Shown here: in pieces, positions 1-64,000 of the stretch
Layout: each line of letters opens with the position of its first letter
How positions within the stretch are numbered: position 1 is the stretch's first letter
From: an uncultured virus (IMG/VR IMGVR_UViG_3300002460_000023)
Lineage: Duplodnaviria; Heunggongvirae; Uroviricota; Caudoviricetes
Length of the DNA: 64,000 bases
Strand: one strand, 5' to 3'
IMG/VR virus record: IMGVR_UViG_3300002460_000023
Span: 1-64,000 of that record
The notes under the pieces: generated by a model
The model's input: the letters and a program-made list of their open reading frames with translations, nothing else
What the model was told of the DNA's origin: nothing
Databases searched by the model: none
Program-made: the position numbers and the translations under genes

Positions 1-54
1 AGCTACTTGACGGTTACACCCTTGGTGAACGATGGCTTCTTGACGCCACCCTTG

Positions 55-837
55 TCAGGCCCAGAGGGCGGCACGGCGGGCGGCCTTTTCGTCTGCGGGT
101 CGCGGACTTTCTGCGGCCGGTTGTCGTTGCTTTGCATTCCTGACGACGGCAAATTGCTCACTGTTCAGCCTCCTAGCGATGGCAATGAGAAAGTCATTGC
201 CGTTGTAAACACCAAGACCCTGTACCTTCTCCAGCTCAAAGCCACTGGCCTGAAGGTCACGATAAAGCTGCCACTGCTTCACCGGTTCATACAGCATGCC
301 GGTTTCACCCGACATTGTTATGTCCATTTCGTATTCGGCTTGCTGCCTTCCTTGTAGACAGCAAAGGTAAAGCCGCCCCCCTTCCGCTGTTACCCGTGCA
401 AGCTCCGTGGTGAAGGCTAAGCGTTCCGCAAGAGGCATAAACTCCAATACCTGTAAAACCAGCACCCCCTGGAAACGGCCTGTTATGAAAGGGAGGCTAC
501 GGACATCCCCAACAACAGGTGTCAAACCGTCTTCCGGGTAAGCCTTAACTGCCCCGCTTAGAACCTTAGCCGACAGGTCAACCGGTATCACCCTGATCTT
601 GCTGCGTCCTTCAAAGGATTGCAGAAAGTGGCTGGTCTTGGCCGTACCACACCCGGCGTCAAGCACAAGACCCCCGCCGTCTTGGAGGGCTACAGTCACC
701 ATCTTAAGAACAGCCGACTGCAAGGGGCTAACCTTGCCCTTATTCTCCTCCGTAAACTGGTCGCGGGCCAGAACGCTTTCCAGGTATCGCCTCTGGTTGG
801 CGATCGTGTAGCTAGCCTTGGGCTCTGGGAGCTTCAC
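55..837 (-). CDS. Class I SAM-dependent methyltransferase
   Basis: Motif I LVLDAGCGTA, VDLS, VGDVRSLPF and ELARVTAEGGRL, typical of Methyltransf_11/25. Confidence 0.85.
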   Translation of the reverse strand: MKLPEPKASYTIANQRRYLESVLARDQFTEENKGKVSPLQSAVLKMVTVALQDGGGLVLDAGCGTAKTSHFLQSFEGRSKIRVIPVDLSAKVLSGAVKAYPEDGLTPVVGDVRSLPFITGRFQGVLVLQVLEFMPLAERLAFTTELARVTAEGGRLYLCCLQGRQQAEYEMDITMSGETGMLYEPVKQWQLYRDLQASGFELEKVQGLGVYNGNDFLIAIARRLNSEQFAVVRNAKQRQPAAESPRPADEKAARRAALWA

Positions 838-1265
838 GCCGGTATGCCCATATGGCCGAAGAATTTCTTCAGCTTCTGCTCGGCGGCGGGTAGAAGCTTA
901 TAACGCTCCTGGTACCCGGCGCTCGTGGACATGGTGGTATGCGCGAGGAACCCCTCACTGGACAAGTTGCTGAACACTCTACGAAGGTGTCGAGCCCGCG
1001 TCTTGTGCGCCGGAAGGAACTGAAAGGCATCTGCTCGGTAGAAGTTTGTCTTACGTAGCCCCAACAGAAGAACCTTCTCGGCGATGCTCAGACACGGCGG
1101 ATAGAGCATGCTGGTGCCAGCCCGAAGTTGGGCTACTCGCCCAAGGCGGACCTTTTCCCTCAACCGCTTGGGTTGCCACTCCTGTTTTGGCCCAGCCTGC
1201 TGACGCTTGAGCTCTTGCGCCTTCCTCTTGAGCTTTCGGTAACGCTTCAACTCAACCTTTGACAT
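834..1265 (-). CDS. Basic hypothetical protein, possible winged-helix DNA-binding protein
   Basis: Likely start MSKVELK at 1265, overlapping the upstream gene end; C-terminal LRRVFSNLSSEGFL...YKLL resembles a wHTH. Confidence 0.45.
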   Translation of the reverse strand: MSKVELKRYRKLKRKAQELKRQQAGPKQEWQPKRLREKVRLGRVAQLRAGTSMLYPPCLSIAEKVLLLGLRKTNFYRADAFQFLPAHKTRARHLRRVFSNLSSEGFLAHTTMSTSAGYQERYKLLPAAEQKLKKFFGHMGIPA

Positions 1266-2184
1266 CTTTGTAAGCAGCATCGGTAGCCCCCTGGGTGAGT
1301 TGCCGGTGACGGAGATTGGCGACATACTGTTCCATGTGTGCCTGGAGTTCCTCTGTTGACAGGTTCTTGTAGAAATCTGGGGGCTTGGGCTGAAGGATGT
1401 TATCACCTATGTGAACATCAACGTGCACCCCGTCCTTCATCTCTTTCTTATCGTCGGGCTTGGGCAGCCCCGCGTTGACGAACAGCCCAAGATTCTTCAT
1501 CAGGTCAAACGTGCGCAGTTCCCTAGCCTCAATCTCTTGACGAAGCTCTCGCCTGGAAATGTATTGGTCAGCCCCCATTGCAGTGAGGTCATTGAAGGCT
1601 TGTCGCTGTAGCGTCTCCAGGCGGTTTAGCGTGCTCAGGATGCTGGTCTGTGCCTCTTCTGCGGTAGCCGCTAATACCTTGAAGTGTGATAACTCCCGGA
1701 GATCGCTGCGGACTATCCTGTTGGCAATACCCCAATGCTGGGCAATCTCCGGGATGGTGTACCCCTGTGCTAACAGGTCAGCAGAAATAAGTCGGCGCAT
1801 CCACAGAGCCAGGTTCTCGGCTTCTAGACGGGCCAACCTCGGGGTACCATGTACACGACCCTTGGCGACCTTGCCAACACCTTGAAGAACCTGCTGCACA
1901 CGCTTGGTGTCATAAGCCGCCATTGGCAGACTTACACCCTGTGTCAACATTTCAATGGCTCTGGAAATAGCAGTAATACTTTCCGGGTTGTACGCAGAGG
2001 GAGCGTGCCCCTGTATGGCCTCCTTACGGATAGCCATATTCTTGGCACGCCGCAGTTGATGCCTAACGGCTTGGCTGGGTTGGCCAGTAGCCGGGTTGAT
2101 GACAACCCGCCGCTTCACCTGCTTCCCAACCAGCGTCTTCACCGGGGCTTGAGTGTCGGTGACCTTAACCCGCTTCATCTGCAT
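1252..2184 (-). CDS. HTH protein, putative terminase small subunit
   Basis: HTH LAQGYTIPEIAQHWGIANRIVRSDL followed by helical hairpin ending LMKNLGL; SD AGGGG before ATG at 2184. Confidence 0.5.
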   Translation of the reverse strand: MQMKRVKVTDTQAPVKTLVGKQVKRRVVINPATGQPSQAVRHQLRRAKNMAIRKEAIQGHAPSAYNPESITAISRAIEMLTQGVSLPMAAYDTKRVQQVLQGVGKVAKGRVHGTPRLARLEAENLALWMRRLISADLLAQGYTIPEIAQHWGIANRIVRSDLRELSHFKVLAATAEEAQTSILSTLNRLETLQRQAFNDLTAMGADQYISRRELRQEIEARELRTFDLMKNLGLFVNAGLPKPDDKKEMKDGVHVDVHIGDNILQPKPPDFYKNLSTEELQAHMEQYVANLRHRQLTQGATDAAYKDVKG

Positions 2185-2497
2185 CAACTTCCCCTGTTTT
2201 CGCTGTCGGATGGCCAACGGTGACGCCCTGCGACTGCAAGAATTCACTCTCGTCTATGAAGAAGACCCACGAGATAACGCTGTTCGCACACTTAAACGTG
2301 ATCTGCCAGACCGCTTCCTTGGCTTCTCGCATTACGCGATCCTGCCTATCGAATACCCACTCGTGCCCAGATGCACAGCGGTAAGGCTCCAGCCCAAGGA
2401 AGCGTTTCTGGTCGTTCTGCCTGTCAGCCGCTATGCGGCAGTCGGGGCAAGCCGCAAACTTGAACCCATACGCGGGCGACATGAACACCGGTTGCAC
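2165..2497 (-). CDS. Hypothetical zinc-ribbon protein
   Basis: CPDC...CASGH motif; tightly packed in operon. Confidence 0.55.
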   Translation of the reverse strand: MQPVFMSPAYGFKFAACPDCRIAADRQNDQKRFLGLEPYRCASGHEWVFDRQDRVMREAKEAVWQITFKCANSVISWVFFIDESEFLQSQGVTVGHPTAKTGEVDADEAG

Positions 2498-2500
2498 TTG

Positions 2501-2884
2501 CTACACCCGTTCGCCGACGTCCAGGACGCGAACGCCCTTCTCCATAGCCTGCGCCCTCACCTGCTTGTTACGCTTGTACATCTTGATGAAATTCTCCACG
2601 ATCTTGGCCGGGTCAGCGTTCTCTGGGGTCTCCTCCCAGAAGATGGTGGGATTGTTCTTCGTCTCCACCCAGCTTGCCGACTTGTCGTTCTTCTTGTCCT
2701 TCCCCGTGATTTGAAGAATGAACCGGCCCTGCTCCGGGGAGCTTTCATCAAGCTCGATGACTGAACCCTCGATCGCGGTGAAGTGCTGCGTGACAGAGCG
2801 GTCGCGCAACTCGGTCGCCACGAAACGGAAACGGCGCTTTACACCCACGGGCTTCTTGACATTGACAGAGGCTTCTGCGGCCAC
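2501..2884 (-). CDS. Hypothetical protein
   Basis: SD CAGGAGG before GTG; operon-packed. Confidence 0.7.
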   Translation of the reverse strand: MAAEASVNVKKPVGVKRRFRFVATELRDRSVTQHFTAIEGSVIELDESSPEQGRFILQITGKDKKNDKSASWVETKNNPTIFWEETPENADPAKIVENFIKMYKRNKQVRAQAMEKGVRVLDVGERV

Positions 2885-2912
2885 GCGCTTACCCTCCTGA
2901 ATTGGGTTACCT

Positions 2913-3464
2913 TCATTGAAGCAGCTTAACGGCCCCTATTGCCTGAAATACGGGGTGCTCATACAAGGCTTCTACAATTTCGTTAACACCAGCCTCACCG
3001 TTCAAAACCCAATCGGGGTGTACCCACTGGTCCACCAGATTACGCACCTTGGTGAAGCGCCCCTGCACCCACGCGCTGTCTTGGTGGCTGTCCCTGCGGA
3101 TGCGCCGCTTGTAAGCTAACTGATAGTCACAGTCCAGCAAGGCCACCGTAAGCTTGAAATCAAGGCTGATAACACTTGAGAAAAACTTCCCGTTACCGAG
3201 CCTATCCCCCTCTGCAAGTATAAAGCGAATCGGCGTAAAAGCCAACCACTTTAGCACGGGAGTTATCGCGTTCATAGCCAAGCCGTCTGTTCCGCTGAAG
3301 CCACCACCTCGTATGACACCTATCTCAGCCCCAACCGGATACCGGACATAGCTGACAAGCCCTTCCTTGCACTGCATACTAGGAACATACCGCAAGGCAG
3401 AACGTACGGCGGTCGTCTTACCCGCGCCGGGCGGGCCAATCAGGTAAAACAGGTGCTTATCCAC
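2913..3464 (-). CDS. P-loop nucleotide kinase, resembling those of phage base-modification clusters
   Basis: Walker A GPPGAGKTT; GTDGLAMN and EGDRL motifs; lid RRIRRDSHQD. Confidence 0.7.
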   Translation of the reverse strand: MDKHLFYLIGPPGAGKTTAVRSALRYVPSMQCKEGLVSYVRYPVGAEIGVIRGGGFSGTDGLAMNAITPVLKWLAFTPIRFILAEGDRLGNGKFFSSVISLDFKLTVALLDCDYQLAYKRRIRRDSHQDSAWVQGRFTKVRNLVDQWVHPDWVLNGEAGVNEIVEALYEHPVFQAIGAVKLLQ

Positions 3465-3483
3465 GAGGGTTCCCTATAAAGAA

Positions 3484-3927
3484 TCCAGCTTGCCGTCGAG
3501 CCTCCGGGCGCCCCCGCTCGGTGCCCAACGACAAGCTGGAGTGAAATTGAGCAGCACGGTGAGCACGGGTTTCCACCAACCCTATCTGTAGAGCTGTGTC
3601 TGTAGCCGCTTACAGGCCCGGTCTTCCCCATCCGGCAAGGTTACAGTGTCAGGGCACACAGCTTCTACATAGCCCACTTTCATCTACGGCGTTGGTCCCC
3701 ACCCACGCCGTAGAATATAGTCACCGAACATGCCGCTCGCGGTGACAAAACGTTTGCCCTTCACATTGGATTCCGCCAATGCTGTAACGACCGGGCCAGC
3801 CGTGCCATTTGTCTCACCAGAGTTAGCACGGACCTGTGGTCGAGCCTATACCGTGCATTTCTCAGCCGGGATCGAGCCGGCCTCCCTTCGCATCAGCCCT
3901 CGGCAAGCGAGCGGGAATTGAACCCGC
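3484..3927 (-). ncRNA. Candidate structured non-coding RNA with two T-arm-like hairpins
   Basis: At least 7 stems in a gap with no convincing ORF; GCGGGTTCAATTCCCGC and GCCGGCTCGATCCCGGC; G-U pairs favour the minus strand. Confidence 0.5.
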
Positions 3928-3928
3928 C

Positions 3929-4423
3929 TTACAACTGTTCTGTTCTGTGCCAACCGCGCTCCTGCCTAAATGCCCACCGTTGTACAATACGGCTTTCACT
4001 GTTCATACGCAACACAGTCCTTGCAGCAAAACGGTAGAGCCTGTTCGTTAGGCAACGATACGTCGGATGTGGCACGACTATCAAGCTACCCGGCCATACT
4101 TCCAATGCGACCTGTTCTGCCTGGACGCCGGTGGCGACTACCACGTCTGGTCGTCGGACGTTGATCCAGTATCTAACGTAGTCGGGGTCCGGCTCCAAAC
4201 GACTACTAGGTCGATCGCCGACGTGCCAAGTGGTGTTAAAGAACCAAATGCCGCACGGGTCCCATTCAAAGTCAAATAACAGTCGGAGTCTAGAGCCGGT
4301 CTTATTAACCTTCCGGTCGAAACCTGGATGCCACCATTGACCGTGTTGGAGCATCCTCTCAAAGCGCGCTCGGTGCCCCGGGGAACGAGCATCATAGGCG
4401 TTCTGCATGAGGCAAAGAATCAT
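3929..4423 (-). CDS. Uracil-DNA-glycosylase-fold-like protein
   Basis: RPDVVVATGVQA...IVVPHPTYR resembles UDG superfamily C-terminal motifs. Confidence 0.45.
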   Translation of the reverse strand: MILCLMQNAYDARSPGHRARFERMLQHGQWWHPGFDRKVNKTGSRLRLLFDFEWDPCGIWFFNTTWHVGDRPSSRLEPDPDYVRYWINVRRPDVVVATGVQAEQVALEVWPGSLIVVPHPTYRCLTNRLYRFAARTVLRMNSESRIVQRWAFRQERGWHRTEQL

Positions 4424-5060
4424 CTGTCTTCCGTTCTAGGATAGCCTGCATGTAGTCGCCGGTTCTCCAGAGGGAATGGATACCCCAATGAGATAGCTTA
4501 AAGCCCACCGCAGCACGCAGAAGGCTGCCCTGAGTAATTGGCGTATCCGTTATTTGTTCAGACCCATCTGGGGGTGCAATGGCGGGCCCTCCGATGTACA
4601 CAAATTCAGTGACCAAGCGAGCTAGCGCTCGCCAGACACGCCTGTAAAGGGCAGGTTGGATATGCTCATAAGAGTCGAGAAACAGAGCACAGGCAAGTGG
4701 CTCTATTCTGTCTTCTAACCACTTCACGATGTCACCAGTGTCTACGTGAACACCCTGATTGTTTGAAGCAGCGTAACCAGCCAGAATAGGGGACAGCTCT
4801 ACACCCAGAAGCCGACTTGGCGTAATACCCAGCTTCTGCAAGACAACCAAAGAGTAGCCGGCGCCACAACCAAGATCGGCGATGGTGCCTTCGGCTGGGA
4901 CACCTACTGTTTTCAACACTTCTGACATCATACGATGTCTTGGCCCGCCAGTAGCGTAATAGCTCATCTGCTTCTGAAGGTCCTTGTCGTAGTAAGCCCG
5001 TATCTGTGTCAGTGTGCTACCGTCGTGCTGTGTTCCACCAAGACTGATGATCAAGCTCAA
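4392..5060 (-). CDS. Class I SAM-dependent methyltransferase
   Basis: IADLGCGAG, GVELS, DSYEHI motifs. Confidence 0.85.
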   Translation of the reverse strand: MSLIISLGGTQHDGSTLTQIRAYYDKDLQKQMSYYATGGPRHRMMSEVLKTVGVPAEGTIADLGCGAGYSLVVLQKLGITPSRLLGVELSPILAGYAASNNQGVHVDTGDIVKWLEDRIEPLACALFLDSYEHIQPALYRRVWRALARLVTEFVYIGGPAIAPPDGSEQITDTPITQGSLLRAAVGFKLSHWGIHSLWRTGDYMQAILERKTDDSLPHAERL

Positions 5061-5461
5061 GAGTGTAGCCCTCTAGAGAAGGCACCTTCTACTAGGTATG
5101 CAGATGTTCTAAATTCGTTGAAGGAGTAGACATTCTGGAGCCAAGACCTTACCTGCTCGTTTTCTACAGACAACACGAATTTTGCGCCCCTTGGTGGATA
5201 GTCTATTGCTAACGGAAAGGTTACCTCTAGCCTGTTTCTGCCAAGCGCCTTCGCGGACAGAATCGCCATTCTAGTTGCCACGGTGTCTACGTACCAGACG
5301 ATGCCTTTAGCCCGATCCATAATTTCCACGCTGGGAACACCAGAAGACCAATTTTTCAGAGTAAGCTCAAAGCCGAAACTAGAAGCTGCGGCAGGGTTTG
5401 TGAGCACTGAAGGTTCTCCGGTCACGCCTGTAACGGGGAACGTCGTCATTTCTGCTTCCAT
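5057..5461 (-). CDS. Hypothetical protein
   Basis: 4-nt overlap with downstream methyltransferase. Confidence 0.6.
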   Translation of the reverse strand: MEAEMTTFPVTGVTGEPSVLTNPAAASSFGFELTLKNWSSGVPSVEIMDRAKGIVWYVDTVATRMAILSAKALGRNRLEVTFPLAIDYPPRGAKFVLSVENEQVRSWLQNVYSFNEFRTSAYLVEGAFSRGLHS

Positions 5462-5831
5462 ACAATCGCAGGTACCAAGATGGCGGCTTTAACTCTCTGC
5501 TGTCTTCACGGCGCTTCTGGTTGTCAAGATAACGGATGTACCCAGGGTGCAGGTAAGACTTGATGTCTAAGGGGTCGGGATAATCAACAAAACCAACAGA
5601 AGAAGGTAATACTCCCGTCCAGTCACACAAAAAACCAGCGGAGGGCCGAATGCCGTACCTTCCCATCTTAGAACGAAGGGTATTTAGGGTTATACCCTCG
5701 AATATCGCGTTGTCTACATCCAAGGTTATCTCATCAACGACTATTGGACACCCTGCGAGGGTGCCGGATAAGCCTTCTTGTAGGCTATCTGACATCGGAT
5801 GAACTCTCGGTATTGAGCAGACAGATGACAA
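5379..5831 (-). CDS. Hypothetical protein (start uncertain)
   Basis: Fills the gap on the coding strand; overlaps neighbours. Confidence 0.45.
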   Translation of the reverse strand: MSSVCSIPRVHPMSDSLQEGLSGTLAGCPIVVDEITLDVDNAIFEGITLNTLRSKMGRYGIRPSAGFLCDWTGVLPSSVGFVDYPDPLDIKSYLHPGYIRYLDNQKRREDSRELKPPSWYLRLYGSRNDDVPRYRRDRRTFSAHKPCRSF

Positions 5832-6031
5832 CTAGTTGTGAACACGCGGTCAGCAGCTAATAGCTGCATCGCCTCTTTTATGTCTTCTGGTGTGACCTGG
5901 CAAATCATAGAGGCAAGAACGGGTTGCTGAATATTCCGTAATGTCTCTTCAACGTAAGTGCTAAGTCCCAGAACAACGGGGTGTACCCCTGCCCGGCTTA
6001 AAGCTGAGTGTGAACTGCTCGTTTTCCCCAT
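5741..6031 (-). CDS. Hypothetical protein
   Basis: SD AGAGG before ATG; coding strand. Confidence 0.45.
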   Translation of the reverse strand: MGKTSSSHSALSRAGVHPVVLGLSTYVEETLRNIQQPVLASMICQVTPEDIKEAMQLLAADRVFTTSCHLSAQYREFIRCQIAYKKAYPAPSQGVQ

Positions 6032-6266
6032 CGGTTACCTCTTTGTAGCGCCCCCAAGCCCCATCTGCCGCTGGACGAACGGGTAGCTTCGCAGTAAAGC
6101 AAAAACGCCCCACCGTCGCTAGGTTATAGGTGCAACCAGCGGGGAGCCCCGTGAAGGCCATAGGCCGACCACAGACACCACATGTAGCTCGCACGTAGAC
6201 TACGGAGTTTGCTGGGTCCGCGAAGGCAACAAGGTTGAAGCTTGTGTGTTCACAAGATTTTTCCAT
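5961..6266 (-). CDS. Hypothetical zinc-binding protein
   Basis: CEH...CGVCGRPM motif. Confidence 0.55.
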   Translation of the reverse strand: MEKSCEHTSFNLVAFADPANSVVYVRATCGVCGRPMAFTGLPAGCTYNLATVGRFCFTAKLPVRPAADGAWGRYKEVTDGENEQFTLSFKPGRGTPRCSGT

Positions 6267-6348
6267 TGCCAGCCAAGGTAAAAGTTAATGAAGATACCCC
6301 ACATGGGTTGCTGCCCCTGTACAACGCATGGTTTCCATGAGCCAGTCT

Positions 6349-6729
6349 TCAGATCGTAGCGGTAAGCGCACCCCTCTTGGATAGCCTTAACAAGCCTCGC
6401 TCTTGCAGATAGGTGCTTGTACGGAAAAGATACCCAATTTCTATCCATCCGTCGGTTCTCCAAGGAGGTTCCAAAGAGAGACTTACAGCAACACGGTCAA
6501 CCACGATTGAGCTTTCTATGAGTGGACACCAAAAGGGCACAGTAGTCGTGTAATCTACCGGCTTGTACGCGTGGAACAGTTTACAGAACCCATCACGGTA
6601 TCCGTCACCACGGTATCCATCACTGCTTTCACGGCCAATCAAAGCCGACCGGACACCGTAGAAAGGACAGTCAGCACAGCAAGAGACCCAACACCTCTTA
6701 ATGGGCAACGGGGTTACTGTACCCGTCAC
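6349..6729 (-). CDS. Hypothetical Cys-rich protein
   Basis: CADCPF...FCK...PFWCPL; GTGA overlap with upstream small gene. Confidence 0.55.
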   Translation of the reverse strand: MTGTVTPLPIKRCWVSCCADCPFYGVRSALIGRESSDGYRGDGYRDGFCKLFHAYKPVDYTTTVPFWCPLIESSIVVDRVAVSLSLEPPWRTDGWIEIGYLFRTSTYLQERGLLRLSKRGALTATI

Positions 6730-6884
6730 GTGTTAGCCCGCCACCAAAAGTGGACGGGCAGGCAGGGTAATAGACAGACCCACACGTGCCAGTAGGCGTT
6801 GCCAAGCTCATTGAACTCCCACTTCTTAGCCCAGAAAACGCCCACCCATACGTCTTCCAGCTTGAACTCAAAACGGATGTTCAT
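6726..6884 (-). CDS. Small Trp-rich hypothetical protein (52 aa, absent from the ORF track)
   Basis: Translated by hand: MNIRFEFKLEDVWVGVFWAKKWEFNELGNAYWHVWVCLLPCLPVHFWWRANT; ATGA and GTGA overlaps on the two sides. Confidence 0.7.
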   Translation of the reverse strand: MNIRFEFKLEDVWVGVFWAKKWEFNELGNAYWHVWVCLLPCLPVHFWWRANT

Positions 6885-7072
6885 CGACGCCTCCGGCTAC
6901 GGCAGTCCTCACACAGGTCAAGCTGGCAGTGGAACACGTGTTCTGAAGGTAAATACGCCGTGGTTATTTCAGTGAAGCAGTTGTCGCATCGCCGGGTGTA
7001 CTCAATCTCCTCGTGAGGAGACCACACAAGATAGCCCAACACTAAGACATTACCCGTCTTAAGGAGACTCAT
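6881..7072 (-). CDS. Small zinc-finger protein
   Basis: CDNC...CEDC; TAATG overlap with radical SAM stop. Confidence 0.6.
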   Translation of the reverse strand: MSLLKTGNVLVLGYLVWSPHEEIEYTRRCDNCFTEITTAYLPSEHVFHCQLDLCEDCRSRRRR

Positions 7073-8691
7073 TATCCAACCCCCACCCCTAGATTCTCAC
7101 GGGCTAACCGTTTTTCATCTTCCATGCGGGTACGGTGTGTAGGCACCGGCGGTTCTGTAGGTTCTATGTCTATGACAGGCCCGGCAACTTCCTGTGCCTT
7201 ACCAATCTTACCTTCATACGCTGTGTTAGCATACCCGCAGGCACCACATGATTTGCAATTACGATGCGTCTCTTTTGTATCGGTAAACCGGGGGTCCTCG
7301 TTCTCATAGTCGCTGCGGACGTAGTCGTACACGATGTCGCCGTTCACGTCCAGGTCCTTCTGGGGAAGCAGCTTGCCCCAGAAGTAGCGGTAAGGCGAGT
7401 CGGCGTTCTCGGGGCTGTTCCACAACATGTGCAGCCAATCTTTCACGCTCATGGCTTTGTGCTTGTTGTGCGCCCGCCCGCTACCGAAGTTAATATGGTC
7501 GCCAACCTTCTTGAAGTTGGCGGCCCAGTCCATCGCTTGGGCCATATCACCCCAAGCCACCCACCCCTTGCGCTTGGCGATGAGGATCGCCTCTGTCTGC
7601 TGGCCAATCGTGTAGCTGCCCAGAATGGGGTCGGTCTTGGGTACCCCACAACAGTTACAGGAGTCGTTCAACTCCTTGAAGTGAGGGTCACTAACCGCAA
7701 AGCTCATTCCGTACTGCCGGGCCAACCCCCAGGCTTTAAGGAAGTGAGGACGCTTCACTTCCTCATTGCAGCGCCGGTAGCTGTCAGTTGACCGTGACAT
7801 GCGGCGCCAGTATTCCTGCACGTCGTAGCCCAGGTGCTTGCTCATGTCGTCGTAGAGGGCTTTCAGGTTGGCATCGGCCATGCCACTGAGTGCCATCCAC
7901 TCGATGCTCACGGCTTCACACTTCCCCAGACAGGCTTCGTTGACCTTGGCAAACAACTCATCCATGTGCAAGTCGGACCACCCCAGCACGAACGGCCTGA
8001 AGCGCCAGTATACGCGCTTGCCCATTTCACTGAGCATGCGCATGATCTCCAACCGACGGCTGATAGCGGGGGCCCCCTTGTCGATCAGGCGCCCCATGTG
8101 GTCGTCCAACCCAGCAATGCTCATCTGAAACACAAAGTTCGTGGCATCCTGGATGACCATCTGGTATTCCGGGTGCATCAGCGCATCGCCCTTGAAGCAG
8201 ATGAACGTTGGGTAGTTATACTGCTTCAGCAGGGCCAGCATGGATAGCCCCACGCCAAACTGTTGTTCATACCGATCGAAGGGGTCGGTGAGCCCACCCC
8301 AGTGAAAGGGGATCTTGTAGCGGATGAACCCGTTGTAGAGCTCCTGCTCGTACAGGTTGTTGTTGGGCTTCCCGCTGAGCATCCGTTCTAGCTTCGCAAG
8401 GTCGATGGCCCTCACCTTTCTGGCGTTAAAGTCCTTTCCGGCCATGTTGTGGCTTATTTTGATCATACTGGCGAAGCAATAGCTACAGTCGTAGGCACAA
8501 AGTGAGTAGGCGTCTACGGTCATCGGGAATCCACAATCCGGAACTTCCGTGCTGATTCGCGGTGACATGTAGTCGTAACCACCAAGGTACATTTCCCGGT
8601 TCTTAGTCTGCTCACGGGTCAACGGCGTATCAGGCACCCCAGGCACGTAGGGCAGCTTGTCAACTAAGTCATACCGAGTTTTCATCTTCAC
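7072..8691 (-). CDS. Radical SAM protein (SPL/photolyase-like subgroup)
   Basis: CAYDCSYC CxxxCxxC motif; GGLTDPF, RRLEIMRMLSEMG, WRFRPF; extra CNCCG and CKSCGAC. Confidence 0.85.
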   Translation of the reverse strand: MKMKTRYDLVDKLPYVPGVPDTPLTREQTKNREMYLGGYDYMSPRISTEVPDCGFPMTVDAYSLCAYDCSYCFASMIKISHNMAGKDFNARKVRAIDLAKLERMLSGKPNNNLYEQELYNGFIRYKIPFHWGGLTDPFDRYEQQFGVGLSMLALLKQYNYPTFICFKGDALMHPEYQMVIQDATNFVFQMSIAGLDDHMGRLIDKGAPAISRRLEIMRMLSEMGKRVYWRFRPFVLGWSDLHMDELFAKVNEACLGKCEAVSIEWMALSGMADANLKALYDDMSKHLGYDVQEYWRRMSRSTDSYRRCNEEVKRPHFLKAWGLARQYGMSFAVSDPHFKELNDSCNCCGVPKTDPILGSYTIGQQTEAILIAKRKGWVAWGDMAQAMDWAANFKKVGDHINFGSGRAHNKHKAMSVKDWLHMLWNSPENADSPYRYFWGKLLPQKDLDVNGDIVYDYVRSDYENEDPRFTDTKETHRNCKSCGACGYANTAYEGKIGKAQEVAGPVIDIEPTEPPVPTHRTRMEDEKRLARENLGVGVG

Positions 8692-9274
8692 TTGTTTCCC
8701 CTTTAGGATATTTCAAACGCCAAGCTGCTCTACCACGAGGCTTCTTGTAAACTCGTCTATCAAACATCCCAAGCATGTATTCTTTGGCCATGTGACACGT
8801 GTGACAAAGTATCTCGGTGTTCTCAGGCGTATCGTTATGCTTGTTCCCATCTCTGTGGTGTGCATCTAACGTGATGCCCATCTTAGCTAACTCTACTTGA
8901 TGTTTACCACAACATTCACAACGATAACGCCGTAGAGCCTTCATCATGGGTCCTAAAACTTGCTTGAAGAAGTGAGAGTATCTGGCAGCTCCACCCTTCC
9001 AGTTGTAATTCTTTTCACCTAAATGGGCAAGCCGCATCTTATAGCGGGTATCATCTGTCATGCTCTTGCCACCAAAGTTCTGGTTGTTTTCACCCGACAT
9101 ATTCTCCCCAACGAAGGCATACCGACATTCATCAGAGCAAAATTGTAGCCTGCCCTCCTTAAACATACGGGTAGCCCCTCTTTTAGTCAAGGGGTCGCCG
9201 CAGCGTTCACAGAAGAGTTTAACGTAGCCAAACTCACGCACCTGTTTAGCTATCCACCGTGAACGGTTCCACAC
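8669..9274 (-). CDS. NUMOD3/HNH homing endonuclease (true N-terminus probably further upstream)
   Basis: GENNQNFGGKSM...KMRLAHLGEKNYNWKGG; DAHHRDGNKHNDTPENTEILCHTCH. Confidence 0.85.
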   Translation of the reverse strand: MWNRSRWIAKQVREFGYVKLFCERCGDPLTKRGATRMFKEGRLQFCSDECRYAFVGENMSGENNQNFGGKSMTDDTRYKMRLAHLGEKNYNWKGGAARYSHFFKQVLGPMMKALRRYRCECCGKHQVELAKMGITLDAHHRDGNKHNDTPENTEILCHTCHMAKEYMLGMFDRRVYKKPRGRAAWRLKYPKGETSEDENSV

Positions 9275-9377
9275 GAACTTGCAGTCATTGCCACAGGTCT
9301 TGCCATGCTGTTCACGGGATTGCGTGAATACCGTTCTACACGCTGGGCAGGTTACTTCTTTTCCAGCTTGGTATTTT

Positions 9378-9614
9378 CTACTCGTCTTCCCAATCCTTAG
9401 CTTGCTGCTCCGTAGCCACGATCACTCGGATGATGGGTTTATGACACTTGAAACAGGCGACAACGAGTTCGCCCCCTGCTTTGTAGGAAACCTCTATCGC
9501 CGCTTTGGGGTGGCAAAGCTGGTGAAAGTAAAGCTCAGCATGATCCTCGTGCGTGCAATCGGGGGCGCTGCACCCTTTCGCGATCAGCGTGTCTAACTCT
9601 TCACGTGTGTTCAT
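9378..9614 (-). CDS. Small zinc-binding hypothetical protein
   Basis: CSAPDC, CH, CFKC. Confidence 0.6.
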   Translation of the reverse strand: MNTREELDTLIAKGCSAPDCTHEDHAELYFHQLCHPKAAIEVSYKAGGELVVACFKCHKPIIRVIVATEQQAKDWEDE

Positions 9615-9625
9615 TGTAATTACTC

Positions 9626-10153
9626 TTACCGGTATAACAAGTGAACAGGGTTTGTATCCGGGAGTATCTGAGTAGTTACCCGAGCACCATCTACGAAAAT
9701 GCCCATGCGGTTAGCCAAATGTACACGCAAAAGGGCCTTCACCGCAAGTAAGTACTTATGCCGCAAAGCAGTGTCCTGGCGGTGTACATGGAAGGCGTTG
9801 CTGAGCCAGGAAGTTGTTAAGAACGGATCGGTGCCTACAACCGTAAGCTCAGTCTTACCATTCTCATTAGTCCATTCATAGACACCGCTTTCAAGCCCAT
9901 CGCGGGGCATACCCAGATTATCTTCATAATTGTTAAGTGAAGCTATAGTCGTCATGAGCATATCGTGCGCTGGCGTTAGCGCTGGGTATTTCCCCCTCCA
10001 CTCCAGGCTGGGACGCTGACGTGGCCCCGGCATAGGACGTAGTCCCGGCGTAGCTTGATCCAAAGTGTTGTCGTTATGCTGGCGATAGTGCCAAGCATAG
10101 CTGCGTTGAGCATGCTGAGCCATAACTGTCAGTAAGTGCCCTTCTGCCTCCAT
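9626..10153 (-). CDS. Hypothetical protein
   Basis: Operon-packed ORF. Confidence 0.6.
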   Translation of the reverse strand: MEAEGHLLTVMAQHAQRSYAWHYRQHNDNTLDQATPGLRPMPGPRQRPSLEWRGKYPALTPAHDMLMTTIASLNNYEDNLGMPRDGLESGVYEWTNENGKTELTVVGTDPFLTTSWLSNAFHVHRQDTALRHKYLLAVKALLRVHLANRMGIFVDGARVTTQILPDTNPVHLLYR

Positions 10154-10416
10154 AATTCATCCACCAGCCACGCAGCGCCGTTCATAGACAAGTAGGCCAA
10201 TGTACTGAACCTACCAAGTGCGGTAGCCCGGAGGACTCTTGTCATATTTTGGACCTCTCTATACTGCGGTGGGCACCCACGAGAAAGCTTGATTTCGACA
10301 AAGCCGTCGGGATCGGCTTGGTCAATCTGACAGCCATAGAGAACCAGCCGATCCCCAACTATCGGTAGCTCATAAAGCTGCCCGTCGTGGCCCGCTGTCT
10401 TTAACTGGAAGGGCAT
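10129..10416 (-). CDS. Hypothetical protein
   Basis: Operon-packed ORF. Confidence 0.5.
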   Translation of the reverse strand: MPFQLKTAGHDGQLYELPIVGDRLVLYGCQIDQADPDGFVEIKLSRGCPPQYREVQNMTRVLRATALGRFSTLAYLSMNGAAWLVDELWRQKGTY

Positions 10417-10787
10417 GCCGTCACCACAACCTTGTATTCCGCGTGCGCAGCCATCCTAGCCAGAACCATCTTCAGCCTCTCCGCCCGGTTGTAAAAGCTC
10501 TTCGCTAAGTAGTTAGCTGTTCTTAGTTTGTCTCCCATACCCCGAAGGTAGCTTATCCAGAAGTGCATTGCTTCTACATCTTCTATGGGAACCACCAGAG
10601 CCTTTTCGTGTATCACATTCAGAGGCCCATAAATGACAATCGTTATGAGGTCTTCAGCATCCTCATCTAACACGAGGTAGCCATATGGCTTTTTATGAGC
10701 GTTATGGACATCCATGATGGCGTTGTAAACATCGTTCCTGTTGTAAACATCGTTCCTACAAGTAGCGAACCCCCTAGTGTCTGCCAT
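10401..10787 (-). CDS. Hypothetical protein
   Basis: Operon-packed; contains an RNDVYN duplication. Confidence 0.6.
   Translation of the reverse strand: MADTRGFATCRNDVYNRNDVYNAIMDVHNAHKKPYGYLVLDEDAEDLITIVIYGPLNVIHEKALVVPIEDVEAMHFWISYLRGMGDKLRTANYLAKSFYNRAERLKMVLARMAAHAEYKVVVTACPSS
10722..10757. repeat. 18-bp perfect tandem duplication
   Basis: gttgtaaacatcgttcct x2. Confidence 0.9.
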
Positions 10788-10791
10788 TAAG

Positions 10792-11751
10792 CTACACCGC
10801 CACTTCAGCCTTGGTCTTCTTGACGGACACGGCCTTCTTCACTACCGCCTTTTTGACGACCGCCCGCTTTACCGGGCTACCCGCTGCCCCCGCCACCGGA
10901 ACGCCCTCTATGATCCCCCGCGCGATTGCCAGGAGGCGATCACCGTCCAACTCGGTGGTACGCGGCTGGCTAAACGCCGCCTTGATCATTTCGACGTCGG
11001 CCATGTTCTCAAACCAGAAGGAGGCCTCATAGCGTTTGCGTTCCTGCCTGCCGTGCACCGTGGGGGCCTCACCACCCTCCGTAGTATGCCAGCTACCCTG
11101 ATTACCGCTCATCAAAACCAGCTCTGCCCGGCGCTCAGCTTCGATGTCGGTGAGGCCGCCCGTGCTCTTAAAGTGAGCCACGAGCTTGGCCTTACGCTCT
11201 TCCATGCTGAGAACACCCTCGCCAATCGCCTCAGACTGCTTGGCGTAGTGTTCCATCAGCGCAGTGAAGTCCTTCTTCTCGATGCCCAGCGAGTCCGCCG
11301 TTTCCATACCGTAGTGCTGAGCCAACTCGGCCACGTAACGGCTGTAACCGTCCATTTCCCACTCACCGTCGGCCACGTTGTCACGAATGACGATGGCCTT
11401 AGCTACCTCGTCGGTAACCTCCACAAAGCTGACGGGCATTGGAGGCACCACACAGCCTTCGGCCTTCATCTCCAGGATCACTCGACGCCGCATATTGCCA
11501 GCGAGCAGTTGGACAGCGCCGTCGGATCTTCTGCGGAGGGTAAACGGCTTGAATATACCGTAACGCCTGATGGACAGCTTCAGATGTTCCCTAGCTGCAT
11601 CGCTGATCGTTCGAGGGTTGGTTTCATTGGGTGGAACCTGCTCGATGTCCAAGAAGCTGTCAGCCGTGCACACCACACGAATCTCGTTCACGCCCACAAT
11701 CACCGCCTTCTTAGCAACGGTCTTCTTGGCTACAACCTTCTTAGCTTGCAT
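10792..11751 (-). CDS. ParB/Srx N-terminal domain protein with Lys-rich tails
   Basis: PNETNPRTIS...LKLSIRRYGIFKP...LLAGNMRR...IRDN; KKVVAKK and KKAVVKK at both termini. Confidence 0.8.
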   Translation of the reverse strand: MQAKKVVAKKTVAKKAVIVGVNEIRVVCTADSFLDIEQVPPNETNPRTISDAAREHLKLSIRRYGIFKPFTLRRRSDGAVQLLAGNMRRRVILEMKAEGCVVPPMPVSFVEVTDEVAKAIVIRDNVADGEWEMDGYSRYVAELAQHYGMETADSLGIEKKDFTALMEHYAKQSEAIGEGVLSMEERKAKLVAHFKSTGGLTDIEAERRAELVLMSGNQGSWHTTEGGEAPTVHGRQERKRYEASFWFENMADVEMIKAAFSQPRTTELDGDRLLAIARGIIEGVPVAGAAGSPVKRAVVKKAVVKKAVSVKKTKAEVAV

Positions 11752-14609
11752 TACACCCCTCCGGTGAATTGGCTCACGCCGTTGGCCTTACTTACCGAGA
11801 TAGTTTCAGACACTGTTGCTAGTGCTTGAATAGCGGCTACATGAGAAATCATCACAACCTGTCTGTTCATACTACGCAGCATATCCACTAAACCTTCGGC
11901 GCCGTCAGCATCCAACCCCGAGTCCAGCTCGTCAACAAACATAACATTGAACTGTCCAACAGCGGCTACTAGCAGGTCATAAAGAGCAAACTGCACACAA
12001 ACGTTCACCCTAGCCCGTTCCCCGGTAGACATGTTGTTGTACGGTGAACCATCTGCCTCTATGACAATGGCTCCCTTGTCTTCATCGATGCTTAGGGCCA
12101 GTTGTGGGGTACCGGCAAAATACGTGTCTGAATAGTAACGGGCCCTGGCATCCAGTTGAGCGACAACACCGCCAAGAGCAAGCGTTTGAATACCCTTTGG
12201 TGAGAAAGCATCCTTCCAATAGCCAGCCAACACAGCATCAAAGTGCTGTTTGTCAAGCTCAGCAGCTTTAGATAGCTCAGCCACCTTAGCTTGGGCTACT
12301 CTGTCTTCAAATGGCTGCAAATCTTCACTGCTGTTCAACACGTTCTGCCAGTGCTGCACCCACTTCTCAGCGTTGACTATTTCAGATTCAATCGTCTGTT
12401 TACGCATAATGAATTCATCATGCACACGCCGGGCCTTATCCACGTCTCTGTGCGCAGAGGCTTCTTCTATAACTGCCCATCGCATCTTTGTGGCAGTACG
12501 GCTTGCCAGCTTGTCAAGAGCGTGCGACACAGAAAGGGCTTCCGCAATCTGCCCAACCACCGAACTGCGGTCAATGGGTTGCCCACAAGCCACGCACACC
12601 GGCTTCAAACTTTTCAGCCTTTCCACTTCTCGTTTTCTACTACGGCTCTGATCAGCCAGACGGTTGTACGCTTGAGACCACAGGTTAACTTGCGACCTCC
12701 ATTTTTCGGCCTGGTCGGCAGCCACTGTTGCCTGGTCGGCAGGGGACGTCGCCATGTGGCGTTCCAGAACAAGAAGATCAGCTTTAACGGCCTCCTGCAT
12801 AGCGTGCAGTTGCCTCTGTGCTTCAGTGTCGGCTGTTTGCTTCCTAGCCTGTGCCGCCACCAACGCCTGTTCAGCAGACTCCCGTTGTGCCTGTAAGCGA
12901 GCCTGTTCCGTTTCTATTGTTTGCACGTTCGCCAGCGCAAAACGTTCTTGCTTGAAGAAGAAGTCACGCATTTGTTCATAAACGTCTACTGCGAGCACCC
13001 GGTCCAACATACGCCGCTTCTGAACCTCTGTACCCGTGTTAAAGAAGCCAGTGGCCTCACCAGACAGGGCTACCAAGTCGTTAAACGTTTCAAGGTCTAG
13101 CCCCAGCAAGTCGTTAAGAACCTGCTGCCGATGATCGGCCCGCATACCCTTTGTGGTTTCTACCCCGTCAAGCCAGACCTCAAGTGCGTTACCCCCGGTT
13201 TCGTGCTTTCTGAAGCGAGTAACCCATACATGACTGCCACCGGCCTGCATCTCTAGGCAGACATTGGTACCCGGGGCCGGGTTTCCCCGCCTCACCACGC
13301 CCTCTGCTGTCAGGCCCCGCTGAGTTTTGCCGTAGAGACACCAAACTAGCGCCTCTACAATGGAAGACTTGCCGCTACCGTTTTTGCCCAGTACCAACCT
13401 GAAGGGTGCGTCGAATGACAAGTCAAACGCAGCCACAGACATGAAGTTTACAAGACTCAAGCTCTGAAAGGTAAACTGCTTGGACAGTTTCTTGCTAGGC
13501 TGTGCCACCCGCAGCGCGTCCAGCACAGCTTTGCGGTAATCGCCCGCGCCGGTTACCGGGTTCTTCTGTAGCCACACATCGACAAGCTGCTCGGTGGTCA
13601 ACAGCGACATAGCCTCTGTCACGTTTACCGGTTTGGGCACCTGCACGGCAGAATATGTCTTGAAGCCACTTCCAAGATTTGCCGCGTAGCCCGCATTGCC
13701 CTCTACCATAGCGCGAACGTGCAAGCTGCTCGCTTCAACGTGTGGCGGTATCCGCTTGAGCTGGTTGCTTACCTCCAGGCCCGTACCCCGAACAACCAAA
13801 AACTCATCTGTGTGTGGGTTACCCAACCAAAAGAGGTTGAACTCTCCTATGCTTCTACAAGGCACTTCAGGCCCAAGACCATACCGGGCACGGGCCTGTA
13901 ATTCGCTCATACGGAGTGCTAAGAGCAGGATGCCCCTTGGGTAGTCCCCATACCCGTCCTTGTAGTTACGGGCGACCAGTGAGCCCGGTGTCACGACCCA
14001 GCCTCCTCCTACACGGAGGGCGCCGGGCTTGTGGTAGTGCCCGCTTACTATAAGCCTATTGAGCCGTGGTTTCAAGCCCTTTTCTTCAAACTTACCGGGG
14101 CCAACTGGATACCCATGAATCGTGCAGTGCACCACAGAGAATAGAGCTTTCTGTGTAGCTTGTCCCTCACAGCCAGTAGGGATTATTTCATACTTTATAC
14201 CCTGCATCCCAAACTCGGTCCATTCCTTCACACAGTCAAAGTGAGGTACCGTTGTCAGGGTATCGCCGTACTTGTCGTGATTACCCAGCACGTACACGAA
14301 TGGTATATCGTGCTGTTCACACCTGTGCCCTATGGTGTTCATACCAAAGGTGGCTACATTCAACGCGGCAACGTCTACGTACTTGCTTGTTTCAAAGGTA
14401 TCGCCAAGGTTCACCACTACATCCGGCTGGATATCGTTTACCTTGTCGGCCACCCACTGGAACGCCTGCTGCTGTTGGACCAACAGGGTTGTAAGTCCAC
14501 CCGGCTCTGGCGTTGAGTACTCATTAGAGGGATGAACGTGCGTATCGCCATAAAAAAGAAAGAGCACGGGTGGGTGACCCGTGCGCTGAAGTTTGTCTAT
14601 GACGCGCAT
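11751..14609 (-). CDS. Fused Mre11/SbcD nuclease - Rad50/SbcC ATPase
   Basis: GDTH, GDTFE, GNHD, GHYH phosphoesterase motifs; GKNGSGKSS, CVAC zinc hook, MSTGE signature, VDE Walker B, ISH. Confidence 0.9.
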   Translation of the reverse strand: MRVIDKLQRTGHPPVLFLFYGDTHVHPSNEYSTPEPGGLTTLLVQQQQAFQWVADKVNDIQPDVVVNLGDTFETSKYVDVAALNVATFGMNTIGHRCEQHDIPFVYVLGNHDKYGDTLTTVPHFDCVKEWTEFGMQGIKYEIIPTGCEGQATQKALFSVVHCTIHGYPVGPGKFEEKGLKPRLNRLIVSGHYHKPGALRVGGGWVVTPGSLVARNYKDGYGDYPRGILLLALRMSELQARARYGLGPEVPCRSIGEFNLFWLGNPHTDEFLVVRGTGLEVSNQLKRIPPHVEASSLHVRAMVEGNAGYAANLGSGFKTYSAVQVPKPVNVTEAMSLLTTEQLVDVWLQKNPVTGAGDYRKAVLDALRVAQPSKKLSKQFTFQSLSLVNFMSVAAFDLSFDAPFRLVLGKNGSGKSSIVEALVWCLYGKTQRGLTAEGVVRRGNPAPGTNVCLEMQAGGSHVWVTRFRKHETGGNALEVWLDGVETTKGMRADHRQQVLNDLLGLDLETFNDLVALSGEATGFFNTGTEVQKRRMLDRVLAVDVYEQMRDFFFKQERFALANVQTIETEQARLQAQRESAEQALVAAQARKQTADTEAQRQLHAMQEAVKADLLVLERHMATSPADQATVAADQAEKWRSQVNLWSQAYNRLADQSRSRKREVERLKSLKPVCVACGQPIDRSSVVGQIAEALSVSHALDKLASRTATKMRWAVIEEASAHRDVDKARRVHDEFIMRKQTIESEIVNAEKWVQHWQNVLNSSEDLQPFEDRVAQAKVAELSKAAELDKQHFDAVLAGYWKDAFSPKGIQTLALGGVVAQLDARARYYSDTYFAGTPQLALSIDEDKGAIVIEADGSPYNNMSTGERARVNVCVQFALYDLLVAAVGQFNVMFVDELDSGLDADGAEGLVDMLRSMNRQVVMISHVAAIQALATVSETISVSKANGVSQFTGGV

Positions 14610-14611
14610 TC

Positions 14612-15157
14612 CTACGCTTCCTTCTCGAATACGGTGAACGCCCGCAAACGGTTGTTCTGCCCCACCATCACACCGGCAACGGCAACGAACCGAGCACCCT
14701 CTGGCGTTTTGGGCACAAGATAGTGGATGATCCCCACACGGCCGCCAAGCCGTAGAGCCACCATAGCGTTCGCAAGCAACGAACCCGGCCTTGGGTACTT
14801 GCTTGAGCCTACTTTGTAATTCGCGGCCTCTTCTTCACTGTAGGGCGGGTCCATGAGTATTGCCCGCCAGAGGCCCCTGTCACTCAGAGGGTAGGGTAAC
14901 CGGGCGTCCTGCAGGAAGTCGGGGCTAGTCTCAGGGTCCAGGTCCAGTGTCTTGTCGTAGGGCCCAAAACCACGAGAGTATGGATAGAATCTAGCCATAC
15001 CCCCGCACACGTGTAAGACAGGCGTATTCAGGCTGGCTCCCAGTAGGACCCTTGCTCGCTCCGGGAATCCACCAGGGTAAGCTCCGTAGTAACGACGCCC
15101 CTCTTTCAACTTAGCACGGGCAAGTATCCACATGTCGGTTATCGGCCGGTAGCTCAA
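14612..15157 (-). CDS. Small amino-methyltransferase (DPPY), putative DNA adenine methylase
   Basis: LHVCGG, LDLDP...DA, ILMDPPYS. Confidence 0.7.
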   Translation of the reverse strand: MSYRPITDMWILARAKLKEGRRYYGAYPGGFPERARVLLGASLNTPVLHVCGGMARFYPYSRGFGPYDKTLDLDPETSPDFLQDARLPYPLSDRGLWRAILMDPPYSEEEAANYKVGSSKYPRPGSLLANAMVALRLGGRVGIIHYLVPKTPEGARFVAVAGVMVGQNNRLRAFTVFEKEA

Positions 15158-15804
15158 CCCTTGCGCTCCATATCCCCTGGAGTTGTCCTGTCCACCACCC
15201 GGATTGGAAACGCCACATCATCGTCATTGGATAGGGGCACTAGCCAACGCAGGTTCTTCATGATACGATCCTCAGAACTGGCTACAAGCCAGTCAAGGTT
15301 AGTCTGAACAATATCTTCATGGCTGCTACCGTGCTTTGGTCCGTAAAACATGGGGGAAATGCTGCGGAAGAACCAGACGAAGTTCTTACCATGCTCCAGG
15401 AGCACGGTGCACGCCCAGTCATCCTCGAATGTTTGTACGCCCGTTTCTTCCAGAAACTCTCGGACCATCGCGTCAGTAGGGCTCTCCCCGTCCTCTATGC
15501 CGCCGCCAATCCCGTTGAGCTTCCCCGCTTGCCACGCGGGTTTCTTCTTCCGGACCAGCAGCACAGCCGTTCGCTCTGGGTTGAACATAAACCCGCAGAC
15601 GTAGAACCCTTCGATGGTAGCCCCAACGTTTTCCGACGTGAGCGCGATACCGTGCATATCCAGCACTACCCGACCGCCGTCTTCCATGATAGCGTGCTGA
15701 TAGTCCGCGTCTTTCAAGCGCCCGCATATTTCAGTAAACGTCAGGGTGCTTACTTCCATCTCTGCAAAGGTATGGGTCTGGCGTAGCATTCGCTTAGCCC
15801 TCAC
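15154..15804 (-). CDS. Nudix hydrolase with N-terminal extension
   Basis: Nudix box GGGIEDGESPTDAMVREFLEETGV. Confidence 0.9.
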   Translation of the reverse strand: MRAKRMLRQTHTFAEMEVSTLTFTEICGRLKDADYQHAIMEDGGRVVLDMHGIALTSENVGATIEGFYVCGFMFNPERTAVLLVRKKKPAWQAGKLNGIGGGIEDGESPTDAMVREFLEETGVQTFEDDWACTVLLEHGKNFVWFFRSISPMFYGPKHGSSHEDIVQTNLDWLVASSEDRIMKNLRWLVPLSNDDDVAFPIRVVDRTTPGDMERKG

Positions 15805-16832
15805 TGTTTACCACGACAGATACGCTGCCCCAACTCAGGCAGCTTACGGATGGTTTCCATCAAAGCGTCCTTCCCCTGCCAACGCATCTTTCCGTGGTTG
15901 TACCACGACCCCGTCACTGTTAAAGTGCCCTGCCGTTTACCTAGCTCGATGATACATTCAGGGTCGTCCCACATCTGACCAGTCCGCAGGTTCACATGGT
16001 AGGTAGATTCACACAAAGGCAGACCAAGCTGGTTCTTTATGCACTGAATGCGCACCACACCCTCACTAGCTGCCGTCTTGAACAGCCTGTCCCCCTTGTC
16101 GTCCCGAAGCAAGCTCATTGACTCGATGTTCAACCGCACCCGGCAGAAGTGCTTGATAGCCCCCGCCCCCTTACTGTCCGCGCGGTAGCTATCTTCGATG
16201 TTCATGCGCTTGCTGTGGTTAATGATGATGAACATACAGCGGGTACTGGCAAACGAAGGTAGCCCCGCTTCTGGCCAACCACTTTCCAAGCGGTGCAGCA
16301 TATTCGTCATGAACGCCGCTTGCTCGTTCTGCTGGTTCATCTTCAGGTTGCTTGTCGTCGCCGACATAACCTCTTCAGGTACCATGCTAGAGGCACTGTC
16401 CAGCACGATCATCCGGTAACCACCTGAGATAGCGGCCCGGATACAGCCTTCATAGTGTTCAGCCGAGCCAAGGCCGTGTGCTATCTTAGTCCGGCTAAGA
16501 TTCATCCCATTCAGCGACATCCAGGCAGGCACGTGGCTACCCTCAACGTCACACCAGAGCACAAACGCTTCAGGGTCGCGGGCGTGCAGCATCGCCGCCA
16601 TGTGTATGGCAAAGAGAGTTTTCCCAGACGATTCTAAACCAAATAGCTCTATTCCGTAACCAAACGGGAGGCCCCCAAGACCCAGTACACCGTGATCCAC
16701 AGCAGGCAGGCCAGTGGAAAGAAATTCCACGTTGCGGAAGCTGTCAGACACTTCATCAGCCGTGGGCATTTCATCCAGCAGCTTGCGGAACATGTTGGCA
16801 GCCTGTGTAACCGTCAGCGTTTTGTTGTCCAA
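15801..16832 (-). CDS. recA: RecA/UvsX recombinase
   Basis: STGLPAVD...GGLPFG, ELFGLESSGKT, IVLDS, IKNQLGLP, GSWY...QGKD. Confidence 0.9.
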   Translation of the reverse strand: MDNKTLTVTQAANMFRKLLDEMPTADEVSDSFRNVEFLSTGLPAVDHGVLGLGGLPFGYGIELFGLESSGKTLFAIHMAAMLHARDPEAFVLWCDVEGSHVPAWMSLNGMNLSRTKIAHGLGSAEHYEGCIRAAISGGYRMIVLDSASSMVPEEVMSATTSNLKMNQQNEQAAFMTNMLHRLESGWPEAGLPSFASTRCMFIIINHSKRMNIEDSYRADSKGAGAIKHFCRVRLNIESMSLLRDDKGDRLFKTAASEGVVRIQCIKNQLGLPLCESTYHVNLRTGQMWDDPECIIELGKRQGTLTVTGSWYNHGKMRWQGKDALMETIRKLPELGQRICRGKQ

Positions 16833-17401
16833 CGCATTGCCTCCTGCTTGGCTCTACGTAGGTAGAGCCGGTGATAAACGTCTGACCACCGAGTACATAG
16901 AAAAGCCGCCCCAGCGTCGGTGATATGCTCTTGCAGACCCTCCGGGCGGTAGTCGTGAAGTTGAGGCCATTGCTCATAGACGGCTTCAGCTACTTCTTCC
17001 TTGCTGGACTGTTTGCTGCCCCCTATAGCCAGCTTGCTGTCATAAGGGGATATGGCGATCATTGGTATCTGCATGTAGAACGCAGCCGCAGTCAGCACCG
17101 CCGTCGCCATACCTAATGCCTTCGTGCTTATGGCACTCTGCGAGCCTCCCATAGGCAACTCCACGGCCATACCGCCAACATCCTCACGTTCTACAATCTC
17201 CTTCAGCCCAGCTACTAGAAGACGTATGCGTGTAACATCATCCTCAGCGATGCTGATGCTCTGTGCTTTCCGCACCTTGGGCTTGGTTCGAGACGTACGC
17301 AAGACCCCGAAGCCCCGCAGGTCCAAAGTAAAGGGGTCGGCCACCACCCAGCCAATATTGCTGAATGCGGCATCGACCCCCATGTAGTTCAATGCAGACA
17401 T
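16814..17401 (-). CDS. ruvC: RuvC-like Holliday junction resolvase
   Basis: MGVDAAFSNIGW, AVE, SK..IGG...SKEEV, EHITDA. Confidence 0.85.
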   Translation of the reverse strand: MSALNYMGVDAAFSNIGWVVADPFTLDLRGFGVLRTSRTKPKVRKAQSISIAEDDVTRIRLLVAGLKEIVEREDVGGMAVELPMGGSQSAISTKALGMATAVLTAAAFYMQIPMIAISPYDSKLAIGGSKQSSKEEVAEAVYEQWPQLHDYRPEGLQEHITDAGAAFLCTRWSDVYHRLYLRRAKQEAMRWTTKR

Positions 17402-18949
17402 CTAGAACGACGCCGGAAGGGCCTCGCCCTCTGCCCATTCGCTCACTTGCTGATCACGCATGGTAGCCACGAGGTGCAGGCTGTTCCGTGGCACCACGTA
17501 GACGGTACCATCAGCTCCGGTTACGTGTGCGTCAGCTCCATCAAAAGCTTTCAGTGTGTAGTGCATGCCTTCACCATCTTCGTCACACCACACGATGCTG
17601 CCTTCAACAAGCTCAGCCGCCGCTGCCACAACCTTCTTGGCAGGCGCTTTCTTTACAACTGCCTTCTTGGCGACCACCGGCTTTGCAGGAGCAGCGGTTG
17701 GGGCCGGGCGCAAGGTAACAGGGGCAACCGGCGTTGCCATCGCAGGGGCCTTGGCAGGAGCCTTTACAGCCGCCTTCTTTACCGGCTTGGGCGCCGTTGC
17801 CGCAGATTTCAGGTGGCACTCACTGGCGGGCACGTCATAAAAGTTGGCTCCATCGGTAACCTTCACCAGATCAGCCGTAGCCTCTACAACCTTCCAGTCC
17901 ACCGCTTCTCCGTCCTCATCACACCAGACCAGATCACCCGGCAGGAACATGTCCTTAAGGCTAGAAGGCTGCGCCGCGTGTTTTGCGGGCCGCTTGACAG
18001 GGGCTGGGCTGGAAACCGGCGCCGTTCGCCTCGGCGGGAGCGCGGGCATGGAGACCATGGTACCAGCATTGGCCCCCAACAGAGGCAAGCCCAACTGCTC
18101 AATGGCGTTCGTCATTGCGGGGCGTATTGCCTCGGGGAAGATCTCGTCGTCGTTCCGGGTGATGTAGTCCAGCTTGATGGGGTATTGCTCTAGCATCGCC
18201 AGGATTTCTTCCTCAGACACTGGAGCCGTCTCTGTAGTGAAGTCCAGGTCGGCGCTACGGATAGCGTCTAGCTCAGCCTGCGTGAATACACCCTCGTTGA
18301 CCCAATCAAAGTCAGGGGGAACACCCTGCCGCCACTCCAGGGGCACGCGCCCCGCCCAAGGATTCTCCACCACGTCTACCCGGTAACGGGTCTTCTGGTC
18401 GGCCGACCGCCGGTCTACGCCCTTGCTTTCTTCCAGAAACTTCACGGAATACATGTCGTAGAAATTCATCGGCCCCCACTTCAGCACTGCGGGGTCCGTT
18501 GGCTTCGGCGTGGTGTTATACTCCGTGATCTGCTTCGCCTGGGTCCAGTTAGCCGAGTACAGAACCGGCTTTGGGTTGATGTGGTGATCGGGCACCCGTT
18601 TGTCGAAGATCGCAAACAGGTAGGTGGACCGACGGTTGAACGTGCAGTTGGGACGACCCTTGGCTGCCCCGCGTTCAACCGCATAGGACTGCCTGATTGC
18701 CATTTCCTTGGCGCCCAACCGGTCCAGCACGGTGTTCTTGTCCTCGGGGTTGAGGCGGACACTGCGCCACGTAGGCTCAACCTGCCCAGACTGGTTGCTC
18801 ACGGCCTCCGTCGGCCACATGATCGTGTGGATGGTATCGCCGCCCTCGATGAATCGGAACAGGTGTTCACCGATGTCAAGGTCATTGTACTTCAGAACAC
18901 TGGTCCAGTCACGCCTCGGGGCTACGTGTCTTCCTGGGTTAAGAGCCAT
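17402..18949 (-). CDS. gp32-like ssDNA-binding protein with C-terminal SH3-like repeats and Ala/Lys/Pro linkers
   Basis: N-terminal GEHLFRFI...YLFAIFDKR...YDM...KTRYRV pattern; position next to UvsY/RuvC/RecA; two G.lVWCDEDGE repeats. Confidence 0.6.
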   Translation of the reverse strand: MALNPGRHVAPRRDWTSVLKYNDLDIGEHLFRFIEGGDTIHTIMWPTEAVSNQSGQVEPTWRSVRLNPEDKNTVLDRLGAKEMAIRQSYAVERGAAKGRPNCTFNRRSTYLFAIFDKRVPDHHINPKPVLYSANWTQAKQITEYNTTPKPTDPAVLKWGPMNFYDMYSVKFLEESKGVDRRSADQKTRYRVDVVENPWAGRVPLEWRQGVPPDFDWVNEGVFTQAELDAIRSADLDFTTETAPVSEEEILAMLEQYPIKLDYITRNDDEIFPEAIRPAMTNAIEQLGLPLLGANAGTMVSMPALPPRRTAPVSSPAPVKRPAKHAAQPSSLKDMFLPGDLVWCDEDGEAVDWKVVEATADLVKVTDGANFYDVPASECHLKSAATAPKPVKKAAVKAPAKAPAMATPVAPVTLRPAPTAAPAKPVVAKKAVVKKAPAKKVVAAAAELVEGSIVWCDEDGEGMHYTLKAFDGADAHVTGADGTVYVVPRNSLHLVATMRDQQVSEWAEGEALPASF

Positions 18950-19005
18950 ACCGAATCACTCTCCTTTATCGAAGTAGAACAGGACCCAATTTAGCACTCC
19001 GGGTT

Positions 19006-19731
19006 TCATGTTTGCATCCGATGCCCAGCTACATCTTCGACGTTGTACATACGTGCAAGAGTCTGGAGGTACGACCCAGCGTTCTGCGTTATCGTGTAGA
19101 GCCCCTTCATCATATCCTTGTTAGCACGGGCCTGTCTGATCTTCTCCTTCCACCCTAGGAACACCTTCTGCGTCTTCTCATCGGTGCATATCTCAGCCTC
19201 CACCTGGGGACCCGTGATCTGCCCAATCTCCTTGCGTTGCTTCGCGGCCATTTCCTCCTTACGTTGTTCACGTATGCGGTCTTCGGCCTCTTTGCGTTGT
19301 CCTGAAACCCAGACCTCGTAGAAGTTTTCCAACTTCTCCAATTCGGAGGAAGCCTCAGTTGCCGCCACCAGGAACGTGGCACTGTAGAACGCGCAACGAC
19401 TCATATGCTTGGCAAGCTCTTCTCGGTTGAAGCGCTTCCGGGCGTTGTCCCACCGCAGCGCATAAACTTCGTCGATGGCCTGCTTGAACTGCCTCTCCCC
19501 GATCTTTACATCCACAACGATCATTGCGTCATCGGGGTTCATGCTGAACATTTCAAGATCGGTCAGCATCGCCAAGTGCTGTCCCAAGTCCTTAGAGGCC
19601 CCCTGTGCTTCCGACGGCTTCACATAAGGAGCTGCGGTCTCTGGCGCACGCGGGGTCTGGGCTACTAATACCTTCTTGACGGGCCGCTTAACGGGCGATG
19701 CTGACGGACGGCTGACTGGCACCTTAGGCAT
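19006..19731 (-). CDS. UvsY-like recombination mediator (helical)
   Basis: SD GGAGG before MPKVP; coiled coil with ITGPQVEAEI; lies between PolA and SSB. Confidence 0.5.
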   Translation of the reverse strand: MPKVPVSRPSASPVKRPVKKVLVAQTPRAPETAAPYVKPSEAQGASKDLGQHLAMLTDLEMFSMNPDDAMIVVDVKIGERQFKQAIDEVYALRWDNARKRFNREELAKHMSRCAFYSATFLVAATEASSELEKLENFYEVWVSGQRKEAEDRIREQRKEEMAAKQRKEIGQITGPQVEAEICTDEKTQKVFLGWKEKIRQARANKDMMKGLYTITQNAGSYLQTLARMYNVEDVAGHRMQT

Positions 19732-19777
19732 CTTAGCGTATTCCTCCGGTTGGGGCTGCAATAACCTGTTACGCCCA

Positions 19778-22261
19778 TCAGGCGGCCACCCGCAACGGCT
19801 TCGCCCCGAGCCTGTCGAGTATGGCACAGTCGGCCTTAATCGGAACTACAGTCCCAAGATCGCCACACCCATCTGTCATTATGCTGAGCACCTGCTGGGC
19901 AACTTCATCGGCATAACGTTCTTGACACTCAACCACGATGTTGTCGTGAACATTCAGTAGGGGATAGGCTATCCGGGAGTCCAGCTCTCTGTGACACCGG
20001 CTAAAGGCACGGTTTGTAATGTCGCCAGCGGTACCTTGGATTCCTGAATTTATTGCTTGATTCTCTGCGTGCTTACGCACGCCGTCGTCTGTATCATTGA
20101 TACCTAGAATACGCCGCTTGCGCCCGAAGTATGTTTCCACGTAACCGTGTTCACGGGCAAACTGCACGACGTCTTGCATCCACGGGCGTACTGCTCTGAA
20201 CCGTCTGAAGTAACTATCAATGAAACTGGCACAGTCCTCAACGGTATACTTCGCAGCCATTTCGGCTACTCTATCCAACCGAGTGTCGCCAAACACGATA
20301 GTTCCATAGAGTGTGTCTGGCCCCACCATGTACATCACGCTGAAGTTTACCGTCTTGCCGATGTTCCGTTGGTCCTTCGTTACGACGTCAACGGGCACGC
20401 GAAATATCTCAGAGGCTGTACCCTTGTGCAGGTCGGCCCCGGTTAGATAAGAAGACAGCATCAGTGGATCGCGTGTATAGTACGCCAGAACTCTCAGCTC
20501 TATCTGGCTAAGGTCGCTTGAGATAAACACACAGCCGGGCCTGGGAATGAACATTTGCTTCACCAGTCCGGCGTATGGGTTATCATCGGCACTACGTGGT
20601 ATGTTCTGCAAGTTGGGCTTGGCACAGCTCAACCGGCCAGTACGCGTCCCGTGCTGCAAGAAGCTTGGGTGCAGAACCCAATTGTAGTGCTTACCCAGCA
20701 TTCCAGTGATGTAGGTACTGTCAATCTTCTTGACTTGTGCGTATTCAAGCAGCGCACCTACGATTGTTCTAGCATCATCACTGGTATTAGGCTTCAACGC
20801 GATAGTTATCAGCGTTTGCTTGTCTGTAGGCAGTTGCCCACCCGGCGTCCTTAGAATCTCACTGGAGCGCGCGTGCTTCGTTAGCGGCTTTACCGCCATG
20901 CTTTCATAAAGAAGACGCTGAGTTTGCTGCCCACTATCTGGGTTAAACTCGTGCCAGCCATACCTACCGGCAACTTCTAGGATAACACGGGTAACCCTAT
21001 CAGCATCCTCGCGAAGCTTGATAGCCGTCTTAACAAGATGGCTTTTGTCAATGGTGATACCGGTGTGCTCTGCGCGAGCCAGCGCCTCCATCGTAGGCAT
21101 CACAATGTCGTTGTAGAGCCCTGTCAGCTTTGGCTGCTTATTGAGCAGTGCACGATGTCTCAGTGCCAGTTGTAAGGTAGCATCAGCATCACCACAAGCA
21201 TAGGGACCCAAGACGCCGAGCGACTGCTTGCCGAACGCTATCTCCTCGTCGTCGGCCTTGCGCTTACCGACGCCGGTAGCGTTATACATTTCGCTCTTGT
21301 AGCCCGCCATGTGGGGCAGATAACGACTCGTCAGGATGTCCAAACCAAACCCGCCAACTTCAGAGTCTAATGTATGCTCTGCGAGCATGGTGTCTAGAAC
21401 ATGGTTGGTTGGCCACACACTGAATGCTCGCTGGCAGAGCTGCGCGTCAAACTTCAAGTTATGCCCCGCCTTCCTAGCGGGTGACGTTAGCGTAGCCGCT
21501 ATCTCTGCATAGAGCTTCCTCGCAAAGACATGACGTTCAATCATCGAGGGCCGCACCCAACCGCTAGCCGGACTCCAGCTCCATAGAGGTATATAACAGG
21601 CGTCACCGGGTTTAGCACAAAAAGAAATACCGACGCACCAAGCGTCAGGAGTGACGTCGGTTGCCTCGGTGTCGTACGCCCACGCGGGGAGGCCTTGCAG
21701 CCTACGAAGTTCCCGCATAGCTTCTTCGAAGTCTGTTATGATCCGATAGCTTTTCTCTGTGCGTAGAACGTCATACTTGCCGCGTGCCATGTCCAGAGCG
21801 GTACGAATATCGTTTATAATGATCTGCGTGTTAGCCGGATTGCGTAACGCGAAGGCCGGGTGGTAGGTGGGAACCATCAACCCCCACTGTGTCTTAATCA
21901 ACCGACCTCGGTGTTTGCTTATACCCGCGCTCTTGGCCCCACCATAGCCCATGAGCTTGCCAAGAGCTGTGTTACCCATCGGGATGACAACTTTTAACTG
22001 ACCCTTGTACTGGTCAAGTATATTCATCATGATGGGAGCACAGCAGTTTACTTCCACACGGTCTAGCTTGTTGTTCGGGGGCCTGCACTGAACTGTGTTC
22101 ACCAATATAACGTCTGTTTCCCTGTCTAACCCAACCTCACGAAGGATGGCGTTAAGTAATTCCCCCGACCGCCCTACAAGTACACGGCCAAGTCGTTCCT
22201 CATCGGCTCCAGGGGCTTCACACACGAACGCAACCCAAGCGGTCTTAGGTAAGTGCGGCAT
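19778..22261 (-). CDS. polA: DNA polymerase A with N-terminal family-4 uracil-DNA glycosylase domain (SPO1-type architecture)
   Basis: UDG: EAPGADEE, CRPPNN, TYHPA; exonuclease: DTE, HNLKFD, YACGDA; polymerase: TRTGRLS..PNLQNIP, DLSQIELR, KTVNF, VHD. Confidence 0.95.
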   Translation of the reverse strand: MPHLPKTAWVAFVCEAPGADEERLGRVLVGRSGELLNAILREVGLDRETDVILVNTVQCRPPNNKLDRVEVNCCAPIMMNILDQYKGQLKVVIPMGNTALGKLMGYGGAKSAGISKHRGRLIKTQWGLMVPTYHPAFALRNPANTQIIINDIRTALDMARGKYDVLRTEKSYRIITDFEEAMRELRRLQGLPAWAYDTEATDVTPDAWCVGISFCAKPGDACYIPLWSWSPASGWVRPSMIERHVFARKLYAEIAATLTSPARKAGHNLKFDAQLCQRAFSVWPTNHVLDTMLAEHTLDSEVGGFGLDILTSRYLPHMAGYKSEMYNATGVGKRKADDEEIAFGKQSLGVLGPYACGDADATLQLALRHRALLNKQPKLTGLYNDIVMPTMEALARAEHTGITIDKSHLVKTAIKLREDADRVTRVILEVAGRYGWHEFNPDSGQQTQRLLYESMAVKPLTKHARSSEILRTPGGQLPTDKQTLITIALKPNTSDDARTIVGALLEYAQVKKIDSTYITGMLGKHYNWVLHPSFLQHGTRTGRLSCAKPNLQNIPRSADDNPYAGLVKQMFIPRPGCVFISSDLSQIELRVLAYYTRDPLMLSSYLTGADLHKGTASEIFRVPVDVVTKDQRNIGKTVNFSVMYMVGPDTLYGTIVFGDTRLDRVAEMAAKYTVEDCASFIDSYFRRFRAVRPWMQDVVQFAREHGYVETYFGRKRRILGINDTDDGVRKHAENQAINSGIQGTAGDITNRAFSRCHRELDSRIAYPLLNVHDNIVVECQERYADEVAQQVLSIMTDGCGDLGTVVPIKADCAILDRLGAKPLRVAA

Positions 22262-22339
22262 TACGGGATGCTGCCCGTAAAGCCTGCATGAGGGACATTG
22301 CGGCCAGTAGAAGGTTCAGCGCCCCTTTCTCTGGTGAAC

Positions 22340-22355
22340 GGGTGGGTACCGAATC
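22340..22355 (-). repeat. 16-bp intergenic repeat, copy 1 (GATTCGGTACCCACCC on minus strand)
   Basis: Identical to 29201-29216. Confidence 0.8.
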
Positions 22356-22373
22356 GTGTTCGCGGGTCTACAT

Positions 22374-22414
22374 AAAAAACAAACGAGGCTGGGCAGAATA
22401 CCCAACCTCGTTTG
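22374..22414 (-). terminator. Rho-independent terminator after the H1-like gene
   Basis: CAAACGAGGTTGGG-loop-CCCAGCCTCGTTTG followed by a T tract. Confidence 0.85.
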
Positions 22415-22437
22415 CTACCCGATCTGCCCTCCAGGCT

Positions 22438-23115
22438 CTAGCCAGCGGCCTTCTTGGCAGCCACTTTCTTGGCAGGCGAAGCCTTCTTGGCCGGGGCCGC
22501 CTTCTTGGCAGGCGAAGCAGCTTTCTTTGCCGTAGCCTTCTTGGCGCCCTTCACCCCGACGGGGGGGCCGGGCCGCGTGCTGGGCGGCAGGTCTTCGACC
22601 TTCATGCTGGCGAGGGCCCTGGCCGAGGAGACGATCTCGGAGATGAACTGCTTAATAAGGACAGCGTCGCTGCCCCGGTACTTGTACTTCTTTCCGACGG
22701 TCCCCTCGAACCCGGCGCCCTTGGCAGTGATGTCCTTCAGCGGAGTGTGCATGTACACACTCTTGGGCCGGGGGTAGATCGTGGCGAGCCGGAACGTGCG
22801 GCCGTGCACTTCTCGCCAGAAGGAAACCCCGGTAGCCTTGTTCCGCCGTTCGACGGCAAACTTGCCCAGAGCTTTCTCGAAGTCACCGACTACCTGTGCG
22901 TTCAGATCAACAGGCGCCTTCTTGCGTTCGCTGGCCGGTTTCTTCACCACCGCCTTCTTAGCGGGGTTCTTCACCGCGGCCTTCTTTGCCGGGTTCTTCA
23001 CCGCCGCTTTCTTCGCCACCGCCTTCTTAGCCGGTGAAGCGGCCGGAGCGGCGGCCGGTGCGGGTTCTGCGGCAGCAGGCTCTGCGCTTGCCGCAGCGGT
23101 TGTCTCTTCTGACAT
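22438..23115 (-). CDS. Histone H1-like Lys/Ala-rich DNA-binding protein with a central globular domain
   Basis: PAKKAAVKN and PAKKA repeats at both ends; SD GAGGGGG; own terminator. Confidence 0.75.
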   Translation of the reverse strand: MSEETTAAASAEPAAAEPAPAAAPAASPAKKAVAKKAAVKNPAKKAAVKNPAKKAVVKKPASERKKAPVDLNAQVVGDFEKALGKFAVERRNKATGVSFWREVHGRTFRLATIYPRPKSVYMHTPLKDITAKGAGFEGTVGKKYKYRGSDAVLIKQFISEIVSSARALASMKVEDLPPSTRPGPPVGVKGAKKATAKKAASPAKKAAPAKKASPAKKVAAKKAAG

Positions 23116-23184
23116 ACTAAGACCCCCTCTTAGATGGTTATCCTACACTTTGGCTAGAAGCTCACGTAACCGTATACGCGGGTT

Positions 23185-25032
23185 CTACGCCAGTTCCACG
23201 TCCTCTTCAGCAACTGCGTAGACGTTGCCGTCAGCCGACTGGATCAACAGCTTGCCTGCTTCGTCGTAGCCATTGACGGTGTACACTGCCCCATCACCCT
23301 CAGCCGGGACGGTAACGGTCTTGCCTTCCCACCCGGCTTCCTCCGCTGGGTCTTCTTCCGGCAGGTCTTCTTCCGCAGGCGCCTCGGCAGCCTTCTCGAT
23401 CACGTGCAGGCCATCCAGGCTGACCACGTAGTCCGTGTCACTGCTGTCCCTGATTGTTGCCGTCCCGTCTTCATTAAGACCAGCCACGGTGCACACGTCG
23501 TGCTCGCCGTAGTCGTTGTGCCAGACCGTGTCACCCTCAGCAGGTCCCGCAACTTCGACGGGTTCCGGCTCCGGCTCGGGTTCCGGCTCGGGCTCGGCCA
23601 CAGCCGCAACAGCCTCTGCCAACCGACAGCCCTCCAGGGGCACGGTGTAGTCGTTGGCCCCGTCAGTTACCGTAGCCGTCTTGCCCTTGATCGCCTTGAC
23701 CTCGTAGACGGTACCCTCAGACGGGGTGCCGTCGTCCTCGGCACATGTGACGGAAACGCCAACCGCCACGGAAGGCTCTGCCACAACCGCCTTCTTGGCT
23801 GGAGCTTTCTTGGCCGGGGCCTTCTTGGCAGGGGCGGCAGGGGTCGCTGGAGCAGTCGGGGCGACTGTTGCCTTCTTTGCTGTAGGAGCCTTGGGGGCTT
23901 CCTTGGCCGGGGCTTTCTTTGCCACCGCTTTCTTGGCGGGGGCGGCTTCCGGAACAGGTTGTACGCTGCTGGCTTCCACGTCGTACGGGGAGCCATCAGC
24001 GGCGACAATCCTCAACGTGGAACCGTCTACCGACTCTACCGAGTAAACAGCACCATCCCCTTCAGCAGGGATGGTGACCTGCTTACCCACGAGACTTGAC
24101 CCAAGCACAGACTGCACGCCCGGATCAGCGCCATCATCCTTCTCCATAAGATCGACCCCCTCTTCGTAGCGCGCTTTGTAGTTGGCGTACATCGCCTTGA
24201 GGAGTGTCTCCTTCGTGAGACCATCCTCACTCTCAACTGCCACGCCAAACTCGGTGTGCCAGTTTTCAGAGAGCAAGTCCTGGAGTGTGTGCGCCTGCCA
24301 GCACTCACAGAACTTTTCTTGGGTCAACGGCCCATCGGTAACTGCCATGTACCGTCCTCCAGTGAGGCGTTTGTGGAAGCCAAACGGTAACCCCGGTGCG
24401 ACCTTCCCTTCGCTGTCCAAATACGCAAGAAGGGTTATGAATGGTGCCACCCTCGCTAGCCCTACACACATGCGAACTGCCGATAACCCGTGCATTACAA
24501 CTCGGTGTACATGCTTGTAAGAAAGCCCAAGCTCTACTGCTAATTCCCTTATTTCGTCAGCGCCTTTCCAGTACCTGTCGAACACTTGCAAGTAGTCGGG
24601 CATATAGAGAAGCATCGCAAACCGCGCGAGCATTACTGCCCTTGTATGCTTAATATACACGGCCTCATGGGTCTCGGCAAGGGTAAAGTTGTGCTCCAAC
24701 CAAGCGTATCCCCGGCCTTTGCGTTCCAGCTCATCACCAATGCCACCCGGAGTTGTAGACCTGTGTATAGTGCGCACGCCTGCCTCTGTCTTTCTTATCT
24801 CGTCCAAGACAGCGTTCTTCATACAGACCAGCGCGAAGTGCTCAAATGGGTAGCGGTCCTCATGCCTAAAATGCTGGAAGGCATGCCAAAGGCCAACCCC
24901 CGCGATTGCTGCAAAGTCTTCACGTGTGTTCAGCCCGGTACGGTCCTTGGGGAGTCGTATTCTATAGCGTAGTTGGTTGAACATTCTGCTGTATTCACGT
25001 TCAAACGCTGGCCCACTTACAGGCAATTTCAC
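23185..25032 (-). CDS. Sigma-70-like domain fused in frame to an acidic repeat protein (internal start at 24348)
   Basis: Region-2-like REDFAAIAGVGLWHAFQHF...FEHFALVCMKNAVLDEIRK; region-4-like IRELAVELGLSYKHV; four SH3-like repeats; internal GGAGG then ATG. Confidence 0.7.
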   Translation of the reverse strand: MKLPVSGPAFEREYSRMFNQLRYRIRLPKDRTGLNTREDFAAIAGVGLWHAFQHFRHEDRYPFEHFALVCMKNAVLDEIRKTEAGVRTIHRSTTPGGIGDELERKGRGYAWLEHNFTLAETHEAVYIKHTRAVMLARFAMLLYMPDYLQVFDRYWKGADEIRELAVELGLSYKHVHRVVMHGLSAVRMCVGLARVAPFITLLAYLDSEGKVAPGLPFGFHKRLTGGRYMAVTDGPLTQEKFCECWQAHTLQDLLSENWHTEFGVAVESEDGLTKETLLKAMYANYKARYEEGVDLMEKDDGADPGVQSVLGSSLVGKQVTIPAEGDGAVYSVESVDGSTLRIVAADGSPYDVEASSVQPVPEAAPAKKAVAKKAPAKEAPKAPTAKKATVAPTAPATPAAPAKKAPAKKAPAKKAVVAEPSVAVGVSVTCAEDDGTPSEGTVYEVKAIKGKTATVTDGANDYTVPLEGCRLAEAVAAVAEPEPEPEPEPEPVEVAGPAEGDTVWHNDYGEHDVCTVAGLNEDGTATIRDSSDTDYVVSLDGLHVIEKAAEAPAEEDLPEEDPAEEAGWEGKTVTVPAEGDGAVYTVNGYDEAGKLLIQSADGNVYAVAEEDVELA

Positions 25033-25055
25033 TTGGGGACCCCCACAAGGGCGCT

Positions 25056-26603
25056 CTACGCAGCGGAGCGAATGTCGAGTCGGCTGACGCCCGACGGGTC
25101 ATCCACGTTCTGAAAGTCTCTATCCGCTATCGTAAGTGTTGACACTTCAATAGGCATGCGCACAACAACATCGTCACCGGCTTCACCATCACGCTGCTTA
25201 CCGATGATGATGTCCAGCAAACCGTGATCAGGGCAATGCAGTAGAAACACGTTGTCGCATACTTCTTCCCAAGCACCGCTACCCTTAATGGTATTAAGGC
25301 TTGGCCTACCATCGTCGTTAAACTTGGCATCACGGTTTATCTGTGCCAGCATCATGACGTGGCACTTTGCTCGCTGTGCAAACGATGAAGCTCTAACAAG
25401 AAGCTCGTGTATACAGTAAGCCTTATCAGCCTGTTTTGCTTCACGGACCTCCATCAACCTATCCATTAGATCAACGAAGATCACGTGCGTCTGAAACCCA
25501 GCGTGTGCATCCTTTGTAACTTGACGTTCGACGTCAGACCAGGAAACGTCCCGTCGAGCCATTACACTGAAGTTCCATTCGTTGCTGTAAACCTGCCCGT
25601 TAGCATTCAATATCTTCTTTATTCGTGGGTCACCCGGGGGCCAACTGCGCACCCCTTTGACTTCAGACAAGGGTATACCTGTGAATATAGCGTCCAGTCT
25701 ATCCATTTCCCGGTCAAACCCCTGTTCAGGCGTTACGCTCTGCACGCCAAACCCGGCGTTACAGAGGTTCTTTACGAGATTAGCCTTCAAGGTTGACTTG
25801 AATGTTGAGGGTCTACCCGCTAAAACACTGATACCGCCGCTGAAAAACGGGTCGATGACCTTCCTGTCAAGGGCGCTATAGCCCGTGAAGATGGGGGTCG
25901 CCTGCACACGGCGTATAATACCTTCACGACGACGTTTTACAATGGCAGACCCTCGGTAAGCCATTGCCTCTTCCGTTCGCCCACCCGAGCTGCGAAGGCG
26001 TATGTTGGCAATGTCTTCCTCTAGTTCTGCAAGGGTTACTTCTACGTCCTGCGTGTAGTCGTGCAGCCGTGCGTGTCTAGTTTGTAAAGTTTCAGCAACT
26101 GCCCGTCTTCGCCATGCTGTTAACACTAGCTCTGCATGGAACTTAGCATTCATTGCTGTGTACATCTCTCCAGCGCGGCTAGTAACCTCAACAGAAATAT
26201 CACGGTCCAAATCTTCTGCCTGGACACCAGAACGCGCGGTAGACCGAAGCAGCGTTCGCAGCCGTTCGGTGACCGTGAGCACGTCTATTGGGACGCCCAT
26301 ATCGGCTAGTTCAAGGATAGCCCCATAGATGCGTCTATTCCAAAAGCTGTAGAACAGGTTACTGTCAGGCAGGACTTGCCTTACTTCCAGAAGGCAGGCT
26401 TCCTGTATCAACACAGCCCCAATGACGGCGCTTTCTATTTTCGTAGCTGTTTGTAGCTGGATAGCTCCAGCGTTGAGAGTTGGTGTCACTGCTGCTTGCT
26501 GATGCTCCTGGGGCCTTACGTCAGTAAGTTTCCTCAGGTCTGTTGTAGAAGCTTCAGCCCTGTTAAACCGAATTGGGGCGATACCCCCGGCGTTCTCCGC
26601 CAC
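25056..26603 (-). CDS. dnaB: DnaB-like replicative helicase
   Basis: IESAVIGAVL, IDVLTV, TGYSALD, AGRPSTFKS, IFVD, LAQINR, GSGAWE, KQRDG. Confidence 0.9.
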   Translation of the reverse strand: MAENAGGIAPIRFNRAEASTTDLRKLTDVRPQEHQQAAVTPTLNAGAIQLQTATKIESAVIGAVLIQEACLLEVRQVLPDSNLFYSFWNRRIYGAILELADMGVPIDVLTVTERLRTLLRSTARSGVQAEDLDRDISVEVTSRAGEMYTAMNAKFHAELVLTAWRRRAVAETLQTRHARLHDYTQDVEVTLAELEEDIANIRLRSSGGRTEEAMAYRGSAIVKRRREGIIRRVQATPIFTGYSALDRKVIDPFFSGGISVLAGRPSTFKSTLKANLVKNLCNAGFGVQSVTPEQGFDREMDRLDAIFTGIPLSEVKGVRSWPPGDPRIKKILNANGQVYSNEWNFSVMARRDVSWSDVERQVTKDAHAGFQTHVIFVDLMDRLMEVREAKQADKAYCIHELLVRASSFAQRAKCHVMMLAQINRDAKFNDDGRPSLNTIKGSGAWEEVCDNVFLLHCPDHGLLDIIIGKQRDGEAGDDVVVRMPIEVSTLTIADRDFQNVDDPSGVSRLDIRSAA

Positions 26604-26605
26604 TT

Positions 26606-27298
26606 TCAGATCCTCACAGACGTGTTATACCTAAGAAGACGCACCGCAAGCCGTCCGCCTAACACCGCACCTAGTTTCTCCGGTGATATATTACCCGTGA
26701 ATATGCTAGGATACACACTACCCGCACGTGCTTCCAAGAGTGTTGTCATCTGCTCACGAGCATAGTCACTATCTGACTCGCTACCAACATCATCCAGGAC
26801 AAATATAGCCGACTTATACGCCCGTGCTTCCCATACCCTGCTCACGCTATCATCAGTCTGCCCACGGCGCTTGGACACGTATGTCGCCGCGTGTAGAAAG
26901 AATGGGTCACCTAATCCCTCAACAAAGTCACAAGCGGACAGCATCGTCAGAACAGCCAGCGTTGTTTTTCCGGTGTTATGTTCACCCCAAAAGTAAAAGC
27001 CCCCGGCGTGTGCAAGGCCGTGGGCTTGAACCTTTGTGTACCAAGGTTCCCAGACAGACAAGAAGCTGCTTATTGTGGCATCTGGCTTAGGCAGAAATCT
27101 GCGTGCATCTCTCAACGTTTCCAAACTTCGATACCGGTTTGGCACCCCAGCAACTGAATACCACATCTGCGCTTTGTTGTGACGCAACCGCTGCAAGTCT
27201 TCAGTTGCCGAGACAGGCTCTGAGCTATACCTCTTCGATAGCCGTAACCAAGTCTCTCTGTCTACAAAGCTTTCTTCCTGTGTTAGCATCATGCCCAT
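26606..27298 (-). CDS. DnaC/IstB-like helicase loader ATPase
   Basis: GVPNRY, GEHNTGKT, VLDDVGSE, LLEAR, TGN. Confidence 0.85.
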   Translation of the reverse strand: MGMMLTQEESFVDRETWLRLSKRYSSEPVSATEDLQRLRHNKAQMWYSVAGVPNRYRSLETLRDARRFLPKPDATISSFLSVWEPWYTKVQAHGLAHAGGFYFWGEHNTGKTTLAVLTMLSACDFVEGLGDPFFLHAATYVSKRRGQTDDSVSRVWEARAYKSAIFVLDDVGSESDSDYAREQMTTLLEARAGSVYPSIFTGNISPEKLGAVLGGRLAVRLLRYNTSVRI

Positions 27299-28248
27299 CC
27301 ACTACGTCCGTTGCTTTCTCCAGGACTAGACGCAAGATAGCCAAGCCATTGTCGCAAGCCACCACCATGATAGTCCTGCACCCGCATACGAACGGTGTCG
27401 GCAGAGGCAACCTGCAATGCGGCTTTTATACTCTGAACGGGAAAGTCGAAGCCGGATGGATAGCCAAATGATTGAGGATCAGTGAAGCTCTCATTGGCCA
27501 ACAGCGTGTGAAAACAGATGCGCACGTCTTCATCAAGCTCCTTGAGCCGGGTTCCGTACTGCATGAAGCTAGACAAGGCGGTACCGGCTACCCCACGCTG
27601 GCCCTTCAGAAATGGCAAGACCTTGTCAAGCCACCCACGAGAAGAACCGCCCAGCCAATACGAAAGCCAGACGGTGTAGTCCGAGATCGAAGATTCAGAA
27701 GTTTCCAGAAACTTGCTGACACGCCAGAAACGGGTTCGCTGTTCCTTGTCGCCCTGATCCATTACTACACTAAGCCTGTTCTTCAGGACACCAGCAAAGA
27801 CTAGCATTAACCCATCGTACGCAGGGTCCTTACCCGGTGAGGGCCCTACAGCGTCCTTGCTGCGTCTTACACGTGGCTTAAGCTGTCGCAGACCGAGTGG
27901 TCGGGGGGCAACACTCGGCCCGTGTAGAGCTGGCTTATACTCGTAGCGGACGGGTTGTGGAAGCAAAACAAAGGCGTCGCTTGCGTAAAAGTAATACTCA
28001 AGCTCCAAACCCATGTTGCCCCGACGCTGCAACGAGTAGCCTACTAAACCCAGCCTTCGAAGCGCCTCCACATCTGTTTGCAATTCCCTCAACGTGTAAA
28101 GCCTACCCAGCTCCCTCGAAAGGGGTCCCGTGACACCAATAGCAGGAATCTTCATTATGGCAGTACTGGACCCCCAAGGCTTTGGCCCTAATGCAGCACT
28201 TGGGTTCTGCACGGTCAACCTAGCCAGAAAACACAGAAGTTCCGTCAT
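27289..28248 (-). CDS. Hypothetical protein, candidate replication initiator
   Basis: First gene of the unit continuing into dnaC-like and dnaB; positional inference only. Confidence 0.45.
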   Translation of the reverse strand: MTELLCFLARLTVQNPSAALGPKPWGSSTAIMKIPAIGVTGPLSRELGRLYTLRELQTDVEALRRLGLVGYSLQRRGNMGLELEYYFYASDAFVLLPQPVRYEYKPALHGPSVAPRPLGLRQLKPRVRRSKDAVGPSPGKDPAYDGLMLVFAGVLKNRLSVVMDQGDKEQRTRFWRVSKFLETSESSISDYTVWLSYWLGGSSRGWLDKVLPFLKGQRGVAGTALSSFMQYGTRLKELDEDVRICFHTLLANESFTDPQSFGYPSGFDFPVQSIKAALQVASADTVRMRVQDYHGGGLRQWLGYLASSPGESNGRSGWA

Positions 28249-28525
28249 TGCTATCTATCCTAGATGGTGGCGTGTGCACGGTACTTTGCACGGCGAAGGC
28301 CCGTTGCCCCCGCTGGTTTCACCAACCGTTAAGGAAGGCGGCGGGTATTCCATAGCCTATCCGGGGCGGAGGCCATCCATGAATCACCCGGTTACCCCTG
28401 CCCTTTACGGGACACACACGCCTCGTAGAGTCCTTCTGGAAGAGGCAGCCCTGACGGGCACAAGCTACCTCCCGTCAGGGCTCCCAGGGTACGCCTGCCT
28501 TCCACCACAGGCTTAGTACCCCCTA

Positions 28526-28554
28526 ACTATACGGCAACAATTTTCAGGTGGCAA
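28526..28554 (-). promoter_or_regulatory. Sigma70-type promoter for the replication operon
   Basis: TTGCCA-17 nt-TATAGT in an intergenic region. Confidence 0.75.
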
Positions 28555-28559
28555 ATCTT

Positions 28560-29141
28560 TTAGCCACCTGCCGGACTACCCTCCGCCATTACAGCAGCAA
28601 CGTCTTCAGCAGGCACCCACACTTCCAGGCTGTTCAGATCCTGTAGCTGCCCCACGTTTTCCACTTGGTGCAGCAATTCCAGGTAATCAACGGTAGCCGT
28701 GTGATCAATCTCCACGTAACCGCGCTCCCGCAGCCATTTCCGTATCGAGCACGTGATGCACACGTCGCTCTGGCACCCCTTGAAATGGGCCTTGTAATGC
28801 TCCAGAAGCTGTGAAATGATGCCGTTGTCGGCAGCCGGGATCAGAAGAACATCGCTGCCCTCTTCACCAGTGTCTCCAGAGGTCTCGCCCTCCAACTCCC
28901 GAAGCAGCTCGTCTGAGGAGCGGACCCCAAGACATTCTGTCAGCGTCTCAGCGGCCCCATCCGCCGGGGTCTCTGTCATGCCACCATCGAAGAAGATAAC
29001 ACCGTCTGTGAGCTTACCCAGCTCTAGGGCAACCGCCCCTGGGAAGACACTGAGACATGTCTTGACAAGGTTCTCCATAAACTCATCCAGTTCCTCTTTA
29101 GACTGCATCACAGCCCCCGTGGAAAAGCGGTGCACTGCCAT
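28560..29141 (-). CDS. Acidic hypothetical protein
   Basis: ORF with H..HFKGC...CITC motif. Confidence 0.65.
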   Translation of the reverse strand: MAVHRFSTGAVMQSKEELDEFMENLVKTCLSVFPGAVALELGKLTDGVIFFDGGMTETPADGAAETLTECLGVRSSDELLRELEGETSGDTGEEGSDVLLIPAADNGIISQLLEHYKAHFKGCQSDVCITCSIRKWLRERGYVEIDHTATVDYLELLHQVENVGQLQDLNSLEVWVPAEDVAAVMAEGSPAGG

Positions 29142-29200
29142 TTTACGCTAACCCCAAGGTAATGGTTATCACACTCACAAGCAAGGCCATCGGGTAGAAG

Positions 29201-29216
29201 GGGTGGGTACCGAATC
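29201..29216 (-). repeat. 16-bp intergenic repeat, copy 2
   Basis: Identical to 22340-22355. Confidence 0.8.
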
Positions 29217-29221
29217 AGCCG

Positions 29222-29779
29222 TTATTCGTCCTCGCTACTCCCTTCCATTTCGTCAAAGAACTTCTTGATATCGGGGTCGAGGTCGTCAAGCTCCTTATCA
29301 GCAGCCTCCTCATCAGCCTCGAACTGGTTTGCCAGATTGAGGAACGCTTCCTGCTCAGCTTTCTCAACATCGTCGCCAGCAGCGATATTCTTGTCCATCT
29401 CGTCCAGGGCCGCACCAAACTTCTCCAGGTTCTTCTTGGCCTCTGCGATGTTAGCACGCGCACGCAGCGTACGTGCCTCGCTAAAGTCCTTGCCCTTTGC
29501 CATTTCAGCACTATCCTGCAGAAGCTGCATGGCCTTGATAGCGTAGGAAATGTAGGACCCAATACTCCCCGTCACCAAACCGTTCCAACAGATCTGGCAG
29601 ACGGTGTCATCATCCTTCAGCAACGCCCGCAGGCCATCAAGCGCCTTACCCCGACGGTAGAGCTTCCCGATCAGGTCCGGAATCTCCGTCAGCAGAAACT
29701 CGCGGGCTTTGTCGATCTTCAGCTTGCCGTCATCCTGATAGAAGTCATCGTATTTCAACATACGCTTCTTCTTGGCCAT
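29222..29779 (-). CDS. Hypothetical helical protein with acidic tail
   Basis: SD CAGGAGG; follows the VWA gene. Confidence 0.75.
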   Translation of the reverse strand: MAKKKRMLKYDDFYQDDGKLKIDKAREFLLTEIPDLIGKLYRRGKALDGLRALLKDDDTVCQICWNGLVTGSIGSYISYAIKAMQLLQDSAEMAKGKDFSEARTLRARANIAEAKKNLEKFGAALDEMDKNIAAGDDVEKAEQEAFLNLANQFEADEEAADKELDDLDPDIKKFFDEMEGSSEDE

Positions 29780-29801
29780 TGCACCGCCTCCTGGAATAGG
29801 G

Positions 29802-31448
29802 TTACTTGCCCTCGTCCATGTTAGCGAACAGCTCTGTCAAACACTGTACATCGTCATCGGGCCGGTAGGGGTCAATCTGCCAGCACGCCGTCGCAAAGTG
29901 CTTGAACAAATCCATCTGGTCTTTTTGCATTTCCCCAGAACCCGTGTAAACAGCCCAGCAAGAGGCATCGCTCTTCTCCATGCGCTCCCTGAATTTCTTG
30001 GACAACTTGCTTGCCGCTATCGGAAAGCACATGTCACTGATAAAAAGCACGTCGGCCTTCTTGAAATCATCTTGGTTCATACCCCACAGGCACATGGTAA
30101 AGGCAAGGTCGAAGTCTGTGCCACCGCCCAAGAAGATTTGGGTAAACCTCATAAGGAGCAGCTCTTCACCCGGCGCGGCATCAAACCGCTGCACAACTGC
30201 TGAAAACCCGTGGTAACGCCCTACCCGCTTCTGGTAGTCGTCGTAACTCCACGCAATGTTGTCCTGAGCGCCGTCACAGAACTGTATATAGTAAAACGGC
30301 TGTTTACGCTTGGCCGCCTCACGATACTGCACCAAAGCCACAGCCTTCGCCCAGATAATCTCGTTGCCACCCATACTACCAGACCCGTCAACACAACATA
30401 CAACAGGGCCTAGCCCCTCAGGCTCTCTGGATTCCTTCTGCCAGTTAAGAGCTTTACCATCTAGCAGACGCGCCCACAGTTCCTTCTTCATTACCGGGTG
30501 CGCCAGATTGACGAACTCGGAACCCGTCAACCTTTCTAGCTTACCACCCAGCACCACGTCCACGATTGTCTCGCTACCTCGCGTTGTCTTGTTACGCTTA
30601 ACGTGGTCGTGAATACGCTGGATGCGCCCGGCCAGCCGAGCAATGCGCTTCAACTGTTCGTCGTCCTTCAGCATACGTGCCACTTCAAGCTGGTCTTTAA
30701 CGGGCATTTTACGGCCTGCTCCCTCACCCTCGCCGCAGCCAAAGGCGTCAATGGCCTCCATCGTGGCTTCGATATCGTCAATGGCGCTGCGGATAGCCTC
30801 TGACATTTGCCCTTGCACCGTCTGCTCGTTGTTGGCAAACTCCTGCCGCATCTTCTGAGCATTCTGTGCGGCCGACTGCACAGCCTGTAAGGTTTGCGCC
30901 TTGGTAGACTTGATCTTCTGCTGGAGCTCCTTCATCTTAGCCTGCAACTCTTCCAGCTTCTTGCCAGTAACGTTGGCTGTCTGCTTGCGCAGCGTCTTGT
31001 ACATGTCACGCAAGCCATCCAGACGCTTACGCATCTGCTTGGCTTCCATCATCGCGTTGTAGTGCCCCTTAATTGCTTCACGCAGCCCAGCGGGTAGATT
31101 CTCCACAACCTCTTCCAGCCGTCGGGTGGCTACAAGGCTGGCCAGTTCATTGCGCGTTGTCATACGCCGCAACCGCTGCAATGATTCCAGCCCCTCCATG
31201 TGCTTCAGCAGATGCACATGCGGCTCAATAAGCCCGCTAACCTCGGCCGAAGACTTTATGCGCGGGGCGCCCTTGTAGAACCAGTTGTACGTGTCACACT
31301 GCATGTTCTGGTATAGCGGCAGGAACTTCTTGCCGCTGTTGGCCCTTTGCGCAAGGTCGGGCGCCCGGTCGTATAGCTCCAGGAAACCTTCCCGGCTAAA
31401 GGTGGTGCCGTCAATCCCAAACAGCTCGCTTTCCAGGTGGTTGAACAC
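29802..31448 (-). CDS. VWA-domain protein (ViaA-like)
   Basis: MIDAS VDGSGSMG, WAKAVAL, GGGTDF, ADVLFISD; N-terminal coiled coil. Confidence 0.9.
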   Translation of the reverse strand: MFNHLESELFGIDGTTFSREGFLELYDRAPDLAQRANSGKKFLPLYQNMQCDTYNWFYKGAPRIKSSAEVSGLIEPHVHLLKHMEGLESLQRLRRMTTRNELASLVATRRLEEVVENLPAGLREAIKGHYNAMMEAKQMRKRLDGLRDMYKTLRKQTANVTGKKLEELQAKMKELQQKIKSTKAQTLQAVQSAAQNAQKMRQEFANNEQTVQGQMSEAIRSAIDDIEATMEAIDAFGCGEGEGAGRKMPVKDQLEVARMLKDDEQLKRIARLAGRIQRIHDHVKRNKTTRGSETIVDVVLGGKLERLTGSEFVNLAHPVMKKELWARLLDGKALNWQKESREPEGLGPVVCCVDGSGSMGGNEIIWAKAVALVQYREAAKRKQPFYYIQFCDGAQDNIAWSYDDYQKRVGRYHGFSAVVQRFDAAPGEELLLMRFTQIFLGGGTDFDLAFTMCLWGMNQDDFKKADVLFISDMCFPIAASKLSKKFRERMEKSDASCWAVYTGSGEMQKDQMDLFKHFATACWQIDPYRPDDDVQCLTELFANMDEGK

Positions 31449-31460
31449 GGTAGCCCCCGT

Positions 31461-32831
31461 TTACAGCTTAGTCAGATCGACACCAAGAAACTCACTGATA
31501 ATGCGAGCCTGCGAACTACGCACCTTGTCCAAGACGCCTTGTACAAGCCGCCGCCGCCCCGGCTCGTCTTGCTCGGACAGGTCCTTCTCCAGAGCTTTAA
31601 CGAGCTTCGTCATTTCCTGGTTACCGTCAAGAGCCATATCCATCTTAGCCTTGTCGTCCTTACCTTCAGCCCGGTAAGCCTTCTCTAGATCATGTACTAA
31701 CTTGTTAGCGCTCTCCAGCTTCATCTGGAGGCTCTCCGCCATAGGGGCGGCAATGCTGAGAACGATCTGCCCAACCTTGCTGATCTCGCTAACCTTGCTC
31801 CAAAGGCAGTGCCGAATGGGAGCGTAATCCTCCAGGTCTGCCTTTACGGCCTCCAGCTTCCAACCTTTGAGGGCGCCTTTCTTCTTGTCCGTGCCCAGCA
31901 AGGCAGCGGCTACAACAGACGCGTCCTCGTAGTCTTCCACCGCGTAGCCTTGCTCATCCATATACTCGAAGGCAACCCTTGAGAAGGACTTGTAAAGAGC
32001 CTCAGCCCGTGCGATGTCAACAAACCAGCAGGCCAACCGGTCATCCATCGCCGACAGGAAGCCACCGTTGCGTAGCTCATTACGGATTGCCCACAAGCCG
32101 CGCATAACTTCCTGGTCGAACCCAACCCGCAGAACGGCCTGCTGGACTTGCAGAAGCTCAGGAGCTGTCAGCTTTATGGACCCCGTCGGCGGGGAGCTAA
32201 ACCCAGCCACCGCCATCTTGAGCATCTTGTAGAAATTCTCAGGCTCCTTCACGTATTCGACGTTGTGGCGAAACGCAATACGCTGATACAGCGCGGCCAA
32301 CGCTGCGTTCTCAGGAAGCTCGTTACTGGAGGCAAACATGGAGAACAGGGGCACGTTGAGCATTGTGCGCCCGTTACGGAACAGCCGCTCGTTGAGCACA
32401 TCCAGCTTGTTGTTCAGCACGGCGTCACTGCACTTCCAGATTTCGTCCGCGTGGTAGATGCGGGCCGTCGGCAGGTAACCGTCTACCGCCCGCCGATAGT
32501 CTTCCTGCTCCAGACCCTTGAGAGAACGGGGGCCAAACAACTCGTCCGGCTCCATCGTGCGTGTGCACAGCTTACGAAAGTAGAAGTCTTCGTCCTCCCA
32601 ATACTCCGCGAACGCCGCCGCAAGATAGTGCGACAACTGTGACTTGGCCGTACCCGGAGGACCAAGCGTGAAGTGGTGGTTACCCGTCATCAGCGCGAGC
32701 ACGCTGGTATGTATTGGCTCCTCACGCTCGATAACGTTGCTCAGGAGCACCTGCTCTGTAATCCACAGCTTGGCGAGCCCGTGTAGCACCGCCGACTGGT
32801 CCAAGACCATCTTGCTATCTAGCTTCAGCAT
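31461..32831 (-). CDS. MoxR-family AAA+ ATPase (RavA-like)
   Basis: GPPGTAKS, EPDELFGP, GYLPTA, DEIWK, LNERLF.NG, ASSNELP. Confidence 0.9.
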   Translation of the reverse strand: MLKLDSKMVLDQSAVLHGLAKLWITEQVLLSNVIEREEPIHTSVLALMTGNHHFTLGPPGTAKSQLSHYLAAAFAEYWEDEDFYFRKLCTRTMEPDELFGPRSLKGLEQEDYRRAVDGYLPTARIYHADEIWKCSDAVLNNKLDVLNERLFRNGRTMLNVPLFSMFASSNELPENAALAALYQRIAFRHNVEYVKEPENFYKMLKMAVAGFSSPPTGSIKLTAPELLQVQQAVLRVGFDQEVMRGLWAIRNELRNGGFLSAMDDRLACWFVDIARAEALYKSFSRVAFEYMDEQGYAVEDYEDASVVAAALLGTDKKKGALKGWKLEAVKADLEDYAPIRHCLWSKVSEISKVGQIVLSIAAPMAESLQMKLESANKLVHDLEKAYRAEGKDDKAKMDMALDGNQEMTKLVKALEKDLSEQDEPGRRRLVQGVLDKVRSSQARIISEFLGVDLTKL

Positions 32832-32910
32832 TGCCCCTGCCTCCGGTTGGGTGGTAGTTTACCGCAATGGCTGTAAGGTAGCATTACTCACGTTCGTTGT
32901 CAACACTTGT

Positions 32911-33315
32911 TTACCGTATGTCGGCCGGTAAGCCACCGGGCCTTACGACAGGACGCGCATTTTTCTGGAAGTCTCGGGCAATAGCTAAAGCCCTCAAATG
33001 AGATACTGTAGTCTCATCCAGCTCAGACAAAATGGAGCTGTCAAAGGTATGGAGGTAACATCCGTGCATAACTAGCAGAACATCCAGTCGTATTCCGTGC
33101 TCGGCGATAAATCTAGGTGTGTCCACAACAAGCTGCCAGTCAAGACCCAAACTGAGCAGGTAGTCCCCAACGGCAAACTGGCGGAACCAGTAAAAACCAA
33201 GCTCCTCGATGCTGACGCCAGACAGTAGCTTATCAAACTCGGCGGGCGTGTACCTTCTGCTTGCCAGCTTTGCCGCCATCTTCTCGAACACTTTCTTTCT
33301 TGACTTTTTTAGCAC
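32911..33315 (-). CDS. Hypothetical protein
   Basis: Coding-strand ORF. Confidence 0.55.
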   Translation of the reverse strand: MLKKSRKKVFEKMAAKLASRRYTPAEFDKLLSGVSIEELGFYWFRQFAVGDYLLSLGLDWQLVVDTPRFIAEHGIRLDVLLVMHGCYLHTFDSSILSELDETTVSHLRALAIARDFQKNARPVVRPGGLPADIR

Positions 33316-33667
33316 GGGAAGCTCTCTGTTTTTGTGGTTGAGACGAATCCCGAACGAACTTCTTTGCCGCCTTGATCGCTTTTAACGCCCGCAACGTACC
33401 CGGCGTTAAAAGCTCAACTACCCCGATATTGTCAAACCAAGCTTGGTAGTCCAGGTACATCGCGTGAAGAATGTATCGCCGCCTATCCTCATCAGTATAA
33501 CTCGGATTAAAGGAATGGACATTACCTCTGCTCATCCCTCTAGGCCATTCAGAAACTAAGATGTAGGCAAGGTCCAAGCTGCCAAACAGTTCATAGAAGT
33601 ATACCTCGCTCAACTTCTTTCGACGTAACCTCGACACTTCCAGAACACGCTGCCACGGCGATAACAT
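33233..33667 (-). CDS. Hypothetical protein (possible paralog of the adjacent gene)
   Basis: SD GGAGGG; shares a FY..F...D...L and L...T...LRAL pattern with 32911..33315. Confidence 0.6.
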   Translation of the reverse strand: MLSPWQRVLEVSRLRRKKLSEVYFYELFGSLDLAYILVSEWPRGMSRGNVHSFNPSYTDEDRRRYILHAMYLDYQAWFDNIGVVELLTPGTLRALKAIKAAKKFVRDSSQPQKQRASRAKKVKKESVREDGGKAGKQKVHARRV

Positions 33668-33678
33668 CGCAACCCTCC

Positions 33679-33733
33679 AAAGCTAAGGCACAGCCAAGAA
33701 GCGTTTAAGACCCCCCAGCCGTGCCTTAGCTTT
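33679..33733 (-). terminator. Long intergenic hairpin (terminator or processing site)
   Basis: 13-bp perfect inverted repeat aaagctaaggcac/gtgccttagcttt, extended by G-U pairs on the minus strand. Confidence 0.6.
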
Positions 33734-33748
33734 ACGTGCTAGCAGTGT

Positions 33749-34843
33749 TTACGCGGCTGCCTCATCGTCCTCGTCATCGTCGAGGTCCAGAACAGCAGCA
33801 ACCTCCTTCGCGAGGTCAACCTTGGCACGCTTAGGCGGAACATAGGGCTTCGGTACGGCGCCACCCTCGACCATGACACCGTCAACCGCGCCGGACAGGG
33901 CCTTGCGTACCATGTCTTCCACAGTTGCCGCCTTGCCTCGCAGCTCGTCAGCACGGTAGTTGAGGGCCGTCTCGTAGACACCAACCTTCTTGACAAACTC
34001 CTGTGCCCGGTGCACGAAGCCCTTGGCCGCCCGGCCGCTGATAATGGCGTCAGTCTGGCCACCGGCACGCTGATCGCGGACCTCTTCACACCGCTTCTGA
34101 AATTCCGACTGGAGGGCCGACATGTCGGTGGCCATGCCGTACTCCACCCACCGGCTAATCTTGTGGCGCTCGCTCTCCATGTCCACGATTGGCACCATGT
34201 AGAAGGCGTAATGCCCACCAAGGCTGGAGAAGAAGACCTCCATCTTCTCCATCTGTGGCGTAAAGGAGTTGAGCGCGAACCATACCCCACCGCGTCTCCG
34301 GATGGGCACCGGCGACCAGAACCTTTCGGCCACCTTCTGGCAGAAGTGACGCACAGTACTGGTGTTGATATTTCTGGACAACTCTTCATGCAGTAGTTGC
34401 AGGCGAGTTGCCACCGCTTTGCGCCGGTCGCTGACACCGATGCCGTCGAAAACCAACTTCTGCTCCTTGCGGTAGAAGATACACATGAAGCTTTCCTCGA
34501 AGCCCACCTTCTCGGCGCCTTCGGTCTCGTCCACGTCTTTGAATGTGACCTGGTGCTTCAGATAGTCCGTGGTGCGCCCAGCCGCCGTGATGTCTACCTT
34601 GAATCCCTGCCGCATCCCAGCAAACTTCTTGCGAGCTCGCCGCCACGCCTGCTCCGGCGAGATATCCGGCATCAGGCTCGCGGCAAGGGAACTGTCGAAT
34701 CCGGCCACGGCTGCCAGCTTGCGGCACTCCTCAAAGGAAATGCGAGCACCGCCGCTTTCGTACGAGAAGATATGCCCAGCCAGCGGAACATTGCGGAACT
34801 GATCCCTTGAGTAGGGAGCGCCGGTGAAAGGCTTACGGTTCAT
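33749..34843 (-). CDS. DUF6744/DUF3150-like protein
   Basis: GHIFSY...PDISPEQAWRRA...PIRRRGGVWF; SD AAGGAGG; lies upstream of AAA/VWA. Confidence 0.6.
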   Translation of the reverse strand: MNRKPFTGAPYSRDQFRNVPLAGHIFSYESGGARISFEECRKLAAVAGFDSSLAASLMPDISPEQAWRRARKKFAGMRQGFKVDITAAGRTTDYLKHQVTFKDVDETEGAEKVGFEESFMCIFYRKEQKLVFDGIGVSDRRKAVATRLQLLHEELSRNINTSTVRHFCQKVAERFWSPVPIRRRGGVWFALNSFTPQMEKMEVFFSSLGGHYAFYMVPIVDMESERHKISRWVEYGMATDMSALQSEFQKRCEEVRDQRAGGQTDAIISGRAAKGFVHRAQEFVKKVGVYETALNYRADELRGKAATVEDMVRKALSGAVDGVMVEGGAVPKPYVPPKRAKVDLAKEVAAVLDLDDDEDDEAAA

Positions 34844-34880
34844 ATCTACCGCCTCCTTGGGTTAGGGTTACTTCGGGGAC

Positions 34881-35258
34881 CTACTTTTTCGGAGGAGCCA
34901 AATAATCTTCATAGCCCTGCACTACTGTTCTGAAGCCCTCCGATGTGATAAGTGTGGCTGTCAACATGCGTACTGGAGCGTACCCGGCCTGACGGATAAC
35001 CCGTGCGATGACAACACCAGTATGCCGCGAACGGGTATTGACGATAACAACCACGCTGCTTCTGCTTGGGCACTCCTTAACCAACCGCTTCACTATGCGG
35101 TTAGCTATCCTAGTCAGTAGTGTGCACTTTGGAAGTGTTAACACCAACGGCAACCTGGGGATCACGTATTCGTAAGCCGGTTTGGGCATGCACTGAGACA
35201 TTGCCTCAGGCCAGAACTTGATCATGCTGTACCCGCTAGTCACCAGAAAGGACTGCAT
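34881..35258 (-). CDS. Hypothetical protein
   Basis: Operon-packed. Confidence 0.5.
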   Translation of the reverse strand: MQSFLVTSGYSMIKFWPEAMSQCMPKPAYEYVIPRLPLVLTLPKCTLLTRIANRIVKRLVKECPSRSSVVVIVNTRSRHTGVVIARVIRQAGYAPVRMLTATLITSEGFRTVVQGYEDYLAPPKK

Positions 35259-35601
35259 TCCCCCTCCACATGGTTACCAACTTCTCGATACTCGTTGTAG
35301 TGCTCGCCAGACGCTTGCAGAATGCCAAATGGGGCATCGGGCGTGCGGCGTGCCCTATAATAAGGTGTGCCCTTGCTGAGCCTGTAAATTCCGCTACTGA
35401 GGACGCCCCCCTGCTGCTGTTACAGCTAAGGCACGCGGTAACCAAGTTGTCGTCACCGTTATGCCCACCCTCATGCAACGGCACGATGTGGTCAAGGGTC
35501 AACCCAGCGTTTGCCCCACAGTAGAGACACTGAAACCCATCTCGCACGTAGATGGCAAGCCGCCTTGCGGGACGTATCCATTTGCTGCCGTTGCGAGCCA
35601 T
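35236..35601 (-). CDS. HNH endonuclease (McrA-like)
   Basis: RDGFQCLYCG...LTLDHIVP...GG...NLVTACLSCNSSRG. Confidence 0.9.
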   Translation of the reverse strand: MARNGSKWIRPARRLAIYVRDGFQCLYCGANAGLTLDHIVPLHEGGHNGDDNLVTACLSCNSSRGASSVAEFTGSARAHLIIGHAARPMPHLAFCKRLASTTTSIEKLVTMWRGNAVLSGD

Positions 35602-35688
35602 TTGCGTGTGCCCCCTGTTTACCAGCACACGCAAGGTAACAAGTCTCATAAATCTTGTCAACATTAGATTTTAGACATCCGGTTAGCG

Positions 35689-35880
35689 TTACCCAAGAGG
35701 CACAACCTTCGAGTAGACATACGTCTGCTTGACTTCCACGGTTACCGGATGGCCGGTTGACAAATGGTGTGACTGCGCTGGAAAGTGACCTCCAACGCCA
35801 CATGCAGAGCATGCTAGGCAGAACCATTTCTGTTCCGTATGCTGGCTAGTGTGCTTAACGTGTCTTCTTGACTTCCTCAC
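35689..35880 (-). CDS. Small zinc-finger protein
   Basis: CSAC...HHLSTGH; GTGA overlap. Confidence 0.55.
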   Translation of the reverse strand: MRKSRRHVKHTSQHTEQKWFCLACSACGVGGHFPAQSHHLSTGHPVTVEVKQTYVYSKVVPLG

Positions 35881-36428
35881 AGTATTAGAACCTCATTAGC
35901 CCCCATAGCGGCCGTGTCTGATCGCTCACCCGTGGCCCCGGCTGGAGCTGGTTTACCATCATCACCGGCAAGCTCAACCTGCCTTGTGACGGCCTGATGT
36001 ACCGCCTTAGCAGAACCAGCCACAGACAAGTTAGTCATGCACCACGCCTGCACAACTTCCACGAGTGCATGCTTTACCTCCTGCCCATAGCGCAAGGACC
36101 TGGATCGCACTTGCGCCAAAAGACTTTGTATTGTCAGCTCAAGTAGACCCTTGTTGACTGAAAAGCAATCCAAGCAGAGGTAACACGGCTCATCGCCTAC
36201 CATCATTCCTTCGGGCAAATACACGAAGTTAGCCGGGACCCATCTTCGCAGCTTCTCAGTCTGGTAATAGCTGGCAATGACAGCATTGCCGCAGAACCCG
36301 CAATGCAGCACAGCCCCATGCTTCACCTTAAACTTCCGGGCAGCTCCGTTCAGCGTCTTGCACATGCCTGGATTCGCTATCGCAGCCTCCAGGCGAAGCT
36401 GCATCTCTACAACGTCAGCTTTGTTCAT
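35877..36428 (-). CDS. Hypothetical zinc-binding protein
   Basis: CGFC...CLDC; ATGA overlap at 36425-36428. Confidence 0.6.
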   Translation of the reverse strand: MNKADVVEMQLRLEAAIANPGMCKTLNGAARKFKVKHGAVLHCGFCGNAVIASYYQTEKLRRWVPANFVYLPEGMMVGDEPCYLCLDCFSVNKGLLELTIQSLLAQVRSRSLRYGQEVKHALVEVVQAWCMTNLSVAGSAKAVHQAVTRQVELAGDDGKPAPAGATGERSDTAAMGANEVLIL

Positions 36429-36838
36429 TTCGTTTTCCAGAACAGAAAGCAGTGCCTCTGGAGGTGCCAAACCGCCCGCACCCACCGGTGAGCCACAGTA
36501 CTGCTCACACCAAATACTGCGGCAATCTCCCGCACAGTTGAATTTCCATTTAGAGACAACTTCACGAGCAGGGCCAAACCACGCTCTGGATACTGACCAA
36601 ACGTTTGGCCCGCACGCTTCTTACCAAAGTTCCGTATCCGACGAATGCTCTGCTTAGTCTCCGGCGTCAGTCCAGCCAGCTTGTCCACAACAGGTCGGTA
36701 GTAGTAATAGTAGGATTCACCGGCTTTACTCACCTTCTTGCGTTGATAGCCTTCACGCCGTTTGGCATGCCTTGCTTTGTGCGGCTTTACAAGGCTACGA
36801 ATCTTTGCACTCTTCTTAACTCTATGCGTGTTTGCCAC
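36425..36838 (-). CDS. HTH DNA-binding protein
   Basis: TVREIAAVFGVSSTVAHRWV; SD AAGGAGG. Confidence 0.7.
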   Translation of the reverse strand: MANTHRVKKSAKIRSLVKPHKARHAKRREGYQRKKVSKAGESYYYYYRPVVDKLAGLTPETKQSIRRIRNFGKKRAGQTFGQYPERGLALLVKLSLNGNSTVREIAAVFGVSSTVAHRWVRAVWHLQRHCFLFWKTK

Positions 36839-38492
36839 TTATGGCCTCCTTAGCAATGTCTACACTTGCCTTTATAATGAAAGGCTTGCCCTGGCGTTTA
36901 CCGGATTTCTGGTAGTAATCCCTGTCCAACGCGCATATGCTCCCCTCCACCATAACACGCCTCTTATCATCCTCCTGTAGCGACCACGGGTCAAATATCT
37001 CCGGGTGCTCCTTCACCATTTCAAATGGATCAAAGCCAGTAGTGCGCACGCTGAAAGCTGGCTCGCTTAGATAGTATTTTAAGCGATACAGGCTATGCCT
37101 CTTGGCAAGCCCGCCGTCGTCATCTAGGAAGTCTATCACAATCGCCCGCTTACCGTGAACGTGCCGCAGTACCCTACCGACGCGCTGCACAACACTTTGC
37201 TCCTTCTTGCCGGCATCCGCCAACACAATCGCGTCCAAAGCCTTTACGTTGAAGCCCAGCTTGAACACAGTTCCTACAAGAACCTTAATCTCACGGCTGC
37301 GGAACTTCTTCAGTATATCTTCACGGTCTGGTGTACTTGTAGACCCAAAAATCGCTGCCACTTCATCGCCCATCGTCTGCTGCAAGGCGTCATAAAGAAC
37401 ACGGCCGTGAGAGTCAACACGGCTAACCGTTACGAGCACGATTTTGCCCATAGAGGCAAGCCCAGTACACAGCCCAACAATCAGCTTGTTCCGCAGAGGA
37501 TTCTTTACAATAGCATTATCGTAAGTCATACGGTAGTTAGAATACGATTGGCTGACCTTCACCCGGTAAACATGCACATCGGGCGGCGCAAGGTAACCCC
37601 CGTCAATGAGGTTGCTAGTGTTCATATTTACCAAAACCGGGCCCGTCATGCCCCGCAATGCCCCGCCGTCCACTTCGCCACGATCACGCGGGGTAGCCGA
37701 AAGTCCAATACGGAAAAAGGCATTACACGCGCTGGCTACTTCATACCAAGTGTTACCGTCACGGCCTTTGCCTATCAAGCTGTAATCACGAATTGATCCT
37801 AGCGTGTGGCATTCATCAATAATGAGACATTGCACACGTCCCAGCAATGCCCTAACTTCGGGAGATTCACGGCGTGACCACAACGTCTGCACCGTGCTTA
37901 TAGTAATGTAACCGGGGCTGAACTCTCCATCCCCAATACGGCCAACTTGGCTACCACCAAACTCGTTGAAGAAGTCCCCGTAAACCTGATCGAGCAGAAG
38001 CTTGTTCGGCACGATGTAAAGGACCTCAACTCCTAGCTTCTGTACCAGCCACATGGCGATAGGCGTCTTGCCGCCCCCGGTAGGTATCTGCAAAACACCC
38101 CTGCCGCTTTCATACGCCTTCGTAATAGCCTCTATTTGGTGTGGGTAAGCCACCATCGGATTACTAGGTCGGGCACCCGGTACAGGCCAGTTAAAGACCT
38201 TCTGGGGTCGCTTGCTCGTGGTGTAAACACTAACTTCATACCCGCGCCCGCGTAGCGCCTTAACGAGCATCGGTGTGAAGCCGCTAGGAAACCGTTTGGC
38301 GTCACCCAGGTTTACACGGTCAGACTTCCAGCTACCGTAGCCACGGCGGCCACTCCTGCCGTTGCCGCTACGCTGATAATAGGTCACATCGTAATGACAC
38401 GTCAGGGCAACATACTTGGCGGTTTCATCATCACCACCGGCCATTCGGCTGTATACGTTGCCCTGAACAAATAGAATTGGAGGCTTGTACAT
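36822..38492 (-). CDS. SF2 DNA helicase (UvsW/XPB-like)
   Basis: PHQIEA, PTGGGKT, DECH, SATP, QRVGRVLR. Confidence 0.9.
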   Translation of the reverse strand: MYKPPILFVQGNVYSRMAGGDDETAKYVALTCHYDVTYYQRSGNGRSGRRGYGSWKSDRVNLGDAKRFPSGFTPMLVKALRGRGYEVSVYTTSKRPQKVFNWPVPGARPSNPMVAYPHQIEAITKAYESGRGVLQIPTGGGKTPIAMWLVQKLGVEVLYIVPNKLLLDQVYGDFFNEFGGSQVGRIGDGEFSPGYITISTVQTLWSRRESPEVRALLGRVQCLIIDECHTLGSIRDYSLIGKGRDGNTWYEVASACNAFFRIGLSATPRDRGEVDGGALRGMTGPVLVNMNTSNLIDGGYLAPPDVHVYRVKVSQSYSNYRMTYDNAIVKNPLRNKLIVGLCTGLASMGKIVLVTVSRVDSHGRVLYDALQQTMGDEVAAIFGSTSTPDREDILKKFRSREIKVLVGTVFKLGFNVKALDAIVLADAGKKEQSVVQRVGRVLRHVHGKRAIVIDFLDDDGGLAKRHSLYRLKYYLSEPAFSVRTTGFDPFEMVKEHPEIFDPWSLQEDDKRRVMVEGSICALDRDYYQKSGKRQGKPFIIKASVDIAKEAISGKHA

Positions 38493-38617
38493 TGACCCTT
38501 ACTTTGTTGGAAGTTTAGCCTGCTGTTACCACAATTTACCAAAAGAGTGCTAACGACGCAAGTAACTGTTAACAATTACGCGTCACTAGTGTTAACCCTA
38601 CCAAACATCCGGAGTAC

Positions 38618-38660
38618 AAAGAAAGAGGACCAACCGGCTTGGCGCTTGACCGGTTGGCCC
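38618..38660 (-). terminator. Rho-independent terminator ending the late/lysis operon
   Basis: GGGCCAACCGG-loop-CCGGTTGGTCC then TCTTTCTTT. Confidence 0.8.
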
Positions 38661-38702
38661 ATCTGGCTAACGTTTAGAGCGGGGGGTCTGAAGCTCCATC
38701 CG

Positions 38703-39293
38703 CTAACCAGTAAAATCTCGTTCCTCCAACAGCGTGTACGTGAACGTCTTGGAGTTTCCCAACTTCGCTATGCGTAATGCAAACTCAAGGTGCCTTGGGT
38801 CCGCAAGCACCTGACACATGGCCGACCATTTGTCCACCTGCGTTGAAACCTGCTCAGCATTTGCCCGATGCAGATTTGCCCCGAATAACCCCTCCTCGAT
38901 CGGTTGTCCCTCCGTGTCCAACACGTTGTCCCTGTTAGCGTCACGGTAGACGCGCACGGGACCGCGCTGCACGAATGCCTCATACTTCCCCTGATGCAAA
39001 CCAATCTCCCACATGCCCCTGTACTGCCCCGGCACGATCAAGCCTGTTCCGCTTACATTGATCGGATGCTCACGATAATAGGTGCCGGGGTCCGTCGTGC
39101 CTGGAAATGGCATGTAGACCCATATGCCGCCTTCAAGGTATGAGAAGGTCAGCCAATCGTTGAATGTGTTGGCACCATCGTTCGTGCGCACGCCGATGAT
39201 ATTCAGGTCGTAATGCTGCCCTCTGAAGATGTGATACCCTTTCGCATCCATCGCATGATGGAGCACGCCAAGCGGAGGAGGGTAGAATTCCAT
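38703..39293 (-). CDS. Putative endolysin, YkuD/L,D-transpeptidase-like
   Basis: NIIGVR, NTFND, TTDPG, PGQY, RDANRD, NLHRA...WSAMCQV; last gene of the membrane-protein cassette. Confidence 0.6.
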   Translation of the reverse strand: MEFYPPPLGVLHHAMDAKGYHIFRGQHYDLNIIGVRTNDGANTFNDWLTFSYLEGGIWVYMPFPGTTDPGTYYREHPINVSGTGLIVPGQYRGMWEIGLHQGKYEAFVQRGPVRVYRDANRDNVLDTEGQPIEEGLFGANLHRANAEQVSTQVDKWSAMCQVLADPRHLEFALRIAKLGNSKTFTYTLLEERDFTG

Positions 39294-39781
39294 TACCTGA
39301 ACTCCCTTCGGTATCGGTCGTACCACGTCAGGCCAGCCACCATCAGAGCCACAGCCACCACGAGCATCAGCAGAGGCCACTTCCAATCAGGAAGGGCGAT
39401 GAATACCGCCAGCACGTTGTCGAAGGTGAGCTTGCCCAGCCCCTCATCAAAGATTCGCTCAATCGTGCCGAGCAGCTTCAGGCCAATGGCGCCCTTGATA
39501 AGGGCCTTGCCCCCGTCCTCGAAGCCGTGCCGCCAGCCCCTTCCGTCCATCGTGTTTGCTGGCTTAGTGATTGGCCCACGAGCAACGGCCTCCGCCCTAA
39601 GCTTTCTCACGTAAGCCGTATAGCCTTGCTGATTCAACTTGTTGACCTGCTCAAGGCCACGCCAACGTTTCTCCGCAGCTTCAGCGATCCTGAGATTGGA
39701 GCACTTGCGAGCAGTCTCGCTACACTCTTCTTGTGTCATCTGCTCCACGGGCTTACGGTCCCAAACCGGGGGATTTGGCAC
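39293..39781 (-). CDS. Membrane-anchored hypothetical protein
   Basis: Likely GTG start at 39781 with GGAG SD; C-terminal hydrophobic helices. Confidence 0.55.
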   Translation of the reverse strand: MPNPPVWDRKPVEQMTQEECSETARKCSNLRIAEAAEKRWRGLEQVNKLNQQGYTAYVRKLRAEAVARGPITKPANTMDGRGWRHGFEDGGKALIKGAIGLKLLGTIERIFDEGLGKLTFDNVLAVFIALPDWKWPLLMLVVAVALMVAGLTWYDRYRREFR

Positions 39782-39825
39782 TGCATTCACTCCAGTCTGG
39801 AACAGGTGCCCCCTGTTCTGTTCCG

Positions 39826-40200
39826 TTAGTGTCCGTCGCCAAACAGCCAGTGAACGAAGTCGTCGTAACCAGTCCTCCAGGGCGCCTGAGCCAGCTTCCG
39901 CTTCTCCTTCTGCATGCCCTTGGTCCAACCACGCCAGCAGTAGAACGTCACAAATGGCAAGACGAGTAGGGCATACCACCGAACCACACAGAAGAACGAG
40001 TATAACATCACGGCTACCGTGAACAGCCACACGGGCCATGTAGACAATTTCTTGAGCCAGTGCCAATAGTCACCGAAAAGCTTCATTGGCTTGTTGGGTA
40101 GCATATTCAACGGACTGTGTGCTCCGTCACGCCGCCCGTCCATCGGCACGCAGAAACACAGAAGCAGCATGGCCATTACGCCTACGGCAAGTTCAAACAT
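39826..40200 (-). CDS. Membrane protein
   Basis: SD AGAGGAG; multiple hydrophobic segments. Confidence 0.65.
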   Translation of the reverse strand: MFELAVGVMAMLLLCFCVPMDGRRDGAHSPLNMLPNKPMKLFGDYWHWLKKLSTWPVWLFTVAVMLYSFFCVVRWYALLVLPFVTFYCWRGWTKGMQKEKRKLAQAPWRTGYDDFVHWLFGDGH

Positions 40201-40340
40201 TGTAAGGCTCCTCTTGGTTTAATGAGGCAGAGGATCTTCATTCCCCGAGGAAAATCCTCTGCCCCTCCCCGCCTTCTCCAGACAACGAGCGCCAGTCTCC
40301 CCCTTACTTCGCCAGCACCCGATGCAGTCTTGGAGAAGGT

Positions 40341-41126
40341 TTATCCTTCAGTGGCCACGGCCTCTTCGTCATCCTGTGCAGGCATCAATTTCTGAAGACG
40401 CTTTCTTGCCCGCTCTTTCAATGCTTGCGGACATTCGTCAGAGCGCAGGCATTCCCTAAGCTCCTTAACGCTCATATGATCCACGGGCTCATCAGTTTCC
40501 CAAGGCTTTGAAGAATCAGGCTCATGGCCATTCGACACGGACGCGGACATTTGAAAGGCCGCATCCCGACTCTCAACATCCGACTTGCTTGACCCGAAGA
40601 AGTAATTGAGCACCGCACCGAACCCAGCGGTCAGCGCCCCGAACAACTGATTGATGTATCCTTCACTGCCGGGCGCTAAAGGCTGGAAGATGAGTATGCC
40701 AAGCAATCCAAAGAACCCGCCAACTACTACCCACGACAGCACCAGCATGTTCAAATCACGGTGGCCTGTGACTTTCGTAATCTCCATTTCACGTTCACGG
40801 GCACCAGCCCGGTCAACTTGGTGAACCTTGTGCTCCTCAAGGCCAAGCCGCTCCCTTTCCACGTCCAGCTTGGCAAACTCAAGCTGAAGGGTCTTCAGGT
40901 CAACCTCGTTGTCCATCTGCGCTTGCAGAATACGTGCCGCCGCTTCTGGGTCATTGGCAAGGGCTTTCTCCAGGACTGCTGGGTCATCACTCTGTATACC
41001 GAGTGCCCCCTTGACGAGTCCAAGAGCTATCTTCCCCGCTGCTCCGGCCGGAGTCATCTCGATCACGTTCCCGATCAGTCCGGCACCGGGAATCTTCTGA
41101 ATGAGTTGACCAAGCTTCTTGAACAT
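40341..41126 (-). CDS. Holin-like protein (3TM/GTA-holin type)
   Basis: DRAGARERE...LSWVVVGGFFGLL...AVLNYFFGSS. Confidence 0.7.
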   Translation of the reverse strand: MFKKLGQLIQKIPGAGLIGNVIEMTPAGAAGKIALGLVKGALGIQSDDPAVLEKALANDPEAAARILQAQMDNEVDLKTLQLEFAKLDVERERLGLEEHKVHQVDRAGAREREMEITKVTGHRDLNMLVLSWVVVGGFFGLLGILIFQPLAPGSEGYINQLFGALTAGFGAVLNYFFGSSKSDVESRDAAFQMSASVSNGHEPDSSKPWETDEPVDHMSVKELRECLRSDECPQALKERARKRLQKLMPAQDDEEAVATEG

Positions 41127-41168
41127 TTGAAAGCCTCTCTGCCTGCCCCCGTGTGCGCGGGGGTTCTT

Positions 41169-41480
41169 TTACTCGCTCACAGCTACTACAACCTTGAACC
41201 GGCCGAACTGTACCTTGAGCCAGTTAATAGTCATCGACGTGAGCCCAGCCACGACCGGTGTCACCTTCTCGTCCTTCAGGAACTCAGGTAGCCCCAGCCA
41301 GTCTACCAGTACAAGCCAGACCCACGCTCCCGAAACACCGCCTCCAGCGATGCACGAGCCCTTAGTGATCTTCAGCCAGCCGGCCCGTGTGATCTTGCCC
41401 CACGGTATCTCTTGCACCTGTGCGTTCACGGTCTTGAGCCCTTCGACAGCCAGTTTCTTGATTGGATTCCAAACCACCAT
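41169..41480 (-). CDS. Small membrane protein, putative holin
   Basis: SD AAGGAGG; two hydrophobic segments. Confidence 0.6.
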   Translation of the reverse strand: MVVWNPIKKLAVEGLKTVNAQVQEIPWGKITRAGWLKITKGSCIAGGGVSGAWVWLVLVDWLGLPEFLKDEKVTPVVAGLTSMTINWLKVQFGRFKVVVAVSE

Positions 41481-41489
41481 GCCCCTCCT

Positions 41490-41891
41490 TTATGTCATCG
41501 GGCGGTAGTTGCGTTCCAGCAGGGTGTGCGCTATCCCAAATACCATGCGACGCACACAGTCCATCAGGTCGTTCAGGTCCGGCGGCTTGACGACATATTC
41601 AGTCGCACCGGCATTGCAGCACCGAGTTTCCGTATCTGGATCGTCACACGCCGTCAGCACAGTCACATTCTTGGGATGCGCCGCATCAAGTAAGTCTGCC
41701 CCGTTCATATCAGGCAGGCCAATGTCCAGGATCATGGACCGGCACTCATTCTCCTGCAAAGCAGTTAACGCTTCCGCACCCGTGCGACACTTAAGCACAA
41801 TGGCCTTTGGCGTAACTTCCTTGATCGACCGCTCGATGAGCAAGGCTACAACTTCCTCATCTTCGACCACCAAAAAGTCCACGACGGCCAT
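41490..41891 (-). CDS. Single-domain response regulator (CheY-like receiver)
   Basis: LVVEDE, ILDIGLPDMNG, VLTA, GATEYVVKP. Confidence 0.9.
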   Translation of the reverse strand: MAVVDFLVVEDEEVVALLIERSIKEVTPKAIVLKCRTGAEALTALQENECRSMILDIGLPDMNGADLLDAAHPKNVTVLTACDDPDTETRCCNAGATEYVVKPPDLNDLMDCVRRMVFGIAHTLLERNYRPMT

Positions 41892-41904
41892 TGTGATGTA
41901 TCTC

Positions 41905-42180
41905 CTACTTGCGCCGCAGGTCTTTCAGCATTTCGAGAACGGCGTGAATATCCTGTTGCAGTGTCTTGGGTGCGTTCTGTTCAAGACCACGTACACGTTC
42001 CTCAACGGCATCTATCTTCCTCTCGTGTTCCACCGTCAGCTTGCTCAGGTACTCCAAAGACTTGTCCTGAGTTGCCTGATCCCTGAACACCTTGACTGTG
42101 TGCGCCAACCCAGCTATCAGAACAGCCCCAACCAAGCTGCCGATTATCTGCGCCCAAGGAAGCACTTCCATTCCGCACAC
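41905..42180 (-). CDS. TM plus coiled-coil protein (holin/antiholin-like)
   Basis: N-terminal TM; C-terminal heptads KIDAVEERVRGLE. Confidence 0.6.
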   Translation of the reverse strand: MCGMEVLPWAQIIGSLVGAVLIAGLAHTVKVFRDQATQDKSLEYLSKLTVEHERKIDAVEERVRGLEQNAPKTLQQDIHAVLEMLKDLRRK

Positions 42181-42217
42181 CTCTTATTCCAGTGAAGTGC
42201 CCCCTCGGACTACTTGC

Positions 42218-42415
42218 TCAAGCTACGGAAGCCAGTTGATCATTCAACCTTGCGATGATCGTCGCGGCCGATGCCTTACTGCACCTGATGGTCATAGGGT
42301 TGACCGCTTCTACCTTTGCTACGTTGACGGACTCCACAAAGAACAGGGGCACGCCACCCCAGAAAGCCAGTTCCACCCCGGACGAGGTAGCCACCTTGGG
42401 GAAGGACAGTTTCAC
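42218..42415 (-). CDS. Small hypothetical protein
   Basis: Fills the gap on the coding strand. Confidence 0.45.
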   Translation of the reverse strand: MKLSFPKVATSSGVELAFWGGVPLFFVESVNVAKVEAVNPMTIRCSKASAATIIARLNDQLASVA

Positions 42416-42442
42416 CCACGAGCCATCGGCTTCGCCTACCTG

Positions 42443-42805
42443 CTAATTGCCAGCAGCTTCTTTAAGCTTCGTCTTCAGCTCACCAAAGTTTGACGCTACC
42501 CAATGGCTACCTCGGGACACAATCAGGGCAGTGAGGAACTGCCCGCCGTCAAACTTCAAGCTCGTATCACTGAAGAGCTGTGCCGTGTAAAGGACCTCCA
42601 GCGCGGAGAATCCCATTGTGCAGCAGGCGACGTACGACACCGCCACCGAGATCAGCATCTTGATGTGAAAACCGGACAGCCGGCTTGCTACGGCGCTCCA
42701 GGTGAAGAGCCGGTCCAAGGCAGCTTCGACCAACCACGCCATCAAGATCGCAAGGACAGCGATCATGCCGACACGTTCCAGAAGCTGCGTAAATGTGATT
42801 TCCAT
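42443..42805 (-). CDS. Membrane protein, putative holin
   Basis: Three hydrophobic helices; LTALIVSRGSHWV motif. Confidence 0.65.
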   Translation of the reverse strand: MEITFTQLLERVGMIAVLAILMAWLVEAALDRLFTWSAVASRLSGFHIKMLISVAVSYVACCTMGFSALEVLYTAQLFSDTSLKFDGGQFLTALIVSRGSHWVASNFGELKTKLKEAAGN

Positions 42806-42824
42806 TACATTCCATCCTTTATTC

Positions 42825-43112
42825 TTAAGGTTTCTCCAGCCAGGCCACCCTCCCAACCTCCGCCTTCAACGTCGAATCCCCCCTCACCTCCACGATCCGG
42901 AGGACCTCCGTCAGGATCGCCGTCTGCCGGCGGAGCTCCTGCTCGGTCTCCCAAAGCGTCGTCGTCCGCCGCCACAGCTCGACCTGGAGGGCGGAGGGCT
43001 GCCCAGGCTGTCCATAGGCTTGGGCAAACGCGAGGGTCCCGAGGAAGAGGACCAGACCGAACACGATCAGCCTAACGGCTGTCGCCGGTGGGAACTTGAG
43101 TCTTGGGGTCAT
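42825..43112 (-). CDS. Signal/TM-anchored coiled-coil protein
   Basis: LIVFGLVLFLGTLAFAQA followed by coiled coil. Confidence 0.55.
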   Translation of the reverse strand: MTPRLKFPPATAVRLIVFGLVLFLGTLAFAQAYGQPGQPSALQVELWRRTTTLWETEQELRRQTAILTEVLRIVEVRGDSTLKAEVGRVAWLEKP

Positions 43113-43594
43113 CGCCGGAACCCCGCAATGTCAGTCGTCACATCCACGCCGGACGAATCCATCACCGTCCGCCGCACCGTGAGGGTGTCAGAGAGCCCGA
43201 GGGCCAAGTCCTGAACGACGTAGTTGGCGACCTGAAGCACCACGGTCTTGGTGAGGCTGCCCAGCGACGGCAGTGCCGTCCGGAGTGCCGCGTCTGCGAC
43301 GGCGGGAGTGTAGGTCACAATCCTTGTCCGTCTCAGGTCGGGGTCGAGGCGGTAGAGCTTGCCTGCCCGTAGGCGCACGTTGTTCAGGGCCACGTTGCCG
43401 ATCCCGGAGCCTTGCTCTTGGGCGACCGTCGAGTCGTTGGTGGCGACGAACACCGGGAGGTCAACGCCGATGTTTTGGACTGTCCAGCCCGTCGAATCGC
43501 TCTCCGCTATCCAGTAGGTGACCCTATGGTCGAGGTCGGAGGCATTGATCGAAAATGACGACAACAACAGCACAGCCGCGAGTGACTTCATCAT
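43109..43594 (-). CDS. Secreted-type hypothetical protein
   Basis: Signal-like MKSLAAVLLLSSFSINA; SD AAGGGAGG. Confidence 0.65.
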   Translation of the reverse strand: MMKSLAAVLLLSSFSINASDLDHRVTYWIAESDSTGWTVQNIGVDLPVFVATNDSTVAQEQGSGIGNVALNNVRLRAGKLYRLDPDLRRTRIVTYTPAVADAALRTALPSLGSLTKTVVLQVANYVVQDLALGLSDTLTVRRTVMDSSGVDVTTDIAGFRR

Positions 43595-43609
43595 TGCAGT
43601 GATCCTCCC

Positions 43610-44764
43610 TTACCTGTCCTTCATGTTGAAAACGCCTATGTTGGCAGAAGCTCCGATCCTGTTTTCGACCTCTACGTACCAAATCGACGCGGCGGCATAG
43701 GAGTAGATGCCGAGTTGATCGTTTGCCCCCGTGGTGCCAGTCGGATCTGTCGTCCCAAACTCCCAGGTATAGCTGCCTCCTTGAGCCAGGATCGCACCAG
43801 CACCTCCAGCGATATGGGAGCGGATGCCCACGATCGCATACGCACCGGCGCCAGAGGCTTCATTGTACACAGTGAGCAGGTAAATTCCGGAGTAAGACCC
43901 GGCCCCGCTCATCGTCTCGATGACGGCAGTGCCATCGTCGGCCACAGAAATGTCACCGCCGTTTAGCGACACAGGGCCAGTGAANCCCCCACCCCGTAGA
44001 ACAAGCGGGTTTGAGCCTGTGGAGCCGCCGCTCTGGTAGGAATATATGCCTGCCCCCGCGATGCCTGGCCCGACACCAGGTGTCGTTACTTGGACTCCCT
44101 GGCCGGTGACCGAGTCGTATGTCACGTCAAGCCCGTCACCAGTCTGGCTCGCATTGTCCGCGTGGATCTTGGCCGTAGGGATCGCATCCGCCGCGTTGCG
44201 GTAGGCGTAGAGGGACCCAGCCGCGCCGGTGGTGGTGCCGATCATCAGCTCGCCATCAGCGGCGAGGAACATATTATCCACCCACGTTATAGCACCACCG
44301 GCTGCCCCAACAACGGCCGTGTTCCACTTGTGAGTCCCATCTACCTGGAGGTATCGCGACGCTTCGTCTGCGATGATATACTTTTCTGTGCCGTCATGAA
44401 ATATGTTAGCGGTAATGGCAAGAGCGGAACCAGCACCAGCACCATCGGCGTTAGCAAAGATCGTCCCAACCTCTCCGATCTGCATTGCATCCAGTACGCT
44501 CGTCCACGTCTCCGGCGTCACTCCGATTCCGAGCCGCTTGCCTGCGGAAACCACCACGTTGGCCGTGGCGGAAGTTATGATCGGCGTCGTCACGCTCGTC
44601 GTGGCCACGAACGTCGGCGCCTTCACCCCGCCCTCGGACCGTATCCCAAGCTGCACCGTCAGGGAGTCGGTGATCGACAGGTGGTAGGCGATCGTCCTCA
44701 CCTCTGCGGCGGCAGGCCCGGCGAGGCCCAGCAGGAGCAGAAGCACAGCCCATCGTCGTCCCAT
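43610..44764 (-). CDS. Tail-fibre-like protein with N-terminal signal peptide
   Basis: RLGIGVTP..., ASRYLQVDGTHKW...AITW...GELMIGTT fibre repeats; MGRRWAVLLLLLGLAGPAAA; ambiguous base at 43985. Confidence 0.65.
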   Translation of the reverse strand: MGRRWAVLLLLLGLAGPAAAEVRTIAYHLSITDSLTVQLGIRSEGGVKAPTFVATTSVTTPIITSATANVVVSAGKRLGIGVTPETWTSVLDAMQIGEVGTIFANADGAGAGSALAITANIFHDGTEKYIIADEASRYLQVDGTHKWNTAVVGAAGGAITWVDNMFLAADGELMIGTTTGAAGSLYAYRNAADAIPTAKIHADNASQTGDGLDVTYDSVTGQGVQVTTPGVGPGIAGAGIYSYQSGGSTGSNPLVLRGGXFTGPVSLNGGDISVADDGTAVIETMSGAGSYSGIYLLTVYNEASGAGAYAIVGIRSHIAGGAGAILAQGGSYTWEFGTTDPTGTTGANDQLGIYSYAAASIWYVEVENRIGASANIGVFNMKDR

Positions 44765-44782
44765 CGCAATCCTCCTCTCGTA

Positions 44783-45145
44783 TCAGAATGTCGCCCCGGC
44801 CGACGTCGCCCCGGCCACGATCGCGTTGCCGTCAGTCACGCTGGCCGGCGTGGCGTTGACCTTGCTGGTTCCGATCTTCACCCGGAGCGCCACGGGTGTG
44901 ATCGTGTTGTCGATCCACAACGCCGCAAAGTAGCCGGCGTCGTTCTTCAGGAACATCGAGGCAGTAAAATCTCCTTTGTGATGACCGTCAGAACCGTCAA
45001 CACCCGTATTATTGAACACATGATCAATAGCATAGCGTTCCTTGAGCGCGTCCGTGTTGTTGCTGAGGTTGTTGTGATGCGACGCCTTCGTGGGGTCACC
45101 TACAACAACAGTGAGTCCGTCAGTGAAAGTCTCTGAGAAAGGCAT
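44783..45145 (-). CDS. Putative minor tail protein
   Basis: VVGDPTKASHHNNLSNNTDALKE resembles tail fibre N-terminal anchors. Confidence 0.55.
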   Translation of the reverse strand: MPFSETFTDGLTVVVGDPTKASHHNNLSNNTDALKERYAIDHVFNNTGVDGSDGHHKGDFTASMFLKNDAGYFAALWIDNTITPVALRVKIGTSKVNATPASVTDGNAIVAGATSAGATF

Positions 45146-45162
45146 TGCCCGAGTACCCCATT

Positions 45163-45597
45163 TTAGCTATTTGGAAAGCAGTATAAGTCCCCTACGCTGG
45201 TTTCCTCTTTACGCTTTCTGGCACCCATGATCCTATCTAGCTTTTCAGCGGCAGCCCTATCTTCGGCGGAGATCATGCGGACAACCGCTGAAGCTATTTC
45301 CCTAGAAGCCGCTTGCTGCTCGTACATGCTTACAATTTCTCTGCACGCAGAAACCACCTCTAGAGCGGTAGCTTCTCGCTCTAGACCCATCTGCCCTTGG
45401 GCCTTCGTTAAGGCTTCCAGGATGTTCTTGGTCTGGTGGGTCACCCCAAGTAGGCCCCCGGTAACCCTATCCCGCTGTATGAAGACCACAAACGCCGTGG
45501 TGAAGAACGGCGGGTGGCCTTCTCCGTAGCCCACAGCCTCAGCTTCTATTTCCTCACCGTCTTTGTAACGGTTCACTAAACCCCCTATGGAGACCAC
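45163..45597 (-). CDS. Hypothetical protein
   Basis: ORF following the tail tip gene. Confidence 0.55.
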   Translation of the reverse strand: MVSIGGLVNRYKDGEEIEAEAVGYGEGHPPFFTTAFVVFIQRDRVTGGLLGVTHQTKNILEALTKAQGQMGLEREATALEVVSACREIVSMYEQQAASREIASAVVRMISAEDRAAAEKLDRIMGARKRKEETSVGDLYCFPNS

Positions 45598-47258
45598 TTG
45601 CTGATGGCAGTAGTGGCATCCCCAAGAACGACATTACCATCGTCCTCTGTCCACCACCCGTATAAAAACCGCTGTGCATAGGTCGCGGAAGCCCAAACAG
45701 GTGCATCATCCGGAGCCCAAGAGCCGTAGCTAACAATGCGGCTGATATCCCACATCGTCAAAACAACATCAAAGGTCTCAGGGTCAAGACTGACACCGCG
45801 TACCTGGTGTGGAACAACGTCGAAGTAAGCAAGCCCATCCTTACGATTCTGTATGTCAAGATAGCAGCGGTCGGCTATGTAATGAAGAACAGCTCGGTTC
45901 TTGAAAGTGGCTTGGACGTTGATAGGCTCTTTACTGAAAACAAAGAGTAGAGTTTCCTTCCTTGTTGTTGAATCTGCATCCCTGTAAAGCCAGTTAAACT
46001 GAAACTCACGGTGTATAGTAGCTCCAAGGTCGTCTATTGAATCTTGACTCTTAGAATCAGTTGTTTGATACCGACCGGTCTCTGGATTGAATTTATAGCC
46101 AACAGAAATGCTGTTGAAGAAGTTACCGGACTCGTCATAGCTGACAACGGGGAAAGTGTCTTCAGCTAGATCGGTCTCGTAGAACGTCGAGATGCTCGTA
46201 AGGTCCTGCTCTACAAGGCTGGTTCTAGCGTGGTACTGCCCATCCTTGATGTAAAAGTCAATGCCAACATCGCGGCATATCTCGTTGATGAGCTCCGTAG
46301 AATCCTGCACTTCAGTAATATGCTTACGGAGCTTGAACGGGGCGTCTGTTTCCAGATCATTGAAGGATGTTACGTTGATACTTGTCGTTGGGATACCCAA
46401 ATGCGTTTGCAGGAGGTATTTCAAGATGCGGCTAGGGCTCTCAATCAGTGTGCCGTTAGAAGTCTGAGCCCCTTTAGCGTGCACCGTAATAACGTCACGG
46501 CCAGGATCAAAGGCAACGTCTAGTATAAACGAGCCATCCGTCAAGTTTACACTGCTAAAGCTAACAGCAGTAAACGAAGTAAGACCCGCCTGCTTATAGA
46601 CGTGCCCAATCTGCTGGACACCCCAACCCGATATGCGGAACTTCCTCGTGGTGGTGTTTATGCAGACCGTGCGTATGCGCTGTGAGCCCGCTGTGCTGGA
46701 CCAATCCCCAAGAAGCAACTGCTTGGGGTCCGTAAGGAAATTCACATCCAACGTAGGGTATTCAGCAGTCTCGTAACGGGGATACGTTGGGGCACCGCTA
46801 GACTCGATGGGGAGGGGCTTTGCCTCGTGCGTTCGGCGGTCGTTTACGCTGATGAAAGCTTCCTTGTCGTTCCACCGAACACCGTTAGGGAAACGGATAC
46901 GTCCCTCAAACATCTGCGTAAAGTGCGTAGCCAGAACGAGGTTACTGCTAGCCCCCGGTGTCTGGTCGCCCCCAATGTAAATCTTGACCGTTCGGTTGCC
47001 CCACGTCTTCGCACGGAACAATCCAGTGAAGTATTGCGTCGTGTTGTCAACGGTAAGACTTATACCAGCAGAAATCTGCGTTGGATCAAGGAGATCGGTA
47101 AGCTGAGTGGCAATGCTTGGCGCTTGTCTCAACCGAGCTTGGTAGGGTTGCCCACCAACAACGCACGGCGTGTTCGACAGATAGAGGGTCTGCCCCGTCA
47201 ACTCAATGTGAACGAGATATGTCCACCGGCCAGACCGCGCTGTAGTGTTGAAGGCCAT
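45585..47258 (-). CDS. Tail tip / baseplate hub-like protein
   Basis: Position after Dit-like gene; beta-rich; NSISVGYKFN and RKETLLFVFS patterns. Confidence 0.65.
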   Translation of the reverse strand: MAFNTTARSGRWTYLVHIELTGQTLYLSNTPCVVGGQPYQARLRQAPSIATQLTDLLDPTQISAGISLTVDNTTQYFTGLFRAKTWGNRTVKIYIGGDQTPGASSNLVLATHFTQMFEGRIRFPNGVRWNDKEAFISVNDRRTHEAKPLPIESSGAPTYPRYETAEYPTLDVNFLTDPKQLLLGDWSSTAGSQRIRTVCINTTTRKFRISGWGVQQIGHVYKQAGLTSFTAVSFSSVNLTDGSFILDVAFDPGRDVITVHAKGAQTSNGTLIESPSRILKYLLQTHLGIPTTSINVTSFNDLETDAPFKLRKHITEVQDSTELINEICRDVGIDFYIKDGQYHARTSLVEQDLTSISTFYETDLAEDTFPVVSYDESGNFFNSISVGYKFNPETGRYQTTDSKSQDSIDDLGATIHREFQFNWLYRDADSTTRKETLLFVFSKEPINVQATFKNRAVLHYIADRCYLDIQNRKDGLAYFDVVPHQVRGVSLDPETFDVVLTMWDISRIVSYGSWAPDDAPVWASATYAQRFLYGWWTEDDGNVVLGDATTAISKWSP

Positions 47259-47287
47259 CTAGGCTACCTTAAACACAGGTAAAGTCT

Positions 47288-48097
47288 TCAAACGCCGTTC
47301 CACCCAACGTCCTCGCGAAAGCTAAAGCCTTCCAAACCGTGCAGATCAACAATACCGTGCGTCCGTTGAAGCTGGCTCATTTCAAAGTTACCGTAAAGAG
47401 CCGACAGCGAAGGGTTGTTCAGTGCGTCGTAGACAATAACAATGGGCGTCGTCATACCCTTCGTACGGTAAATGGCCTCCAACAGCAGACGGTCACTCGT
47501 TGACAGCGGGTTACTGCCCGATTGCCAGCCAAAGCTAAGTTGCTCGTAGCTCGGGTAGCTGGCTCCATAGACGCCACCAAACCGAGCCCTGGATACAATG
47601 TCCGGCTTAACAATGTTAGCTGTAAAGCCATTATTGAAGTTGTAAGTCGGGGACACGTAAGTACCCAGCCAGAACCTGCCTACTTCCACGTAGGTATCCG
47701 AGTTACTGCTATCCTGTATTCGCAGCCGCCAGTAACGGTAGGTCTGATCTAGGAAGAAGCCAATCTTCGGGATCACTTGGCTTAGACTGTCGCTGACGAT
47801 CGTCAGGGCTTGCGTGTAAGAGGGGGCACCCCACGAGTCAGCAGCATTAGCTTGCAGGGTTACAGTAGCCCCTGAAGTAAAGTTGTGCCCGAATATACCA
47901 CAGAAGGTAACCTGCTTGGCAGAACCCATATCAATGACAACGTTTTCATCGCTGTCACCAGTTGTACGCCAGGGCACCGCTACAAACTCATCCTGGAGGT
48001 TGTCATCGGGAAAGTTCGTAGCCGCAGAGGACCCGGTTATTACAGAAGCCGTGTCAACCAGATTCGTGTGAAGAATACGTGTAGTAACGGCGGCCAT
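47288..48097 (-). CDS. Distal tail-like protein with discoidin-like domain
   Basis: Immediately after TMP (TAATG overlap); GHNFT, YRYWRLRI, YVEVGRFWLG. Confidence 0.65.
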   Translation of the reverse strand: MAAVTTRILHTNLVDTASVITGSSAATNFPDDNLQDEFVAVPWRTTGDSDENVVIDMGSAKQVTFCGIFGHNFTSGATVTLQANAADSWGAPSYTQALTIVSDSLSQVIPKIGFFLDQTYRYWRLRIQDSSNSDTYVEVGRFWLGTYVSPTYNFNNGFTANIVKPDIVSRARFGGVYGASYPSYEQLSFGWQSGSNPLSTSDRLLLEAIYRTKGMTTPIVIVYDALNNPSLSALYGNFEMSQLQRTHGIVDLHGLEGFSFREDVGWNGV

Positions 48098-51000
48098 TAG
48101 CTGCGCACTCCAGAGTCGTGCAAGAACCACTGCCCATTCTGAGACTCACTTCTCATGTAGCTCTTCATTGCCTGACCGCCGCCACGAGCCCGTAGCCACT
48201 CCTCAAAGCTGGCGGCATCTACAGCCTCAATGTAGTAGGTGTCACCACCACCAGAAGCCCGCCCGCCGTTCTGTATGCCTCGCAGGGTGTCCATGCCCAC
48301 ACGGGCCACTGTATCAGCATCCATCATAAACTCCCCGCGGTGAGCCATTATGGGGCCTGTGCGGCTAACCGGACCGCCAGAGGCCATACCCCCCTGCATC
48401 GGACGGAATATCGCATAAGCGCCGTCACGCTCGAATATACCCCGCACACCATTGTAGTCATGGATGCCGGTGCCTATCAACCCCTCAACCCAGGGGTTAC
48501 TAGAAATGTTGAACCTTTCAAGCCCCGCCGACGCCGGTGTAAACACAGGCGCTTGTATTGGTGCTGGAGTTGGGCTCGCAAAGGCCACAGGTGAAGGTGG
48601 CAGCGCCGGATGTGCGGCCGGGCTAGAACCAGCCATACCGCCCATAGCGTCTTTTCTAATGGCTTCCAGGATGGCCACGATGTTTTCCAGAGCCGTTAGT
48701 TCAGGTGACTTTTCTATAGCGGACTTACCACCCGCAGAAGGACTGAGAACAGTAGGTACACCCCCGAATATGCCTATCGGAGCAGTCGTGGGTGAACCAA
48801 ATAGCGCAGTAAGATCCGCCAGTTCGGGAATCTTCAAGCCACGAACGCTAGCAAGAGACTGACCTACCTGATTAGCCCCTTTTATCTTAGTGTCTTCAAA
48901 CTTGCCACCCGAAAGACCCATCTCTTTGCCAGCGTCATAAAGATGGACGTTAAACCCGCTTATAGCATATTTCAGTAGTTCATTTGCATCTGCTTCTGAC
49001 GCCACCCCAAACACACCAATCGGGTCTACTTGTGCTTGCCGTATTAGGGCCAAGAGCTGTGCTGCTCCCATACGATCCATCTGGCGTTTAACTTTCTCAA
49101 GCTTGTTTGGAGAATCGTTAAACAAGCTTCCAATAGCTGTTCCAATGATAGAACCACCAAACGCTCCAAGGGTGCTGCCAACACCCGGAATAGCCGACCC
49201 TATAAGGGCACCGAATCCACCGCCGATAGTACCACCGATAGTCCCCTCTTTGCCAGTACCAAGAAATACATCTGATAGGGCTCCAGTCATTGCTCCAATT
49301 CCGGCCCCCTTCATGAAGTCGCTGAAGCCCTTGGAGAAACCGTCACCGAACTTAGAACCCGCCTGTGAACCAACATCATCCAAAACCATGCCTGTCTCTC
49401 CAGGCAGTAGCTTGTCTGAATCAGGCTTGTTACCGGCAAACAGATTGCTGATGGCACCAGTCAACTTATCGAGGAAACCACGTCCGGTAAACTGCTGGAG
49501 TATAGCCTCAACTATCATTGCTGCCCCACCAACAATGGCAGACGCCAACGGCGAGGCCCCAAACAAGGTGAAAATACCAAACGCCGAAACGCCAACCCCT
49601 GTGTTCTTAAACACCCACTGCATGGCTTCCGTAATCTTGGTGGTCATGCTCTCGGGGAACAACTTCTTAGCCACATCGGCCGCCCAATTCAAGCCGATTG
49701 TTACGAGAATGCTTTCCAGAGGGCTTAGTCCAGCCGCTATAGCTACAAAGAACGGGAAAGCCAAATTGTCAAAGAGGCTAGTTACACGCTCAGTAACAGA
49801 CACCTCCATAGGCTTTGCGTCGCCCTTCTCGTTACCAGTCGAGATCATGTTCGCCAGCTTGTTCGTAAACGCTCTAATCGTTTCCCTGGCCAACAAATCG
49901 GTGATAACATCCTTGAAGCCTTCTTCTACGGCGTTGGCAAACCCACCGAAGAATCTCTTGATGCGATGGACAAATTCTGTCTGCTCGGCAAACTCGCCAA
50001 ACATTTGTTCCACAAGTTTGTTGATGGCCCCCAAGCCAGTAAATTGATTCTTACGTTTGTCAGTAAAGCCAAGCGTTGCGGCCTCCTCAAGTTTATCTGC
50101 CCATTGATCAGCATCGGGCACGCCACTTTGTTTGAATTCACGCAAGGCATCGCGCATGCCTTCCTGCCAATTAATGTTGTAAGCATGGATATAATCATCG
50201 ATAGCCTGCTCGGCATCATGGAACATCTTCTTGTCCGGGAATAGCAGATCCGTGAAGTTCTTGGAAAGGCTCGTCTGTAGCTGTGTGGCAAAACTTTCAC
50301 CTGCTTCCGACAGGGAAGCGTAGATATCGGGTACCTGGTTGACAACAGTGAGCATACCGGCGATGAAGGCTCTAGCCCCCTGGATGCTGGCATTAAAGAA
50401 CTTTGCAATGGCCCCTTCCCCGACAGAGCTCTGAAATTTCGTGTCCGCCGCCTCTATCTCCTCACGAACCTTATCCATCTCCTTACCGATACCGGCCATA
50501 GCTACCTTAATTTCTTGCCAAATCTGATCTATCCCTTTAGCGGCATCACCCTTGGTCAGCAAGTCCAAAGCCGTGGTTAGAGACTGGAAATGAGGCAACA
50601 GGCTTTCTTGCAGGGTATCACCCAAAGCCTCCCAGCCCTCGCCCATATCGCCAACGAAGGCTCGGATCATCGGTAGGGTATTCTGCATGTCGGTTTGGAC
50701 GGCTATCGTGATATTCTTCATTGCCTCGCGCAGCCGCGTCCCAATAGCCTCACTAGCCGAGTCGGCGCTAACCGTGCTTTCATCAATCTGAAGCTTCATT
50801 CCTTTCAAAGCGGCAATGGCACCGTTTGTATTCTCCACAAACTCAGGCCCAAAGCCCAACTTTTCAGAGAACCAAGGAACGCTGGCTAGTTTGATAAACT
50901 GCTCGTGCATCCACACCAACCCATCAATCAAAACGTTGATACCGCTCTTAAGGTCATTAATGAGATCGCCCATAATGGCGTTCCCAAGATCGCTCAGTGC

Positions 51001-52491
51001 GGCGTCAATCATGGTGACAATTTCAACCAAACCCCTGCCAAGCACGGAAACCAAAGCCGCTATCAGCGCCAAGCCAGCCGTCGTAGCCGCCTTCACAAAG
51101 GTGTTCGTCAGTAGGTCCCCAAACAAGCCAAAGACGCCACCCTCAAACATGTCCTTAGGCGTTGACAGAAGAGCCTTTATCGTCAGCCAGATAGATGCAG
51201 CAAACTTGGCTATGTCAGAACCAAGCAGCTTGACAATGCCCCACAGACGCGCCAGAATGGGGATGAGACCCTCTGACTCCTTAGCCCAACGGCTCAAGCC
51301 AGAGACCAGGGGTATAAGCGTCTGCCTCACCAGCCTTGTCAAGCGGCCAATCAAGCTGTTCTCACCGCCTGCGGTGCCCAGCGTTATAAGAAGCTGATCC
51401 CACGCGCTCTTTAGGATCATAACGCTACCGACAAGGCTATCCAGACGCTGCTGAGCTATCTTCTGGACAGTGCCGGTAACATCCTCAAGGGCTTTACCAT
51501 ACTTTCGCATAGTTTCAGCCATCGTCTGTGCCGCTGCCTGTGCCACCCGGCCGCCGCGCATCCCAAAGATGTCCAGAGCGGCCCCTGGATACCTCTTAAG
51601 GGCAACCCCTAGCTGGGCCAACGTGTCGGTAAGCGTCTGTGTACCATCAGCAAAGGACCTGAAGTCTATACCCAACCGGAACATCAAACGTGAGGCTTCC
51701 TTGGAAGGCGCCAACAGCGTGCTGATAACACGCTGGAAGCCCACCCCCGCTTGGCTCGCCCTGATACCGGCGTTGGCAACAGCCGTGAACAGCTTCACCA
51801 TTTCTTCCAGCGGTATGTTAATACCTTCAGCCGCTGCACCGGCAAATCGGATTGACTCCGCCAACTGGTGAACACTCACGTTGGCTATAATACTAGCCTG
51901 TGCAAGCAAGTCGGCAACGTAGGTCGCCTTCTCTACACCCATTTGGAACTGACCCAACGTGTCAATAACAATCGTAGCCGCCTCGTCCATAGTCAGCATT
52001 TCTGCTGAAGCTAGGTCGAGAACGGCCCCGATGGAAGCCAACTGCTGTTCGGCCGTAAAACCGGCCCTTGCTAGAGTTTCAAAGCCCTTAGCCGCTTCTG
52101 TTGCGGTGAAAATCGTAGTTTCACCCAGATGCTCAGCCATCTTAGTCATTTCAGCAAACTGCTTGTTCGTTACTTCATCCATAACAGCACGGACTTGCTG
52201 CATTCCGTGCTCAAAAGCACCAGCGGCGTGAACAACCGCCATGAAGCCAGCAGCCAGCGCCCCCACCGAGGCAAACCCTGCTATGAAGCTACCCCAACCG
52301 ATAATGAACCCGGCGACGCGGGCCGAGAGCCTTACCAGTGAACCAATTATACTCGTTATAGCGCCACCGAAGCCTCGGAGCAGTGTGGTCGCAGTCAATC
52401 GGGCGATTGTACCCAGGGCCATAAACGTGGCCTTGACTCCCTGGAAGCCCCTCACGCCAAGCGTGACCATCAAGCTGCCGACTGCGCCCAT
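48097..52491 (-). CDS. Tape measure protein (TP901-type core)
   Basis: 1464 aa; FTATEAAKGFETLARAGF, VLDLA, NAGIRASQAG; C-terminal MASGGPV...AHRGEFMM. Confidence 0.95.
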   Translation of the reverse strand: MGAVGSLMVTLGVRGFQGVKATFMALGTIARLTATTLLRGFGGAITSIIGSLVRLSARVAGFIIGWGSFIAGFASVGALAAGFMAVVHAAGAFEHGMQQVRAVMDEVTNKQFAEMTKMAEHLGETTIFTATEAAKGFETLARAGFTAEQQLASIGAVLDLASAEMLTMDEAATIVIDTLGQFQMGVEKATYVADLLAQASIIANVSVHQLAESIRFAGAAAEGINIPLEEMVKLFTAVANAGIRASQAGVGFQRVISTLLAPSKEASRLMFRLGIDFRSFADGTQTLTDTLAQLGVALKRYPGAALDIFGMRGGRVAQAAAQTMAETMRKYGKALEDVTGTVQKIAQQRLDSLVGSVMILKSAWDQLLITLGTAGGENSLIGRLTRLVRQTLIPLVSGLSRWAKESEGLIPILARLWGIVKLLGSDIAKFAASIWLTIKALLSTPKDMFEGGVFGLFGDLLTNTFVKAATTAGLALIAALVSVLGRGLVEIVTMIDAALSDLGNAIMGDLINDLKSGINVLIDGLVWMHEQFIKLASVPWFSEKLGFGPEFVENTNGAIAALKGMKLQIDESTVSADSASEAIGTRLREAMKNITIAVQTDMQNTLPMIRAFVGDMGEGWEALGDTLQESLLPHFQSLTTALDLLTKGDAAKGIDQIWQEIKVAMAGIGKEMDKVREEIEAADTKFQSSVGEGAIAKFFNASIQGARAFIAGMLTVVNQVPDIYASLSEAGESFATQLQTSLSKNFTDLLFPDKKMFHDAEQAIDDYIHAYNINWQEGMRDALREFKQSGVPDADQWADKLEEAATLGFTDKRKNQFTGLGAINKLVEQMFGEFAEQTEFVHRIKRFFGGFANAVEEGFKDVITDLLARETIRAFTNKLANMISTGNEKGDAKPMEVSVTERVTSLFDNLAFPFFVAIAAGLSPLESILVTIGLNWAADVAKKLFPESMTTKITEAMQWVFKNTGVGVSAFGIFTLFGASPLASAIVGGAAMIVEAILQQFTGRGFLDKLTGAISNLFAGNKPDSDKLLPGETGMVLDDVGSQAGSKFGDGFSKGFSDFMKGAGIGAMTGALSDVFLGTGKEGTIGGTIGGGFGALIGSAIPGVGSTLGAFGGSIIGTAIGSLFNDSPNKLEKVKRQMDRMGAAQLLALIRQAQVDPIGVFGVASEADANELLKYAISGFNVHLYDAGKEMGLSGGKFEDTKIKGANQVGQSLASVRGLKIPELADLTALFGSPTTAPIGIFGGVPTVLSPSAGGKSAIEKSPELTALENIVAILEAIRKDAMGGMAGSSPAAHPALPPSPVAFASPTPAPIQAPVFTPASAGLERFNISSNPWVEGLIGTGIHDYNGVRGIFERDGAYAIFRPMQGGMASGGPVSRTGPIMAHRGEFMMDADTVARVGMDTLRGIQNGGRASGGGDTYYIEAVDAASFEEWLRARGGGQAMKSYMRSESQNGQWFLHDSGVRS

Positions 52492-52510
52492 TTTGCTCCG
52501 AGGCTCCTAT

Positions 52511-52945
52511 TTACCTTCTACTTGCGTTACTCCAGCTTCGCGGCGGTTGTGGAGCTGGCGGGGCATTGCCTGACCTTGCACTCGCTTCCCTGATCATCTG
52601 GCTAAGCTCACCGTGTATTACTTCAAAGCCCTGCACCACCACGAAGTATTCCTGCATAAACTTGTCAGCGTGTGGCCAGGAGAGCCGCTCTATCGTTGCC
52701 CCGCCAAAGCCCGTTGACCTTATCGCGTGCGAGTTACGGAACAACCAGAGAAGCCAACGGGTTCTACCGGTAAGGTAACTCTCGGGGCACATGTGGACAC
52801 TGTAAGGCCCCGCAAAGTGTGGCGGGTTCATCTTCTTGTGAAACCGCCCGTGACAGTTCCGCCCACGGTAGAGCTTCTCTTGTATACAATGCGAGCAAGG
52901 CCAGAACTCTCCGCCTAGGACCCAACGAGTGCCAACCTTAAATTT
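52511..52945 (-). CDS. Tail assembly chaperone frameshift extension (gpT-like)
   Basis: -1 frame open from the slippery site through MNPPHF to the stop at 52511. Confidence 0.7.
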   Translation of the reverse strand, partial: KFKVGTRWVLGGEFWPCSHCIQEKLYRGRNCHGRFHKKMNPPHFAGPYSVHMCPESYLTGRTRWLLWLFRNSHAIRSTGFGGATIERLSWPHADKFMQEYFVVVQGFEVIHGELSQMIREASARSGNAPPAPQPPRSWSNASRR

Positions 52946-53352
52946 CGGACGTCCCCAGCCGTCAGCACGCTCCAGTTGGCAATAGCCCGGCCGGTCTCGA
53001 TGATCAGGTCCTTATAGGGCGTACCCCAGAGCTCGCTGCCGGTGGCAATGTCCTCCCCGTTGAACTTCAGATTCTTGACACCCACGATGCCGCCGATGAT
53101 CTGTTGCTTGGTGATTTCCAGGTTGTTCTCATCATCAGACGGCATATCGTCCTCAGACACACCGCGCGGTTGCTTGAGCTGGAAGGCCCGGCGACTCCAC
53201 TCTTCAGAGTCCTGCATGGTGACACACTGAAGACGCATTGTGACTGGGTTAGCGTCAAGCCCCAGCTTGTAGTTGCTCCGCTGCTTCTCCCACGTCGGAA
53301 TGAAGTCGATGCACAACCCGTCAGACTGTTTCTCGACCTTGTAGTCGTACAT
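52915..53352 (-). CDS. Tail assembly chaperone (gpG-like)
   Basis: Between tube and TMP; SD AGGGGG before MYDY; slippery A AAT TTA near the 3' end. Confidence 0.8.
   Translation of the reverse strand: MYDYKVEKQSDGLCIDFIPTWEKQRSNYKLGLDANPVTMRLQCVTMQDSEEWSRRAFQLKQPRGVSEDDMPSDDENNLEITKQQIIGGIVGVKNLKFNGEDIATGSELWGTPYKDLIIETGRAIANWSVLTAGDVRNLRLALVGS
52939..52945 (-). other. Programmed -1 ribosomal frameshift heptamer A-AAT-TTA
   Basis: X XXY YYZ in the correct phase (CGA AAT TTA). Confidence 0.8.
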
Positions 53353-53406
53353 GTTCAACCCCCCTAACGGAGACGCAAATCGTGGACTCCTCCTGAACAT
53401 TTGTTT

Positions 53407-53460
53407 TATGAAGCAGGACGCCAGGAACGTCTTTTCGGTGATCAGCCTAGCCTCATAGAC
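53407..53460 (-). ncRNA. Three-way-junction RNA motif, copy B
   Basis: TATGAGGC-TA-GG(ctgatca)CC-GAAAA-GACGT(tcctg)GCGTC-CT-GCTTCATA. Confidence 0.7.
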
Positions 53461-53475
53461 TTAATACCAAGTAGT

Positions 53476-54633
53476 TCAAAATAGCTCTACGGTTATGTCG
53501 TTCTGCCCCGCGCTTGTGCTGAGCGCCCGACCAGAGGCCGACAACGTAACTTCTCCCTCAGCCCCCGGGTCCGTGATAGCGGGCACGTCCAACTCGCCCT
53601 GGTCCATCAGCACACGCAAACGCTTGGCCGCCGTATCCCCAGCCAACATCGTGATGTCCTGAGCGAGGAACCGTGCCGCCTCGCCAAAGATGTAGAAATT
53701 AGCTCTGGTGAGGTACAGCTCCAGCGTGAGGGACACTTCCCTCCGGCGATCCAGGATGATGGCCGTAGGCGTAGACTGGCCATATTCGTCATCCCGAAGC
53801 TGGAGGTTGTTGTTCAGCGTAACGGACGCCGAGATTATCGTAACCGCCACGGCGTTCGTCGTGAAGGAACCGGTAATGCCGTGCAGCGAATCTCCAACCG
53901 TGGTAACCGTCGGGGCAAAGGCGGTAACCGTCACACCGCTGGCAACCGTTGTCCGCAATGCCGGGGTGATGTGAATGGTCCCGTTGCTGCTGATCGACAG
54001 GATCTTGTAGCCCGTTGTGGCCGTAGAATCTCCAACCTGGATCAGAATGTCCTGGCTGAAGAAGTCGGCATCGGCGATTTTGATGTTCGTCACGTCCTTG
54101 TTCGCTGTTGCCGACAGAGTTGTCGTACCACCCTGCACGAAGCTCTTGCCAGGACCGCTGAACTCCACCGTGCTGAAGTCCGAGCCAGACATGTTCAGCA
54201 CCATCTGGTTACACGCCGCCCCGTAAACACCCTGTACGAAGTGCGCAGCGTGCTTCCAGATGCTCAGGCTGGGCAGATCATCGTCATCGGGGGTATACTG
54301 CACGGTACTGGTCAAACCGGCCGTAGCGTCCCCCATTGCGGCTTGGTAGAAGTCGGCCATGTCGGGGGCCGTACCAGCCACACCCGAAGGGGTTATGTAG
54401 CCACGGACACGCCAGTCCGCGCTCTTACGCCCGGAGAACCGGTTGTTCTGAAACGACCGGATACCGGTGGTATCGTCTCGCTGCAACCTTTCTTGTGCCG
54501 GGGTCAGCTCGATTTCCAGAGCTGAAAAGGAACCTGAAGTCGCAGGCATGACCGGAGTACCGTACGTCACCTCCGGCATAACCCAGCTCTTCCGATTCCA
54601 TCCAAACGAGCGGTTCGGTACGAAGACAGGCAT
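53476..54633 (-). CDS. Major tail tube protein
   Basis: EVTYGT, YGAACNQMVL, SASVTLNNNL, RREVSLTLEL; position before chaperone and TMP. Confidence 0.85.
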   Translation of the reverse strand: MPVFVPNRSFGWNRKSWVMPEVTYGTPVMPATSGSFSALEIELTPAQERLQRDDTTGIRSFQNNRFSGRKSADWRVRGYITPSGVAGTAPDMADFYQAAMGDATAGLTSTVQYTPDDDDLPSLSIWKHAAHFVQGVYGAACNQMVLNMSGSDFSTVEFSGPGKSFVQGGTTTLSATANKDVTNIKIADADFFSQDILIQVGDSTATTGYKILSISSNGTIHITPALRTTVASGVTVTAFAPTVTTVGDSLHGITGSFTTNAVAVTIISASVTLNNNLQLRDDEYGQSTPTAIILDRRREVSLTLELYLTRANFYIFGEAARFLAQDITMLAGDTAAKRLRVLMDQGELDVPAITDPGAEGEVTLSASGRALSTSAGQNDITVELF

Positions 54634-54634
54634 T

Positions 54635-54772
54635 TCAGGTTATCTCCTGACCCCCCAGGATTTTTGCCCTGTTTCTCATGCGACTATGTACAGTAGGATG
54701 ACACACCACACAAATAGACTCTAGGTTTACTGCTCTGTCATCGTGCTTATTGCCATTGATGTGGTGCACATG
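54635..54772 (-). pseudogene. HNH endonuclease core remnant
   Basis: Hand translation HVHHINGNKHDDRAVNLESICVVCHPTVH... in frame directly after the TAG of 54773..55036. Confidence 0.7.
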
Positions 54773-55036
54773 CTACTTCGTGGGTGCCTTCCTCTTTGCT
54801 ACTGCGGGCTCGGGTGGTTCAGAGGGCGGGGCGGCTGGTCGCTGCCCCGGCGTCTTGTCGATCCACATGATCTCCGGTTCCCCGCGACGCATCATCATGC
54901 CGTTCATCGCCAGCAGTTGCCCGGCCGTTGCCTGATCTACCATCACTTCCTGACCGTGCTGGACCCGTGCTACTCCCTGTTCCGCCTGCACGTTCCTTGT
55001 CGCTTTGCCCATGTACTGCAGGATCATCTTCGCCAC
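54773..55036 (-). CDS. Small hypothetical virion-module protein
   Basis: SD AAGGAGG before GTG. Confidence 0.65.
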   Translation of the reverse strand: MAKMILQYMGKATRNVQAEQGVARVQHGQEVMVDQATAGQLLAMNGMMMRRGEPEIMWIDKTPGQRPAAPPSEPPEPAVAKRKAPTK

Positions 55037-57425
55037 TCTGACTCACCTCCTTCAGCTCCATGATTTCGTAGATTCTACGCATTTCTTCTTCGTGGTTGTG
55101 GTATCGCTCTACAAACGCCCGGTACTGGTCACTGCGAACAGGCGTTTCACTGATGAGGCTGACAGCATCTGCTATGGTATCAAACACAACAGGCAAGTCC
55201 GCAAAGTCCTCCTGGCCTTCATAAATTTCACGGGCTCCAGGCCAAGCGTGCACCACAGGCTTGATACCCTTTGCCATCGCCTCAACTACGCTGTAGGGAC
55301 TACCTTCACAGATAGAGCAGTTGAGCACCTGCCCAATCTTGTGCTTGTCCAACGCCGCGTTTACATCTGTCTGCCAACCAACCCAACGAATGTTGTTGCG
55401 CAGGCCCATCTGCTCTACCATGTTCATCGCATATTCTTCAAGCTCTTGCCCCTGCCAACGTCCCATAACGGTCAGGGTGTACTTACTGTCCAACCGTACC
55501 AGTTCCAACAGAATCTGTAACAGCATCGGGATACCTTTCTTCCAGTTCAGGTATCCAATGTACACCAGATTATAGCGGTCATCTTTCCGCTGCTGGAAGT
55601 CCCACCGGTCTAGCTGAACACTGGAAGGAATTACATGCTCCTGACAGTTTCCAGTGATGTTACCAAAGCGGTGAGCCGCCTGCCGGATATGCTCGCTAGT
55701 GAAGATGATGTGGTCAACCTTCTTGAAGTCAACAGCCTGTAGCATCCCTTGGTAGGGTTCGTACCGGTGCACACGGCAGATAACACCAGCGTCAGGGTTC
55801 TGGCGAGTGGCCTTCACAAGGTTAGCGTCACCCCATTCGAAGAACAGCCAGTCAGCCCCACCAACAAACCGACTGTCGAAAGACTTGTATACTTCTACTT
55901 GGTGACCCCGTGCCACAAAGGCATTGATGATGGGTCCGCTGAAACTGCCAATAGCGTCGAACACGATGATGTTCGCACCGTTGGCCGCTTTCCTAGCGAG
56001 CACCCGGGCTTCAGCCAACCGCCAGAGGGCATGCGCCTCAGCATCTTGCGGCAGGTATTCCAGCCAGCGCTCCGCAGCAGAAAGGGTCTGCTCCCAGTTC
56101 TTCTGCTTCTCGTATAGCTGAGCAAGAAGCTTCCACGGGAGCCAAGTGTAGCACTCCTTCCGGATCGTTAGAATCGTGCTGGTAGGCAACTTCACGCTGA
56201 TCGCCTGTTTGAACCAGTGCTCTGCCTCCAGGAGGTCTTCACGGGCCTCTGCGATTTGACCCAACGAAATCAGCGTCTCCGCACGATACCAGCAGAGTTT
56301 TCTGGCTTCGTGTAGACAAACCAGCACACGCTCCACGACAACAGACTCTTCTTCCCCCCGCTGTGCCCCAAGAGACATTTCCAGTGTGGCCAACTGCTGC
56401 CAACAGTGATACTTGTAAGCCAGCGTTGGCGTTATCTTCGCCAGGTACAGGTACCACGCCTTGGCTGTTTCATACTCGTGGTGGTCCATGTAAGTGTTAG
56501 CAAGGTAGTAGGATGCCCGTTCGTCGAAGGGGTCCCGACCCAGCATCTGCAAGAGGTTAGCGGTATTCATTGTACCCCGCTGCACCGCCCGCTCCTGCTC
56601 CCGCGCCTCTGGCATCATGTGATAGAAGCGAATGACCGGGGCAAACACTGAAACGTTAGCAGCACCAACAAGCTGATGGTGCGTGTCATACCGGTAGAAA
56701 TGGTCCTGAATGTTCCTAAAGAGCCTGGGCTGTGTGAACACCATCCCTTGTTCTTCTTCGCTCTTCGGGTTCATCACAGTGGCCGCCATAACCACCGAGT
56801 AGGGAGCAGGCTCCTCACCCTTCTTGTGGTTTACGGCCCCCTCGGTGTAAACACGTATGAAGGGCAGGCTCGCGTTGTCAAGCTCCTCGTGCCCATCCAG
56901 GATCAGAATCCACTGGCCACGAACCTTGCGCTTGGCATTGTTACGCGCCCAAGCGAAGTCGTTCCGCCACTTGAAGCGAAAAACTACATCGCCAGCCACC
57001 AGCGCGACCTTCTCAGTGTCATCGGTACAACTATCATCCACGCCAATGACAACTTCGTCAACAACTTCACGGACGCTTTCTATGGACCGCGCCAGCGTGC
57101 GTCCTTCATTCTTGACAATCATCATCAAGGTAATGAAGGGGGCCACAATAGGCGTGTCCTTGAGAACCTCTCCCTCAAAAGGTAGAGGCCAGAACTTCAT
57201 ACCGTCGTAGTCAACCTTTGGCCGGGGATCATCGGCATCCAGCTCAGGCTGGAAACGCGGCCGGAGCTCATTGTAACGAGCAAGGTCTGCTTCTTGCGTT
57301 ACAAGTTCGCCTGCAAGAAACCTCTTGTGGAGCTGTGAATACTCCACACACTCTTGCGGCAGCGCCACCGCAAGGTCAGCCTTCTGCTCTTCAGCCCCTT
57401 CGTCCTGCTCAATCTCTTCGGACAC
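54819..57425 (-). CDS. Multidomain glycosyltransferase: GT2 (GT-A) + TPR + GT4-like (GT-B)
   Basis: MIVKNE...SCTDDT...WRNDFAWARN...WILILDGHE; TPR helices; IGYLNWKKG, EGSPYSVVEAMAKG. Confidence 0.9.
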   Translation of the reverse strand: MSEEIEQDEGAEEQKADLAVALPQECVEYSQLHKRFLAGELVTQEADLARYNELRPRFQPELDADDPRPKVDYDGMKFWPLPFEGEVLKDTPIVAPFITLMMIVKNEGRTLARSIESVREVVDEVVIGVDDSCTDDTEKVALVAGDVVFRFKWRNDFAWARNNAKRKVRGQWILILDGHEELDNASLPFIRVYTEGAVNHKKGEEPAPYSVVMAATVMNPKSEEEQGMVFTQPRLFRNIQDHFYRYDTHHQLVGAANVSVFAPVIRFYHMMPEAREQERAVQRGTMNTANLLQMLGRDPFDERASYYLANTYMDHHEYETAKAWYLYLAKITPTLAYKYHCWQQLATLEMSLGAQRGEEESVVVERVLVCLHEARKLCWYRAETLISLGQIAEAREDLLEAEHWFKQAISVKLPTSTILTIRKECYTWLPWKLLAQLYEKQKNWEQTLSAAERWLEYLPQDAEAHALWRLAEARVLARKAANGANIIVFDAIGSFSGPIINAFVARGHQVEVYKSFDSRFVGGADWLFFEWGDANLVKATRQNPDAGVICRVHRYEPYQGMLQAVDFKKVDHIIFTSEHIRQAAHRFGNITGNCQEHVIPSSVQLDRWDFQQRKDDRYNLVYIGYLNWKKGIPMLLQILLELVRLDSKYTLTVMGRWQGQELEEYAMNMVEQMGLRNNIRWVGWQTDVNAALDKHKIGQVLNCSICEGSPYSVVEAMAKGIKPVVHAWPGAREIYEGQEDFADLPVVFDTIADAVSLISETPVRSDQYRAFVERYHNHEEEMRRIYEIMELKEVSQSGEDDPAVHGQSDKERAGGTGSSTGPARSGSDGRSGNGRATAGDERHDDASRGTGDHVDRQDAGAATSRPAL

Positions 57426-57445
57426 CTTTGTGACCCCCCTACGTG

Positions 57446-57904
57446 TTAGACGTCAGAACTCTCGTGCATTGTTACTTCAAGCACGATTTCCACGGTACGC
57501 AGTTCCTGTTTCAGATTACCCACTATATCTGTTGAAATGATACGGAAGCTGCCGCAGAGGTTGTTAAGGCTCAAGTCCTTTACCCCGGCAGAGCGGTGTG
57601 TACAGATAGCCTTCTTCATGTCTGCCATGAAGAGCAAAGCTCTCTCGTTGGGGTGCTTTGTATCCTTGGTGTAACCCCACAACAGGAGTGTCCAGGCGCC
57701 CGTCCTATCTTGGTTGCCTATCTGCCCACCAGCGAAACGGTCGGTATCGATGAGAATGTAAACAACTGGAAAGTGATTGTGGTCTGTTGGCAGCTCAAAC
57801 TTCTTCCAATGAACTTCCTTCACCACTTCCGTGTAGGACCCGGTGCCGTCAATCTCTTCGAGCCGCAGCTCCAACTCGTCCAGTATGGCAGTGTGAACGC
57901 TCAC
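57446..57904 (-). CDS. Tail terminator / head-tail joining protein
   Basis: Position; FPVVYI and LNNLC patterns. Confidence 0.6.
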   Translation of the reverse strand: MSVHTAILDELELRLEEIDGTGSYTEVVKEVHWKKFELPTDHNHFPVVYILIDTDRFAGGQIGNQDRTGAWTLLLWGYTKDTKHPNERALLFMADMKKAICTHRSAGVKDLSLNNLCGSFRIISTDIVGNLKQELRTVEIVLEVTMHESSDV

Positions 57905-58473
57905 TTGGATAAGCTCGAAACAACGGTGCGGCCGTACACAGCAGCGAGAGTAGCATCAATGGATGCTTTGTTATCTTGCAAAGCCGGGCCTAGGAAGGGC
58001 CGCTTGGGCATGCGTACTTGCTTCACAAGAAGGAAGACAGGCTCACCCGTTTCCCCGTCGATGACAACATACCCGCTACCCGACGGCTGCACAAAGCTGT
58101 TGGTGAGCTCCCTAGGGCTCCTGTAGCCATCTTTGAGGGGTATTGCCAAATAGCTCTGATGCCTAGGGCGGATAACACCACCCTTTTCGTGAATTGCAGC
58201 GTACTTGGAATCCGCGATAACTTCAGCGATCATTCCAGTCGCTGTCATTCGTGGCGGGGGTGTTCTCAGACTGTTGTAAAGCCTTTTTGTAATGACATCT
58301 AGCCGTGTCGGTCTGGGCCCCCGCAGATACCGATGCCGAGCCGTGTAGACAACCTTCTTTTGAATAGCCACTAGGGCAAAAAACATGTTAGCACGAAGCC
58401 TTACATCCAGCAGCTTCACAAGAGAAGCGTACTGGGGGCCAACCAGATTGCCCCTGATAGTGAGCGTCAGCAC
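57901..58473 (-). CDS. HK97 gp10-like / virion morphogenesis protein
   Basis: TKRLYNS, KYAAIHEKGG, MPKRPFLGPA. Confidence 0.75.
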   Translation of the reverse strand: MLTLTIRGNLVGPQYASLVKLLDVRLRANMFFALVAIQKKVVYTARHRYLRGPRPTRLDVITKRLYNSLRTPPPRMTATGMIAEVIADSKYAAIHEKGGVIRPRHQSYLAIPLKDGYRSPRELTNSFVQPSGSGYVVIDGETGEPVFLLVKQVRMPKRPFLGPALQDNKASIDATLAAVYGRTVVSSLSK

Positions 58474-59477
58474 TAGAGAACCCTTCCAGCGTAGTCACGG
58501 ATTACCCGAATAATCCGCTTAGGCACGTCCCCAGCCAGATAGTTGATAGTGCCCGGCTGACCGCTGGTACTGCTGATACCAAACCGGTTGGAACCACCCC
58601 CAGTTCCGCTTGTCTGTTCGTACAGGTAGGCAACCCACTCGCAAGCCGCCCACTTAAGGTCATCGGGAACCGTGCCAGAGGGAGTGTTCGTTGTATAAGC
58701 TAGCGCCCCTGTCTTGTTAGCGGCCGAAGTAGCACCCGTGTCAAAGCCAATGAGAGAGGCAAAATTAGCGTGCGCGGCAACCCATCCGGAACCAGCCGTA
58801 TGGAGCATTACCTCAAAGGTAGAGCCCGCGCTCGTAATCGTGAATTTACGGAGACCGGAGTCGTAGGTTACTGTAAACGTATCTGGCGTCAACGCCGCTG
58901 TCAGGGCCACATCAATGGCCGCTGCCAGTTCTTCCGCTGTATAATCCTGGCCAAAGTCAGGCGGGGGGATTGTTGCATTGACCCAAGAAGGTGTCACGGC
59001 AGTACGGTTAACACGCAACAGGTCGTTGAAGCCGGCTTGCACCTTGTAGAGGGCATAACCACCGACGTAGACACACTTGATATTCTGCTTGGAAGGGTAG
59101 AACATACCCCCACCGATGCGCTGCCCACCACCAAGCAGCTTGACCCAACCGTAAGGCGTGATGACATAGGTGTCTGTAGCGAGGGCTGTCGAGTAGTCTA
59201 GGCCCGGATCATCATACAGGTTTGTCACTGACACAACAGGCTTACCCTTCAACGGGATGCTGTAACGCCACGTCTCCCCGTCGAAGAATTCGGTGTGTTC
59301 CCCACGGATAAACGACCGGCCGGTTATTCTCTCAACCTCGCCAGTCACGATGTTAATGAGCTGCGTAATGGTCGTATCCTTGTCCTCGTCAGCATCGGCA
59401 ACCGTAAACCCGCGATGCCTAGAGACTTCGGCGAGGCTACAAAGAGCCCGTGGACTGATTGCGATTGAACTTGCCAT
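58473..59477 (-). CDS. Head-tail adaptor (gp6-like) with inserted domain
   Basis: LCSLAEV...VERITGRSF...PVVSV...YVGGY and VPDDLKWAACEWVAYLY. Confidence 0.8.
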   Translation of the reverse strand: MASSIAISPRALCSLAEVSRHRGFTVADADEDKDTTITQLINIVTGEVERITGRSFIRGEHTEFFDGETWRYSIPLKGKPVVSVTNLYDDPGLDYSTALATDTYVITPYGWVKLLGGGQRIGGGMFYPSKQNIKCVYVGGYALYKVQAGFNDLLRVNRTAVTPSWVNATIPPPDFGQDYTAEELAAAIDVALTAALTPDTFTVTYDSGLRKFTITSAGSTFEVMLHTAGSGWVAAHANFASLIGFDTGATSAANKTGALAYTTNTPSGTVPDDLKWAACEWVAYLYEQTSGTGGGSNRFGISSTSGQPGTINYLAGDVPKRIIRVIRDYAGRVL

Positions 59478-59507
59478 TGCCTACCCGACAACCCCCATGC
59501 TCTGCTT

Positions 59508-60002
59508 CTACTGAGACGCAGCCACCGCTTTGGCAGCCAGCTTTGCCATGATGAAGTCCACCAGCATTTCCTTACCCCCGGCCGCCGCAGTACCGCGGGG
59601 AACCATTTCACCTTCTCCGGCTTCCTGTGCGGCCATTTTTCTGAGAACGTTCAAGCTCTTCACCAACAGGTCCTCACGGGTAACCCCTCCTGGCAGGTCC
59701 CCGGCGTCAACGACGGACAGTGCTTCGCCGTTTGTTCCGCCGCCTGCGTCCTGACCCACGGTTTCCACACGCGCCGCCTTGTTGCCAATCCAGAAGTTCT
59801 TCGGAAACTTCTGCATGAGGACCCGTGTCTGCTGGGGTGTCAACATCTGGCGGCGAGTAGCTGTGTCGAAGAAAATCCCGGATACCCCACCGTTGTAAGC
59901 ATCCCGGCCGTAGCCCGGCTGGAAGTTCACGGGAACCATACCATCAGGGTCCAGATACATCTGAATCAGCTCTTCCACCGCTTCTACGCTCAGATCAGAC
60001 AT
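59508..60002 (-). CDS. Hypothetical protein with Rho-N/HeH-like C-terminus
   Basis: DLLVKSLNVLRKMA...GGKEMLVDFIM. Confidence 0.55.
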   Translation of the reverse strand: MSDLSVEAVEELIQMYLDPDGMVPVNFQPGYGRDAYNGGVSGIFFDTATRRQMLTPQQTRVLMQKFPKNFWIGNKAARVETVGQDAGGGTNGEALSVVDAGDLPGGVTREDLLVKSLNVLRKMAAQEAGEGEMVPRGTAAAGGKEMLVDFIMAKLAAKAVAASQ

Positions 60003-61026
60003 TAACCTCTACCTCCTGATTGGTTTCCTTGTCCTCACGCTTCTCTACGGGTTCTGGCTCCTTGACCCCCAAAGCCGACAGCATGGCGTGTCGAGCTTGG
60101 GCATAGCTAAACGTGCTGTGAACCGCCCTGTAAGCAAACTCGGAAACTTCCTTGTAGAAGGCGGTGTCCATCGCCAGTTGAATTAGAGCTGAAAACTTGC
60201 CTTCAGTGTCTTCCCGGTCGAAGCAAATCCGCGGGAAAAGCCGCCGCATCGCATAGCTGCTCGCGTTGCCTACACAGGGCACGCCAAGAGCAGCACACTC
60301 GCCGACGACACGCCCAAAGATGGAACACGTGTGCGTGTCAAAGACAACCCAGCTCTTGGCAAGGCGGCGAATCCAGGCCGCGTAGTTTTCCTGGCTCAAA
60401 AACCAGTCAAACATGTTGGGCAGGCGGTTTGTCAGTTCTTGGGGTGGCGCCACCATTGCCAGAGACACTCCGTTGCCAACGTGTTTGCCAAAGCCCTCGC
60501 TCAGCCGCTTCTGCACGGCACTCGTTAGAAGCCACGCCTCCGAAATCTGCATATCGTAGCGATGCACTACGGAATGAATGTTACGCGGGCGCTCGTTATA
60601 GCGCACGGCAAATGAAGAAACCGTAGTGCTTATCGGATGGGGAATAACGTGGACGGGCCTGTGCAGTGCTGTTTCCAGCAAGTGAGCCCCACGCGGCTCA
60701 ACGTGGAAGATCACGTTGGCCTTATCCAGCTCTCTAAGCCATAAGCGAGCTTGGTCGAAGTGCCTGGACCACGAATCTACCGCGTAGTCGCAGTTTACTA
60801 CAAGCTGGCAAGAAGTGCCACGGCAAGCCTCGGATAGCTCGCCAAGAAGCCCAAGGCTTGCCGTGGTCAGGTTCAGATGAACAGCATCGAAGTTTGCCGG
60901 TACCTGCTTTGGCGGCATCGAGCCTACCTGACCCCGCATGGCGCTAGGCCAGTGAAACAGACCCGATAGAAGCAGTCCCTCATCAAGGGCAGGCTCGGGC
61001 TGGTAGCTGTAGAGCAAGTAGCGCAT
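59995..61026 (-). CDS. GT-B glycosyltransferase
   Basis: VIPHPI; SIFGRVVGECAALGVPCVG; C-terminal FYKEVSEFAY. Confidence 0.75.
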   Translation of the reverse strand: MRYLLYSYQPEPALDEGLLLSGLFHWPSAMRGQVGSMPPKQVPANFDAVHLNLTTASLGLLGELSEACRGTSCQLVVNCDYAVDSWSRHFDQARLWLRELDKANVIFHVEPRGAHLLETALHRPVHVIPHPISTTVSSFAVRYNERPRNIHSVVHRYDMQISEAWLLTSAVQKRLSEGFGKHVGNGVSLAMVAPPQELTNRLPNMFDWFLSQENYAAWIRRLAKSWVVFDTHTCSIFGRVVGECAALGVPCVGNASSYAMRRLFPRICFDREDTEGKFSALIQLAMDTAFYKEVSEFAYRAVHSTFSYAQARHAMLSALGVKEPEPVEKREDKETNQEVEVNV

Positions 61027-61043
61027 TGAATAGACCCCCGTGT

Positions 61044-61090
61044 TCAGTTAGTTAGCGGTAGCTTTACTTTCGCCACCGCTAACTAACTGA
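61044..61090 (-). terminator. Long intergenic hairpin
   Basis: 16-bp perfect inverted repeat tcagttagttagcggt/accgctaactaactga. Confidence 0.65.
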
Positions 61091-61099
61091 TACGCGCTA

Positions 61100-62194
61100 T
61101 CAGCTCACCAAGCGGGCGCCGTCCTGGATGCGGAAGCCCCACTTGACCAGCACGACCTGATTCTCCGTGTAGGTCGTCCCACCGGGCATGAAGGCGATGA
61201 TGCGGAGGTCCTGCGTTGTGGAACCCGCATCGTTCGTCAGCTTGTGCCCAGTGAACCAAATGAGGGCCTTGTCTTCAATGACCGTGGACCCCAGCGGGAA
61301 GTAGCTGTAGCCGTCCACCTGGACCCACGCCACGTCGTAGTCGGCCCCGCCAGTACCCCCGATGGCCACGGGGCCAAGGTGGTTGGAACCCGCCGCTGAA
61401 GCTGCGGCGACAGTGCCACCCGGCTGTGCCAACGCCGCGATGTTTCCACGGCTCAACGTTGAGCCACTGGTGATGACGAACGGCTGGCAGCGTCCGTAGA
61501 CCGGGCCATAGCCGTTGCCGAACTTGTAGCGCACGATCTCATCGACGGACATGTCCTCACCAGCAGCCACGTCGGCGTCCACTTCCAGGCGGATGGCTTC
61601 CACCTTGTTGCGCGCGAAGCTGGTGATGGCCACTTCCAGCCGCTGCCAGTTGGTACCGGCGAGCATGGCGGGCACGTTAACAGCCGTCTGCCACACACCG
61701 TCGTTCTTGATGTTCAGCTTCAGATCGCCCGCGGTACCGAAGTCAGCCGTGGTGTCCGACTTGGCCCACCACCCCAGGAAGTCGGTGTCTTCCCAGTTGG
61801 CTGACCCAACTTCCTGAGCCAACCCGGTACCGGCACCCGTCGGAATGGCGGCCCCACCGTCGATGTCGTTCGTTGAGACGTACACCGTCCCCTCATCGGC
61901 GGCCAGGATCTGGGCCGTGGCCGTGATCTTGAATCCAGCGCCAACGACCGCCGTGGCAACCGTGGCCACGTCCAGCGTACCGCTTGTCGTTTCATCCCAC
62001 GTTGCGACCGCCCCGGCGTGCACCAGACGAATAAAGTTGATACCGTTGGCGAGCCGGTGCTCATCCAGAAAGTCCAGCAGCCCTTCAGCGCGGTCGTTGT
62101 CGTTGTCGCTGACCTTGAAAGCATTCCGCAGGCTGCCGACGTGCGACCGAACACGCGCCAACTGGTTGGAAACCCCTGCTTGGCCGTAGCCCAT
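61100..62194 (-). CDS. Putative capsid decoration/fibre protein with carbohydrate-binding-like domain
   Basis: Near MCP; LGWWAKSD...NWQRLEV...SVDEI jelly-roll-like region; C-terminal VAWVQVDG beta-tulip-like region. Confidence 0.6.
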   Translation of the reverse strand: MGYGQAGVSNQLARVRSHVGSLRNAFKVSDNDNDRAEGLLDFLDEHRLANGINFIRLVHAGAVATWDETTSGTLDVATVATAVVGAGFKITATAQILAADEGTVYVSTNDIDGGAAIPTGAGTGLAQEVGSANWEDTDFLGWWAKSDTTADFGTAGDLKLNIKNDGVWQTAVNVPAMLAGTNWQRLEVAITSFARNKVEAIRLEVDADVAAGEDMSVDEIVRYKFGNGYGPVYGRCQPFVITSGSTLSRGNIAALAQPGGTVAAASAAGSNHLGPVAIGGTGGADYDVAWVQVDGYSYFPLGSTVIEDKALIWFTGHKLTNDAGSTTQDLRIIAFMPGGTTYTENQVVLVKWGFRIQDGARLVS

Positions 62195-62302
62195 TGTTAC
62201 TTTCCCCTTTCGCGCCTAAATCTCTCTTACGAGAGCCGTGGGCGCATTTTGGAGGGTCTAACCTGTTTGCCGGGGCAAGCCCGCCCGGCTTCGGGTTTCC
62301 GC

Positions 62303-62506
62303 TTACGCGACGGTAAACGTGTCTGTAGAAGGTGTGTAAGTGCCCGTTGTTGCTGCGGGGTTATCCGGTGGTAACCCGCTGACCAGCGTGAAGTCAATCG
62401 TGCCATCTGTGTTGATGGTGTAAGTGTCGATGTTGTCCGGGTGCGTGTCCAGACGCTTTGCCAAAAACCACTGAGGACGCTTCTGCAAGGCGGCGATGGC
62501 GGACAT
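62303..62506 (-). CDS. Small protein, paralog 2
   Basis: DNIDTYT...TIDFTL...ATTGTYTP. Confidence 0.7.
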   Translation of the reverse strand: MSAIAALQKRPQWFLAKRLDTHPDNIDTYTINTDGTIDFTLVSGLPPDNPAATTGTYTPSTDTFTVA

Positions 62507-62515
62507 TTCGACCTC

Positions 62516-62728
62516 TTACGGTGCTACCAACGTGTGAGTCTGCTTGTGGGGGTTGTAGGTTCCCACTGTAGCCGTGCCGCCATCCAGAGCCCCTGTCAGC
62601 GTGAAGTCGATCGTATGCCCAGAAGGGTCGGCCGGCAACGTGATGGTAGCGATGTTATCAACCGGAGTGTTGATCGTCCCCGCGATGATGCGCTTCCACC
62701 GGCGTTCATTGTGGCTGATTGTTGGCAT
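62516..62728 (-). CDS. Small protein, paralog 1
   Basis: DNIATIT...TIDFTL...ATVGTYNP; SD GGGAGG. Confidence 0.7.
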   Translation of the reverse strand: MPTISHNERRWKRIIAGTINTPVDNIATITLPADPSGHTIDFTLTGALDGGTATVGTYNPHKQTHTLVAP

Positions 62729-63458
62729 TGCTGCCTCCCTGTTTCTTCTTCGTTGACCAGAAAACCTTGCTCCTAGCTTCTGAGACGCTTTTGCTGATCC
62801 GTGCCTTATGCTCCTCTGTCAGAGGCTTACCACCAAAATGGATCCGTGCATGGCAACGACGGCATACGAGCTTTAGCTTGCTTATTTCGTTTTTGTTGAT
62901 GTCACCATCAAGGTGATGAACCTCAAGCCTGCTTTCGCTGCCATCGTGCCCGCACAATTCGCAGCAGCCGCCAGACCGCTCCCAGACGTCTTTCCGAATG
63001 TAGTGAAATTCCCGAGGATAGTACTTGTGGGACGGGTACCTCTCGGGTGTGACACCGCCTTTCCAGTTGGGATTGCCTTCAGCCACGATGCTAACCCTAG
63101 GCCCGCGCATGCTGGCGATGTGCTCTTTCGTCTTCGCTCTACCATACAGCGGGTGGTCGGGGCCTTGCCGGCTCCTCATGGGGTCTTGCCGCATCTTAGC
63201 ACGGGCTTCTTCGCTATGCTTCTTACCCGCGAAGGGGTTACCCGTACCAGTACAGCCTTTCTTACGACAGGCTGCTGAACAGAAGCGATAACCCTCAGAC
63301 TTGATCCGGACCGCTGGGTAAACCCCAGGAAACCCCGCGCCACACACTTCACAGCAGATACGCAGCCTACCATACTTCCTGAAGTGCATTTCCAACAGTG
63401 GCTTCCAGTTGGGATTCTTAGTGCCAGCAACCTTTCGTGCAAACGCGCTATTACCCAT
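62706..63458 (-). CDS. NUMOD3/HNH homing endonuclease
   Basis: NPFAGKKHSEEARAKM, NPNWKGG, LEVHHLDGDINKNEISKLKLVCRRCH, TEEHKARIS. Confidence 0.9.
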   Translation of the reverse strand: MGNSAFARKVAGTKNPNWKPLLEMHFRKYGRLRICCEVCGAGFPGVYPAVRIKSEGYRFCSAACRKKGCTGTGNPFAGKKHSEEARAKMRQDPMRSRQGPDHPLYGRAKTKEHIASMRGPRVSIVAEGNPNWKGGVTPERYPSHKYYPREFHYIRKDVWERSGGCCELCGHDGSESRLEVHHLDGDINKNEISKLKLVCRRCHARIHFGGKPLTEEHKARISKSVSEARSKVFWSTKKKQGGSNANNQPQ

Positions 63459-63493
63459 TGCGTAGTCTCCTCTGGTAGAGACCTGGAAGGTTA

Positions 63494-63553
63494 CTGTGAA
63501 GGGCAGGCACTCCAGAAAGTGCTTTTCGGTAGCGAACCTAGCCCTTCACAGAC
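63494..63553 (-). ncRNA. Three-way-junction RNA motif, copy A
   Basis: CTGTGAAGGGC-TA-GG(ttcgcta)CC-GAAAA-GCACTT(tctg)GAGTGC-CT-GCCCTTCACAG. Confidence 0.7.
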
Positions 63554-63575
63554 AGCTACCACTAGGTAGCGCCTA

Positions 63576-64000
63576 TCACGATGCGAAGTCGAAGAGGTAT
63601 CCGCAGGGAAGGTCTGCGGTCGGCCGGACACCCTTGAAGTCGCGACGGAGCGTCGCGATCATGATGTTCCGCTGCTGCGACGGTCGGTTCTCCATTTCCA
63701 CGGTCACGGCACGCTTCTCACCGAAGACGAAGCTGGGCCGGTGCACGAGCAGGCTCTGCGTCTTCGTCAGGGTTGTGCCGTCGTAGATGCCCGTAGCGTT
63801 GAGATCTGACCGCACGAACTCACTGACCACGATGTTCGACCCGTCGAACGATCCCATCGTGCCGCTGAAGATGGTCGCCCGAGACCCGAAAACGTCCTGC
63901 GTGATGACCTCGGCCAAGCTGAGCATCCGCAGGTACCCAGCCATGGAAACGATCCAGACCAAGTCCTCCGGCCGCATCCCGTAGCGACCCATCGCCTTGC
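63576..64000 (-). CDS. Major capsid protein (HK97 fold), C-terminal part; runs off the window
   Basis: MGRYG..PEDLVWIVS...YLRML...GTMGSFDGSNIVVSE...ATLRRDF. Confidence 0.85.
   Translation of the reverse strand, partial: KAMGRYGMRPEDLVWIVSMAGYLRMLSLAEVITQDVFGSRATIFSGTMGSFDGSNIVVSEFVRSDLNATGIYDGTTLTKTQSLLVHRPSFVFGEKRAVTVEMENRPSQQRNIMIATLRRDFKGVRPTADLPCGYLFDFAS

Follow-up and report, generated by a model that had tools for sequence, protein, structure and literature searches.

From one and the same late transcript, phages need capsid and tube subunits by the hundred, whereas chaperones and selfish nucleases are wanted in traces. How such different doses might be drawn from a single message is the question raised by two small structured RNAs in the genome of an uncultured caudoviricete (IMG/VR IMGVR_UViG_3300002460_000023), one following the major capsid gene and the other the tail tube gene. 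An earlier note on the window (the whole 64,000-nucleotide stretch analysed, positions 1 to 64,000 of that record) had described them as two copies of a three-way-junction RNA in which stems of different sequence surround one shared junction string, with a capsid and an HNH gene flanking the first (copy A) and a tail tube and a chaperone gene flanking the second (copy B). Both copies lie where that note placed them, its stem sequences and junction string are correct, and the flanking genes are as claimed.

Two int-alpA RNAs in a head and tail module

Both elements are int-alpA RNAs (Rfam RF02996), a fold that is already catalogued; the earlier note had left open whether Rfam held it, and the Rfam match therefore removes the novelty of the fold. 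Copy A scores 36.8 bits against a gathering cut-off of 35.8, and copy B falls under that cut-off at 33.1 bits (E 3.4e-5 in a 401-nt search). An independent covariance model, R1, built from 66 other viral copies, gives 51.3 bits for copy A (E 4e-13) and 35.2 bits for copy B (E 3e-8), and it is because of this score, together with an identical junction, that we place copy B in the family. As the next-best R1 match reaches just 11.2 bits (filters off, 74,961 nt), there are exactly two copies in the 74.9-kb genome. A relaxed pattern, CTAG..CGAAAAG..CCTG, likewise has two matches in the window where 0.03 would be expected, with at least two matches in 0 of 100 shuffles, and has no further match anywhere else in the 74,860-base genome. 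Both copies share with the Rfam family the three-way junction, the junction strands UA / GAAAA / CU (by direct reading and by alignment to the Rfam consensus) and the conserved purine tail after P1. For this window the result is thus modest, namely two additional members of a known family.

The three-way junction is backed by strong covariation in 93 sequences. RNAalifold recovers P1, P2 and P3 from an unfitted MAFFT alignment of these, in which 92.5% of cells are paired compared with 65.7% in shuffles, and the covariation score is 0.597 compared with 0.137; none of 500 shuffles reaches the observed value of either, and 34-46% of cells pair in a slid-partner control. The alignment accordingly shows both covariation and junction conservation, bearing out the view that conserved junction letters and compensatory changes in P1 and P3 mark a functional structured RNA. 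Minimum-energy folding favours an irregular hairpin over the junction, by 3.1 kcal/mol in copy A and 2.0 kcal/mol in copy B, so the junction stands on comparative evidence and not on energy.

It could be argued that what is conserved is a fold of single-stranded DNA and not of RNA, such as a signal by which mobile cassettes recombine or replicate. Part of the family does lead mobile nuclease genes, and the motif-finding method of Weinberg et al., as those authors note (PMC5737381), cannot separate single-stranded DNA from RNA motifs. We nevertheless regard a DNA structure as scarcely credible: pairs in the inner stems include 15 G.U or U.G against one A.C, which indicates folding of the sense strand, and the element always points the same way as the gene downstream, lies at a fixed distance from that gene's start codon and overlaps its Shine-Dalgarno sequence.

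int-alpA is reportedly among the candidate RNAs put forward by Weinberg et al. in 2017. The name does not appear in the main text of PMC5737381, and a literature search found no paper on the function of the family. The setting described here, a phage head and tail module with capsid/HNH and tail tube/chaperone neighbours, is unlike the integrase-alpA spacer of the name; downstream of 113 viral relatives an integrase gene occurs once and an AlpA-domain gene never, and the name fits the first-found subfamily, not the whole family.

Genes on either side

The RNA sense of both copies is the minus strand, as for every neighbouring gene (Table 1). Upstream of copy A, the major capsid protein matches PF05065 (E 5e-12) and the major head protein family phrog_10 (E 1e-21); downstream, the HNH gene matches phrog_1271 and 19 other HNH PHROGs, with PF07460 (NUMOD3) over its cut-off and PF01844 (HNH) slightly under. 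Upstream of copy B, the tail tube protein matches PF18906 (Phage_tube_2) at 47.3 bits (cut-off 27). The open reading frame between this gene and the tape measure gene has no PHROG or Pfam match of its own, and is a tail assembly chaperone G/GT by its position and by its -1 frame and heptamer: an A-AAU-UUA slippery site lies at 52945-52939, and the overlapping -1 frame T ORF is open over 52511-53011. Its start is likely the ATG at 53352, preceded by a GGGGGG Shine-Dalgarno sequence; an alternative ATG lies at 53400.

In the region after the HNH gene (62150-62760) Rfam matched nothing at E up to 1, and its small ORFs have no PHROG. A search of viral_contigs turned up no close relative of the capsid protein, and the nearest isolates are less than 30% identical. 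Contigs from four partial matches over 61800-64000 were low-depth fragments identical to this phage, with no joint across the HNH gene.

Table 1. Features of the two int-alpA copies and their flanking genes (window coordinates)
Feature	Position	Strand	Remarks
Major capsid protein gene, 3' part	63576..64000	-	upstream of copy A; whole gene 63576-64988; stop TGA 63578-63576
Copy A three-way junction core	63494..63551	-	Rfam RF02996 and model R1 matches, sequence reading
Copy A P1	63551-63541 with 63504-63494	-	11 bp
Copy A J1/2 UA	63540-63539	-
Copy A P2	63538-63528	-
Copy A J2/3 GAAAA	63527-63523	-
Copy A P3	63522-63507	-	loop L3 (UCUGGA), centre 63516-63513
Copy A J3/1 CU	63506-63505	-
Copy A site A ('decoy') UCCAGG	63482..63487	-	complementary to L3
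Copy A hairpin P4	63464..63483	-	7 bp including two G.U; RNAfold -8.9 kcal/mol, prediction
Copy A P4 loop ACCAGA	63476-63471	-	carries site B CCAGA, 63475-63471
Copy A Shine-Dalgarno GAGGAG	63472-63467	-	overlapped by 3' arm of P4
HNH/NUMOD3 homing-endonuclease-like gene	62706..63458	-	led by copy A; start ATG 63458-63456
Tail tube protein gene	53476..54633	-	upstream of copy B; stop TGA 53478-53476
Copy B three-way junction core	53407..53457	-	Rfam RF02996 sub-threshold match and model R1
Copy B P1	53457-53450 with 53414-53407	-	8 bp, one G.U
Copy B P2	53447-53437	-
Copy B GAAAA junction strand	53436-53432	-
Copy B P3	53431-53417	-	loop L3 53426-53422 (UCCUG)
Copy B site A CAGGA in SD-like run CAGGAGGAG	53390..53396	-	complementary to L3
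Copy B small hairpin UCUCC / GGGGG	53359..53373	-	5 bp, RNAfold -5.4 kcal/mol, prediction
Copy B candidate site B UAGGGG	53366-53361	-	weak
Copy B Shine-Dalgarno G-run	53364-53359	-	inside small hairpin
Tail assembly chaperone G gene	52915..53352	-	led by copy B; likely start ATG 53352-53350

Association with the downstream gene

The earlier note had placed the element just downstream of top-abundance structural genes, which is true of both window copies and fails as a rule, a major head protein and a major tail protein each accounting for one of the 67 upstream ORFs scanned. The element associates instead with the downstream gene, and its fixed relation is to the start codon of that gene: a start lies 30-49 nt after P1 in 88/115 relatives, and the last site complementary to the P3 loop (L3) ends 1-12 nt ahead of it in 71/97. 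The genes so led are varied. Homing-endonuclease-like genes make up 15 of 113 and antirepressor genes 6, the others belonging to replication, tail or unknown classes; the suggestion that the RNA is a leader travelling with HNH/NUMOD elements consequently holds for part of the family. Both placements in the window have counterparts elsewhere: one relative (L052) has the gene order major head, leader, HNH_3/AP2 gene, and another (L027) the order major tail, leader, tail assembly chaperone, tape measure.

On the upstream side, the stop codon lies 10-39 nt ahead of CTAG in 65/97 relatives, and the gap from stop codon to P1 is 24 nt in copy A and 18 nt in copy B. Ribosomes that terminate on the upstream gene might melt P1, an idea that was considered and set aside, the gaps in the window being probably too long. 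A promoter scan gave no sigma-70-like site at either copy, although the phage's own promoter type may differ; an extended -10-like sequence ahead of copy B (TGGTATTAA, 53468-53460) was dropped because a start there would cut into P1 and because the scan does not list it.

In both copies the element lies 18-24 nt past the stop of a gene that is highly expressed, which could also suit a transcription attenuator or a stabiliser protecting the 3' end of the upstream mRNA, in which P1 and a U-rich stretch would stop some polymerases or block 3' exonucleases, such that the downstream gene gets less RNA or the capsid and tube messages last longer. At least five U occur in the 8 nt directly after P1 in 51/116 relatives, and a U-run is also present in the Rfam consensus, so that some members of the family may have a role in termination. 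In the window, however, the best 8-nt stretch after P1 holds three U in either copy and the terminator scan is empty at both sites; a plain intrinsic terminator was rejected here, as the earlier note had also held. The upstream genes are moreover heterogeneous, and an attenuator or stabiliser would explain neither why the next start codon lies at a fixed distance nor why L3 covaries with its complementary sites, as described below; we consider this role improbable.

Complementarity of the P3 loop to two downstream sites

L3 differs in sequence from one relative to the next, and the sequence downstream changes with it. When the 90 nt downstream of each element are compared with its own L3, the longest Watson-Crick complement reaches 6 nt or more in 78/116 relatives, as against 1215 of 13340 cross pairs, and at least two complementary sites of at least 5 nt are present in 74/116, as against 9.2% of 2272 cross pairs. 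The two-site controls are low, at 5/115 for a relative's own upstream sequence and 6/116 for same-sense matches; 25 of the 116 relatives have a single 5-nt site and 17 have none. In the common layout the first site, which we term the 'decoy' (site A), is followed by a second (site B) that coincides with the Shine-Dalgarno sequence and is often looped out by a small hairpin, and site B is bracketed by a hairpin of at least 5 bp in 38/59 relatives compared with 29% of controls. By eye, the classical subfamily (33 unique sequences at 44 loci) has L3 AAACCCUA, site A UAGGGG and a hairpin loop GAGGGU directly before the AUG. The RF02996 model ends at the first downstream site and is without the P3-loop pseudoknot, the second site and the P4 hairpin; what we add to it is the putative pairing of the P3 loop with two downstream sites and the predicted P4 hairpin.

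Both window copies count as zero in the 5-nt site tally, because the rule by which P3 is extended consumed their loops, and their sites accordingly rest on a duplex scan. In copy A both sites are clear: site B is the top-ranked downstream partner of L3 (-8.3 kcal/mol) and site A ranks second among partners in the 44 nt after P1 (-7.1 kcal/mol), the site B pairing of this HNH leader thus being the stronger. Two sites as strong as these occur in 0.2% of random windows of the same genome. In copy B, the chaperone leader, site A is stronger than site B. The decoy is clear, being the top downstream partner at -8.2 kcal/mol, a value equalled in 7% of random windows, and the second site is weakly visible. 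We call site B weak here because a second site of its strength (-5.1 kcal/mol, with three G.U pairs) is found in 18% of random windows.

Two-site complementarity within one transcript has precedent. The loops of c4 RNA of phages P1 and P7 and of CI RNA of satellite P4 are complementary to two sites on the same transcript, one of them at the ribosome-binding site; such C4-type RNAs occur in phages and P4-like elements, and c4 controls genes of the antirepressor class. The int-alpA junction might, by analogy, be released from its polycistronic transcript, with RNase P (the enzyme that excises C4 RNA) or RNase E as candidate nucleases, and act as a processed antisense RNA on downstream sites in cis or on those of other copies. 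The Rfam entry type of RF02996 ('Gene; sRNA') is in keeping with this, as are the antirepressor genes among those led and the CUGG held by both L3 loops, so that by reading the loop of copy B could pair with site A of copy A (CCAGG). But the likeness to C4 (RF01695), a structured RNA in one transcript with its targets and complementary to two sites in cis, does not extend to the structure: C4 has two loops for its two sites where int-alpA has one, and neither window copy matches the C4 model at E up to 10. ARAGORN also finds no tRNA-like gene in the window, and family-wide each L3 is matched to the sequence that follows it, so cis action suffices. We therefore think a processed antisense RNA unlikely, if somewhat less so than attenuation.

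The compact junction, with its nine nearly invariant unpaired letters, recalls the cores of ribozymes, many small classes of which were first found beside phage and mobile genes. That the element is a small self-cleaving ribozyme, or a dedicated site where a nuclease separates the cistrons, is nonetheless very improbable, as there is no match to a known ribozyme family at E up to 10 and the hammerhead core calls for junction strands of other lengths than those seen here (2, 5, 2). Among Rfam results at E up to 10, int-alpA alone matched, the rest being microRNA and snoRNA models far below threshold, and known ribozymes and the C4 family were rejected as identities for the element. So was a tRNA-like element, P2 of copy A being faintly T-arm-like by eye but having a C at the conserved A of the T-loop.

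A proposed translational throttle

Each copy is the 5' leader of the next gene, one needed in small amounts: the HNH/NUMOD3 gene for copy A and the chaperone G/GT for copy B. Since the P3 loop can pair with the ribosome-binding region of that gene, the leader most likely limits its translation. With moderate confidence we favour a cis-acting translational throttle, whose output would be set by the balance of L3 pairing between the decoy and the ribosome-binding site. The three-way junction would present L3, gene-specific in sequence, to either the decoy a few nt past P1 or site B over the Shine-Dalgarno sequence, the latter usually in the loop of P4. Pairing with site B, together with P4, would conceal the ribosome-binding site, and pairing with the decoy would leave it freer; the balance between A and B would then determine how often the gene is translated from a long late transcript shared with a heavily translated capsid or tube gene. 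Repression by pairing, relief by the decoy and an output set by their balance are all what we infer from complementarity and position. The earlier suggestion that the element steps expression down fits the complementarity of L3 to the next gene's ribosome-binding region, and would on this model act on translation.

Three-element switches, composed of a Shine-Dalgarno sequence, an anti-SD and an anti-anti-SD, are familiar from the expression platforms of riboswitches and from attenuators, and resemble the proposed throttle in that one element (here L3) pairs with either the ribosome-binding site or a competitor. They differ in that the competitor in int-alpA nearly repeats the target, where theirs has another sequence, and int-alpA has no known ligand or sensor. 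A second parallel comes from T4-type homing endonuclease genes (I-TevI, I-TevII, I-TevIII, segB and mobE), which, as reviewed by Edgell, Gibb and Belfort (2010, PMC2988022), are kept silent on read-through transcripts by hairpins that sequester the ribosome-binding site. There, as predicted here, a nuclease gene among highly transcribed phage genes is poorly translated owing to structure at its ribosome-binding site. The T4-type hairpins are simple, local and relieved by a late promoter inside the hairpin (PMC2988022), whereas the conserved junction of int-alpA would provide a distant anti-RBS loop and a decoy copy of its target, and no internal promoter was found.

A pure loop-pairing model leaves the near-invariant junction letters without explanation. 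It is tempting to speculate that int-alpA may be a widespread and portable translational rheostat of phages and mobile elements, in which the junction UA / GAAAA / CU senses a signal common to all hosts (a ribosomal or RNA-chaperone protein, a nuclease, a metal ion, a small molecule or temperature) and directs the P3 loop to the decoy or to the ribosome-binding site, with the strengths of the two tuned gene by gene so that nuclease and antirepressor genes lean towards 'off' and replication and chaperone genes towards 'on'. We hold this extension to be a long shot. Were it true, the element would set the tube-to-chaperone and capsid-to-nuclease ratios in this phage, on top of the G/GT frameshift.

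A portable RNA that can be re-addressed through one loop and two short sites would answer the dosage problem generally, and such a leader would explain how homing-endonuclease and other add-on genes land harmlessly between essential, highly expressed genes. The strict pattern alone is found in more than 120 viral contigs, and solving the function of int-alpA would thus annotate a very common phage regulatory element; it could also supply a compact programmable part for translational control.

In an exploratory comparison of gene classes, with kinship ignored, pairing in the RBS zone was stronger than in the decoy zone in 11/15 nuclease leaders and 4/5 antirepressor leaders, and in 5/14 DUF1376 leaders (many of them close kin) and 1/6 HTH_36/DnaD leaders. 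For nuclease leaders against all others the RBS-over-decoy comparison gives p = 0.30, uncorrected for relatedness. The two window copies follow the class pattern, with B over A in the HNH leader and A over B in the chaperone leader.

A three-way junction RNA of the int-alpA family

The minus strand carries all genes in the part of the window that holds the two junction RNAs, copy A and copy B, each built of a closing helix (P1) and two hairpins (P2 and P3). The earlier note had described a shared junction with compensatory stem changes, and reading of the sequence bears this out at both positions: the junction strands UA, GAAAA and CU have the same letters in the two copies, and P1 and P3 differ in sequence while pairing is maintained. 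The flanking genes are likewise as described, capsid to HNH around copy A and tail tube to a small ORF around copy B. A relaxed junction pattern matches twice in the window, against 0.03 expected, and 0 times elsewhere in the genome (a viral record of 74,860 bases, of which the window is bases 1-64000). A perfect 6-bp hairpin with a 4-nt loop also lies between the capsid stop codon and P1 of copy A.

Features of the two junction RNAs, their flanking genes and neighbouring parts of the window
Feature	Position	Strand	Description
Major capsid gene stop, upstream of copy A	63578-63576	minus	PF05065, phrog_10
Hairpin before copy A	63555-63570	minus	GCUACC / GGUAGC
Copy A	63551-63494	minus	P1 of 11 bp, hairpins P2 and P3
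Copy A L3 (P3 loop)	63516-63511	minus	UCUGGA
Copy A site A (decoy)	63487-63482	minus	UCCAGG, L3 duplex -7.1 kcal/mol
Copy A hairpin around site B	63483-63464	minus	predicted, 7 bp, 6-nt loop, -8.9 kcal/mol
Copy A site B	63475-63471	minus	CCAGA, L3 duplex -8.3 kcal/mol
Copy A Shine-Dalgarno (SD)	63472-63467	minus	GAGGAG, 8 nt before ATG at 63458
HNH/NUMOD3 gene, downstream of copy A		minus	profile matches
Interval after HNH stop	62195-62705		about 500 bases, to next long ORF
364-aa ORF	61100-62194	minus	60-65% G+C
868-aa protein	54819-57425	minus	glycosyltransferase domains
Tail tube gene stop, upstream of copy B		minus	PF18906
Copy B	53457-53407	minus	P1 of 8 bp, hairpins P2 and P3
Copy B L3	53426-53422	minus	UCCUG
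Copy B site A (decoy)	53395-53391	minus	CAGGA in SD-like run, L3 duplex -8.2 kcal/mol
Copy B site B candidate	53366-53361	minus	UAGGGG, L3 duplex -5.1 kcal/mol
Mini-ORF stop	53366-53364	minus	UAG
First of two small ORFs preceding tape measure gene, downstream of copy B		minus	by position; stop 52917-52915
G/GT pair	52511-53352	minus	-1 frame open 53011 to 52511
Slippery heptamer	52945-52939	minus	A-AAU-UUA

A search of Rfam, suggested along with the original observation, finds the fold already catalogued as RF02996 (int-alpA), with copy A at 36.8 bits, above the gathering score of 35.8, and copy B slightly below it at 33.1 bits. The copies have the same fold as the family, but neither sits in the int-alpA context for which it is named. 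Because we wanted a score that did not lean on the Rfam seed, we built an independent covariance model from 66 aligned relatives, none from the window, drawn from the listed matches to a strict pattern (a collection of at least 121 viral stretches). With filters off, across the whole genome, copies A and B score 51.3 and 35.2 bits under this model, the third-best match reaching 11.2 bits (E 0.55); there are exactly two copies in the genome.

The covariation claimed from the two copies extends to the family. We aligned both with 91 viral sequences from the matches listed, chosen for a distinct motif core, 4 or more P1 pairs and sufficient flank (n=93), and RNAalifold predicted P1, P2 and P3 from the plain MAFFT alignment. 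Paired cells amount to 92.5%, against 65.7% in shuffles (matched by 0/500), covariation scores 0.597 against 0.137, and sliding partners by 1-3 columns brings pairing down to 34-46%, so that compensatory pairing stands far above shuffles and the three-way junction is well supported by comparative sequence evidence. Folding energy by itself does not yield the junction, which lies 3.1 kcal/mol (copy A) and 2.0 kcal/mol (copy B) above the minimum-energy fold. A ribozyme has nothing for it beyond the conserved junction. A role as single-stranded DNA is unlikely, since the start codon stands in fixed relation to the motif and G.U pairs exceed A.C among inner stem pairs. The pair in the window is real, correctly observed and part of a known family, for which a function can be proposed from sequence. 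In the literature on int-alpA or RF02996 we found no functional test, the motif being merely listed or the words denoting a gene order, and we found no paper that connects homing endonucleases and their ribosome binding sites with a three-way junction in phages.

The downstream gene as fixed partner

Among the relatives, the fixed partner of the motif is the downstream gene. The next start codon falls 30-49 nt past the P1-closing G in 88/115 relatives listed; an upstream ORF was found for 97/116, its stop 10-39 nt before the motif in 65/97. The downstream ORFs classified by Pfam (n=113 among relatives listed) include DUF1376 (16), homing-endonuclease-like genes (15; HNH, HNH_3, NUMOD3/4, AP2, DUF559), HTH_36 or DnaD_N (6) and antirepressors (6; ANT, AntA, Rha, P22_AR_N), with one each of integrase, Dam, glycosyltransferase, helicase, tail endopeptidase and Aminotran_5 (class-V aminotransferase), three weak below-cut-off matches (tail tube protein, HTH_10, LapD/MoxY), and 61 without a Pfam family. 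Two of these leaders lie 1.1 kb apart on one small viral contig (L050/L051), heading consecutive DUF559 and NUMOD3 nuclease-like genes as a tandem of leader-plus-nuclease units; the glycosyltransferase gene is led by the relative L009.

The earlier suggestion that the RNA follows a top-abundance structural gene does not hold as a rule, because the upstream families are mixed. Of 67/95 upstream ORFs scanned, those in loci with long flanks, 23 have a PHROG match, spanning regulators, annealing proteins, portal, terminator, holin, spanin and tail proteins, with a major head protein in L052 only and a major tail protein in L027 only. Both layouts of the window nevertheless recur in these two unrelated contigs: major head, leader, HNH_3/AP2 gene in L052, and tail terminator, major tail, leader, tail assembly chaperone, tape measure in L027. 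Relatives with a U-rich tail (51/116 listed) could use the motif as a terminator or 3' stabiliser, but this does not fit copies A and B.

Loop complementarity to the ribosome binding site

In the relatives listed, L3 has two complementary stretches downstream, one a few nucleotides past P1 (site A) and the other at the ribosome binding site (site B). Among 116 unique instances from the matches listed, L3 has a Watson-Crick complement of 6 nt or longer within its own 90 nt of downstream sequence in 78/116, against 1215/13340 cross pairs, in which L3 is set against the downstream sequence of a different instance. At least two separate sites of at least 5 nt occur in 74/116, against 9.2% of 2272 cross pairs, a conservative control since cross pairs include relatives; 25 instances have one site and 17 none. 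The two-site counts are 5/115 in own upstream sequence and 6/116 for same-sense matches. Where two sites precede the start codon (59 listed instances), site A mostly starts 7-13 nt past P1 and site B 5-10 nt further on; site B lies on the 5' half of the SD, its end mostly 6-10 nt short of the start codon. A hairpin (P4) of 5 bp or more brackets site B in 38/59, against 29% of cross controls. The subfamily nearest the Rfam consensus (44 loci, 33 unique; layout judged by eye) has L3 AAACCCUA, site A UAGGGG and then a 4-bp hairpin with a GAGGGU loop 2-4 nt before AUG, so the conserved purine tail ending the Rfam model is site A.

Both copies in the window score 0 in the count of sites of at least 5 nt, because the P3-extension rule consumed their short loops, and their sites rest on duplex energies. 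In copy A, sites B and A are the best two L3 partners in the 44 nt past P1, and both are as strong in only 0.2% of random windows of the same genome; site B occupies the loop of the predicted hairpin, the 3' arm of which overlaps the SD. The second site of copy B is weak, equalled by 18% of random windows, and overlaps a 5-bp hairpin holding a G-run SD 6 nt before ATG 53352. We prefer this start to ATG 53400, which is without an SD and would place the strong L3 site in codons 2-4.

This first ORF after copy B is tail assembly chaperone G, forming a G/GT pair with the next ORF: a -1 frame overlaps the end of the G ORF, with a canonical slippery heptamer in the overlap, the G/GT arrangement of siphophages. 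Neither ORF matches a Pfam or PHROG family. The copy B decoy is itself a strong SD-like run (AGGAGGAG, within 53364-53395), and 8 nt past it an out-of-frame UUG opens a 4-codon mini-ORF whose stop overlaps the SD hairpin of the chaperone gene; the arrangement may be a coupling device or may be fortuitous. The two P3 loops also resemble each other (UUUCUGGA, 63511-63518, and UUCCUGG, 53421-53427, minus strand), so the copy B loop could pair with the copy A decoy (CCAGG) as well, and cross-talk between the leaders is conceivable.

A proposed translational control

The leader anatomy suggests a three-element translational control, in which site B with P4 would be the ribosome-binding site, L3 an anti-RBS presented by the conserved scaffold, and site A a competitor. 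L3 on site B, helped by P4, would hide the SD, and L3 on the decoy would relieve this, such that the ratio of the two pairings may set the frequency of translation of the downstream gene, whose transcript also includes a heavily translated one. A common mechanism in which the product regulates its own synthesis is unlikely, since the downstream proteins are too diverse to bind one conserved junction; more likely, the invariant junction holds the geometry in place or is bound by a factor that all hosts share.

In an exploratory comparison among the relatives listed, RBS-zone pairing exceeds decoy-zone pairing in 11/15 nuclease and 4/5 antirepressor leaders, but in only 5/14 DUF1376 and 1/6 HTH_36/DnaD leaders. 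By a statistic that ignores kinship, nuclease leaders differ from DUF1376 leaders (Mann-Whitney p = 0.014), with p = 0.30 against all other leaders. Duplex energies in the window give the same pattern, the nuclease leader favouring site B and the chaperone leader the decoy, and the comparison, exploratory as it is, fits a tunable device.

A processed antisense RNA like c4 or CI is possible: RF02996 is typed sRNA in Rfam, both target sites are on the transcript that contains the RNA, and the genes led by some relatives are antirepressors; however, neither copy matches a C4 model, and there is no tRNA-like call. In proposed function the leader would resemble the c4 RNA of P1 and the CI RNA of P4. 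It would likewise resemble the RBS-sequestering hairpins of T4 homing endonuclease genes (PMC2988022). The window's contribution is small, namely two more RF02996 members, two placements that recur elsewhere (from capsid to nuclease gene and from tube to chaperone gene) and, as an exploratory hint, a balance of decoy and RBS pairing that varies with gene class.

Other features of the window

The interval past the HNH stop contains only small ORFs with no PHROG match and has no Rfam match; GC skew becomes positive within it, and an inserted nuclease cassette may have its far end here. The adjoining 364-aa ORF, without a Pfam or PHROG family, is richer in G+C than its neighbours (52-58%). The 868-aa protein has GT2 and GT1 glycosyltransferase domains and weak TPR-repeat matches, all below Pfam cut-offs, and its gene lies inside the virion module, with the tail terminator gene on one side and the tail tube gene on the other.
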